From: Strigamia acuminata
Taxonomy: Eukaryota
Length of the DNA: 64,000 nucleotides
NCBI GenBank assembly: GCA_949358305.1
Contig: OX442314.1
Location: forward strand, 27,528,001-27,592,000
Direction of reading: 5' to 3'
The position numbers and the translations under genes were made by a program. Below, piece by piece: positions 1 to 64,000 of the stretch (position 1 is the stretch's first letter; each line of letters begins with the position of its first letter). The notes under the pieces were generated by a model. That model was not told the DNA's origin and made no database searches. It worked only from the letters and a program-made list of their open reading frames with translations.

Positions 1-1
1 T

Positions 2-826
2 GGAAAAGCTAGGCCCACACCTGAAATCACTGAAGGATCAGATAAAATTGATTTACCTGGTCTTGATGAATGTATTGAAAAATTACTGGCTACAACATTA
101 GTCACTAATGATTTATTGGACGAATTACCATTGGATCCGCCGATAGAAATTAAACCACCGCGACGTTTTAAATGCAAGTACGCGGACATACCAAACAGCA
201 ATGATTTGCCGACGATTCGATTGCAGACGGCAAACGGTATGATAACAGGGATGTTAGACTCTGGAGCTAATCGAAGCTTCATGGCCTACTCCGTAGTAAT
301 TTCACTGAAACTGGAAGATGAAATTCGACCAATTGGACCGGATGTGAGAGTTACGACTGCTTCAGAAGATGTAGTCCCTGAAGGAACTCTCCTACTTTCT
401 TTTGCGTGGACACACGGGATGTTAAGTCATCCATTCATAATTTTAAGAAATAAATATCCTATTATTTTATTAGGATGTGATTTCATGAATCGACTCAATA
501 TTCAACCAAATCCTAAGACCATGTCTTGGAATTTTGTCAAGTCTTTGAAAGAAGATTTACCTTTTGTTCCTCAAGCGATTCTTGATCGTTATCAAGAGTT
601 TCTTGATCCACCCGAAGAAATCATGAAACGCGACTTTATTAAAGCAAATCACATGAAAGCTGGTTCCGCCACTGCATGTCAAGCTAAAGTTGCCGATGAA
701 GAAAATATAGTACAAAGACTTGTTAGCGACGCTAATTTGTCAATGGAAAATAATTTAATGCTTGAAAGAGTATTAAAGAAACATGAAAAGATTTTATCAC
801 GCCGACCAGGTAGAACACCTCGTTAG
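2..826 (+). CDS. pol: Retrotransposon aspartic protease region of pol (5'-partial)
   Basis: The frame is open from position 2. It has the catalytic motif MLDSGA and a downstream ILLGCDFM (ILGxDF) motif. It ends ...SRRPGRT, where homology continues in the next frame. Confidence 0.9.
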   Translation, partial: GKARPTPEITEGSDKIDLPGLDECIEKLLATTLVTNDLLDELPLDPPIEIKPPRRFKCKYADIPNSNDLPTIRLQTANGMITGMLDSGANRSFMAYSVVISLKLEDEIRPIGPDVRVTTASEDVVPEGTLLLSFAWTHGMLSHPFIILRNKYPIILLGCDFMNRLNIQPNPKTMSWNFVKSLKEDLPFVPQAILDRYQEFLDPPEEIMKRDFIKANHMKAGSATACQAKVADEENIVQRLVSDANLSMENNLMLERVLKKHEKILSRRPGRTPR

Positions 827-3800
827 GCATGAAATTAAACTGGACACTAAAGTTCCTATTAGAGTTCCGTTTAAAAGCGTAAATCCACAGAAACGTGAAA
901 TTATCCGTCAAATCTGTCAAGATATGTTGGATAATGGGTACGTTGAACAAGCCACTGGAGACTATGGGATGCGAATAGTTCTAGTGATGCGTCCGGATTG
1001 TGATCCGAGACTATGCATTGATTTTAGACCACTCAATGCACATACATTATACGACCCTCCTCAAATGCCCAGCATTGAGGAAATCTTGCGAGAACTCGGA
1101 AGGTTTGAATGGGTCACAACAATAGATTTGTCAAAAGGCTATTGGCAAATAGAGGTTCATCCGAATGACCGTGCTAAAACTGCGTTTTGGAGCCCTTTGG
1201 GTCGACTTCAATTTCGAGTCATGCCCTTTGGTCTCGTAAATGCGCCGTCAACTTTCCAAAAGTTGATAGAAAAAATTTTGGGGGACGCCTATCGAAAATT
1301 CGCATGGGCATACCTCGATGATATAATTATTATATCAAAAAATTTTGAAGAACACATGATTCATCTGGAAGAAATTCTGAGTAAACTTGAAAATGCAAAT
1401 CTTCATGTTCATCCAGAAAAATCAAAATTTGGCAGAAAAGAATTAACTTTTCTTGGTTACAAGTTAAGTGTTCAAGGAGTTAGTGTCGACCCTAAAAAAG
1501 TCGCAGCTATTAAAGAAATGCCAGCTCCTTCGAATTTGAAAGAGTTGCAAAGATTTTTGGGAATGGTGAACTTTTTTCACCGATTACTTAAAAATCTTGC
1601 AGTAATGACAGAACCTCTACGTCCTTTACTCAAAAAGGATGTGGAATTTATTTGGTCAGAAATTCATCAAGAAGCTTTTGATCAAATAAAAGATGCTTTG
1701 ACAAATGCAGAAACAATGGCCATGCCTGATTTGACAGAACCATTTATTGTGCATACCGACGCCAGCAGAAAAGGACTTGGCGCCGCGCTTATGCAAATGA
1801 GGGAAATCGATGATCAAAATATAGAAGTGCCTTGTGTTTATGCCAGCAGAAGTTTACAACCTGCTGAGATAAATTACAGCGCCACAGAATTGGAGTGCCT
1901 AGCGGTAATCTGGGCATTACGTAAATTTCGACATTACTTGGAATTTACAACATTCATAGTAAGAACTGACCATCAAGCACTAAAATGGTTGATGCAGTTA
2001 GACGAACCTGCCGGAAGGTTAGCGCGTTGGCAAATGGAGCTAATGCGCTACTCTTTCGAAATACAATATATTAAAGGTCCACTAAATGTTTTAGCGGATG
2101 CTTTATCCAGATCACCGATTGATAAACCGGAAAATCCTGAAGATGATGGAGATAATGATGAATTATTATCTTACTGTCCATCACCACAACGAAATTGGAA
2201 AATGGGAAAATTTCATGAGCTTCCTGTCTCCACGCTGGAGGAAAAGGAAGATCACGAATTCGTCAACTATTGGACTAAAATCTATGACCCCTCTGAGGAA
2301 TCAGATGACGTCATAAGAGCGCAAATTTCAAGGAAATTCCAAGTTCCTTCGTCAAATGTTTTAATAAAAGCATTTGTCGCCAAAATTGTAGAGCGTCTTG
2401 ATTGTGAACCCCCCACAAGGGAAGACATAATCAAGGCCCAAAAAGAAGATAAAGTTTGCCAATTAATGCGTAATTTTTTAAATTGTAATCAATTTCCGCC
2501 TGACGTCACAACGCGACTCCAGAGGAAACAATATAGAAAACACGCAACCACCTTCTTAATTGAAGATGACTTATTAATGCAATTTCATCCCACAATGTCT
2601 GATGAATTGGGGGAGGATGGGAGAGCACTCAAAGTTTTTGTACCTCAGACATTGAAGTATAAAATTATTTGGCTAATGCATGGCCACCCACTTTCTGGCC
2701 ACCCAGGAATTGCAAGGACTCTTTATCGAGCACGCCGAATTTATACCTGGAAAGGCATGAAATCGGACATTACAAGATTCATTCGACATTGTGAGCGTTG
2801 CCAAGCTTGCAAGCCTCGAACGAAAGGACAAATTGAAGCAGCGCAAATGGGTCCTTACAGCCCATTTGACTGCCTAAGTGTTGATTTGACCGGCCCGAAA
2901 CCTCGGACGCGCAAAAACAACACACATATTTTAGTCATACTTGACGTGGCAACTCATTGGCCAGAATTATATCCAATGTGTAACCCCACTGCTGGAAAAG
3001 TGGCAAATTGTATTTATCACCTTTCCATGAGCATGGGATTCCCTCGTAAAATTATTTCTGACAACGGCCCGCAATTTCGTGCCCAAGTCTTTAAAAAATT
3101 TTGTGAAAAGTTCAAGATGGTTCCAACACCAACTTCAACGTATCACCCACAAGCTAACCCGGTTGAAAGGGTTAACCGTGACATCAAATATTTGGTTGCA
3201 ATTTATTCATCGGTTCATTCCAAATGGGACGAATATTTGCGTGAATTTGCATTTAGTTTGAGAACTACGGTGACGAGAGGAAGAGACTTCTCTCCCGCAT
3301 TTCTTAACTTTTTTCGCGAACTCAGAGTACCTTGGGATCCAAGAATACCTGAAGGAATTTTGGTCGTAGATCCAAAAAACCCACATTTATACGTGCAAAA
3401 ATTAGAAGCCGTTATCGCCGAAACATATCAGCACATGATGTCACACGTGTTAGATTTGCGTAGACGAGTTAATCTTAAAAAAGAAGGTGAGAAGTTCTCC
3501 AATTTTAAATTAAACGATTTAGTTTGGAGAGATTCTCATGTTTTGTCGAGCGCTGCCCGCGGCATTGCAGCTGGCATCGCTGATAAAAGAACAGGACCAT
3601 ATGTAATAACCAAAGTATTACAGGGAGGATCCGTAGAATTGAGAAAGCTAGAAAATAACGAAATATTTCCAGCTGTCCATTCGTCTGAATTAACTCCGTA
3701 TTTCCCGAGTTTCGATCAGGAAGTATGGTTAGAAGGCGAAGAAGTCGGTCAAAAGACTGAAAATATAATTAATACGTTAGATGACGATGAATTAAAGAAA

Positions 3801-4205
3801 ATACCTGTCGATAATTCATCCAAACCACAAATGGAGTCAGACCTCGTGAATAACGACGTTGAACTTCGTGACAGTTTCAAAAAGCTTGAAATTGCTAAAA
3901 AATTAAATAAAAAGGTGTTTTTAGAAAAGAAACAAAAAACATCTGAAATAAAAGACTCATCTGACTCAGTCTCCGATGACAATGAAGACGGCGATTTAAA
4001 TACAATAAATCCCTCGCCGACAAAGAGATATAATCTTCGGACTCGTAAACCGAGAGGAAAAAACAACATGTGTCTTCTCCCCTCGATAACCTCGAGATCC
4101 AGGGATCAGCCGTATGACGTAAGGAGCAATTCCTCAAGCCATACTCAAACCAATCAAACAGTAAGATTGGATGACGTCACTAACAGCGACGTTACCCAAA
4201 CGTAA
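783..4205 (+). CDS. pol: Gypsy Pol: reverse transcriptase, RNase H, integrase (continues the protease ORF after a frameshift near 817)
   Basis: RT motifs RLCIDFRPLN, IDLSKGYWQI, MPFGLVNAP, YLDDI. RNase H motifs TDAS, ELECLA, TDHQAL, ADALSR. Integrase HHCC zinc finger (HGHPLSGH...CERC), D-D-E motifs (SVDL, SDNG, VER) and a GPY motif. Confidence 0.97.
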   Translation: MKRFYHADQVEHLVRHEIKLDTKVPIRVPFKSVNPQKREIIRQICQDMLDNGYVEQATGDYGMRIVLVMRPDCDPRLCIDFRPLNAHTLYDPPQMPSIEEILRELGRFEWVTTIDLSKGYWQIEVHPNDRAKTAFWSPLGRLQFRVMPFGLVNAPSTFQKLIEKILGDAYRKFAWAYLDDIIIISKNFEEHMIHLEEILSKLENANLHVHPEKSKFGRKELTFLGYKLSVQGVSVDPKKVAAIKEMPAPSNLKELQRFLGMVNFFHRLLKNLAVMTEPLRPLLKKDVEFIWSEIHQEAFDQIKDALTNAETMAMPDLTEPFIVHTDASRKGLGAALMQMREIDDQNIEVPCVYASRSLQPAEINYSATELECLAVIWALRKFRHYLEFTTFIVRTDHQALKWLMQLDEPAGRLARWQMELMRYSFEIQYIKGPLNVLADALSRSPIDKPENPEDDGDNDELLSYCPSPQRNWKMGKFHELPVSTLEEKEDHEFVNYWTKIYDPSEESDDVIRAQISRKFQVPSSNVLIKAFVAKIVERLDCEPPTREDIIKAQKEDKVCQLMRNFLNCNQFPPDVTTRLQRKQYRKHATTFLIEDDLLMQFHPTMSDELGEDGRALKVFVPQTLKYKIIWLMHGHPLSGHPGIARTLYRARRIYTWKGMKSDITRFIRHCERCQACKPRTKGQIEAAQMGPYSPFDCLSVDLTGPKPRTRKNNTHILVILDVATHWPELYPMCNPTAGKVANCIYHLSMSMGFPRKIISDNGPQFRAQVFKKFCEKFKMVPTPTSTYHPQANPVERVNRDIKYLVAIYSSVHSKWDEYLREFAFSLRTTVTRGRDFSPAFLNFFRELRVPWDPRIPEGILVVDPKNPHLYVQKLEAVIAETYQHMMSHVLDLRRRVNLKKEGEKFSNFKLNDLVWRDSHVLSSAARGIAAGIADKRTGPYVITKVLQGGSVELRKLENNEIFPAVHSSELTPYFPSFDQEVWLEGEEVGQKTENIINTLDDDELKKIPVDNSSKPQMESDLVNNDVELRDSFKKLEIAKKLNKKVFLEKKQKTSEIKDSSDSVSDDNEDGDLNTINPSPTKRYNLRTRKPRGKNNMCLLPSITSRSRDQPYDVRSNSSSHTQTNQTVRLDDVTNSDVTQT

Positions 4206-4250
4206 CTTCCGGTATTTGAACTGATCACTTCGCGTCTGAGTTCACTTCGA
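4115..4250 (+). promoter_or_regulatory. Candidate internal promoter for the accessory gene
   Basis: TGACGTAA 4115-4122, CCAAT 4150-4154, ATTGG 4166-4170, perfect CRE TGACGTCA 4172-4179, ETS-type ACTTCCGG 4205-4212 and Inr-like TCACTTC copies cluster at the pol stop. Motif evidence only. Confidence 0.4.
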
Positions 4251-4413
4251 TCTCACACGTGTGCTAAGTGCTCATCTCCGAAAAACCAAAAGCGAAACAA
4301 CTGGATAAATTCTCCCGAATCTTCAATTGTAAGTAGTTTTTTCTTTGGAATTTTCCAAAGAAAAACTAATAAATTAATTTTCGTTTTTCTTTCCATTTGG
4401 ATTAGTCGTTCAA

Positions 4414-7243
4414 ATGGAAGGAGAGGAACCGAAAGAAGGAAGCGAAGCCGGCGCCAACAGCCTCGAATTAGAGACAAATTCGACGCTGCTTGGTTCCGCA
4501 AACACTTCGAATACATCCGTGGATGTCACCGAAGAATCCGCCGAAGCGTCCGCCGAAGCTCAAGCCGCTCTGGCCGACGCTGCTGCCCGTTTGCCAGTCG
4601 CGCCGCCCCGACTACGAGGAGGCCTATTCGCCGATCCGAACGGCGAAACTCGTGCACAGAGACACGACCGGGTAAATAATTCAAAATAAAATTACCTTTC
4701 AGTCATGAAAAGTAATTAAAAGTGCATTTTCACTCGGAAAAAGCGAAAAGTTCGTTGGTAACGCCTTCGCAAGAAGGCGCCGCCATTTTTATCATCAGAT
4801 GGCGCTGTGTCTCATTTTTGAGGCGTTGCTACGGCAACGCTCCAAACACTGAAACATAGCCGTCGGAAACAACGTTTTTCACGATTTTTCAAACATTTTG
4901 AAAAATTTAACGAATCTAAACTGTCGAATGAAATCTCACCCGTGATTTTATTCACTGAAAATTCGGAAATAATTAATTTTAACGAAAAAATGGATTTTAA
5001 TTATTTCTTCGAATATTTTACAGATCATCCAGCTTCGGGAGACGCATCTCGAACTACACCCCGATGTTCCAACAGCTCCTGGTGTCTGGCGACATGCATT
5101 GCCGCCAGAAATCATAAAGTCTAAGGGAAGACTGACGTTTTGGGCGGCCCGACATAAATTCTCCAAGGCCCTAAACAAGCGATGGGGAACGAAGTTTCGG
5201 ATCGCTTATTTAATCGATGGATTCGGTCATCGCGACGCCCTCGAGTGGGCAATGAAGCGCGATACCTTCGGACCACTGCGAAACGTGTTGCTCGACTTCG
5301 CCTTCACAGTGATCAATCAAGAAACGCGAGACCATCGCCGTTACTTCAACGCTCCTGCGTGGGAGCGTCGACAGATTTTGGAGGACATCTTCCAACGTCT
5401 TGACCAAACCAAGGCCGAGGTTGTGCGCCTCTACCACGAATCCTTCCGTGTGACTACAGACGGAAAGAAACGTTGGGTGCCGACATGCCAGTCGGAAATG
5501 CATCAGCTAGCCATGGGCGGATGTTTCCATGCTGATTTCGTGCCAAACCCGTATCCAGAGCCTGAGCCCCGGGTACAGGTCGCTTCCACCATCCACGTGG
5601 TGCCACCGCGCTCCACGTCGAGGTCACGATCATCGAGGTCGCCCTACAGTGGCCGTCGCTCCTCCCCAACACAGTCGTCGGGGGAAGGCGCCATTGGAGG
5701 GTTACCTCCACTCCAGAAGGCTCGTCATCGCTCACATCACCGACGCGAGTCGACGCCGCCAAAAAGACATTCGAAGTCCGTGTCGAGACCCACATCCCGA
5801 AGCCGACCTCGAGTGCAATCGCGCCAATCTTCCACGAGGAGTTCTCTCTCATCGCGTGAAGAAAGGTCCAACGCTTCACAGCCTAGCGCTTCCTCCTCCG
5901 GCCGAATTGACTGGTTGGACGAGATAGCGAAGGAAGATCGTCGCATCGCCGCTTTGCAAGCCGGTCAAGGAGACGTCAACACCTCTTTGCCGTTCGCTTG
6001 CCGTCCAGTCACCAGCGACATGCGACCAGACCCATCGGTGCCCGTGCCACAAGTGACATCGGTCATCCGTTTTGAGGGATACGTCTCTCAAGAACCGTTC
6101 CCAGCACAGGAGTGCGCTGATCTCTGGAGGCGATTCTCATCGTTTCCCGAGACAGCCCAAACGATGTACCTCGCGCATCTGGACGAATACCAACTCGCTC
6201 AGATCCGCGAAGGTGAGAAAGAGTGGCAATGGCTTGCCCGAGAGCTTGCGTCGTGCAAGTCCGACAAGCAACTGCAACGGACGCTGCAGAAAATGAACAG
6301 GAAATTGTCGGAGGGACTGCTTCGAATCCTGTTCCAAGGAGTCTTTCCCGACCCACAGATTGCTCTGGCGGCCGCCACTCGATTGTGGACCGTGCCGTTA
6401 GGGCTTCCACGAGCCTTGCTGGACGATTGGGAGTCAATTCGCCCCGATCCTCCAACGATGCTCGCCGAATTGACGCAACAAGCCGAGGCGACTGGCGAAA
6501 CTCCGGCTGGATCCGCCATTCGACTACGGCAGGAATGGGCTGCGCTGAAGCAGCGACGCGCAGCAGAACGAGCTACCGCCCGTCCCGCTGGCGCACCACC
6601 GTCATCCGCAGCTCCACTCCACGCTGCCATCACGGCAACGTCGAGTGTTTCCCGTGCAACCGAGGCACCGAGTTGCAACATCTCATCTCCGATGGAATGG
6701 CTCGACAGCGACGATCGCGAGTTCGTCGTGCCTGTGGCCTGCGGTGCCAGACCAAAGACGCGCACCCCGGCTTTGCGCAGATCCAGATCCCTCTCGATCT
6801 GCAAAAAGTCGCCGCCACCGCCGCCTCCTCCAAAGGATTCGCCGCCAAGAGATAGGGGATCGAGTATGGCCACCCACCTCACCGCCTATCAACGTTTGCG
6901 CTCATTATACGCTTTTTGCTACATAACGAGCGCGACGAAAACGATTCTCCAGAACAGCGAGGATTTATGCAACCGAGTCCTCGCGTGGCTGGAAAACCAC
7001 ATCAAGGAACAGCAGCCGTGGATCCTACATCAACGCCTGGTGTTCGCTCGAATTACGCCTCAAGACCCGCAGGAGTATTTCGAGATGGGTTTTGGACGAA
7101 GGGATGGTGTGGACCGCATCAAGCAAGTGTGGCTCCACATCAACCCTGGCTTCCGGTCAGGACCAAACGCCGGCCGACCTTTGTGCACCGTCACCGAGCA
7201 CAAAGATCCAAACGATCATTCGACGGACATGTTGCCGAAATAA
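4414..7243 (+). CDS. Spliced accessory gene of the retrotransposon, join(4414..4671,5024..7243), ~825 aa, Arg/Ser/Pro-rich, unknown function
   Basis: Exon 1 is exactly 86 codons and ends CGG|GTAAAT. The AT-rich intron 4672-5023 ends TTTTACAG|. Exon 2 reads IIQLRETHLELHPDVPTAPGVWRHALPPEII... in frame with the 5099..7243 ORF. No signal peptide or TM anchor is visible. AATAAA signals follow near 7297-7312. Confidence 0.8.
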
Positions 7244-7402
7244 TTAGGGAACACGCCCGTTTATTAAAAATAATTCTTTTTTTATTTTTATATTGTAATA
7301 AAAAAGAATAAATATATATCCTGTTCCATTTTACTTTGAAACCTTGTGTGTTTATTCCTATACTTACCTGTCTCTTTTTGGAAAAGAATAAGATTCTTTC
7401 TT

Positions 7403-7416
7403 AAAAGGGGGGGAAG
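7403..7416 (+). promoter_or_regulatory. Polypurine tract (plus-strand primer)
   Basis: AAAAGGGGGGGAAG lies immediately before TGTGGTGACC. Confidence 0.9.
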
Positions 7417-8480
7417 TGTGGTGACCTCAAATATTCCTATTTGAGTGCGCACCATATTTCCAAATTGTCTTATAAACATATTCAACAAGCTTATATGTTT
7501 TGTTTCAATGTAAATTGAAATAAAACATACATTAATAAAATATAAAACAAGACACAATATTACCCAAATAATATTGTGTTTTGCAGCAAGTTTTGGCCCA
7601 GCAACAGCGTCAACCAATCGCGCTGCAGCGTGCATTGCTTTGATGATGCTGCTAGGCGTGTGCCTGGGCGGAGCATCCCTTCCCCTCGCGCGTGCCCGGC
7701 TCGATTGTTGCACACGACCCGAAGGCGGCCGTGTGTGATCTTCATGCAACTCGTCATCTGCGCAGCTTTTCTGAGCAGATTTAGAAGTGAGCCAAACGGT
7801 TTTGGCCCACTCTTCCCGCATTCTTGATTCTGCTTCCAAACCATTCACATCTGTGTCAAACTTATGCCAACCATTGCTAAGTGTGATCTGTGATATCTGG
7901 AAGAGTTGAGATTCATTGCTGGTCCGTGCCAACTGTACGGAATAGCGCCTTTCTGCTTGAATTACTACGCGTAATTTAAGCCATTTCTGTGTGGAATTGA
8001 CATAGAGCTTGCTCTGTCAATTTGAAGGCTTTGTGTTGAGTTTAACTCCACAAAGCGAACTGTGTTAAGACGGATTGTTACGTCGAGCTTGCTCCGTAAT
8101 AATCACTTTCACTGTGTGTGAGAAGTATTCTCGTGTCGAGCGTGCTCCACGAGGATTTTAGAATATTTAGCAACGTATTTTAGCGTCGAGTTTACTCCGC
8201 TAAAATCCCGCGCTCACACGACGCCGTCGACGCCATCTTGGAGCCAACGGTCAACTGTGAGTGTACATTTGAAGAAGAAGCCAGATCGACCCCAAACATT
8301 TTAAATAATACCTCCTTTGTATTTTGAACGATTAAAACTATCTAATTTTTCCTTTACTCTGTGTAAAATCATTCCCCTAGACAAACATTTGGCCACAGAG
8401 TAGAAGTCCTGTACGGCATCTCTACGACGATTGCTTATTGAATTTACATAATTTAATAAGTAAAAACCCGGATCGCCGCA
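7417..8480 (+). repeat. 3' LTR (~1064 bp)
   Basis: Starts TGTGGTGACC right after the PPT. The proposed end GATCGCCGCA (8471-8480) matches the reverse complement of the start at 7 of 10 positions and ends in CA. The right boundary cannot be confirmed without the 5' LTR. Confidence 0.7.
7995..8206 (+). ncRNA. Array of five bulged RNA hairpins (TAR-like cis element) inside the LTR
   Basis: Hairpins at 7995-8022, 8028-8056, 8073-8104, 8127-8156 and 8177-8206. Each has an 8-10 bp stem, a T-N bulge, GAG, a 4-5 nt loop and CTC. The only stem mismatches are G-U wobbles on the + strand. Confidence 0.8.
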
Positions 8481-9038
8481 ACATGTAAATATGGATAGTG
8501 TGCGTAAATTTATCATCAAAGTGTATCAATCAATTAATATTGTTTCTTATAAATTCTTTTAATTTTTTTTTAAATTAACGTGAAATGAAGAAAACGTCGG
8601 ATGCGCATAAAACACTAATTAGAATTTATAAAAATGTTGCAACAATGTGCTAAATGTGCCCAACATTAATCTCTTTATCCTTTTCGCGGATTGGCTTCCG
8701 TGAAATCCGCATTTCGGGGGCGACTATTCTGGGGATTCCGGGTGGACCAAACTCTTCCGGAAAACGTCCGGGGTGGTGTTGGGAGTGTCAATAGACTGTT
8801 TTGTGTCAAGGTTGTCAATTTTCATGTGAGTATTGGAAGGTTCATTTCTGCACATTCTCATGTATTTTTTTTCACAGGAGCGACAAGGAGCGATGAAGCG
8901 GGATCGAGCGAGAGTGGGTAAAATAAACTGGTTTACGTCTCCAATGCGCGTTCAAGATGGAATACGAACTCGGAATCGACTCCAACACGCGTTCGCGTGA
9001 CATACGGACGCATTCACGACCCAGATCAAAAAATGATC

Positions 9039-12000
9039 TCGTATTCGACTCGTTTTCGAGTCGAATGCAAATTTTGCCCTTCTTTGACGCGAAATCGTAT
9101 TCGACTCGTTTTCGAGTCGAATGCGAGTTTTGCCCTTCTTCAACGCGAAATCGTATTCGACTCGTTTTCGAGTCGAATGCGAATTTTGCCCTTTCTCAAC
9201 GCGAAATCGTATTCGACTCGTTTTCGAGTCGAATGCGAGTTTTGCCCTTCTTCAACGCGAAATCGTATTCGACTCGTTTTCGAGTCGAATGCGAATTTTG
9301 CCCTTCTTCGACGCGAAATCGTATTCGACTCGTTTTCGAGTCGAATGCGAAATCGTATTCGACTCGTTTTCGAGTCGAATGCGAGTTTTGCCCTTCTTCA
9401 ACGCGAAATCGTATTCGACTCGTTTTCGAGTCGAATGCGAATTTTGCCCTTTCTCAACGCGAAATCGTATTCGACTCGTTTTCGAGTCGAATGCGAGTTT
9501 TGCCCTTCTTCAACGCGAAATCGTATTCGACTCGTTTTCGAGTCGAATGCGAATTTTGCCCTTCTTCAACGCGAAATCGTATTCGACTCGTTTTCGAGTC
9601 GAATGCGAATTCGTATTCGACTCGTTTTCGAGTCGAATGCGAATTTTGCCCTTCTTCAACGCGAAATCGTATTCGATTCGCTTTCGAATCGTATACGAGA
9701 TGGTCGATTTTTGTTTCCCGGACTTTGATTTGTATTCGAGTTGTTACGAGTTCGTATTTTGATCGTATTCGTATTCGAATCGAATTCGAATCGTATTCGA
9801 ATCGAATACGAATCGAATTCGAGTCGTATTCGAGATGGTCGATGATTTCCACTCGCTCGTATACGCGTTGTATACGAGCTCGTATTTTGATCGTAATCGT
9901 AAACGAATCGTTTACAAGTCGTATACAAGTCGTATACGACGTGTATACACCTCGTATACGAACGAAGTTTGTGAAAACACAATTTCCAAATAAGACGTAT
10001 GTGACTACTATGTGTTTTCATGTCGTAGTAAGTGTCCGGTGGATTTTCCAAACTTCGTTCGTATACGAGGTGTATACACGTCGTATACGACTTGTATACG
10101 ACTTGTAAACGATTCGTTTACGATTACGATCAAAATACGAGCTCGTATACAACGCGTATACGAGCGAGTGGAAATCATCGACCATCTCGAATGCGACTCG
10201 AATACGATTCGAATACATCTCGAATACATCTCGAATACGAGTCGTACGAGTCAAAGTCCGGGAACGGGTCATCGACTATCTCGTATTCGAGTTGTTACGA
10301 GTTCGTATTTTGATCGTATTCGTATTCGAATCGAATTCGAATCGTATTCGAATCGAATACTAATCGAATTCGAGTCGTATTCGAGATGGTCGATGATTTC
10401 CACTCGCTCGTATACGCGTTGTATACGAGCTCGTATTTTGATCGTAATCGTAAACGAATCGTTTACAAGTCGTATACAAGTCGTATACGACGTGTATACA
10501 CCTCGTATACGAACGAAGTTTGTGAAAACACAATTTCCAAATAAGACGTATGTGACTACTATGTGTTTTCATGTCGTAGTAAGTGTCCGGTGGATTTTCC
10601 AAACTTCGTTCGTATACGAGGTGTATACACGTCGTATACGACTTGTATACGACTTGTAAACGATTCGTTTACGATTACGATCAAAATACGAGCTCGTATA
10701 CAACGCGTATACGAGCGAGTGGAAATCATCGACCATCTCGAATGCGACTCGAATACGATTCGAATACATCTCGAATACATCTCGAATACGAGTCGTACGA
10801 GTCAAAGTCCGGGAACGGGTCATCGACTATCTCGTATTCGAGTTGTTACGAGTTCGTATTTTGATCGTATTCGTATTCGAATCGAATTCGAATCGTATTC
10901 GAATCGAATACTAATCGAATTCGAGTCGTATTCGAGATGGTCGATGATTTCCACTCGCTCGTATACGCGTTGTATACGAGCTCGTATTTTGATCGTAATC
11001 GTAAACGAATCGTTTACAAGTCGTATACAAGTCGTATACGACGTGTATACACCTCGTATACGAACGAAGTTTGTGAAAACACAATTTCCAAATAAGACGT
11101 ATGTGACTACTATGTGTTTTCATGTCGTAGTAAGTGTCCGGTGGATTTTCCAAACTTCGTTCGTATACGAGGTGTATACACGTCGTATACGACTTGTATA
11201 CGACTTGTAAACGATTCGTTTACGATTACGATCAAAATACGAGCTCGTATACAACGCGTATACGAGCGAGTGGAAATCATCGACCATCTCGAATGCGACT
11301 CGAATACGATTCGAATACATCTCGAATACATCTCGAATACGAGTCGTACGAGTCAAAGTCCGGGAACGGGTCATCGACTATCTCGTATTCGAGTTGTTAC
11401 GAGTTCGTATTTTGATCGTATTCGTATTCGAATCGAATTCGAATCGTATTCGAATCGAATACTAATCGAATTCGAGTCGTATTCGAGATGGTCGATGATT
11501 TCCACTCGCTCGTATACGCGTTGTATACGAGCTCGTATTTTGATCGTAATCGTAAACGAATCGTTTACAAGTCGTATACAAGTCGTATACGACGTGTATA
11601 CACCTCGTATACGAACGAAGTTTGTGAAAACACAATTTCCAAATAAGACGTATGTGACTACTATGTGTTTTCATGTCGTAGTAAGTGTCCGGTGGATTTT
11701 CCAAACTTCGTTCGTATACGAGGTGTATACACGTCGTATACGACTTGTATACGACTTGTAAACGATTCGTTTACGATTACGATCAAAATACGAGCTCGTA
11801 TACAACGCGTATACGAGCGAGTGGAAATCATCGACCATCTCGAATGCGACTCGAATACGATTCGAATACATCTCGAATACATCTCGAATACGAGTCGTAC
11901 GAGTCAAAGTCCGGGAACGGGTCATCGACTATCTCGTATTCGAGTTGTTACGAGTTCGTATTTTGATCGTATTCGTATTCGAATCGAATTCGAATCGTAT

Positions 12001-13960
12001 TCGAATCGAATACTAATCGAATTCGAGTCGTATTCGAGATGGTCGATGATTTCCACTCGCTCGTATACGCGTTGTATACGAGCTCGTATTTTGATCGTAA
12101 TCGTAAACGAATCGTTTACAAGTCGTATACAAGTCGTATACGACGTGTATACACCTCGTATACGAACGAAGTTTGTGAAAACACAATTTCCAAATAAGAC
12201 GTATGTGACTACTATGTGTTTTCATGTCGTAGTAAGTGTCCGGTGGATTTTCCAAACTTCGTTCGTATACGAGGTGTATACACGTCGTATACGACTTGTA
12301 TACGACTTGTAAACGATTCGTTTACGATTACGATCAAAATACGAGCTCGTATACAACGCGTATACGAGCGAGTGGAAATCATCGACCATCTCGAATGCGA
12401 CTCGAATACGATTCGAATACATCTCGAATACATCTCGAATACGAGTCGTACGAGTCAAAGTCCGGGAACGGGTCATCGACTATCTCGTATTCGAGTTGTT
12501 ACGAGTTCGTATTTTGATCGTATTCGTATTCGAATCGAATTCGAATCGTATTCGAATCGAATACTAATCGTATTCGAGTCGCATTCGAGATGGTCGATGA
12601 TTTCCACTTGCTCGTATACGCGTTGTATACGAGCTCGTATTTTGATCGTAATCGTAAACGAATCGTTTACAAGTCGTATACAAGTCGTATACGACGTGTA
12701 TACACCTCGTATACGAACGAAGTTTGTGAAAACACAATTTCCAAATAAGACGTATGTGACTACTATGTGTTTTCATGTCGTAGTAAGTGTCCGGTGGATT
12801 TTCCAAACTTCGTTCGTATACGAGGTGTATACACGTCGTATACGACTTGTATACGACTTGTAAACGATTCGTTTACGATTACGATCAAAATACGAGCTCG
12901 TATACAACGCGTATACGAGCGAGTGGAAATCATCGACCATCTCGAATACGACTCGAATTCGATTCGTATTCGATTCGAATACGATTCGAATTCGATTCGA
13001 ATACGAATACGATCAAAATACGAACTCGTAACAACTCGAATACGAGATAGTCGATGACCCGTTCCCGGACTTTGACTCGTACGACTCGTATTCGAGATGT
13101 ATTCGAGATGTATTCGAATCGTATTCGAGTCGCATTCGAGATGGTCGATGATTTCCACTTGCTCGTATACGCGTTGTATACGAGCTCGTATTTTGATCGT
13201 AATCGTAAACGAATCGTTTACAAGTCGTATACAAGTTGTATACGACGTGTATACACCTCGTATACGAACGAAGTTTGGAAAATCCACCGGATACTTACTA
13301 CGACATGAAAACACATAGTAGTCACATACGTCTTATTTGGAAATTGTGTTTTCACAAACTTCGTTCGTATACGAGGTGTATACACGTCGTATACAACTTG
13401 TATACGACTTGTAAACGATTCGTTTACGATTACGATCAAAATACGAGCTCGTATACAACGCGTATACGAGCGAGTGGAAATCATCGACCATCTCGAATAC
13501 GACTCGAATTCGATTCGTATTCGATTCGAATACGATTCGAATTCGATTCGAATACGAATACGATCAAAATACGAACTCGTAACAACTCGAATACGAATCA
13601 AAGTCCGGGAAACAAAAATCGACCATCTCGTATACGATTCGAAAGCGAATCGAATACGATTTCGCGTTGAAGAAGGGCAAAATTCGTACTCGACTCGAAA
13701 ACGAGTCGAATACGATTTCGCGTTGAAGAAGGGCAAAACTCGTATTCGATTCGAAAGCGAGTCGAATACGATTTCGCGTTGAAGAAGGGCAAAATTCGCA
13801 TTCGACTCGAAAACGAGTCGAATACGATTTCGCGTTGAAGAAGGGCAAAACTCGTATTCGATTCGAAAGCGAATCGAATACAATTTTGCGTTGAAAAAGG
13901 ACAAAAATCGTATTCGATTCGCTTTCGAATCGAATACGAGTTTTGTCCTTTTTCAACGCT
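9039..13960. repeat. Palindromic (foldback-like) satellite, copy 1: 56-bp hairpin repeats, 551-bp palindromic units, then inverted 56-bp repeats
   Basis: 56-bp unit AAATCGTATTCGACTCGTTTTCGAGTCGAATGCGAGTTTTGCCCTTCTTCAACGCG, about 13 copies on the left and about 5 inverted on the right. The 551-bp period is visible in ORF starts 10012, 10563, 11114, 11665, 12216. Confidence 0.95.
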
Positions 13961-14739
13961 TGGGAAAAGGACTCGAATGCGCCTCCACGTTGCAATGCGC
14001 ATTTGTGTAAACGATGATGGAATCCCCTGCTTAAATACTGGCTATTGCGTCACGTAACAGCAACGTGCCACGTCACGTAATTGCAACGTGCCGCGCTATG
14101 CCACACAATGTGCCGCCGCGATAGGCCATTGAACCCGAATGTGTGTGATGCGAAACGCGCGAGTACGCGCGCGGAGAACGCGCGGTAATGCTAGCAACAG
14201 GAGCGCAACTGCCCAAGAAATTGCTCAACAATAAAAGGCACGTGGAAGCACGTGCCTGAAACAATAGGCACTTCAAATAAAGTTATTGTTAAAAAACGGG
14301 CTTGAAAACCAACAATTACACAATAATTAAGGGGCAAGAAATGAACTTTGCTGCAATGCAAAGTTCTCAAAATACAGAGAAATGAAAGTTACACTTGTAT
14401 AAAGAATTGACAATGTTTGAAACCAATAAAAACTACAAAAACACACTTGTAAAAAACCCAAAACAATCCCAGAATGAATTATTTGACTCAAATTAACCCT
14501 AAAACGGTCTTGGAGGTCGTGCAGACGACAGAGTCGGATCGGAAGGTTGCTAAAACCTGACGCCAAAACTAGCAATGGGACAGCTAGTTAGAAAACAGCT
14601 TTTTCATCAATCATGAACGCTGAAAACCTCACCCAGGGGTAGAAAATGATGGAGAGAACGTTTTCGCCATCTAAAACGGTCTAAAACGGGTCTAAAATGC
14701 CTAAACCGGCGCCTGGAACGTGGCGCAGTTGTTGGGTCA

Positions 14740-15240
14740 AATATTGTCAAAAATCAGTGGAAATTTGTCAAATACTGGCAAAAATCTGCTGAAATTTGTC
14801 AAAAATTGCCAAATTTTGGCGCAAGTTACGTGAGGTTTGCGCGCATCCAACTATGACGAAAAATCCACGCGTGTGCACGCGCGATTTACTGGCGCGTTGG
14901 AAGCGTTAAAATAAATTTTTCCAATGTCTAACACAATTTGCACCGAATTATGGCAATTTTTGACAAATTTACATGGATTTTTGCCAGTATTTGACAAATT
15001 TCCACGGATTTTTGACAATATTTGACAAATTGCAGACAAATTTCAGACAAATTTCAATTAATTTTAGAAATTTTATGAGAAATTTCAGCAAATGTTTGAG
15101 GATTGAGGAAATCTTCTGAAATTTGTCAAATATAGGCAAAAATCTTCTGAAATTTGTCAAATACAGGCAAAAATCTGCTGAAAATTGTCAAAAATTGCCC
15201 AAATTCCGTGCAAGTTTTGCAAGTTTTGCGCGCATCAAAT
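14740..15240. repeat. Degenerate AAATTTGTCAAA subrepeats in alternating orientation (also in copies 2 and 3)
   Basis: GAAATTTGTCAAA blocks near 14760-14810 and 15118-15195 flank reverse TTTGACAAATTT blocks near 14958-15050. Confidence 0.7.
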
Positions 15241-15969
15241 CGTATGCGCGCCTATACTATTGCACGAGCGCATTGACGCGTGATGAACACCGATTACGTT
15301 TACGAAGTGAATTCGAGCTACAAAAGTATCGAGTCGCCATTCTATGATGGAAAAAAAAAATTAAGTGTAAACAAACAAAATAAAAACTTTAATATACAAG
15401 AAACGTACAATTCCACTCAACTTTGTTTCAAATTTTATTTATTGGATCATTGAAAATAAACAGTAGTGTTGTGCACTGTACGCTTAAGTGTTTACCGGCG
15501 ATGCGTTGTTTTGTGGTGGGGATTTGCCTCGATAATTGATCTTTTCTCTTTGTTTGCAATATTTTTTTGGCCTTTTTTGTTGATTTTTCGGTTTGAAATT
15601 GTTTTTTTTCCGGTGTAATTTAAGTGGTGGAAGGTTGTTGGGGTGTGTTGAGGGTAATTTTGGCGGTTTTTGGGTCGGGATTAGTGTTTTCTGCGATTTT
15701 TGATCGGTATTTGGGGTAACGCATGCGAATCGCCGTCGATGCGTCGACCGTAGCAAGTGTGGTTGAAGTGATTTCGTTCATTCGTTATTTTAATGAAAAT
15801 TAGGTATTTATTGTGACCACACGAGCACGTAGCAAGTGCGCGCGCAAGTTAAATGTGTAGAGGCCTGTGAGAAAATAAAACGTGCGTGGAAGCGGCGTAA
15901 ATATTCTTTGGTGACTGCCATGGGTTTGTGCTTTGTCGTGGGCGCGATATGTCTGCGATATATATGCGT

Positions 15970-16361
15970 TAGGGATGAGAACGGGACCAATTTTCGGGTC
16001 CCGACCCGTCCCGGGTCCATTACGTTAGCGTAATACGCGCGTATGATTGCATAATTGAAATAAATCAGTATTAAGCCTAATATTAGGCCTAATAATGCTA
16101 AAATAAAGTAAAGAAACAACAATATTTTGGTCATACAGTGTAATTTACTTTTAATAATGAGTTTGTTGTTGTTGTTTATTTACTTTATTTTAGCATTATC
16201 AGGCTCAATATTAGGCTTAATAGTGATAAATAACAACTGGAATTAGAAAATTGTCTCCGCCTCGCAGTACGAATTTAGCAACTGTAATCCCGTCCCGTCC
16301 CGTATCCGCATAGGGCAAACATTACCAGTCCAGTCCCTATCCCGGTCCGTTCTTATCCCTA
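15970..16361. mobile_element. hAT-type MITE nested in unit copy 1
   Basis: TIRs TAGGGATGAGAACGGGACC and GGTCCGTTCTTATCCCTA. Perfect 8-bp TSD ATATGCGT at 15962-15969 and 16362-16369. Internal inverted AT-rich arms. Confidence 0.85.
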
Positions 16362-17619
16362 ATATGCGTGATGTAGCGCGTTTGCGCGCGCGATCTAGTG
16401 CGTTTGAGCGCGCGATGTAGCACCTTGAGCGTGTCCAAATGTGTACAGGTGCTCAAAAGATGTGCGAGGGCTTCACGTGCATACACGAAGCATAAACGTG
16501 AAGAAAACAGCAGAAGCAGTTGTGTGTGATATTTATAAAACCACATCACACAAGGGAATACTACTAATGATACAAAAAGCAATAAACTTTATGAATATTG
16601 AAATAAACTTACAAAATGGTGGAAAAAACATGGCGTACTGCCTTGAATATATGCCGGGATGTTATCAATCTTCCGGGCCCCATGTGTGTTTGATTTTAGT
16701 CCTAATTTTGGTGTATTTTTTTTTTTTTGCCTTGGTTTTTCTCGTTTCTTGGAGAGTGCTGAGGCATGCCGAGGTGTTCTCGGGCGTGTGCGCCTGTTGA
16801 AGATCGAGCGTTTCATATTTTGTGTTTAATAAGCCTACCGTGGTGCCTCGAGCGTTTATTAATTTCTCCACTCGAGGCACTTCACTAACACCTCCCCGGT
16901 GTTTAAACGAGTAGCGGCGCTTATTTGACCCCGGTGTTTACTGTTTAAAATTGTCGTGTGTTTTCAAAGTTCTTAATTTGTTTAAAAGCAAACAAAATGG
17001 ATATTTGTTAATTTTTATTTGATTTTATCAATTTCTATTGGTTTCTTGCTGATTTTTAATCGGTTTTTCTCTATTTGTGACAATTTTTGCCAATTTTAAT
17101 CGTTATTTGTCATTCTGAATTGATTATTGTCCGATTTCAGTCGATTTTTGTTGATTTTTAATCATGTTTGTTCGTTTTTAATCAATTTTTGTCCCATGCC
17201 TTACGATCAGTTCGAATAATTGACACCATACTGTGCTGTTACTCGTATTCAAGATGGCGTCGCAAACTCAAGGCCGAATTCCGCTGATTTCATTTATTGC
17301 GACTGTTTGCGCTCCATACGTGTGAAAAGGATTATGGGAAAAATCCTCAATGCAGGCCATTTTGGTGTTAAATGAGCGAGGAAGGCAGGAGATGAGAAAA
17401 ATTTGTAAAATTTCAAAAAAAAGCTAAACAATCAAAATTTACATGAAGATCAATATTTCTGGCTCGAAATGCATGTATCAGCAATTTCGGGATATTTTCG
17501 GGGTGAAATTGACTCGTTCGGAACACTGGGAAGGAACCCCACCCCGCATTCCCCATGCGTCGGCGCGCGCGTAGACGAAAATTCAAATCCAGGTGTTCAG
17601 ACGGCCCCACGTTATTTTC

Positions 17620-20600
17620 GGGTTCCAAGTTGGGTTTCACAAATGTACCGTATTGCCTCGAATAAACGCCGGGACGTTTATTAAACTTCTCGTGTGTGTT
17701 TAATTTTGATCCGCATTTAACTGTTTTTTTTTTCACCGAAAGTTACTTCATTTTTTATTAACATGGAAAAAAAATGAACCTTTACAAAATACTAATAATA
17801 ACGTTATAATAAGCAGTTACAATTGAAATTAAAACAACATTTTTTTTTTAATTAGAAACCAAAGCAGAATCATCCCTAAATTCTGACACGGCGTTGTCAA
17901 ACAAACAGTTGGCGCCAAAACGAGAAATTAGGCAACAAAACATTTTGAATGCTACAAAAACACATTAAATAACCATAAAACAAATAAAAATAAATACAAC
18001 AGCTAAACCAAATTGTAATAAACAAGACAGCAAAGTGCGGGAGTGAGTGACAACGCCAAAAAAACGCCCGAAAACGCCCCAAGAACGCACCAAAACGCCC
18101 CAAGAACGCACCAAAACGCCAGATAACCGTGCAACTTGAGGCAAAAAACATGCAAACATAATTTTTTGCTTTGAGTGGCACGATTTTCAGGCTTTTTGGA
18201 GCATTTTGAAGCGTTTTGGGGCGTTTTAGAACGTTTTTGCTTATTTTTTAGCATTCTCATGCGAGCTCGCGCGTGCAGGCGAGAAAAAAACAAACTTATT
18301 TCTTCAAGAGTTAAAAAAAAAATAACCCTAACCAGGAAATTACTGTAAAAACAACGGCTTGCCTCGAATAAACGCCGGGGCGTTTACTAATTTTCAAGAC
18401 TGGAAGTGAGGCGAGATGTTGTTTGCTTTATTTGTTGAAACAAATTAGGCGTCACTAATTCACCTGTATTAGGGTTTCGGTTCTGAGAAACCGGACGAGG
18501 AGTCACAATAACGGGACACGGGAAATTTCAAAACTTACCGGTTTCGTCAAAACGCCATTGAAACGTTACATTTTTATAGCGTGTCAATGATAAAAATGGT
18601 CATTTTGGATGAAAAACGGCCATTTTGGATGAAAAATGGCCACTTTTACTATAAAAAATGGCTGAAAATGGCCATTTTTACTATGACAAATGGCTGAAAA
18701 TGGCCATTTTAATAAAAAAAGGCCATTTTTACTTCGAAAATTGGCTAAAAATGGCCACTTGAGTGAGTGACAATGCCAAAAAACGCGTGCAAACGCCTGC
18801 GAACGCCCCAAAACGCCCCAAAACGCCAGATGACAATGCAACTTGAGGCATAAAACTTGAAAACACAATTTTAAACGTCACAAAAGTTGAAACAAAGATG
18901 AAAAATTAATTTTTTGCCTCAAGTTGCGCGATTTTCAGGCCTTTTGGAGTGTTTTTGAGCATTTTTTGGCGTTCTCAGCGGCGTGTTTGCCTCAAATAAA
19001 CGCCGGTTTAAACAAAAAATGACGTCATTTTTGGTTTAAAATTGAAGTAAAACACAAAATATTTTAGTTTTTAAATGCAACTGGTCTAAATTTTGTCAAA
19101 TGTTGTCATACTTCTTGAAAGTCATCATTTATTGATAAAAAATTTGAAAATTTACCTAATTGTAGCATGTATTTGTGGTTAGTTTTGATTTGAATTCAAA
19201 CTGTAATTTTTTGCTTCGAGTTGCGCGATTTTCAGGCGTTTTGGGGCGTTTTTGAGCTTTTTTTGGCGTCCTCGGGCGAGCTCGCGCGTGCACGTCACAA
19301 GTAACCCTAATCAGGAAAGAACCTACAAAAACTATGGCTTGCCTCGCATAAACGCCGGGGCGTTTATTCATTTTCAAAAAGACAAATGAAATGGATAAAT
19401 AAAGAAATTAGCGGGGAAATCCAGCATGGCGCCCACTTCAAATCCGCTAGAGCGGCAAAACACGACATTTGAATTTCAACACAAGAATAAAATCAAGAAT
19501 ACACACTGTATTGAATAAAATAACATTAGGAAATGTAATTTCCTACAACAAAAGCACTATTTATTAAAAGAACACTTGAAAATAATCGTTTGCCGAACGG
19601 AATGAACTCGGTCAGCAGCGCACAAGTGCGTACCGACAACGAACGCTCGAAACGACAAAACGACCGTTCCGGGACAAAAATAAAGCAAACCAATCGACAG
19701 ATCACCCCCAAATTAGTCTAAATCAATTCTAAAACCTATCCATAACACAAGAATAAGGTCCAAACAAAAGGTTAGAAGTTTGAACACAACCGAACTAGAT
19801 TAAGAAATATGACGTCACGCGTCTTACGCAAGTGATCTGTAAATCGACGAATGCACTAAAAATCATCCAAAATCACACAAAATGAGCAAGAATTAAAGAA
19901 ATAAGACACAGAGAAGTAATAAAACTTTAAATAGCAATGAATAAAGATAATATCAATATCATAGACACTAAAATTCATGAAAACACTGTAACTTTTAATA
20001 AATCACAAAAAATGAAAGTTTAATATGTAAAAATATCTAAAAAGCTGAAATTCAAGAAAAGCAAAAATTAAAGACACTTTGTTAACTTTAATTAAGACAA
20101 TAAATGACATAAAATCCGGACACAACAATTATTCCATTTTGGATGAAAAACGGCCCTTTTGGATGAAAAACGGCCATTTTGGATGAAAAACGGCTAAAAA
20201 TGACCATTTTTCTATGAAAAATGGCTAAAAATGGCTAAAAATGGCCATTTGATTGAATGACAACGCCAAAAAACGCCCAAGAACGCCCGCAAATGCCTAA
20301 AAATGCCTAAAAACGCCCCAAAACGCAAAATGACAATGCAACTTGAGGCAAAAAACATGAGAACACAATTGTAAACGTTACAAAAGTTGAAACAAAAATA
20401 AACAATTAATGTTTTGCCTCGAGTTGCACGATTTTCAGGCGTTTTGGAGTATTTTTTGGCGTTCTCAGGCGTACTCGCGCGTACACGTCACTGCCGAGTA
20501 AAAAAAACATACTTATTTCTTCAAGAGTTAAAAAGGAAGTAACCCTAATCAGGAAAAAAAATGCAAAAACAATGGCTTGCCTCGAACAAACGCCAGAAGT

Positions 20601-21860
20601 GAGGCGAGATGTTGTTTGCTTTATTTATTAAATCAAATTAGGCGTTGCTAATTCACCTGTATCTCTTAGTTCGACGTAAGAACACGCGCTTTTTTTAAAA
20701 TGAAAGCCCAAGTTGGGTTTCATAAACGTACCGTATTGCCTTGAATAAAAGCCGGGGTGTTTATTAATTTTTAAGACCAGAAACGAGGCGAGATCACGAC
20801 TCAAGATTAAACGAGAAGAAATAAACGTGTTTCTTCTAAAGGAAGTAACCCTAATCAGGAAAAACTTACATAAACAATGGTTTGCCTTGAATAAACGCCG
20901 GGGCGTTTATAAATTTTCAAGACGGGAGGCAAGGTGAGATGATGATGCGGTGCGACGCGAATAAAAGCCCAAGTTGGGTATTGCCTCGAATAAACGCCGG
21001 GGCGTTTATTAATTTTCAAAACCGGAAATGAGGCGAGATCAAAACGCCATTGAAACGTTACATTTTAATAACGTTTCAACGATAAAAACGGCCATTTTTG
21101 ATTAAAAAAACGACTAAAAATGGCCATTTTACTATAAAAACGGTGAAAAAAAAACATTTTTACTCTGAAAAATGGCTAAAAATGGCCATTTTGACGAAAA
21201 ACGGCCATTTTTACTACGGAAAATGCTAAAAATGGCCACTTGAGTGAGTGACAACGCCAAAAAACGCCTGCGAACGCCTGCGAACACATAAAAACACTCC
21301 AAAACGCCAGATGACAATGCAACTTGAGGCAAAAAACATGAGAACACAATTTTAAACGTCACAAAAGTTGAAATAAAGATGAAAAATTAATGTTTTGCCT
21401 CGAGTTGCGCGATTTTCAGGCGTTTTTGAGCGTTTTTTAGCATTTTTTGGCGTTCTCAGGCGTGCTCGTGTGTACACGTCACTGCCGAAGAAAAAAACAA
21501 ACTTATTTCTTTTAGTTAAAATGTATTTCAAGCTTTAACAGGGGTTTAAACAGGAAATGACATCATTTTTAGTTTAAAATTGAAGTAAAACACAAAATAT
21601 TTTAGTTTTTGAATGCAACTGATCCACGTTATGTCAAATGTTTCCATTACTTCTTGAAAGCCAAAAAATTTGAAAATTTAGCTAATTTCAGCATGTATTT
21701 GTAGCTAGTTTTGATTTGAATACACACTGTAATGTTTTGCCTCGAGTTGCGCGATTTTCAGGCGTTTTGGGACGTTTTGGAGCAAAAAAAACAAACTTAA
21801 TTCTTCAAGAGTTAAAAAGGAAGTAATCCTAATCAGGAAAAGCCCACAAAAAACAATGCA
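17620..21860. repeat. Mosaic of diverged modular subrepeats (also in copies 2 and 3)
   Basis: Recurring modules AAAATGGCCATTTT, GAGTGAGTGACAACGCCAAAAAA, TGCAACTTGAGGCAAAAAACATG, GTAACCCTAATCAGGAAA and TTGCCTCGAATAAACGCCGGGGCGTTTATT. Confidence 0.8.
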
Positions 21861-23213
21861 AGATCACGCGGTACGACGCACGGACTCCCAGCGCACGGAA
21901 TGCACGGACTTTCTGTGGACTTTCCGTGCACGGAAGACCGGCGCGGACATTTCCATTGGAGACCAGCGCAGAATTACCTACAGGCAATTCCGAATCAAAG
22001 GCTTCTTTATGGTTTATACATTACTTTGCAGTAGGTATGCCTGGCCTTGATTTGAAAGTGCAGTAAATTCTGCTGAATGCAGTGTTTTAAACTCGCAGCA
22101 ATTGCGATGGTGCCAACTATTGGAAAATAAATTTAAAATGTAAAACCAAAGAATTTGTAAAAAAAATTTGTTTTAATCAATTGCAATAATGATATTCTAC
22201 TTAATTGTTGGATTATGAAACGTGAAACCAATCCCATGATTAGGAAATATAAATTTTATTAAATTCATCGTGTATCTCACATCTCACATTCACTGCCATT
22301 TACTTAGTGTCATCCAAAAATCAGGTTTTATCAAATCCTGAGGTTATTCTAGTACGTCTTAACTGCCCGGCAGGTCGCGCAACCTGTGGAGCAACAATTG
22401 ATGTAAATAGTGCAAGCAGCACGCACGGGAAAGTGCGCACTGATGGGTCCATGCCAGTGCAAGTACATTGGGTAATGTATTATTGCGAGCGCGCGTGTTT
22501 TCACACGATTACAATGTGCTGATTAAACCAACAGCATTATAGAAGCATTATAGACTGATTATATTGTATAATTTTTATTTTAACAAAACCCTGAATTTCA
22601 TTTCTAATCGGTTTTTTTTTTTATTGACGCGCACAGAAGCGTTGTAGCATGTTCACACAATGTGGAATTTGCAAATTTGAGAAAGCGGCTTTCCCAAGGT
22701 TGATAAAACGCGCGCGATCGTGCGGAATATACAAATAAGTGAAATCCGCAAAATCAGCCATGAGACTGCGAACAGGGGGTCAAGGTATAGGCCGCCGTAA
22801 TGTTAAAAATAGGGTCCCTTTCGCACTCCGAGAAATCCGCATGCGCGCCATAACCTTTTCGCGGATTGGCTTCCGTGAAATCCGCATTTCGGGGGCGACT
22901 ATTCTGGGGATTCCGGGTGGACCAAACTCTTCCGGAAAACGTCCGGGGTGGTGTTGGGAGTGTCAATAGACTGTTTTGTGTCAAGGTTGTCAATTTTCAT
23001 GTGAGTATTGGAAGGTTCATTTCTGCACATTCTCATGTATTTTTTTTCACAGGAGCGACAAGGAGCGATGAAGCGGGATCGAGCGAGAGTGGGTAAAATA
23101 AACTGGTTTACGTCTCCAATGCGCGTTCAAGATGGAATACGAACTCGGAATCGACTCCAACACGCGTTCGCGTGACATACGGACGCATTCACGACCCAGA
23201 TCAAAAAATGATC

Positions 23214-26200
23214 TCGTATTCGACTCGTTTTCGAGTCGAATGCAAATTTTGCCCTTCTTTGACGCGAAATCGTATTCGACTCGTTTTCGAGTCGAATGCG
23301 AGTTTTGCCCTTCTTCAACGCGAAATCGTATTCGACTCGTTTTCGAGTCGAATGCGAATTTTGCCCTTTCTCAACGCGAAATCGTATTCGACTCGTTTTC
23401 GAGTCGAATGCGAGTTTTGCCCTTCTTCAACGCGAAATCGTATTCGACTCGTTTTCGAGTCGAATGCGAATTTTGCCCTTCTTCGACGCGAAATCGTATT
23501 CGACTCGTTTTCGAGTCGAATGCGAAATCGTATTCGACTCGTTTTCGAGTCGAATGCGAGTTTTGCCCTTCTTCAACGCGAAATCGTATTCGACTCGTTT
23601 TCGAGTCGAATGCGAATTTTGCCCTTTCTCAACGCGAAATCGTATTCGACTCGTTTTCGAGTCGAATGCGAGTTTTGCCCTTCTTCAACGCGAAATCGTA
23701 TTCGACTCGTTTTCGAGTCGAATGCGAATTTTGCCCTTCTTCAACGCGAAATCGTATTCGACTCGTTTTCGAGTCGAATGCGAATTCGTATTCGACTCGT
23801 TTTCGAGTCGAATGCGAATTTTGCCCTTCTTCAACGCGAAATCGTATTCGATTCGCTTTCGAATCGTATACGAGATGGTCGATTTTTGTTTCCCGGACTT
23901 TGATTTGTATTCGAGTTGTTACGAGTTCGTATTTTGATCGTATTCGTATTCGAATCGAATTCGAATCGTATTCGAATCGAATACGAATCGAATTCGAGTC
24001 GTATTCGAGATGGTCGATGATTTCCACTCGCTCGTATACGCGTTGTATACGAGCTCGTATTTTGATCGTAATCGTAAACGAATCGTTTACAAGTCGTATA
24101 CAAGTCGTATACGACGTGTATACACCTCGTATACGAACGAAGTTTGTGAAAACACAATTTCCAAATAAGACGTATGTGACTACTATGTGTTTTCATGTCG
24201 TAGTAAGTGTCCGGTGGATTTTCCAAACTTCGTTCGTATACGAGGTGTATACACGTCGTATACGACTTGTATACGACTTGTAAACGATTCGTTTACGATT
24301 ACGATCAAAATACGAGCTCGTATACAACGCGTATACGAGCGAGTGGAAATCATCGACCATCTCGAATGCGACTCGAATACGATTCGAATACATCTCGAAT
24401 ACATCTCGAATACGAGTCGTACGAGTCAAAGTCCGGGAACGGGTCATCGACTATCTCGTATTCGAGTTGTTACGAGTTCGTATTTTGATCGTATTCGTAT
24501 TCGAATCGAATTCGAATCGTATTCGAATCGAATACTAATCGAATTCGAGTCGTATTCGAGATGGTCGATGATTTCCACTCGCTCGTATACGCGTTGTATA
24601 CGAGCTCGTATTTTGATCGTAATCGTAAACGAATCGTTTACAAGTCGTATACAAGTCGTATACGACGTGTATACACCTCGTATACGAACGAAGTTTGTGA
24701 AAACACAATTTCCAAATAAGACGTATGTGACTACTATGTGTTTTCATGTCGTAGTAAGTGTCCGGTGGATTTTCCAAACTTCGTTCGTATACGAGGTGTA
24801 TACACGTCGTATACGACTTGTATACGACTTGTAAACGATTCGTTTACGATTACGATCAAAATACGAGCTCGTATACAACGCGTATACGAGCGAGTGGAAA
24901 TCATCGACCATCTCGAATGCGACTCGAATACGATTCGAATACATCTCGAATACATCTCGAATACGAGTCGTACGAGTCAAAGTCCGGGAACGGGTCATCG
25001 ACTATCTCGTATTCGAGTTGTTACGAGTTCGTATTTTGATCGTATTCGTATTCGAATCGAATTCGAATCGTATTCGAATCGAATACTAATCGAATTCGAG
25101 TCGTATTCGAGATGGTCGATGATTTCCACTCGCTCGTATACGCGTTGTATACGAGCTCGTATTTTGATCGTAATCGTAAACGAATCGTTTACAAGTCGTA
25201 TACAAGTCGTATACGACGTGTATACACCTCGTATACGAACGAAGTTTGTGAAAACACAATTTCCAAATAAGACGTATGTGACTACTATGTGTTTTCATGT
25301 CGTAGTAAGTGTCCGGTGGATTTTCCAAACTTCGTTCGTATACGAGGTGTATACACGTCGTATACGACTTGTATACGACTTGTAAACGATTCGTTTACGA
25401 TTACGATCAAAATACGAGCTCGTATACAACGCGTATACGAGCGAGTGGAAATCATCGACCATCTCGAATGCGACTCGAATACGATTCGAATACATCTCGA
25501 ATACATCTCGAATACGAGTCGTACGAGTCAAAGTCCGGGAACGGGTCATCGACTATCTCGTATTCGAGTTGTTACGAGTTCGTATTTTGATCGTATTCGT
25601 ATTCGAATCGAATTCGAATCGTATTCGAATCGAATACTAATCGAATTCGAGTCGTATTCGAGATGGTCGATGATTTCCACTCGCTCGTATACGCGTTGTA
25701 TACGAGCTCGTATTTTGATCGTAATCGTAAACGAATCGTTTACAAGTCGTATACAAGTCGTATACGACGTGTATACACCTCGTATACGAACGAAGTTTGT
25801 GAAAACACAATTTCCAAATAAGACGTATGTGACTACTATGTGTTTTCATGTCGTAGTAAGTGTCCGGTGGATTTTCCAAACTTCGTTCGTATACGAGGTG
25901 TATACACGTCGTATACGACTTGTATACGACTTGTAAACGATTCGTTTACGATTACGATCAAAATACGAGCTCGTATACAACGCGTATACGAGCGAGTGGA
26001 AATCATCGACCATCTCGAATGCGACTCGAATACGATTCGAATACATCTCGAATACATCTCGAATACATCTCGAATACGAGTCGTACGAGTCAAAGTCCGG
26101 GAACGGGTCATCGACTATCTCGTATTCGAGTTGTTACGAGTTCGTATTTTGATCGTATTCGTATTCGAATCGAATTCGAATCGTATTCGAATCGAATACT

Positions 26201-29200
26201 AATCGAATTCGAGTCGTATTCGAGATGGTCGATGATTTCCACTCGCTCGTATACGCGTTGTATACGAGCTCGTATTTTGATCGTAATCGTAAACGAATCG
26301 TTTACAAGTCGTATACAAGTCGTATACGACGTGTATACACCTCGTATACGAACGAAGTTTGTGAAAACACAATTTCCAAATAAGACGTATGTGACTACTA
26401 TGTGTTTTCATGTCGTAGTAAGTGTCCGGTGGATTTTCCAAACTTCGTTCGTATACGAGGTGTATACACGTCGTATACGACTTGTATACGACTTGTAAAC
26501 GATTCGTTTACGATTACGATCAAAATACGAGCTCGTATACAACGCGTATACGAGCGAGTGGAAATCATCGACCATCTCGAATGCGACTCGAATACGATTC
26601 GAATACATCTCGAATACATCTCGAATACGAGTCGTACGAGTCAAAGTCCGGGAACGGGTCATCGACTATCTCGTATTCGAGTTGTTACGAGTTCGTATTT
26701 TGATCGTATTCGTATTCGAATCGAATTCGAATCGTATTCGAATCGAATACTAATCGAATTCGAGTCGTATTCGAGATGGTCGATGATTTCCACTCGCTCG
26801 TATACGCGTTGTATACGAGCTCGTATTTTGATCGTAATCGTAAACGAATCGTTTACAAGTCGTATACAAGTCGTATACGACGTGTATACACCTCGTATAC
26901 GAACGAAGTTTGTGAAAACACAATTTCCAAATAAGACGTATGTGACTACTATGTGTTTTCATGTCGTAGTAAGTGTCCGGTGGATTTTCCAAACTTCGTT
27001 CGTATACGAGGTGTATACACGTCGTATACGACTTGTATACGACTTGTAAACGATTCGTTTACGATTACGATCAAAATACGAGCTCGTATACAACGCGTAT
27101 ACGAGCGAGTGGAAATCATCGACCATCTCGAATGCGACTCGAATACGATTCGAATACATCTCGAATACATCTCGAATACGAGTCGTACGAGTCAAAGTCC
27201 GGGAACGGGTCATCGACTATCTCGTATTCGAGTTGTTACGAGTTCGTATTTTGATCGTATTCGTATTCGAATCGAATTCGAATCGTATTCGAATCGAATA
27301 CTAATCGAATTCGAGTCGTATTCGAGATGGTCGATGATTTCCACTCGCTCGTATACGCGTTGTATACGAGCTCGTATTTTGATCGTAATCGTAAACGAAT
27401 CGTTTACAAGTCGTATACAAGTCGTATACGACGTGTATACACCTCGTATACGAACGAAGTTTGTGAAAACACAATTTCCAAATAAGACGTATGTGACTAC
27501 TATGTGTTTTCATGTCGTAGTAAGTGTCCGGTGGATTTTCCAAACTTCGTTCGTATACGAGGTGTATACACGTCGTATACGACTTGTATACGACTTGTAA
27601 ACGATTCGTTTACGATTACGATCAAAATACGAGCTCGTATACAACGCGTATACGAGCGAGTGGAAATCATCGACCATCTCGAATGCGACTCGAATACGAT
27701 TCGAATACATCTCGAATACATCTCGAATACGAGTCGTACGAGTCAAAGTCCGGGAACGGGTCATCGACTATCTCGTATTCGAGTTGTTACGAGTTCGTAT
27801 TTTGATCGTATTCGTATTCGAATCGAATTCGAATCGTATTCGAATCGAATACTAATCGTATTCGAGTCGCATTCGAGATGGTCGATGATTTCCACTCGCT
27901 CGTATACGCGTTGTATACGAGCTCGTATTTTGATCGTAATCGTAAACGAATCGTTTACAAGTCGTATACAAGTCGTATACGACGTGTATACACCTCGTAT
28001 ACGAACGAAGTTTGTGAAAACACAATTTCCAAATAAGACGTATGTGACTACTATGTGTTTTCATGTCGTAGTAAGTGTCCGGTGGATTTTCCAAACTTCG
28101 TTCGTATACGAGGTGTATACACGTCGTATACGACTTGTATACGACTTGTAAACGATTCGTTTACGATTACGATCAAAATACGAGCTCGTATACAACGCGT
28201 ATACGAGCGAGTGGAAATCATCGACCATCTCGAATACGACTCGAATTCGATTCGTATTCGATTCGAATACGATTCGAATTCGATTCGAATACGAATACGA
28301 TCAAAATACGAACTCGTAACAACTCGAATACGAGATAGTCGATGACCCGTTCCCGGACTTTGACTCGTACGACTCGTATTCGAGATGTATTCGAGATGTA
28401 TTCGAATCGTATTCGAGTCGCATTCGAGATGGTCGATGATTTCCACTTGCTCGTATACGCGTTGTATACGAGCTCGTATTTTGATCGTAATCGTAAACGA
28501 ATCGTTTACAAGTCGTATACAAGTTGTATACGACGTGTATACACCTCGTATACGAACGAAGTTTGGAAAATCCACCGGATACTTACTACGACATGAAAAC
28601 ACATAGTAGTCACATACGTCTTATTTGGAAATTGTGTTTTCACAAACTTCGTTCGTATACGAGGTGTATACACGTCGTATACAACTTGTATACGACTTGT
28701 AAACGATTCGTTTACGATTACGATCAAAATACGAGCTCGTATACAACGCGTATACGAGCGAGTGGAAATCATCGACCATCTCGAATACGACTCGAATTCG
28801 ATTCGTATTCGATTCGAATACGATTCGAATTCGATTCGAATACGAATACGATCAAAATACGAACTCGTAACAACTCGAATACGAATCAAAGTCCGGGAAA
28901 CAAAAATCGACCATCTCGTATACGATTCGAAAGCGAATCGAATACGATTTCGCGTTGAAGAAGGGCAAAATTCGTACTCGACTCGAAAACGAGTCGAATA
29001 CGATTTCGCGTTGAAGAAGGGCAAAACTCGTATTCGATTCGAAAGCGAGTCGAATACGATTTCGCGTTGAAGAAGGGCAAAATTCGCATTCGACTCGAAA
29101 ACGAGTCGAATACGATTTCGCGTTGAAGAAGGGCAAAACTCGTATTCGATTCGAAAGCGAATCGAATACAATTTTGCGTTGAAAAAGGACAAAAATCGTA

Positions 29201-29248
29201 TTCGATTCGCTTTCGAATCGAATACGAGTTTTGTCCTTTTTCAACGCT
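23214..29248. repeat. Palindromic satellite, copy 2 (two extra 551-bp units)
   Basis: Same organisation as copy 1, with eight forward spacer-A units instead of six. Confidence 0.95.
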
Positions 29249-31257
29249 TGGGAAAAGGACTCGAATGCGCCTCCACGTTGCAATGCGCATTTGTGTAAAC
29301 GATGATGGAATCCCCTGCTTAAATACTGGCTATTGCGTCACGTAACAGCAACGTGCCACGTCACGTAATTGCAACGTGCCGCGCTATGCCACACAATGTG
29401 CCGCCGCGATAGGCCATTGAACCCGAATGTGTGTGATGCGAAACGCGCGAGTACGCGCGCGGAGAACGCGCGGTAATGCTAGCAACAGGAGCGCAACTGC
29501 CCAAGAAATTGCTCAACAATAAAAGGCACGTGGAAGCACGTGCCTGAAACAATAGGCACTTCAAATAAAGTTATTGTTAAAAAACGGGCTTGAAAACCAA
29601 CAATTACACAATAATTAAGGGGCAAGAAATGAACTTTGCTGCAATGCAAAGTTCTCAAAATACAGAGAAATGAAAGTTACACTTGTATAAAGAATTGACA
29701 ATGTTTGAAACCAATAAAAACTACAAAAACACACTTGTAAAAAACCCAAAACAATCCCAGAATGAATTATTTGACTCAAATTAACCCTAAAACGGTCTTG
29801 GAGGTCGTGCAGACGACAGAGTCGGATCGGAAGGTTGCTAAAACCTGACGCCAAAACTAGCAATGGGACAGCTAGTTAGAAAACAGCTTTTTCATCAATC
29901 ATGAACGCTGAAAACCTCACCCAGGGGTAGAAAATGATGGAGAGAACGTTTTCGCCATCTAAAACGGTCTAAAACGGGTCTAAAATGCCTAAACCGGCGC
30001 CTGGAACGTGGCGCAGTTGTTGGGTCAAATATTGTCAAAAATCAGTGGAAATTTGTCAAATACTGGCAAAAATCTGCTGAAATTTGTCAAAAATTGCCAA
30101 ATTTTGGCGCAAGTTACGTGAGGTTTGCGCGCATCCAACTATGACGAAAAATCCACGCGTGTGCACGCGCGATTTACTGGCGCGTTGGAAGCGTTAAAAT
30201 AAATTTTTCCAATGTCTAACACAATTTGCACCGAATTATGGCAATTTTTGACAAATTTACATGGATTTTTGCCAGTATTTGACAAATTTCCACGGATTTT
30301 TGACAATATTTGACAAATTGCAGACAAATTTCAGACAAATTTCAATTAATTTTAGAAATTTTATGAGAAATTTCAGCAAATGTTTGAGGATTGAGGAAAT
30401 CTTCTGAAATTTGTCAAATATAGGCAAAAATCTTCTGAAATTTGTCAAATACAGGCAAAAATCTGCTGAAAATTGTCAAAAATTGCCCAAATTCCGTGCA
30501 AGTTTTGCAAGTTTTGCGCGCATCAAATCGTATGCGCGCCTATACTATTGCACGAGCGCATTGACGCGTGATGAACACCGATTACGTTTACGAAGTGAAT
30601 TCGAGCTACAAAAGTATCGAGTCGCCATTCTATGATGGAAAAAAAAAATTAAGTGTAAACAAACAAAATAAAAACTTTAATATACAAGAAACGTACAATT
30701 CCACTCAACTTTGTTTCAAATTTTATTTATTGGATCATTGAAAATAAACAGTAGTGTTGTGCACTGTACGCTTAAGTGTTTACCGGCGATGCGTTGTTTT
30801 GTGGTGGGGATTTGCCTCGATAATTGATCTTTTCTCTTTGTTTGCAATATTTTTTTGGCCTTTTTTGTTGATTTTTCGGTTTGAAATTGTTTTTTTTCCG
30901 GTGTAATTTAAGTGGTGGAAGGTTGTTGGGGTGTGTTGAGGGTAATTTTGGCGGTTTTTGGGTCGGGATTAGTGTTTTCTGCGATTTTTGATCGGTATTT
31001 GGGGTAACGCATGCGAATCGCCGTCGATGCGTCGACCGTAGCAAGTGTGGTTGAAGTGATTTCGTTCATTCGTTATTTTAATGAAAATTAGGTATTTATT
31101 GTGACCACACGAGCACGTAGCAAGTGCGCGCGCAAGTTAAATGTGTAGAGGCCTGTGAGAAAATAAAACGTGCGTGGAAGCGGCGTAAATATTCTTTGGT
31201 GACTGCCATGGGTTTGTGCTTTGTCGTGGGCGCGATATGTCTGCGATATATATGCGT

Positions 31258-31649
31258 TAGGGATGAGAACGGGACCAATTTTCGGGTCCCGACCCGTCCC
31301 GGGTCCATTACGTTAGCGTAATACGCGCGTATGATTGCATAATTGAAATAAATCAGTATTAAGCCTAATATTAGGCCTAATAATGCTAAAATAAAGTAAA
31401 GAAACAACAATATTTTGGTCATACAGTGTAATTTACTTTTAATAATGAGTTTGTTGTTGTTGTTTATTTACTTTATTTTAGCATTATCAGGCTCAATATT
31501 AGGCTTAATAGTGATAAATAACAACTGGAATTAGAAAATTGTCTCCGCCTCGCAGTACGAATTTAGCAACTGTAATCCCGTCCCGTCCCGTATCCGCATA
31601 GGGCAAACATTACCAGTCCAGTCCCTATCCCGGTCCGTTCTTATCCCTA
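31258..31649. mobile_element. hAT-type MITE, copy 2
   Basis: Same element and TSD at offset +15,288. Confidence 0.85.
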
Positions 31650-34600
31650 ATATGCGTGATGTAGCGCGTTTGCGCGCGCGATCTAGTGCGTTTGAGCGCG
31701 CGATGTAGCACCTTGAGCGTGTCCAAATGTGTACAGGTGCTCAAAAGATGTGCGAGGGCTTCACGTGCATACACGAAGCATAAACGTGAAGAAAACAGCA
31801 GAAGCAGTTGTGTGTGATATTTATAAAACCACATCACACAAGGGAATACTACTAATGATACAAAAAGCAATAAACTTTATGAATATTGAAATAAACTTAC
31901 AAAATGGTGGAAAAAACATGGCGTACTGCCTTGAATATATGCCGGGATGTTATCAATCTTCCGGGCCCCATGTGTGTTTGATTTTAGTCCTAATTTTGGT
32001 GTATTTTTTTTTTTTTGCCTTGGTTTTTCTCGTTTCTTGGAGAGTGCTGAGGCATGCCGAGGTGTTCTCGGGCGTGTGCGCCTGTTGAAGATCGAGCGTT
32101 TCATATTTTGTGTTTAATAAGCCTACCGTGGTGCCTCGAGCGTTTATTAATTTCTCCACTCGAGGCACTTCACTAACACCTCCCCGGTGTTTAAACGAGT
32201 AGCGGCGCTTATTTGACCCCGGTGTTTACTGTTTAAAATTGTCGTGTGTTTTCAAAGTTCTTAATTTGTTTAAAAGCAAACAAAATGGATATTTGTTAAT
32301 TTTTATTTGATTTTATCAATTTCTATTGGTTTCTTGCTGATTTTTAATCGGTTTTTCTCTATTTGTGACAATTTTTGCCAATTTTAATCGTTATTTGTCA
32401 TTCTGAATTGATTATTGTCCGATTTCAGTCGATTTTTGTTGATTTTTAATCATGTTTGTTCGTTTTTAATCAATTTTTGTCCCATGCCTTACGATCAGTT
32501 CGAATAATTGACACCATACTGTGCTGTTACTCGTATTCAAGATGGCGTCGCAAACTCAAGGCCGAATTCCGCTGATTTCATTTATTGCGACTGTTTGCGC
32601 TCCATACGTGTGAAAAGGATTATGGGAAAAATCCTCAATGCAGGCCATTTTGGTGTTAAATGAGCGAGGAAGGCAGGAGATGAGAAAAATTTGTAAAATT
32701 TCAAAAAAAAGCTAAACAATCAAAATTTACATGAAGATCAATATTTCTGGCTCGAAATGCATGTATCAGCAATTTCGGGATATTTTCGGGGTGAAATTGA
32801 CTCGTTCGGAACACTGGGAAGGAACCCCACCCCGCATTCCCCATGCGTCGGCGCGCGCGTAGACGAAAATTCAAATCCAGGTGTTCAGACGGCCCCACGT
32901 TATTTTCGGGTTCCAAGTTGGGTTTCACAAATGTACCGTATTGCCTCGAATAAACGCCGGGACGTTTATTAAACTTCTCGTGTGTGTTTAATTTTGATCC
33001 GCATTTAACTGTTTTTTTTTTCACCGAAAGTTACTTCATTTTTTATTAACATGGAAAAAAAATGAACCTTTACAAAATACTAATAATAACGTTATAATAA
33101 GCAGTTACAATTGAAATTAAAACAACATTTTTTTTTTAATTAGAAACCAAAGCAGAATCATCCCTAAATTCTGACACGGCGTTGTCAAACAAACAGTTGG
33201 CGCCAAAACGAGAAATTAGGCAACAAAACATTTTGAATGCTACAAAAACACATTAAATAACCATAAAACAAATAAAAATAAATACAACAGCTAAACCAAA
33301 TTGTAATAAACAAGACAGCAAAGTGCGGGAGTGAGTGACAACGCCAAAAAAACGCCCGAAAACGCCCCAAGAACGCACCAAAATGCCCCAAGAACGCACC
33401 AAAACGCCAGATAACCGTGCAACTTGAGGCAAAAAACATGCAAACATAATTTTTTGCTTTGAGTGGCACGATTTTCAGGCTTTTTGGAGCATTTTGAAGC
33501 GTTTTGGGGCGTTTTAGAACGTTTTTGCTTATTTTTTAGCATTCTCATGCGAGCTCGCGCGTGCAGGCGAGAAAAAAACAAACTTATTTCTTCAAGAGTT
33601 AAAAAAAAAATAACCCTAACCAGGAAATTACTGTAAAAACAACGGCTTGCCTCGAATAAACGCCGGGGCGTTTACTAATTTTCAAGACTGGAAGTGAGGC
33701 GAGATGTTGTTTGCTTTATTTGTTGAAACAAATTAGGCGTCACTAATTCACCTGTATTAGGGTTTCGGTTCTGAGAAACCGGACGAGGAGTCACAATAAC
33801 GGGACACGGGAAATTTCAAAACTTACCGGTTTCGTCAAAACGCCATTGAAACGTTACATTTTTATAGCGTGTCAATGATAAAAATGGTCATTTTGGATGA
33901 AAAACGGCCATTTTGGATGAAAAATGGCCACTTTTACTATAAAAAATGGCTGAAAATGGCCATTTTTACTATGACAAATGGCTGAAAATGGCCATTTTAA
34001 TAAAAAAAGGCCATTTTTACTTCGAAAATTGGCTAAAAATGGCCACTTGAGTGAGTGACAATGCCAAAAAACGCGTGCAAACGCCTGCGAACGCCCCAAA
34101 ACGCCCCAAAACGCCAGATGACAATGCAACTTGAGGCATAAAACTTGAAAACACAATTTTAAACGTCACAAAAGTTGAAACAAAGATGAAAAATTAATTT
34201 TTTGCCTCAAGTTGCGCGATTTTCAGGCCTTTTGGAGTGTTTTTGAGCATTTTTTGGCGTTCTCAGCGGCGTGTTTGCCTCAAATAAACGCCGGTTTAAA
34301 CAAAAAATGACGTCATTTTTGGTTTAAAATTGAAGTAAAACACAAAATATTTTAGTTTTTAAATGCAACTGGTCTAAATTTTGTCAAATGTTGTCATACT
34401 TCTTGAAAGTCATCATTTATTGATAAAAAATTTGAAAATTTACCTAATTGTAGCATGTATTTGTGGTTAGTTTTGATTTGAATTCAAACTGTAATTTTTT
34501 GCTTCGAGTTGCGCGATTTTCAGGCGTTTTGGGGCGTTTTTGAGCTTTTTTTGGCGTCCTCGGGCGAGCTCGCGCGTGCACGTCACAAGTAACCCTAATC

Positions 34601-37600
34601 AGGAAAGAACCTACAAAAACTATGGCTTGCCTCGCATAAACGCCGGGGCGTTTATTCATTTTCAAAAAGACAAATGAAATGGATAAATAAAGAAATTAGC
34701 GGGGAAATCCAGCATGGCGCCCACTTCAAATCCGCTAGAGCGGCAAAACACGACATTTGAATTTCAACACAAGAATAAAATCAAGAATACACACTGTATT
34801 GAATAAAATAACATTAGGAAATGTAATTTCCTACAACAAAAGCACTATTTATTAAAAGAACACTTGAAAATAATCGTTTGCCGAACGGAATGAACTCGGT
34901 CAGCAGCGCACAAGTGCGTACCGACAACGAACGCTCGAAACGACAAAACGACCGTTCCGGGACAAAAATAAAGCAAACCAATCGACAGATCACCCCCAAA
35001 TTAGTCTAAATCAATTCTAAAACCTATCCATAACACAAGAATAAGGTCCAAACAAAAGGTTAGAAGTTTGAACACAACCGAACTAGATTAAGAAATATGA
35101 CGTCACGCGTCTTACGCAAGTGATCTGTAAATCGACGAATGCACTAAAAATCATCCAAAATCACACAAAATGAGCAAGAATTAAAGAAATAAGACACAGA
35201 GAAGTAATAAAACTTTAAATAGCAATGAATAAAGATAATATCAATATCATAGACACTAAAATTCATGAAAACACTGTAACTTTTAATAAATCACAAAAAA
35301 TGAAAGTTTAATATGTAAAAATATCTAAAAAGCTGAAATTCAAGAAAAGCAAAAATTAAAGACACTTTGTTAACTTTAATTAAGACAATAAATGACATAA
35401 AATCCGGACACAACAATTATTCCATTTTGGATGAAAAACGGCCCTTTTGGATGAAAAACGGCCATTTTGGATGAAAAACGGCTAAAAATGACCATTTTTC
35501 TATGAAAAATGGCTAAAAATGGCTAAAAATGGCCATTTGATTGAATGACAACGCCAAAAAACGCCCAAGAACGCCCGCAAATGCCTAAAAATGCCTAAAA
35601 ACGCCCCAAAACGCAAAATGACAATGCAACTTGAGGCAAAAAACATGAGAACACAATTGTAAACGTTACAAAAGTTGAAACAAAAATAAACAATTAATGT
35701 TTTGCCTCGAGTTGCACGATTTTCAGGCGTTTTGGAGTATTTTTTGGCGTTCTCAGGCGTACTCGCGCGTACACGTCACTGCCGAGTAAAAAAAACATAC
35801 TTATTTCTTCAAGAGTTAAAAAGGAAGTAACCCTAATCAGGAAAAAAAATGCAAAAACAATGGCTTGCCTCGAACAAACGCCAGAAGTGAGGCGAGATGT
35901 TGTTTGCTTTATTTATTAAATCAAATTAGGCGTTGCTAATTCACCTGTATCTCTTAGTTCGACGTAAGAACACGCGCTTTTTTTAAAATGAAAGCCCAAG
36001 TTGGGTTTCATAAACGTACCGTATTGCCTTGAATAAAAGCCGGGGTGTTTATTAATTTTTAAGACCAGAAACGAGGCGAGATCACGACTCAAGATTAAAC
36101 GAGAAGAAATAAACGTGTTTCTTCTAAAGGAAGTAACCCTAATCAGGAAAAACTTACATAAACAATGGTTTGCCTTGAATAAACGCCGGGGCGTTTATAA
36201 ATTTTCAAGACGGGAGGCAAGGTGAGATGATGATGCGGTGCGACGCGAATAAAAGCCCAAGTTGGGTATTGCCTCGAATAAACGCCGGGGCGTTTATTAA
36301 TTTTCAAAACCGGAAATGAGGCGAGATCAAAACGCCATTGAAACGTTACATTTTAATAACGTTTCAACGATAAAAACGGCCATTTTTGATTAAAAAAACG
36401 ACTAAAAATGGCCATTTTACTATAAAAACGGTGAAAAAAAAACATTTTTACTCTGAAAAATGGCTAAAAATGGCCATTTTGACGAAAAACGGCCATTTTT
36501 ACTACGGAAAATGCTAAAAATGGCCACTTGAGTGAGTGACAACGCCAAAAAACGCCTGCGAACGCCTGCGAACACATAAAAACACTCCAAAACGCCAGAT
36601 GACAATGCAACTTGAGGCAAAAAACATGAGAACACAATTTTAAACGTCACAAAAGTTGAAATAAAGATGAAAAATTAATGTTTTGCCTCGAGTTGCGCGA
36701 TTTTCAGGCGTTTTTGAGCGTTTTTTAGCATTTTTTGGCGTTCTCAGGCGTGCTCGTGTGTACACGTCACTGCCGAAGAAAAAAACAAACTTATTTCTTT
36801 TAGTTAAAATGTATTTCAAGCTTTAACAGGGGTTTAAACAGGAAATGACATCATTTTTAGTTTAAAATTGAAGTAAAACACAAAATATTTTAGTTTTTGA
36901 ATGCAACTGATCCACGTTATGTCAAATGTTTCCATTACTTCTTGAAAGCCAAAAAATTTGAAAATTTAGCTAATTTCAGCATGTATTTGTAGCTAGTTTT
37001 GATTTGAATACACACTGTAATGTTTTGCCTCGAGTTGCGCGATTTTCAGGCGTTTTGGGACGTTTTGGAGCAAAAAAAACAAACTTAATTCTTCAAGAGT
37101 TAAAAAGGAAGTAATCCTAATCAGGAAAAGCCCACAAAAAACAATGCAAGATCACGCGGTACGACGCACGGACTCCCAGCGCACGGAATGCACGGACTTT
37201 CTGTGGACTTTCCGTGCACGGAAGACCGGCGCGGACATTTCCATTGGAGACCAGCGCAGAATTACCTACAGGCAATTCCGAATCAAAGGCTTCTTTATGG
37301 TTTATACATTACTTTGCAGTAGGTATGCCTGGCCTTGATTTGAAAGTGCAGTAAATTCTGCTGAATGCAGTGTTTTAAACTCGCAGCAATTGCGATGGTG
37401 CCAACTATTGGAAAATAAATTTAAAATGTAAAACCAAAGAATTTGTAAAAAAAATTTGTTTTAATCAATTGCAATAATGATATTCTACTTAATTGTTGGA
37501 TTATGAAACGTGAAACCAATCCCATGATTAGGAAATATAAATTTTATTAAATTCATCGTGTATCTCACATCTCACATTCACTGCCATTTACTTAGTGTCA

Positions 37601-38563
37601 TCCAAAAATCAGGTTTTATCAAATCCTGAGGTTATTCTAGTACGTCTTAACTGCCCGGCAGGTCGCGCAACCTGTGGAGCAACAATTGATGTAAATAGTG
37701 CAAGCAGCACGCACGGGAAAGTGCGCACTGATGGGTCCATGCCAGTGCAAGTACATTGGGTAATGTATTATTGCGAGCGCGCGTGTTTTCACACGATTAC
37801 AATGTGCTGATTAAACCAACAGCATTATAGAAGCATTATAGACTGATTATATTGTATAATTTTTATTTTAACAAAACCCTGAATTTCATTTCTAATCGGT
37901 TTTTTTTTTTATTGACGCGCACAGAAGCGTTGTAGCATGTTCACACAATGTGGAATTTGCAAATTTGAGAAAGCGGCTTTCCCAAGGTTGATAAAACGCG
38001 CGCGATCGTGCGGAATATACAAATAAGTGAAATCCGCAAAATCAGCCATGAGACTGCGAACAGGGGGTCAAGGTATAGGCCGCCGTAATGTTAAAAATAG
38101 GGTCCCTTTCGCACTCCGAGAAATCCGCATGCGCGCCATAAGGATAAGGTTAAGCTCTCCAGAAGCGTGTGTCGCACGCGTCGGCGCGCCGCTAAAAACA
38201 TATCCTTTTCGCGGATTGGCTTCCGTGAAATCCGCATTTCGGGGGCGACTATTCTGGGGATTCCGGGTGGACCAAACTCTTCCGGAAAACGTCCGGGGTG
38301 GTGTTGGGAGTGTCAATAGACTGTTTTGTGTCAAGGTTGTCAATTTTCATGTGAGTATTGGAAGGTTCATTTCTGCACATTCTCATGTATTTTTTTTCAC
38401 AGGAGCGACAAGGAGCGATGAAGCGGGATCGAGCGAGAGTGGGTAAAATAAACTGGTTTACGTCTCCAATGCGCGTTCAAGATGGAATACGAACTCGGAA
38501 TCGACTCCAACACGCGTTCGCGTGACATACGGACGCATTCACGACCCAGATCAAAAAATGATC

Positions 38564-41500
38564 TCGTATTCGACTCGTTTTCGAGTCGAATGCAAATTTT
38601 GCCCTTCTTTGACGCGAAATCGTATTCGACTCGTTTTCGAGTCGAATGCGAGTTTTGCCCTTCTTCAACGCGAAATCGTATTCGACTCGTTTTCGAGTCG
38701 AATGCGAATTTTGCCCTTTCTCAACGCGAAATCGTATTCGACTCGTTTTCGAGTCGAATGCGAGTTTTGCCCTTCTTCAACGCGAAATCGTATTCGACTC
38801 GTTTTCGAGTCGAATGCGAATTTTGCCCTTCTTCGACGCGAAATCGTATTCGACTCGTTTTCGAGTCGAATGCGAAATCGTATTCGACTCGTTTTCGAGT
38901 CGAATGCGAGTTTTGCCCTTCTTCAACGCGAAATCGTATTCGACTCGTTTTCGAGTCGAATGCGAATTTTGCCCTTTCTCAACGCGAAATCGTATTCGAC
39001 TCGTTTTCGAGTCGAATGCGAGTTTTGCCCTTCTTCAACGCGAAATCGTATTCGACTCGTTTTCGAGTCGAATGCGAATTTTGCCCTTCTTCAACGCGAA
39101 ATCGTATTCGACTCGTTTTCGAGTCGAATGCGAATTCGTATTCGACTCGTTTTCGAGTCGAATGCGAATTTTGCCCTTCTTCAACGCGAAATCGTATTCG
39201 ATTCGCTTTCGAATCGTATACGAGATGGTCGATTTTTGTTTCCCGGACTTTGATTTGTATTCGAGTTGTTACGAGTTCGTATTTTGATCGTATTCGTATT
39301 CGAATCGAATTCGAATCGTATTCGAATCGAATACGAATCGAATTCGAGTCGTATTCGAGATGGTCGATGATTTCCACTCGCTCGTATACGCGTTGTATAC
39401 GAGCTCGTATTTTGATCGTAATCGTAAACGAATCGTTTACAAGTCGTATACAAGTCGTATACGACGTGTATACACCTCGTATACGAACGAAGTTTGTGAA
39501 AACACAATTTCCAAATAAGACGTATGTGACTACTATGTGTTTTCATGTCGTAGTAAGTGTCCGGTGGATTTTCCAAACTTCGTTCGTATACGAGGTGTAT
39601 ACACGTCGTATACGACTTGTATACGACTTGTAAACGATTCGTTTACGATTACGATCAAAATACGAGCTCGTATACAACGCGTATACGAGCGAGTGGAAAT
39701 CATCGACCATCTCGAATGCGACTCGAATACGATTCGAATACATCTCGAATACATCTCGAATACGAGTCGTACGAGTCAAAGTCCGGGAACGGGTCATCGA
39801 CTATCTCGTATTCGAGTTGTTACGAGTTCGTATTTTGATCGTATTCGTATTCGAATCGAATTCGAATCGTATTCGAATCGAATACTAATCGAATTCGAGT
39901 CGTATTCGAGATGGTCGATGATTTCCACTCGCTCGTATACGCGTTGTATACGAGCTCGTATTTTGATCGTAATCGTAAACGAATCGTTTACAAGTCGTAT
40001 ACAAGTCGTATACGACGTGTATACACCTCGTATACGAACGAAGTTTGTGAAAACACAATTTCCAAATAAGACGTATGTGACTACTATGTGTTTTCATGTC
40101 GTAGTAAGTGTCCGGTGGATTTTCCAAACTTCGTTCGTATACGAGGTGTATACACGTCGTATACGACTTGTATACGACTTGTAAACGATTCGTTTACGAT
40201 TACGATCAAAATACGAGCTCGTATACAACGCGTATACGAGCGAGTGGAAATCATCGACCATCTCGAATGCGACTCGAATACGATTCGAATACATCTCGAA
40301 TACATCTCGAATACGAGTCGTACGAGTCAAAGTCCGGGAACGGGTCATCGACTATCTCGTATTCGAGTTGTTACGAGTTCGTATTTTGATCGTATTCGTA
40401 TTCGAATCGAATTCGAATCGTATTCGAATCGAATACTAATCGAATTCGAGTCGTATTCGAGATGGTCGATGATTTCCACTCGCTCGTATACGCGTTGTAT
40501 ACGAGCTCGTATTTTGATCGTAATCGTAAACGAATCGTTTACAAGTCGTATACAAGTCGTATACGACGTGTATACACCTCGTATACGAACGAAGTTTGTG
40601 AAAACACAATTTCCAAATAAGACGTATGTGACTACTATGTGTTTTCATGTCGTAGTAAGTGTCCGGTGGATTTTCCAAACTTCGTTCGTATACGAGGTGT
40701 ATACACGTCGTATACGACTTGTATACGACTTGTAAACGATTCGTTTACGATTACGATCAAAATACGAGCTCGTATACAACGCGTATACGAGCGAGTGGAA
40801 ATCATCGACCATCTCGAATGCGACTCGAATACGATTCGAATACATCTCGAATACATCTCGAATACGAGTCGTACGAGTCAAAGTCCGGGAACGGGTCATC
40901 GACTATCTCGTATTCGAGTTGTTACGAGTTCGTATTTTGATCGTATTCGTATTCGAATCGAATTCGAATCGTATTCGAATCGAATACTAATCGAATTCGA
41001 GTCGTATTCGAGATGGTCGATGATTTCCACTCGCTCGTATACGCGTTGTATACGAGCTCGTATTTTGATCGTAATCGTAAACGAATCGTTTACAAGTCGT
41101 ATACAAGTCGTATACGACGTGTATACACCTCGTATACGAACGAAGTTTGTGAAAACACAATTTCCAAATAAGACGTATGTGACTACTATGTGTTTTCATG
41201 TCGTAGTAAGTGTCCGGTGGATTTTCCAAACTTCGTTCGTATACGAGGTGTATACACGTCGTATACGACTTGTATACGACTTGTAAACGATTCGTTTACG
41301 ATTACGATCAAAATACGAGCTCGTATACAACGCGTATACGAGCGAGTGGAAATCATCGACCATCTCGAATGCGACTCGAATACGATTCGAATACATCTCG
41401 AATACATCTCGAATACGAGTCGTACGAGTCAAAGTCCGGGAACGGGTCATCGACTATCTCGTATTCGAGTTGTTACGAGTTCGTATTTTGATCGTATTCG

Positions 41501-43485
41501 TATTCGAATCGAATTCGAATCGTATTCGAATCGAATACTAATCGAATTCGAGTCGTATTCGAGATGGTCGATGATTTCCACTCGCTCGTATACGCGTTGT
41601 ATACGAGCTCGTATTTTGATCGTAATCGTAAACGAATCGTTTACAAGTCGTATACAAGTCGTATACGACGTGTATACACCTCGTATACGAACGAAGTTTG
41701 TGAAAACACAATTTCCAAATAAGACGTATGTGACTACTATGTGTTTTCATGTCGTAGTAAGTGTCCGGTGGATTTTCCAAACTTCGTTCGTATACGAGGT
41801 GTATACACGTCGTATACGACTTGTATACGACTTGTAAACGATTCGTTTACGATTACGATCAAAATACGAGCTCGTATACAACGCGTATACGAGCGAGTGG
41901 AAATCATCGACCATCTCGAATGCGACTCGAATACGATTCGAATACATCTCGAATACATCTCGAATACGAGTCGTACGAGTCAAAGTCCGGGAACGGGTCA
42001 TCGACTATCTCGTATTCGAGTTGTTACGAGTTCGTATTTTGATCGTATTCGTATTCGAATCGAATTCGAATCGTATTCGAATCGAATACTAATCGAATTC
42101 GAGTCGTATTCGAGATGGTCGATGATTTCCACTCGCTCGTATACGCGTTGTATACGAGCTCGTATTTTGATCGTAATCGTAAACGAATCGTTTACAAGTC
42201 GTATACAAGTCGTATACGACGTGTATACACCTCGTATACGAACGAAGTTTGTGAAAACACAATTTCCAAATAAGACGTATGTGACTACTATGTGTTTTCA
42301 TGTCGTAGTAAGTGTCCGGTGGATTTTCCAAACTTCGTTCGTATACGAGGTGTATACACGTCGTATACGACTTGTATACGACTTGTAAACGATTCGTTTA
42401 CGATTACGATCAAAATACGAGCTCGTATACAACGCGTATACGAGCGAGTGGAAATCATCGACCATCTCGAATGCGACTCGAATACGATTCGAATACATCT
42501 CGAATACATCTCGAATACGAGTCGTACGAGTCAAAGTCCGGGAACGGGTCATCGACTATCTCGTATTCGAGTTGTTACGAGTTCGTATTTTGATCGTATT
42601 CGTATTCGAATCGAATTCGAATCGTATTCGAATCGAATACTAATCGTATTCGAGTCGCATTCGAGATGGTCGATGATTTCCACTTGCTCGTATACGCGTT
42701 GTATACGAGCTCGTATTTTGATCGTAATCGTAAACGAATCGTTTACAAGTCGTATACAAGTTGTATACGACGTGTATACACCTCGTATACGAACGAAGTT
42801 TGGAAAATCCACCGGATACTTACTACGACATGAAAACACATAGTAGTCACATACGTCTTATTTGGAAATTGTGTTTTCACAAACTTCGTTCGTATACGAG
42901 GTGTATACACGTCGTATACAACTTGTATACGACTTGTAAACGATTCGTTTACGATTACGATCAAAATACGAGCTCGTATACAACGCGTATACGAGCGAGT
43001 GGAAATCATCGACCATCTCGAATACGACTCGAATTCGATTCGTATTCGATTCGAATACGATTCGAATTCGATTCGAATACGAATACGATCAAAATACGAA
43101 CTCGTAACAACTCGAATACGAATCAAAGTCCGGGAAACAAAAATCGACCATCTCGTATACGATTCGAAAGCGAATCGAATACGATTTCGCGTTGAAGAAG
43201 GGCAAAATTCGTACTCGACTCGAAAACGAGTCGAATACGATTTCGCGTTGAAGAAGGGCAAAACTCGTATTCGATTCGAAAGCGAGTCGAATACGATTTC
43301 GCGTTGAAGAAGGGCAAAATTCGCATTCGACTCGAAAACGAGTCGAATACGATTTCGCGTTGAAGAAGGGCAAAACTCGTATTCGATTCGAAAGCGAATC
43401 GAATACAATTTTGCGTTGAAAAAGGACAAAAATCGTATTCGATTCGCTTTCGAATCGAATACGAGTTTTGTCCTTTTTCAACGCT
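38564..43485. repeat. Palindromic satellite, copy 3
   Basis: Same length as copy 1, but the last spacer-B segment is in the opposite orientation. Confidence 0.95.
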
Positions 43486-45494
43486 TGGGAAAAGGACTCG
43501 AATGCGCCTCCACGTTGCAATGCGCATTTGTGTAAACGATGATGGAATCCCCTGCTTAAATACTGGCTATTGCGTCACGTAACAGCAACGTGCCACGTCA
43601 CGTAATTGCAACGTGCCGCGCTATGCCACACAATGTGCCGCCGCGATAGGCCATTGAACCCGAATGTGTGTGATGCGAAACGCGCGAGTACGCGCGCGGA
43701 GAACGCGCGGTAATGCTAGCAACAGGAGCGCAACTGCCCAAGAAATTGCTCAACAATAAAAGGCACGTGGAAGCACGTGCCTGAAACAATAGGCACTTCA
43801 AATAAAGTTATTGTTAAAAAACGGGCTTGAAAACCAACAATTACACAATAATTAAGGGGCAAGAAATGAACTTTGCTGCAATGCAAAGTTCTCAAAATAC
43901 AGAGAAATGAAAGTTACACTTGTATAAAGAATTGACAATGTTTGAAACCAATAAAAACTACAAAAACACACTTGTAAAAAACCCAAAACAATCCCAGAAT
44001 GAATTATTTGACTCAAATTAACCCTAAAACGGTCTTGGAGGTCGTGCAGACGACAGAGTCGGATCGGAAGGTTGCTAAAACCTGACGCCAAAACTAGCAA
44101 TGGGACAGCTAGTTAGAAAACAGCTTTTTCATCAATCATGAACGCTGAAAACCTCACCCAGGGGTAGAAAATGATGGAGAGAACGTTTTCGCCATCTAAA
44201 ACGGTCTAAAACGGGTCTAAAATGCCTAAACCGGCGCCTGGAACGTGGCGCAGTTGTTGGGTCAAATATTGTCAAAAATCAGTGGAAATTTGTCAAATAC
44301 TGGCAAAAATCTGCTGAAATTTGTCAAAAATTGCCAAATTTTGGCGCAAGTTACGTGAGGTTTGCGCGCATCCAACTATGACGAAAAATCCACGCGTGTG
44401 CACGCGCGATTTACTGGCGCGTTGGAAGCGTTAAAATAAATTTTTCCAATGTCTAACACAATTTGCACCGAATTATGGCAATTTTTGACAAATTTACATG
44501 GATTTTTGCCAGTATTTGACAAATTTCCACGGATTTTTGACAATATTTGACAAATTGCAGACAAATTTCAGACAAATTTCAATTAATTTTAGAAATTTTA
44601 TGAGAAATTTCAGCAAATGTTTGAGGATTGAGGAAATCTTCTGAAATTTGTCAAATATAGGCAAAAATCTTCTGAAATTTGTCAAATACAGGCAAAAATC
44701 TGCTGAAAATTGTCAAAAATTGCCCAAATTCCGTGCAAGTTTTGCAAGTTTTGCGCGCATCAAATCGTATGCGCGCCTATACTATTGCACGAGCGCATTG
44801 ACGCGTGATGAACACCGATTACGTTTACGAAGTGAATTCGAGCTACAAAAGTATCGAGTCGCCATTCTATGATGGAAAAAAAAAATTAAGTGTAAACAAA
44901 CAAAATAAAAACTTTAATATACAAGAAACGTACAATTCCACTCAACTTTGTTTCAAATTTTATTTATTGGATCATTGAAAATAAACAGTAGTGTTGTGCA
45001 CTGTACGCTTAAGTGTTTACCGGCGATGCGTTGTTTTGTGGTGGGGATTTGCCTCGATAATTGATCTTTTCTCTTTGTTTGCAATATTTTTTTGGCCTTT
45101 TTTGTTGATTTTTCGGTTTGAAATTGTTTTTTTTCCGGTGTAATTTAAGTGGTGGAAGGTTGTTGGGGTGTGTTGAGGGTAATTTTGGCGGTTTTTGGGT
45201 CGGGATTAGTGTTTTCTGCGATTTTTGATCGGTATTTGGGGTAACGCATGCGAATCGCCGTCGATGCGTCGACCGTAGCAAGTGTGGTTGAAGTGATTTC
45301 GTTCATTCGTTATTTTAATGAAAATTAGGTATTTATTGTGACCACACGAGCACGTAGCAAGTGCGCGCGCAAGTTAAATGTGTAGAGGCCTGTGAGAAAA
45401 TAAAACGTGCGTGGAAGCGGCGTAAATATTCTTTGGTGACTGCCATGGGTTTGTGCTTTGTCGTGGGCGCGATATGTCTGCGATATATATGCGT

Positions 45495-45886
45495 TAGGGA
45501 TGAGAACGGGACCAATTTTCGGGTCCCGACCCGTCCCGGGTCCATTACGTTAGCGTAATACGCGCGTATGATTGCATAATTGAAATAAATCAGTATTAAG
45601 CCTAATATTAGGCCTAATAATGCTAAAATAAAGTAAAGAAACAACAATATTTTGGTCATACAGTGTAATTTACTTTTAATAATGAGTTTGTTGTTGTTGT
45701 TTATTTACTTTATTTTAGCATTATCAGGCTCAATATTAGGCTTAATAGTGATAAATAACAACTGGAATTAGAAAATTGTCTCCGCCTCGCAGTACGAATT
45801 TAGCAACTGTAATCCCGTCCCGTCCCGTATCCGCATAGGGCAAACATTACCAGTCCAGTCCCTATCCCGGTCCGTTCTTATCCCTA
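45495..45886. mobile_element. hAT-type MITE, copy 3
   Basis: Same element and TSD at offset +29,525. Confidence 0.85.
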
Positions 45887-48800
45887 ATATGCGTGATGTA
45901 GCGCGTTTGCGCGCGCGATCTAGTGCGTTTGAGCGCGCGATGTAGCACCTTGAGCGTGTCCAAATGTGTACAGGTGCTCAAAAGATGTGCGAGGGCTTCA
46001 CGTGCATACACGAAGCATAAACGTGAAGAAAACAGCAGAAGCAGTTGTGTGTGATATTTATAAAACCACATCACACAAGGGAATACTACTAATGATACAA
46101 AAAGCAATAAACTTTATGAATATTGAAATAAACTTACAAAATGGTGGAAAAAACATGGCGTACTGCCTTGAATATATGCCGGGATGTTATCAATCTTCCG
46201 GGCCCCATGTGTGTTTGATTTTAGTCCTAATTTTGGTGTATTTTTTTTTTTTTGCCTTGGTTTTTCTCGTTTCTTGGAGAGTGCTGAGGCATGCCGAGGT
46301 GTTCTCGGGCGTGTGCGCCTGTTGAAGATCGAGCGTTTCATATTTTGTGTTTAATAAGCCTACCGTGGTGCCTCGAGCGTTTATTAATTTCTCCACTCGA
46401 GGCACTTCACTAACACCTCCCCGGTGTTTAAACGAGTAGCGGCGCTTATTTGACCCCGGTGTTTACTGTTTAAAATTGTCGTGTGTTTTCAAAGTTCTTA
46501 ATTTGTTTAAAAGCAAACAAAATGGATATTTGTTAATTTTTATTTGATTTTATCAATTTCTATTGGTTTCTTGCTGATTTTTAATCGGTTTTTCTCTATT
46601 TGTGACAATTTTTGCCAATTTTAATCGTTATTTGTCATTCTGAATTGATTATTGTCCGATTTCAGTCGATTTTTGTTGATTTTTAATCATGTTTGTTCGT
46701 TTTTAATCAATTTTTGTCCCATGCCTTACGATCAGTTCGAATAATTGACACCATACTGTGCTGTTACTCGTATTCAAGATGGCGTCGCAAACTCAAGGCC
46801 GAATTCCGCTGATTTCATTTATTGCGACTGTTTGCGCTCCATACGTGTGAAAAGGATTATGGGAAAAATCCTCAATGCAGGCCATTTTGGTGTTAAATGA
46901 GCGAGGAAGGCAGGAGATGAGAAAAATTTGTAAAATTTCAAAAAAAAGCTAAACAATCAAAATTTACATGAAGATCAATATTTCTGGCTCGAAATGCATG
47001 TATCAGCAATTTCGGGATATTTTCGGGGTGAAATTGACTCGTTCGGAACACTGGGAAGGAACCCCACCCCGCATTCCCCATGCGTCGGCGCGCGCGTAGA
47101 CGAAAATTCAAATCCAGGTGTTCAGACGGCCCCACGTTATTTTCGGGTTCCAAGTTGGGTTTCACAAATGTACCGTATTGCCTCGAATAAACGCCGGGAC
47201 GTTTATTAAACTTCTCGTGTGTGTTTAATTTTGATCCGCATTTAACTGTTTTTTTTTTCACCGAAAGTTACTTCATTTTTTATTAACATGGAAAAAAAAT
47301 GAACCTTTACAAAATACTAATAATAACGTTATAATAAGCAGTTACAATTGAAATTAAAACAACATTTTTTTTTTAATTAGAAACCAAAGCAGAATCATCC
47401 CTAAATTCTGACACGGCGTTGTCAAACAAACAGTTGGCGCCAAAACGAGAAATTAGGCAACAAAACATTTTGAATGCTACAAAAACACATTAAATAACCA
47501 TAAAACAAATAAAAATAAATACAACAGCTAAACCAAATTGTAATAAACAAGACAGCAAAGTGCGGGAGTGAGTGACAACGCCAAAAAAACGCCCGAAAAC
47601 GCCCCAAGAACGCACCAAAACGCCCCAAGAACGCACCAAAACGCCAGATAACCGTGCAACTTGAGGCAAAAAACATGCAAACATAATTTTTTGCTTTGAG
47701 TGGCACGATTTTCAGGCTTTTTGGAGCATTTTGAAGCGTTTTGGGGCGTTTTAGAACGTTTTTGCTTATTTTTTAGCATTCTCATGCGAGCTCGCGCGTG
47801 CAGGCGAGAAAAAAACAAACTTATTTCTTCAAGAGTTAAAAAAAAAATAACCCTAACCAGGAAATTACTGTAAAAACAACGGCTTGCCTCGAATAAACGC
47901 CGGGGCGTTTACTAATTTTCAAGACTGGAAGTGAGGCGAGATGTTGTTTGCTTTATTTGTTGAAACAAATTAGGCGTCACTAATTCACCTGTATTAGGGT
48001 TTCGGTTCTGAGAAACCGGACGAGGAGTCACAATAACGGGACACGGGAAATTTCAAAACTTACCGGTTTCGTCAAAACGCCATTGAAACGTTACATTTTT
48101 ATAGCGTGTCAATGATAAAAATGGTCATTTTGGATGAAAAACGGCCATTTTGGATGAAAAATGGCCACTTTTACTATAAAAAATGGCTGAAAATGGCCAT
48201 TTTTACTATGACAAATGGCTGAAAATGGCCATTTTAATAAAAAAAGGCCATTTTTACTTCGAAAATTGGCTAAAAATGGCCACTTGAGTGAGTGACAATG
48301 CCAAAAAACGCGTGCAAACGCCTGCGAACGCCCCAAAACGCCCCAAAACGCCAGATGACAATGCAACTTGAGGCATAAAACTTGAAAACACAATTTTAAA
48401 CGTCACAAAAGTTGAAACAAAGATGAAAAATTAATTTTTTGCCTCAAGTTGCGCGATTTTCAGGCCTTTTGGAGTGTTTTTGAGCATTTTTTGGCGTTCT
48501 CAGCGGCGTGTTTGCCTCAAATAAACGCCGGTTTAAACAAAAAATGACGTCATTTTTGGTTTAAAATTGAAGTAAAACACAAAATATTTTAGTTTTTAAA
48601 TGCAACTGGTCTAAATTTTGTCAAATGTTGTCATACTTCTTGAAAGTCATCATTTATTGATAAAAAATTTGAAAATTTACCTAATTGTAGCATGTATTTG
48701 TGGTTAGTTTTGATTTGAATTCAAACTGTAATTTTTTGCTTCGAGTTGCGCGATTTTCAGGCGTTTTGGGGCGTTTTTGAGCTTTTTTTGGCGTCCTCGG

Positions 48801-51800
48801 GCGAGCTCGCGCGTGCACGTCACAAGTAACCCTAATCAGGAAAGAACCTACAAAAACTATGGCTTGCCTCGCATAAACGCCGGGGCGTTTATTCATTTTC
48901 AAAAAGACAAATGAAATGGATAAATAAAGAAATTAGCGGGGAAATCCAGCATGGCGCCCACTTCAAATCCGCTAGAGCGGCAAAACACGACATTTGAATT
49001 TCAACACAAGAATAAAATCAAGAATACACACTGTATTGAATAAAATAACATTAGGAAATGTAATTTCCTACAACAAAAGCACTATTTATTAAAAGAACAC
49101 TTGAAAATAATCGTTTGCCGAACGGAATGAACTCGGTCAGCAGCGCACAAGTGCGTACCGACAACGAACGCTCGAAACGACAAAACGACCGTTCCGGGAC
49201 AAAAATAAAGCAAACCAATCGACAGATCACCCCCAAATTAGTCTAAATCAATTCTAAAACCTATCCATAACACAAGAATAAGGTCCAAACAAAAGGTTAG
49301 AAGTTTGAACACAACCGAACTAGATTAAGAAATATGACGTCACGCGTCTTACGCAAGTGATCTGTAAATCGACGAATGCACTAAAAATCATCCAAAATCA
49401 CACAAAATGAGCAAGAATTAAAGAAATAAGACACAGAGAAGTAATAAAACTTTAAATAGCAATGAATAAAGATAATATCAATATCATAGACACTAAAATT
49501 CATGAAAACACTGTAACTTTTAATAAATCACAAAAAATGAAAGTTTAATATGTAAAAATATCTAAAAAGCTGAAATTCAAGAAAAGCAAAAATTAAAGAC
49601 ACTTTGTTAACTTTAATTAAGACAATAAATGACATAAAATCCGGACACAACAATTATTCCATTTTGGATGAAAAACGGCCCTTTTGGATGAAAAACGGCC
49701 ATTTTGGATGAAAAACGGCTAAAAATGACCATTTTTCTATGAAAAATGGCTAAAAATGGCTAAAAATGGCCATTTGATTGAATGACAACGCCAAAAAACG
49801 CCCAAGAACGCCCGCAAATGCCTAAAAATGCCTAAAAACGCCCCAAAACGCAAAATGACAATGCAACTTGAGGCAAAAAACATGAGAACACAATTGTAAA
49901 CGTTACAAAAGTTGAAACAAAAATAAACAATTAATGTTTTGCCTCGAGTTGCACGATTTTCAGGCGTTTTGGAGTATTTTTTGGCGTTCTCAGGCGTACT
50001 CGCGCGTACACGTCACTGCCGAGTAAAAAAAACATACTTATTTCTTCAAGAGTTAAAAAGGAAGTAACCCTAATCAGGAAAAAAAATGCAAAAACAATGG
50101 CTTGCCTCGAACAAACGCCAGAAGTGAGGCGAGATGTTGTTTGCTTTATTTATTAAATCAAATTAGGCGTTGCTAATTCACCTGTATCTCTTAGTTCGAC
50201 GTAAGAACACGCGCTTTTTTTAAAATGAAAGCCCAAGTTGGGTTTCATAAACGTACCGTATTGCCTTGAATAAAAGCCGGGGTGTTTATTAATTTTTAAG
50301 ACCAGAAACGAGGCGAGATCACGACTCAAGATTAAACGAGAAGAAATAAACGTGTTTCTTCTAAAGGAAGTAACCCTAATCAGGAAAAACTTACATAAAC
50401 AATGGTTTGCCTTGAATAAACGCCGGGGCGTTTATAAATTTTCAAGACGGGAGGCAAGGTGAGATGATGATGCGGTGCGACGCGAATAAAAGCCCAAGTT
50501 GGGTATTGCCTCGAATAAACGCCGGGGCGTTTATTAATTTTCAAAACCGGAAATGAGGCGAGATCAAAACGCCATTGAAACGTTACATTTTAATAACGTT
50601 TCAACGATAAAAACGGCCATTTTTGATTAAAAAAACGACTAAAAATGGCCATTTTACTATAAAAACGGTGAAAAAAAAACATTTTTACTCTGAAAAATGG
50701 CTAAAAATGGCCATTTTGACGAAAAACGGCCATTTTTACTACGGAAAATGCTAAAAATGGCCACTTGAGTGAGTGACAACGCCAAAAAACGCCTGCGAAC
50801 GCCTGCGAACACATAAAAACACTCCAAAACGCCAGATGACAATGCAACTTGAGGCAAAAAACATGAGAACACAATTTTAAACGTCACAAAAGTTGAAATA
50901 AAGATGAAAAATTAATGTTTTGCCTCGAGTTGCGCGATTTTCAGGCGTTTTTGAGCGTTTTTTAGCATTTTTTGGCGTTCTCAGGCGTGCTCGTGTGTAC
51001 ACGTCACTGCCGAAGAAAAAAACAAACTTATTTCTTTTAGTTAAAATGTATTTCAAGCTTTAACAGGGGTTTAAACAGGAAATGACATCATTTTTAGTTT
51101 AAAATTGAAGTAAAACACAAAATATTTTAGTTTTTGAATGCAACTGATCCACGTTATGTCAAATGTTTCCATTACTTCTTGAAAGCCAAAAAATTTGAAA
51201 ATTTAGCTAATTTCAGCATGTATTTGTAGCTAGTTTTGATTTGAATACACACTGTAATGTTTTGCCTCGAGTTGCGCGATTTTCAGGCGTTTTGGGACGT
51301 TTTGGAGCAAAAAAAACAAACTTAATTCTTCAAGAGTTAAAAAGGAAGTAATCCTAATCAGGAAAAGCCCACAAAAAACAATGCAAGATCACGCGGTACG
51401 ACGCACGGACTCCCAGCGCACGGAATGCACGGACTTTCTGTGGACTTTCCGTGCACGGAAGACCGGCGCGGACATTTCCATTGGAGACCAGCGCAGAATT
51501 ACCTACAGGCAATTCCGAATCAAAGGCTTCTTTATGGTTTATACATTACTTTGCAGTAGGTATGCCTGGCCTTGATTTGAAAGTGCAGTAAATTCTGCTG
51601 AATGCAGTGTTTTAAACTCGCAGCAATTGCGATGGTGCCAACTATTGGAAAATAAATTTAAAATGTAAAACCAAAGAATTTGTAAAAAAAATTTGTTTTA
51701 ATCAATTGCAATAATGATATTCTACTTAATTGTTGGATTATGAAACGTGAAACCAATCCCATGATTAGGAAATATAAATTTTATTAAATTCATCGTGTAT

Positions 51801-52998
51801 CTCACATCTCACATTCACTGCCATTTACTTAGTGTCATCCAAAAATCAGGTTTTATCAAATCCTGAGGTTATTCTAGTACGTCTTAACTGCCCGGCAGGT
51901 CGCGCAACCTGTGGAGCAACAATTGATGTAAATAGTGCAAGCAGCACGCACGGGAAAGTGCGCACTGATGGGTCCATGCCAGTGCAAGTACATTGGGTAA
52001 TGTATTATTGCGAGCGCGCGTGTTTTCACACGATTACAATGTGCTGATTAAACCAACAGCATTATAGAAGCATTATAGACTGATTATATTGTATAATTTT
52101 TATTTTAACAAAACCCTGAATTTCATTTCTAATCGGTTTTTTTTTTTATTGACGCGCACAGAAGCGTTGTAGCATGTTCACACAATGTGGAATTTGCAAA
52201 TTTGAGAAAGCGGCTTTCCCAAGGTTGATAAAACGCGCGCGATCGTGCGGAATATACAAATAAGTGAAATCCGCAAAATCAGCCATGAGACTGCGAACAG
52301 GGGGTCAAGGTATAGGCCGCCGTAATGTTAAAAATAGGGTCCCTTTCGCACTCCGAGAAATCCGCATGCGCGCCATAAGGTTAACTCTTTATTAATTGGA
52401 TAAACACGAGTCATTACACCGGATTATTTTATGCGAATGCTATAACATGAATTAATTCAGTAATATCAGAACAGCTTAATAACGATTAAAATCTTATGGT
52501 AATCAGGTGGTAATCGGAAAAAAGACCAATTTAAGTTTTCGTGCATTCAAAACAATACTTTGGCTCCGTAAGGAAACATGTGTATTTGTAAGGTGAATAA
52601 AAATGCATTCAGATGTAGTATAAATTTGAATTACAAAGTGGTAAAATGCAAAACTGACCTCAAGTCAAATTGAACAAATAGGGTTAAACAGCAAAAGTAA
52701 AGGTTTTTTTTGTAAATAATTGTTTTGTTGATGTAATAAACGTGATCAAGGTTTAATTGCAAGTACTGGATGCAGCAAAATATAAAAATAGGTGAAAAAA
52801 TTATTATCTTTGTGCATGAATTAATTGCTCGTGATTTTCGTTAGAATTGTATGTTTGGGAATTTAGTTGCATCGCTCAATTACAGAAATTGCTTTAAAAT
52901 GTCAGTGTACAAATTTTACTTATTTGAAAATTTGAAGTAACACATTATTATATTACATATTACATATTGCACATCTGAATGATATTATTACAAAATAA

Positions 52999-55900
52999 TT
53001 AATTCGGTTTTTGTAGATGTTGGAAAACCAGTTTTTCCATTTTTCTTGCAACACTCAATATTGACAGACCTAGTGATAAACTTAATATGTTTCCGATGTC
53101 ACATATGAATGAGATAAGGTCGTATTGAAGCTGATCAATAAAGATTTGAATTTTGTTTGTAGCGAAATAATGGGCTATTAAACTGTACTCAGTATCAGTG
53201 GAGTATGTAGTATATTCCATGCTAGAGTACTTAGATTCTATGCAGGGAATGTGACATTGACATTCATCTTTTACATTTGTGTTGAGAAATGTCTTTTTGT
53301 AGATAGAATCAGCTGTTTTTGCCGATTGCGATGTGTTGCACATGGGATGTTGCAGTTGATCTATGTACAGTAAACTGGAGAGAAAAAAATCTTGTTAGCC
53401 GTGATCCAGCGGGTTTGACTGTTTTACAACTTTTTCTTTTTGTTTTTGGGTTAAATGTGTGGATAAATTCTTTTCAAAGTGAAGTGTGTGTGTGTGCTCT
53501 GTTACCAATACTAAATTGATCAGCCATTTTACTATTGGGATGGTTTCCTCTATGTGTATCGGTCCACAACATTAAATTAAGAATAGCATGGACCAATATA
53601 CTTATAAAAAAGTGTTGGATGATTGTTATGCTTCAATTTGCAGATGATAAACTGCCTTTGACATAGATATTTCAGCAGAAAAATGATTCTAAACATAAAG
53701 TCAAGTCAATTGCTCAGTGTTCCAAACCCATCACATGTAGGTTTTGACTTGGCCGGCACAATCTCATACAAAATTTTGGTTATTGAAATTTGAAATGTAT
53801 TGTTTAAATAATCAATAATTATCTGAAGAAACCGTTTTTTTTTAGTGGTTTTTTGAATGTGGTGCTAAGCTTTTTCTGCCGGCCTAACTCACTTGAGGCA
53901 GTTAGCGTGGTGGCCCAATTCACTTGTGCCAAGTTTTGCAAATTCAAATGGTCATAACTTTTGGCCCATTTAAGTTAAAATTTCATTTTTTTTTAAAAAT
54001 AAAGCCCAATGTTTGTTCTATAACTTGCTTTTATTTATTTTGATTAAAAACATTTTTTAGGGTTCGAATTTTACGATTTTATTTTTTGCAACATCAAAAA
54101 ATACATGCGGCCTAATACACATTGGTTTGGGTAGTACTTATGTTGTTGCACAGTGGGTTTATTTGACTAGTAAAAATCTTAAGAATAAACAAGTAAATAT
54201 TAAAGCTGGTTTAAGAACTTTTATATTTAGAAGAGCATGAGTGTAGATGTGAATACTTGTACAGATATACAATACTACATACCGGCATGTTAATTTTTCA
54301 TTCAGCTTTTTGCGGTAACATTGTTTTTTGCAAACATAGAATTCATTTGATGGCATACATTTTCGTATTGGTGTATTTATGCAGTAAAACTATAAATAAT
54401 TTTTAAAAAAATATTTGTCAAGTTATTTTGTAAATAATATGCAAGTAGTTGCATTCAAAAAATGATGTTTTAATCGGAATTTTCGTTTTTATTTTTGTAT
54501 TTTTTAACATCATAGGATTTAAAACTCGCGAAACATCAACACGCAATGAGAGACTGACATGTTCCCTCGTGGTTTTCTCGATTTTTAATGTTCAAATACC
54601 AATATTTTTTTGTGCGACCCATTCTACCCATAAAAATCCTCGCTTGGCTTTCACTGCATAAAAGCAGTCCGGAAACTTAAAATCAACCAAGCATTATTTT
54701 TTTTGTACCACTAAAATGCACTCTTTTCTAAGTACTACGCAATAGTTTTTGTTACAAAATTAATCAATTAATACGTTCGACTAAAGTAGTAGATTATTTA
54801 AGTTGTCGCACCTTGATCATGTTATACGCAACACCTATTACAACTCCATCTTCCATTGGTAGTAATATGTTTGAAGTTAAATCCAAATCTTGGTCTTCTT
54901 TTGAAGTTGCGAAAAACTTAATGATACATGACAATCAATTAACATACTAAACTAGTTTTATGATTAAAGTGCTCTTTTACCTGGTAGTAATGGTGGCATA
55001 AACTCAATGAAATAGTCGGGTAAATTGTCACAATTTTTGTGGCCAGGCCATTGAATGGTACTTCGTCTAGAAAGCAAAAACGATTCACTCAGATAATTGA
55101 CATATAAAGAAAGTCGGGTAAAATTATTTTATATATATCATCAAAAGAAGCCTAATGAAACCGAAAGTCAAATCAGAGATCGGAAAATGTCGAAAGCATT
55201 TTTTCTGTAATCAACGATACAATAAATGATTATATTGAGGTGTTTGTTTCCTGTCCTGTGTCATTCGATGGCATGAGGTGTAACTGTGTACAGTATCAAA
55301 CAGCATGAAATTATGGCAATCATTTGCTGTATAGCATGGGTAGTTAGGTTTAGTGAAAAATTGCTAAACATACCAGTAAAGTATTGTGTACAAACTCCGC
55401 TTGAGGTATTTATTTCAACCTCTGAATACTCTCCCTACAAAAAAGAGAATATTATTTGTAAATTAATTAGTACAGTAGGTAAAAAAAATTATTCGCCCAC
55501 CCTGTGAAATTCTGAAACCATATAGCCAAAATTATTCAACTTTTAGTACAACAAACTTGCCAATTTAGGTGTTCAAATTTGTCAATTTAGGTGTTGAGTG
55601 GGAACAAATAATTGACAACAAACCCAATTTTAAGCCTTTAACATTTGCAGAACTCTAGCTATAGTAAACATTTGAATTTGTGTTGCAAAATAATTATTCG
55701 CCCCTTTTATAGTGTGACTACTTCTTGATCTAATAAAGTCCTGATTCAGGGGGTGAATAATTGATTTGTTGTTCAAATTAAAATTGTTACTATACGGCTG
55801 GAGTTCTAGAAATGTTAGAAATTTTTTTTTACCGTTTATTTGTTTCCAGATTTAACACCTAAATTGGCAAGTTGTTGTCCTAAAAATTAAATCATTATGG

Positions 55901-58900
55901 CTAATTGTTTTAGAATTCCATCGTGTATGAATAATGTTTTTACCATTGTAATTTACATAATCCAACTTACTGCAAATACAGTTACACTGTCTGTATTGTA
56001 AGATATTTCCCATAGTTTTTCTATTGTGAGCTTTTTTTCTTTCAGCAGAAGTAGACTTAATATATGGATGGGACAATCACTTTGACTCAGATTATTTTCC
56101 CCAGCATATGTCTTCTCTAACTTCATAATACTCTTATCCAATACACAAGCTGTTATGTTTGGAAAGCTTACATTTGCTTCGTCTAAGATTGCAGTACTGA
56201 TCCGTATCGGATAGCCCACGTAAGTATTAAATTTGAAGTAGATCATAATCAAAAATAGAGAGATGCAACCGAGATGAACAACTTTTTCCAATAAGTTTTG
56301 AATACGACTACGGCTGCAAATTGGCTCGTTTTGTAGCAGTAGAGATGAGAAATGGCGTTTATTCTTTCGGAGATAACAGCATATTTTGGCGTGAGTTTTT
56401 CTACCGTTCCATGATGTTGCATTACGTTTTTGATAATTGATAATTAATATTATCAAATCCAAAACTGAAAGTATTGACATTCCTAGGTAAAGGTTAACGT
56501 TTCCAGCTGCATCAATGAGAAGATTGAGAAACTCATAAGCAAATCTTTCTTCAACAACATGAATGATATTTGACTCTGCTTCAATCTCGCGTTCAAGCCA
56601 TGGGGAATCTGATGTCATAACTGTGAAGGATTTTAACTCTTCTTCTATTTGAGTACACATTCGGTTACATGAGCAATTTAATTCTGTGTATATGTTAGCT
56701 AGTTTGTGAGTAATGCGCTCGTACAGGTCTCTTGTATCAATTGAAGTATTGCACATGTCGCCTGTTTTTCCACTCATAAATGAAAACCTGTATTTTTAAA
56801 GAATTAAAAATTATTTTGCCAAGTTAATGTGTTTGTCGGTATTTTGCTTGGTCTAACATGCTTGTATTATTTTGGGATTGTTGTTGGGAATTTATGATCA
56901 GTCAATGCCACCAGGGCGACGTATATCACACGATGGATGGTTGATAGTTGGTTTCTAGGTATCACTGGCTGTATAAAACTCAATCAAATGTCGTGCAGAA
57001 CTGTTTAGCTGCCGAAGGACAACACATCGACCAACTACTTAAGTAATATCTAAAAACCAACTACCAACCCATTTACCCACACTTCCTCTCACCCAATTAT
57101 TATCCCGGTGATCAATAATATGCGCAATATTTGTACGCGCGACATGTAAGAATAATTCTTACACCCGATGTCGGTGTGTTTACGAAGATCAGTCCTCGTG
57201 GAGAACACAACCATTCACCGAGCGCGCCCGACATTGATCGCAGAAAGTTGGTCAGTGCTTGTAAACGTCTGGCGAGCGAAACAACCCTTCCTCAGCGCGG
57301 AATTTTTGATGATCAAAGTGCGCTACATCCTGATGGAGCAGAGTTAGTGTCGTTCGGCGAAATTGAGAGTAGTATGTCCTATCGTCGTAAACATTCGCAA
57401 CCACCAATTCCGCAAACGCCTGAAGAATTTGATGAATTGTTGAATCAGCATCCCGTCCAAGCGACAACAATCAACTCACAAATTTTTTATCGTATTACTC
57501 TACGCCCAGATAATGGCGGAATTTTAATTGTGTTTGTTTCTGATGGTTTGTTGCAGGCTTTAGGTGCGTCGAATACTTTGCAGATTGATGGCACGTTCAA
57601 AGTTGTGCCCGGCATTTTTCACCAGCTGTGCACGCTCCATGCACTGGCGCACGACTATGTGTTTCCCGTTGTATACGCGCTAATGTCTCGAAGAAACACA
57701 ATCGCATACACTGCGCTGTTTACCTACATCAAACAACTGGTGCCAACATTGAACCCGGAAGTCGTCATGTCGGATTTTGAAACCGCAATTCAAAATGCCG
57801 TTGCCTCTTCGTTTCCAAATGCGAGAATTGCGGGTTGCTTTTTTCATTTTTCGCAAGCTGTTTGGAAGAATATTCAGCAGCTTGGTTTGCGCAACGAATA
57901 CGAAAATAGCATTCGATGCCATAAGGCCATGCAAATGTGCATGGCTTTGGCATTGCTGCCCGTCGACGCAATGGCCGCTGGCTTACTGAGTATTCGGAAT
58001 TTCTTGAATTTGAACAACATTGCCACACCGCCATTCACTCGTCTGCTCCGATACATTGAAACATTTTGGTTAGGAAGAGTCACGGCACAGCGTTTTTCAG
58101 TTTTCGGGATGATACGGCGGACAAATAACGATGTGGAAAGTTTTCACAGCACGTTGCTAAAACGAATTGGGCTTGCTCATCCGAATGTTTGGCAATTTCT
58201 TCAGAAGCTGCGACAGGTCGAGCTGTCTACACGTCAAGATTTCGTTCGTGCCTCTTCGGGTCTCAAGGTGAGTCGGCTTCGAAAGAAAAAATTTGTTCTG
58301 AGCAACAAGCACATCATTGCTGCGCAGGATAAATTAATTGAACGTCGTATTACCGTGGCGGAATACTTGGAGCAAGTTGCGCATCATGTTCGCGAACCCC
58401 CATTAGTAACTCAAGACGTAGTTGATAATTCACCGCCGGGTTCGCCGCCCGGTTCGCCGCCCGGTTCGCCGCAGGGTTCGCCGCCCTTTTCGCCGCCCGT
58501 TTCGCCGCCAGTTTTGCCGCCAGTTTCGCCACCCGTTTCGCCGCCCGTTTCACCCATTGGACGTACATTACGGAGTGTCCGAGGTAGGATGGCAGCAGCA
58601 AATTCACCACCACCCGCAAATCCAGCGGTTACGCAGCGTGGACGAGGACGAGGGCGAAGGCGAGGGCGAGGGCGAGGGCGAGCGCGTGGGCGAGGACGAG
58701 CTTCGGCAACACTGTAAAGTTTTTGTGTTCGTTTTTTGTCACATTTTCTTATAAGTTAAATAAATAGTTTCAATTTTTTCAAATTTTTCGATTTTTGTCA
58801 ATTTTTTAAGTTTTTTCGATTTTTGTCAATTTTTTAAGTTTTTTCGATTTTTGTCAATTTTTTCGAGTTTTCAATTTTTTTCGATTTTTCTTCAAATTCG

Positions 58901-61900
58901 CGTTTTCTTAATTTCGCGTTTTCTTTTTTCTAAATTTTTTTAAAATTTTGCTGCATTTCGATTCGCGATTTCTTTTTTCGCGATTTTATTTTTCGCGATT
59001 CCTTTTTTCGCGCCTACTTCGATATGAAAAAACAAATCCCGATTTTCGCGATTCATTCTTTTCGCGCTTTCTTTTTTCGCGATACATCCGCCACCCCATG
59101 TCGCGCATATGAATAGCACTGCCATGCGTTACTGCAATATCGCCCGTTATGAAACATTTAACTTAAGATATCTAAAATAAGTACTAATTTGATGGTGCTC
59201 TACAACTTTGTAATTGGAAAGTTTGCTGTATCTTAAACGGTTTAAAAGTTAGCAAGTGAATGACCTTGAAAATGACCTTCAAGGTCAAATTTGATGATGT
59301 CATTGGATTGCTCTCACCCAACTTCCTATACGATCGCTTCATCAAAGTTGGCCTAGATGCAATTGCTCAGGAAATATTTGGAGGGAACCAGACTTTTAGG
59401 ACACCCTGTATAAAGTGATTCCTTACCTGCAAACTTGCTGACTGTAAAAATTTTCAAGGCATTTCTTGTGGCAATTGGTGAAATCCTTTTGATCAATGCA
59501 TGGATTAGATGGAGTATTCAAAAATTTGAACTAAATAATTACATACAATTACATACTTTAGAGACTGTCATTTCACATTTCAGCGAATATTCAAAAAAAT
59601 AAATGTATTTAATTTTAATAATGAAAATTTGAATACATTTATTGAAGAAATTTAGTACTCTTGCAGTAGAAATCTTAGTTTAGCCACAATAGCTGGCTTT
59701 GGTTCAGCTTATTTGTTTTCATTTTAAAAAGAAAACATTTAACTTGAGATGACTTATGCATGGTTCACACTTGAACCACTTATGTAGAAGTGTGACTTTT
59801 AGAAAGTCTAATTTCTACAAGTGTGAATTTGACTGTTCACACTTATTCATTAGTTATGTAGAAATCAGTGATACAATAATGCAATAATGCTGGTACATTA
59901 ATTTATTAGGGCTAACTTACACACTGAAAGGTAGGGGTTTGCATTTCAACTTGCAGCTAATGAACCATTAAAGATAGAAACCTCTGCTTTTTTTTAAAAG
60001 AAAGACAGGTGTTTCCAGACTTTTGACTCACCCTGTATATATATTTTGATAAAGGGGCCCCGAAAAAATCTCAAGCCCTGGGCCCCCAAAAAGCTATATC
60101 CGCCCCTGAATACTCCGTTTACATGCATGGAATATTTTGAATGAGATGAAATATTCCGTGTGCACACTGTCATGTAAACAGGGATGACAAGGATTATTCG
60201 AGTCGTGAATAATCACTCACAGAAGGTCGTTTAATTCGAGTAAACTCGAACTATTTTTATTGCGCATGCGCACATTGCTTCCTGTTTAGTGCCATTTCCT
60301 GTTAAAGTCTTAAGTAAAGTTAATACAATATACACATTCTCCATTTTATTGATGAGGAATAGGTAAATGTGATCTGGTTTCCTTTTTTCACAAAAATATA
60401 TCACTTCAGGTTTTAGTTAAACCTGGAACTTCCTGTTGTGATCACAAATTATTTTCTGCAAGTAAACTCAACAATTTGATTTTTTCACCACTGAAATTAT
60501 TCACCACTCAAAATATTCGGTGCATGTAAATGTAGTATAAGCGGGACATAAAATATATTTATAGTAGTATTATTTTTGATTATTGTTGTTAGAACTAGCT
60601 AATCCAGTTCACAGAACTAGATTATTTTATCTAGTTTCAAAACTGACAAGCTAGCTTAGGATAAGCTAGTTGTGTTCGCACTACATTTATACAACTAGTT
60701 ATAAAGAGTTAAGCTAGCTTAACTTTGTAGTGCGAACGGGGTATAAAGATGTTTCATAGCAGCTATAGTCTTAGGAGCCTGTTGCCCACGGACGGTTTAG
60801 TGATGGCTTTTGTTAGATTTTATTGTTGTAAATTGTCATTAGTTCAACGTTTTGTTAGAGGTTATAACGTTTGCGACACGTTACGCGCGTGTCATTTTAT
60901 TGTTGTAAAAACTGTTTTCTGAAGAGTAAAGACATGTTATTTTCTGTTCCGTTAACGTGTGGTCTTTCATTTGATTTGGACATTCGAAATACAACAGCTT
61001 TCAGGCAGTGTCATGTCCCTTTCTCCATCGTCCTAGGTTTTACATTGGAAACCACAACTGTAAAATAATGTGATACGGGTAAATACCTTTCGTAAACTAA
61101 ATTTACTTCTTATTATTTGATTTGAGGACAAAGGAACTAATTCTGTAGATAAACCTGGAATAGGTGATGACATCTACAAATTTAATAAATTTTAATATTT
61201 GAAATTTGTTTTTTCCATTATAATTACTATATATTTACGTAAAGGATGCCTGGGTCACAGAATATTGGTTGATTGAACCACATTTTAAATTTACCGAATA
61301 TGTTTTGTCCCTTAACATTTTCTAGGAAATATGAAATGACTCTGTAGTACCACTGAACCATTTAGATATATTTGTATTTATACAGATCATAGCTTACCAA
61401 CTGTTATCACAACGGAGGTTCCACAAGTGGACAATTCGTTTTTTATTTGAATATTTGGTTTGTTCGTTGATTTCTGTAAAAACTCTGCTGTTTTATATTT
61501 CAGTTGCCAAAATAAATTGAGCTTTCTTTACCGAAATAAATTCAGTTTTGTTTAAAACAGAAGAATCGATATCCCATAATGCAGACATGTTGACATTCCC
61601 ATTTTCAATTAATCTCATTATGTTGTTAGCACAATCGCCTGCATTTGCTGGTGTTGAGTTTAAAATATTTTTCCACGCATATCGTGTGTATGTGTTTTCA
61701 GACATGCATACCTTCAAAGCTGGGAATGACATCTCAGTTTCATCACTCGTGTACGCATCAGTAGTGATGGGGTTTGAAAAGAAATATTTGATTTTCTGCC
61801 CAGTTTGATAGCAACAGGTTGCAAGGCAGCTCATTAAAAGTAAGCTCCAAACAAACTTGATTTTAATGCCTTTTGTGGGATCAATTAACGTTTGTATTTC

Positions 61901-62005
61901 AGGAAATGAATCCTCAAATAAGAAAAGGCGTGGCATTTGTTGTTGTATAATTTTACGGAGTTTAGACTTTACCGCAGCTGCATTCCTTTTCCTTGCAATC
62001 CTCAT
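52999..62005 (-). CDS. Multi-exon DEG/ENaC (pickpocket/ASIC-like) channel gene with two tandem channel modules
   Basis: Exons read by eye: 61532-62005 (TM1, PITT, FPALKVC); 61398-61473; 59427-59530 (NPC...NCHKKCLENFYSQQVCR); 55971-56787 (CSCNRMC, TM2 GNVNLYLGMSILSV, then a second TM1 and FPNITAC); one ending near 55434 (NTSSGVCTQY); 54283-54389 (CKKQCYRKKLNEKLTCR); 52999-53374 (CQCHIPC, GNILSLSLGLSILSV). Several small exons are unresolved. Confidence 0.85.
57131..58717 (+). CDS. Mutator (MULE) DDE transposase, probably 5'-incomplete
   Basis: Motifs GEHNH, IDGTFKVVP..FHQL, MSDFE, GCFFHFSQA (CxxH) and RTNNDVESFH. The ORF starts at TTG, and no complete N-terminal zinc finger is evident. Confidence 0.92.
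   Translation: MYARHVRIILTPDVGVFTKISPRGEHNHSPSAPDIDRRKLVSACKRLASETTLPQRGIFDDQSALHPDGAELVSFGEIESSMSYRRKHSQPPIPQTPEEFDELLNQHPVQATTINSQIFYRITLRPDNGGILIVFVSDGLLQALGASNTLQIDGTFKVVPGIFHQLCTLHALAHDYVFPVVYALMSRRNTIAYTALFTYIKQLVPTLNPEVVMSDFETAIQNAVASSFPNARIAGCFFHFSQAVWKNIQQLGLRNEYENSIRCHKAMQMCMALALLPVDAMAAGLLSIRNFLNLNNIATPPFTRLLRYIETFWLGRVTAQRFSVFGMIRRTNNDVESFHSTLLKRIGLAHPNVWQFLQKLRQVELSTRQDFVRASSGLKVSRLRKKKFVLSNKHIIAAQDKLIERRITVAEYLEQVAHHVREPPLVTQDVVDNSPPGSPPGSPPGSPQGSPPFSPPVSPPVLPPVSPPVSPPVSPIGRTLRSVRGRMAAANSPPPANPAVTQRGRGRGRRRGRGRGRARGRGRASATL
57131..59089 (+). mobile_element. MULE element in the ENaC-gene intron 56788-59426, antisense to the host gene
   Basis: The transposase is followed by T-rich tandem repeats and TTTTCGCGAT subterminal repeats ending ...GATACATCC. 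No matching left TIR was found. Confidence 0.65.
60111..60537. mobile_element. MITE-like element with imperfect TIRs
   Basis: TACTCCGTTTACATGCATGGAATATTTT and AAAATATTCGGTGCATGTAAATGTAGTA are near reverse complements. Confidence 0.55.
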
Positions 62006-62732
62006 TGTGTGAACGCAAGAGACTTGATATTTCTGTTTGAAAAATGTTTAAACCTTCCTGTATGTTGTAGTTTACTGTACAGTACGTGTGTGTGGGTAAT
62101 ATATATTCTTACACGCTTGTGAATATGTATATATCAACGATTATCACAACCACAATTAATGTTATTCAACAGAACTAATTCAAATTTGATTATACAGTAT
62201 ATAATTTTAATAATTATACACCAGCATTTCATTTTACAAACAAATCAATTGTGCTTATACATAATTTATAAGAAAAATAAATTACAAAATTAATGTAATT
62301 CAACGACAATATAATTCTTACTAGAATCCAATGTGAATGCTTGGTCTTATAAAGTCTGCACCTGATACCAAATTCAAACACTGAATCCATATTTTTGCAC
62401 TTGACTGAATAGTGTCATTACCGGTACCTGTTCTTTTTTTATGAAATTTATGTATTTGTTGCATCTAAGTGTATGCAGCGCAAGAGTGTATGTATGTTCG
62501 TGTATGTATGTTCGAAATAAAAATCAATTGTGGGAGAAATTATGAATTCAATTTTAAGTGTTAGGTAGCATTTGAAACTTAGTTATTTGTAGCGATAATT
62601 ATGAGTTGTCTGTGTGAAGGGAATATCCAATAGCATATATTAAATTTTCTAGAAAAATTTTAAAAATGTAAATTTCTTAAAAAATAATTAAAAATGCAAC
62701 TCATACAACCATATAATTTAAATTATCATATA

Positions 62733-63301
62733 CAGTCGAAACTCTTTATAACGAATCGCGATATAACGAATTATCGCTATAACGAATTATTGAAAATGAC
62801 TTGGTTGGCCAGCCATAGAACACCATGTTAAATATATTCGTTATAACGAATTTCGATATAACGAATTATTCGTTATAACAAACAAGTTTTCAGGTACACT
62901 GTAATACCAACAAGCCCTCGTTATAACGAATTTTCAAAACTGATCACATGACTCACAACATCTTATGCCCATGTTAGGAACACATTTAGAAAAAATAAAA
63001 AATTTTCTGTTTTAAAATGGCTGCCAAATGAAAAGAAATTTTGATTTAGAACAAGTTGAACATTTTTAATGCCATTAACAATGGCAAGAAGCTATCAATT
63101 GTAGCAGTTGAGTTTAATTTGTCCCGTTTTACAATTTCAACAGTTTTTAAGAATCGGGATAAAATTAACATGATTTTAAGAATAAATAATGTTGTTTATG
63201 ATAAAATTTTATTTTTTTCAGCTAATTCGTTTTAACGAATTCTCGTTATAACGAATCGATTTGTCCGGTCCCATGCGATTCGTTATAAAGAGTTTCGACT
63301 G
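62733..63301 (+). mobile_element. Tigger/pogo-family internally deleted element
   Basis: TIRs CAGTCGAAACTCTTTATAACGAATCGC and GCGATTCGTTATAAAGAGTTTCGACTG with a TA TSD. An internal relic NNGKKLSIVAVEFNLSRFTISTVFKNRDKI (~63077-63166) resembles the N-terminal psq-type HTH of pogo/CENP-B transposases. Confidence 0.9.
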
Positions 63302-63762
63302 TACTTTGTCATGGGTGTGTTCTTCTACTACCGTACTGCCTCGAATAAACGCCGGGGCGTTTATTAATTTTCCCCACCCGACCCCATGCCCAGCATAGTA
63401 TTCAAGTAGCCTTGATGCCCAGCTCCCACTGGGATCAGCAACTTAATTGCTTAGTCTCAGTGCCATTCCTAACCTTGGCTTGTTACGATATTTAATCCAT
63501 TTAGTGTTATTTCTATGGCAATTTAACTTAGAATATTTTTCTTCATTTCTCTAAATAACTTAAAATATTTTCTCCATTTGTCTAAATAACTTAGATATTA
63601 TTTACTTTATATGTTATTTACTTTATGATTTTGGATAACTTAATGTTATTTAATTTAGAGTTTTATTTTGTCTGTAATTTGAAACCAAAGGTTAACTGGG
63701 TCAAAAAAGACCCATCTTAGGAGTCTAAAGGACATAGACCCAATGCTGTGTGTTGATGAAAT

Positions 63763-64000
63763 ATATATAAAATTGATCTAAATTTATATAAAATTGATCT
63801 AAATTTATATAAAATTGATCTAAATTTATATAAAATTGATCTAAATTTATATAAAATTGATCTAAATTTATATAAAATTGATCTAAATTTATATAAAATT
63901 GATCTAAATTTATATAAAATTGATCTAAATTTATATAAAATTGATCTAAATTTATATAAAATTGATCTAAATTTATATAAAATTGATCTAAATTTATATA
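63763..64000. repeat. 21-bp AT-rich minisatellite (AAATTGATCTAAATTTATATA)n, running off the window end
   Basis: Perfect 21-bp periodicity, about 11 copies visible. Confidence 0.97.

Follow-up and report, generated by a model that had tools for sequence, protein, structure and literature searches.

Can an LTR retrotransposon direct the fate of its own RNA through a response element and a protein of its own? Circuits of the Tat/TAR and Rev/RRE type are regarded as marks of complex retroviruses, and the nuclear exit of intron-containing Gypsy RNA is largely an open question. LTR retrotransposons offer one export protein as precedent, CERV, for which the available portion of PMC10309623 names no RNA partner. 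The question is raised here by a 64-kb stretch of DNA (the window), in which a sequence-only reading had picked out five TAR-like bulged hairpins in a Gypsy LTR and proposed the element's accessory protein as their ligand. Our analysis indicates that the array exists as an RNA element under selection and that the retrotransposon itself encodes a plausible partner for it; to date, a single family in a single species is known to carry it.

The element and its hairpin array

The element is a Ty3/Gypsy (Metaviridae) LTR retrotransposon, with the order protease, reverse transcriptase (RT), RNase H (RH) and integrase, a polypurine tract followed by a TG...CA LTR, and repetition in the genome. All of its features described below lie on the plus strand. 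The window begins inside the protease frame (2–826), with the 5' half (5' LTR, PBS and gag) lying upstream. The Gypsy-type pol (777–4205) shows, in the order usual for Gypsy elements, the Pfam domains RVT_1, RT_RNaseH, Integrase_H2C2 and rve. The stop of the protease frame and the opening of the RT frame overlap (815–826), and this copy is interrupted there. Most of the named Pol relatives come from arthropods and fish, the best RT-RH identity being 46% among the 119 database proteins kept; a FastTree of RT-RH pairs the element with P0004 (support 0.93) without linking it to a named clade, and no close relative of the RT was found in viral contigs. A polypurine tract is seen in the sequence at 7403–7416 and is followed by the 3' LTR (7417–8480, TG...CA, 1064 bp). 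The LTR ends are marked by a contig that starts at 7418, by the X6 record, which diverges after 8480, and by a drop in depth after approximately 8480. The summed depth of public contigs from one organism is hundreds of times higher over the LTR than over the flank; such depth is not a copy number, and the element family is clearly repeated in the genome.

The five hairpins are positioned at 7994–8206 inside this LTR, at the place and with the letters first described. Hairpin 1 (7994–8023) is comprised of a 9-bp lower stem, a UA bulge and a GAG/CUC upper stem, with an A-U pair under the bulge. Hairpin 2 (8028–8056) has an 8-bp stem and a UU bulge, whereas the remaining three have UC bulges on stems of 10 bp (hairpin 3, 8073–8104), 9 bp (hairpin 4, 8127–8156) and 9 bp (hairpin 5, 8177–8206). 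They are not back-to-back, as had been stated, being separated by gaps of 4, 16, 22 and 20 nt. All five follow the pattern purine-U-N-GAG-Y..R-CUC, and the pair under the bulge is G-C in four of them. An additional covarying pair joins the outermost bases of each loop (C-G in three hairpins, U-A in two), and with this Y-R pair counted in, the apical loops are 4–5 nt long; the TAR-type hexaloop, which is the cyclin T1 site, is absent. In 5/5, as in the TAR core, a purine pair is topped by a U-started bulge and then by G-C, A-U and G-C pairs. An 11-bp hairpin at 7957–7981, immediately upstream of the array, has no bulge motif.

Scanning both strands of the 64 kb for U-N-GAG-loop-CUC with a lower stem of at least 4 bp resulted in five matches, all in the array and all on the plus strand. 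A looser motif gave the same five only within the element and 5 scattered matches in the remaining 55 kb. A covariance model of the five hairpins found no sixth copy in the window, where the five copies score 37–43 bits (by construction) and anything else 18 bits or less. Folding of the array region, a check that the sequence-only reading had proposed, gave the five hairpins on the plus strand with an MFE of −74.3 kcal/mol and a z-score of −4.08, reached by 0/200 shuffles. When the whole of 7868–8480 was folded the hairpins persisted, with the three GAG/CUC pairs at probabilities of 0.67–0.99. The minus strand of the array region also scores z −3.78, without the five-hairpin fold, and the choice of strand is therefore not settled by the z-score alone. 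This strong minus-strand folding, together with the shortness of the TAR core and the palindrome-rich regions that PMC4728375, in the text available, describes in Sirevirus LTRs, speaks for an alternative in which the array would consist of palindromic factor sites acting at the DNA level, or of neutral local duplications, with a likeness to TAR that arose by chance.

The position of the array in the transcript is suggested by the absence of AUG triplets. The last 613 nt of the LTR (7868–8480) contain 0 ATG on the plus strand compared with 10.3 expected, and 11 CAT in the same stretch; from 7994 onward there are 0 compared with 6.8 expected (P = 0.0005). The upstream LTR part is mildly depleted, with 6 ATG compared with 11.4. 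We read the AUG-free part as a scanned 5' leader, the presumed R-U5, with the start site consequently upstream of the array, and transcription is likely to start near 7870–7990, where we take motifs at 7871, 7913 and 7981 to be Inr-like. By consensus match only, a candidate major splice donor, which would work in the 5' LTR, lies 50 nt past the array (8257–8262) and a candidate poly(A) signal, ATTAAA, precedes a U-rich tract (8331–8336); AATAAG at 8455 is an alternative candidate signal. With the start upstream and the donor and poly(A) candidates downstream, the array is likely to be in R of the transcript, which would place it at both ends of every transcript, spliced RNAs included. A 14-bp AU-rich hairpin close to the LTR's 3' end (8431–8463) hides the AATAAG and resembles a poly(A) hairpin; a listed variant, 8447, falls in its loop. 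A GCCAT motif just past the array (8232–8239) is presumably YY1/Pho-like. Two more motifs that we take to be of this kind lie at approximately 4775–4805, in the intron of the accessory gene, and could mark an internal promoter.

Selection acts on the plus-strand RNA structure of the array

In the alignment of the five copies 98.3% of the cells pair, with 7/12 pairs altered on both sides, whereas slid-structure controls pair at 43–51%. The covariation score is 0.80 compared with 0.28 for shuffled alignments (0/500 shuffles reach it), for a structure that was derived from the same five sequences on which it was scored. Between hairpins the 5' arms have 1–5 of 8 letters in common and 3–7 double-sided changes per comparison, consistent with the original observation that the lower stems differ in sequence and all pair.

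Variation among other copies of the family, taken from public contigs, was placed on the structure as 40 listed rows and one for 8004; the latter appears in one variant listing and is absent from a second. The sample covers 3 runs from 2 studies, all on one species and perhaps with the source of the window among them, and contigs lose rare variants. Three weaker rows lie outside the mapped set and by their tallies look like transversions, their place not being given. No site varies among the 35 positions of the bulge U and GAG/CUC core (0/35) or in the loops (0/21). Variable sites make up 7/90 positions in the lower stems, 22/62 in the linkers (core versus linker, P = 2e-5) and 4/5 at the second bulge base (8004, 8037, 8137 and 8187, in hairpins 1, 2, 4 and 5). 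The invariance of bulge U and GAG/CUC, first noted within the one array, thus extends to other copies of the family.

All 7/7 listed stem variants still pair on the plus strand. Six create a G-U pair (8018 and 8020 in hairpin 1, 8054 in hairpin 2, 8104 in hairpin 3, 8149 in hairpin 4 and 8182 in hairpin 5, the pairs of 8054 and 8149 reading U-G), and one converts G-U to A-U (8077, hairpin 3). Read on the minus strand, 6/7 of the same changes are A-C mismatches. Under a null model of transitions only, 48/90 would stay paired, giving 7/7 a probability of 0.012, and across the LTR all four kinds of transition occur at roughly equal frequency. At CpG sites made up of the bulge C and the next G, C>T variants are listed and G>A variants are not. 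Inspection by eye of contig rows with loose ends reveals more hairpins, with other stems and loops and the same core. ADAR editing was considered as the origin of the A>G stem variants and rejected, as A>G is common in the linkers too, and the pair-breaking T>C and G>A changes are missing from the listed stem variants while common elsewhere.

Selection therefore acts on the plus-strand RNA structure of the array among copies of the family, as the sequence-only reading had proposed from the five hairpins. The DNA-level explanation introduced above is largely refuted and highly improbable. It does not account for stems that share 1–5 of 8 letters and yet all pair, for G-U tolerated on one strand only, or for an asymmetric bulge with one fixed and one free base, and true tandem or palindromic arrays found in metagenome and viral loci look different. 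Among these, L054 has no bulge and is strand-symmetric, and L146 is a 45-nt near-identical repeat.

These loci come from motif scans of 35 viral and at least 120 metagenome loci, which revealed no true array among the matches listed; stem filtering, and a run of the covariance model on all 155 loci, left tandem or palindromic repeats only. L102 and L133 are minisatellites with a unit of approximately 41 nt that can fold into a similar bulged hairpin, and were ruled out on their near-identical tandem copies and the lack of a fixed Y-R loop pair. L079, a Gypsy-like metagenome locus, has an 18-nt minisatellite (7905–8560) upstream of its ORFs and on the wrong strand. Database and metagenome searches found no relative of the element in another species. 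The full-text literature searched, which holds few subscription journals, reported in its accessible text neither a TAR-core array in a Gypsy LTR nor a response element there with a defined protein partner.

Candidate partners encoded by the element

The spliced accessory gene proposed at 4414–7243 holds. Exon 1 (4414–4671, 86 codons, 258 nt) is acidic and begins at the first ATG after an acceptor at 4405. A donor GT at 4672 opens a GT-AG intron of 352 nt in phase 0, and exon 2 (5024–7243) contributes 739 aa to a predicted product of 825 aa. Exon 2 has a GC3 of 0.60 compared with 0.35 for pol, and its protein has an RS-like region (residues ~195–290) and a helical domain (~360–520); a CX4HX6CXH stretch at residues 155–169 might bind zinc. 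The long protein matched no Pfam family and had no homologue among 7993 candidates, no match in 1.84 billion representative sequences, no metagenome locus (75 pattern matches, 0 confirmed) and no usable Atlas match. The full-length structure model is poor (pLDDT 39). The middle domain was modeled as a helical bundle (pLDDT 70), for which Foldseek returned no match at E ≤ 0.001 and the best VIA match, at Z 6.8, is uninformative. The densest arginine stretch of the long protein, 4 Arg in 9 residues, is RS-like and not of the Tat/Rev type, and a leucine-rich NES pattern gives five loose matches. The proposal that an accessory protein of the element is the ligand is thereby weakened for the long protein, which lacks a Tat/Rev motif, and is better fitted by a second frame that overlaps its first exon.

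This Arg-rich ORF (4206–4679, 157 codons stop to stop) is in frame with pol, which it continues past a single stop (4203–4205). It overlaps exon 1 of the long gene in the −1 frame and has no AUG of its own. Two arginine-rich motifs (4419–4472 and 4527–4580) contain 7 Arg and 1 Lys in 12 residues and 9 Arg in 17; the frame has 28 Arg compared with 17 expected (P ~ 1e-4) and also carries several cysteines. The probability that the −1 frame is open is ~0.004 given the acidic protein and the codon usage of the gene, or 0.001 with pol-weighted usage, and 0/25 stop-prone junctions end in T compared with 14/60 other junctions. The converse is unremarkable, since the acidic frame would be open with a probability of 0.57–0.82 given the Arg-rich frame. 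As a measure of chance openness, 184/653 exon-2 windows of 86 codons are also open in the −1 frame. These statistics are post hoc and derive from one copy, itself interrupted at the protease-RT junction, and they suggest that the Arg-rich frame is under apparent selection. Its predicted product is a better ligand candidate than the long protein. No homologue of the Arg-rich ORF was found among 255 candidates, and inspection of its exonic part by eye showed no clear leucine-rich export signal.

How this frame would be expressed bears on what the array may do. The AT-rich intron end at 4206–4405 contains 0 stops in the Arg-rich frame compared with 5 and 6 in the others (P ~ 0.016), as expected if the frame is read from unspliced RNA. 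Such a continuation of pol past one stop would suit an integrase with an Arg-rich C-terminal extension which, or alternatively Gag, would use the array as a packaging or particle signal to select and condense genomic RNA. The pol stop, however, sits in a GT donor at 4202, which agrees in phase with the 4405 acceptor, and there is an in-frame ATG at 4068, an arrangement that fits splicing as well. Furthermore, an array in R and upstream of the likely leader donor would also be carried by spliced RNAs, making it poor for selective packaging, and we regard this explanation as distinctly unlikely. Splicing, read-through, or extension of pol in other copies remain as routes of expression for the predicted Arg-rich product.

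Comparison with known systems and mode of action

In the accessible text of PMC6189040 the arginine sandwich of TAR consists of a U23·A27-U38 triple with contacts to G26 and G28, and the text available of PMC6140463 states that two-nucleotide bulges work in TAR and that UU bulges support activation. The conserved letters of the array are those that this motif needs, with the second bulge base as the free letter, which bears out the earlier match of the hairpins to the arginine-sandwich core. By analogy with TAR and 7SK, each U-N bulge would form a U·A-U triple that holds an arginine on the first G, and the five hairpins are likely to be a multivalent response element with a TAR-type arginine-binding core. 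The array shares with the TAR of HIV-1, of HIV-2 and of SIV the purine, the U-started bulge and the following G-C, A-U and G-C pairs, and with HIV-2 TAR the two-nucleotide bulge and repeated hairpins; an LTR location, for the array likely in R, is also common to both. In contrast to TAR, it is comprised of five separate hairpins with unrelated lower stems and 4–5-nt loops, probably not at +1, in a Gypsy retrotransposon as the host. An Rfam search returned 11 chance-level matches at E ≤ 10, none of which came close to the gathering score, with no TAR family among them. Because the TAR loop and Rfam tests fail, the array is not a member of the TAR family.

The ligand is very probably an RNA binder that uses arginine, and it is probably encoded by the element itself, although the evidence for RNA selection leaves the ligand unnamed. 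A host RNA-binding protein with an arginine fork could serve instead, in transport, translation, stability or mimicry of 7SK/HEXIM, with the ORFs serving otherwise. The arginine sandwich is also a host motif, occurring in 7SK according to the accessible text of PMC6189040, and 7SK SL1, the site of HEXIM and Tat, resembles the array in having several sandwiches in one RNA. In 7SK these share one helix with a GAUC core, whereas the array has one per hairpin, a GAG/CUC core and a mostly preformed G-C pair. The preformed G-C, present under the bulge in 4/5 hairpins, is in the same text the form that lost HEXIM binding, and a HEXIM decoy was ranked low. Considering also the apparent selection on the Arg-rich frame in the same element, a host ligand appears fairly unlikely.

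Among element-encoded ligands, one that acts as Tat does would bind the array on the nascent leader, recruit P-TEFb and release paused polymerase. In favor of this, the core matches TAR, with GAG/CUC above a U-started bulge, and HIV-2 TAR is a multi-hairpin RNA with UU bulges (PMC10970485 and PMC6140463, in the text available). The AUG-free leader would bring the array close to the 5' end, the Arg-rich frame, a small one, encodes several cysteines, and the presumed YY1-like site at 8232 lies just past the array. Against it, a single TAR site or a pair is enough for Tat, and there is no TAR-type hexaloop for cyclin T1. TAR sits at +1 to +59 (PMC6189040 and PMC10970485, likewise), whereas the first hairpin of the array may be as far as ~80–125 nt from the start. 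The Gypsy precedent, CERV of the C. elegans element Cer1, is described in the available portion of PMC10309623 as acting in export and as dispensable for transcription; splicing produces it from a second reading frame. Taken together, a switch of the Tat/TAR type seems rather unlikely.

We favor a module resembling Rex and Rev, in which the predicted Arg-rich protein multimerizes on the array and protects and exports unspliced RNA, and assign this reading a tentative probability of about 0.4. The Arg-rich frame would be spliced onto the pol tail or onto an exon further upstream, or translated as an extension of pol, and its product would bind the array and act on export or splicing rather than elongation. 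Assembly on the array would hold back splicing and export the full-length RNA, as Rex does on HTLV RxRE, with the long RS-containing protein as a possible cofactor or second regulator. Splice signals implying a need for export are predicted, from sequence and phase, at 4405, 4672, 5023 and probably 8257. Control of export or splicing is preferred over elongation because five sites suit multimers and the cyclin T1 loop is missing, and because RxRE and RcRE are placed in U3-R, where every transcript carries them, and CERV is an exporter.

The closest parallels are HTLV Rex/RxRE and HERV-K Rec/RcRE. Both RxRE and RcRE map to U3-R and are part of every transcript, and multimerization is required of Rex (PMC3434621 and PMC3185809, in the portions available). 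As here, these systems have a structured element in the LTR and regulatory frames that overlap 3' of pol; as is predicted here, the element is carried by every transcript and bound by multimers of a small protein with an arginine-rich motif. The five sites of the array would suit such assembly. The differences are that RxRE is a single 255-nt four-stem fold and not a set of equal hairpins, and that the Gypsy element has no env, no sequence homology to these systems and a predicted partner without an evident export signal. The core of the array is closer in sequence to TAR, the target of Tat, than to any checkable Rex site, which counts against the Rex-like reading; Rex aptamers reportedly contain a TAR-like motif. 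Searches of the element proteins gave no match to Tat, Rev, Rex, Rec or CERV, very remote homology being beyond such searches, and the module, although its layout resembles that of Rex/RxRE, does not belong to that family. Cer1, like the present element, is of Gypsy type and has a spliced accessory gene using a second frame. According to the accessible text of PMC10309623, CERV is needed to export unspliced RNA and its exons overlap gag, whereas the frames here lie 3' of pol; CERV contains a Cys loop and a G-like domain, with no recognized RNA-binding motif, and that text names no RNA element. In the Sirevirus palindromes and the SPRE of mammalian endogenous retroviruses, LTR retroelements likewise carry structures or motifs in repeated form. 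In the abstracts of PMC4728375 and PMC8579622, the palindromes evolve fast and attract siRNA and the SPRE are sequence motifs; unlike the reading proposed here, these abstracts describe no fixed bulge motif and no element-encoded ligand.

Overall, the element likely controls its own RNA in the manner of complex retroviruses, and explanations other than those considered are very improbable. On balance we lean slightly toward the broader proposal that an invertebrate Gypsy lineage independently evolved a complete circuit of the complex-retrovirus kind, with a five-fold TAR-core array in R and, 3' of pol, a Tax/Rex-like cassette with two frames that overlap; the small Arg-rich protein from it would bind the array and drive export or elongation of the element's RNA. 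If true, a protein and its RNA response element would be defined as a pair outside the Retroviridae, and the TAR core would have arisen by convergence and not as a lentiviral copy of 7SK. The candidate circuit is small, consisting of 30-nt hairpins and 18-residue peptides, and if the binding is true it would provide a peptide-hairpin pair that is natural and orthogonal. Other LTR families can be screened with the selection signature described above.

Beyond the element, the window contains three tandem units of 14–15 kb that are near 100% identical (~8.7–52 kb). In each, 56-nt and 551-nt repeats occur together with long inverted arms, and the units may be a repeat or an assembly feature. On the minus strand, at 55953–62047, two ENaC/ASC-family gene pieces, which mark the host as an animal, are located around a MULE transposase ORF (57119–58717).
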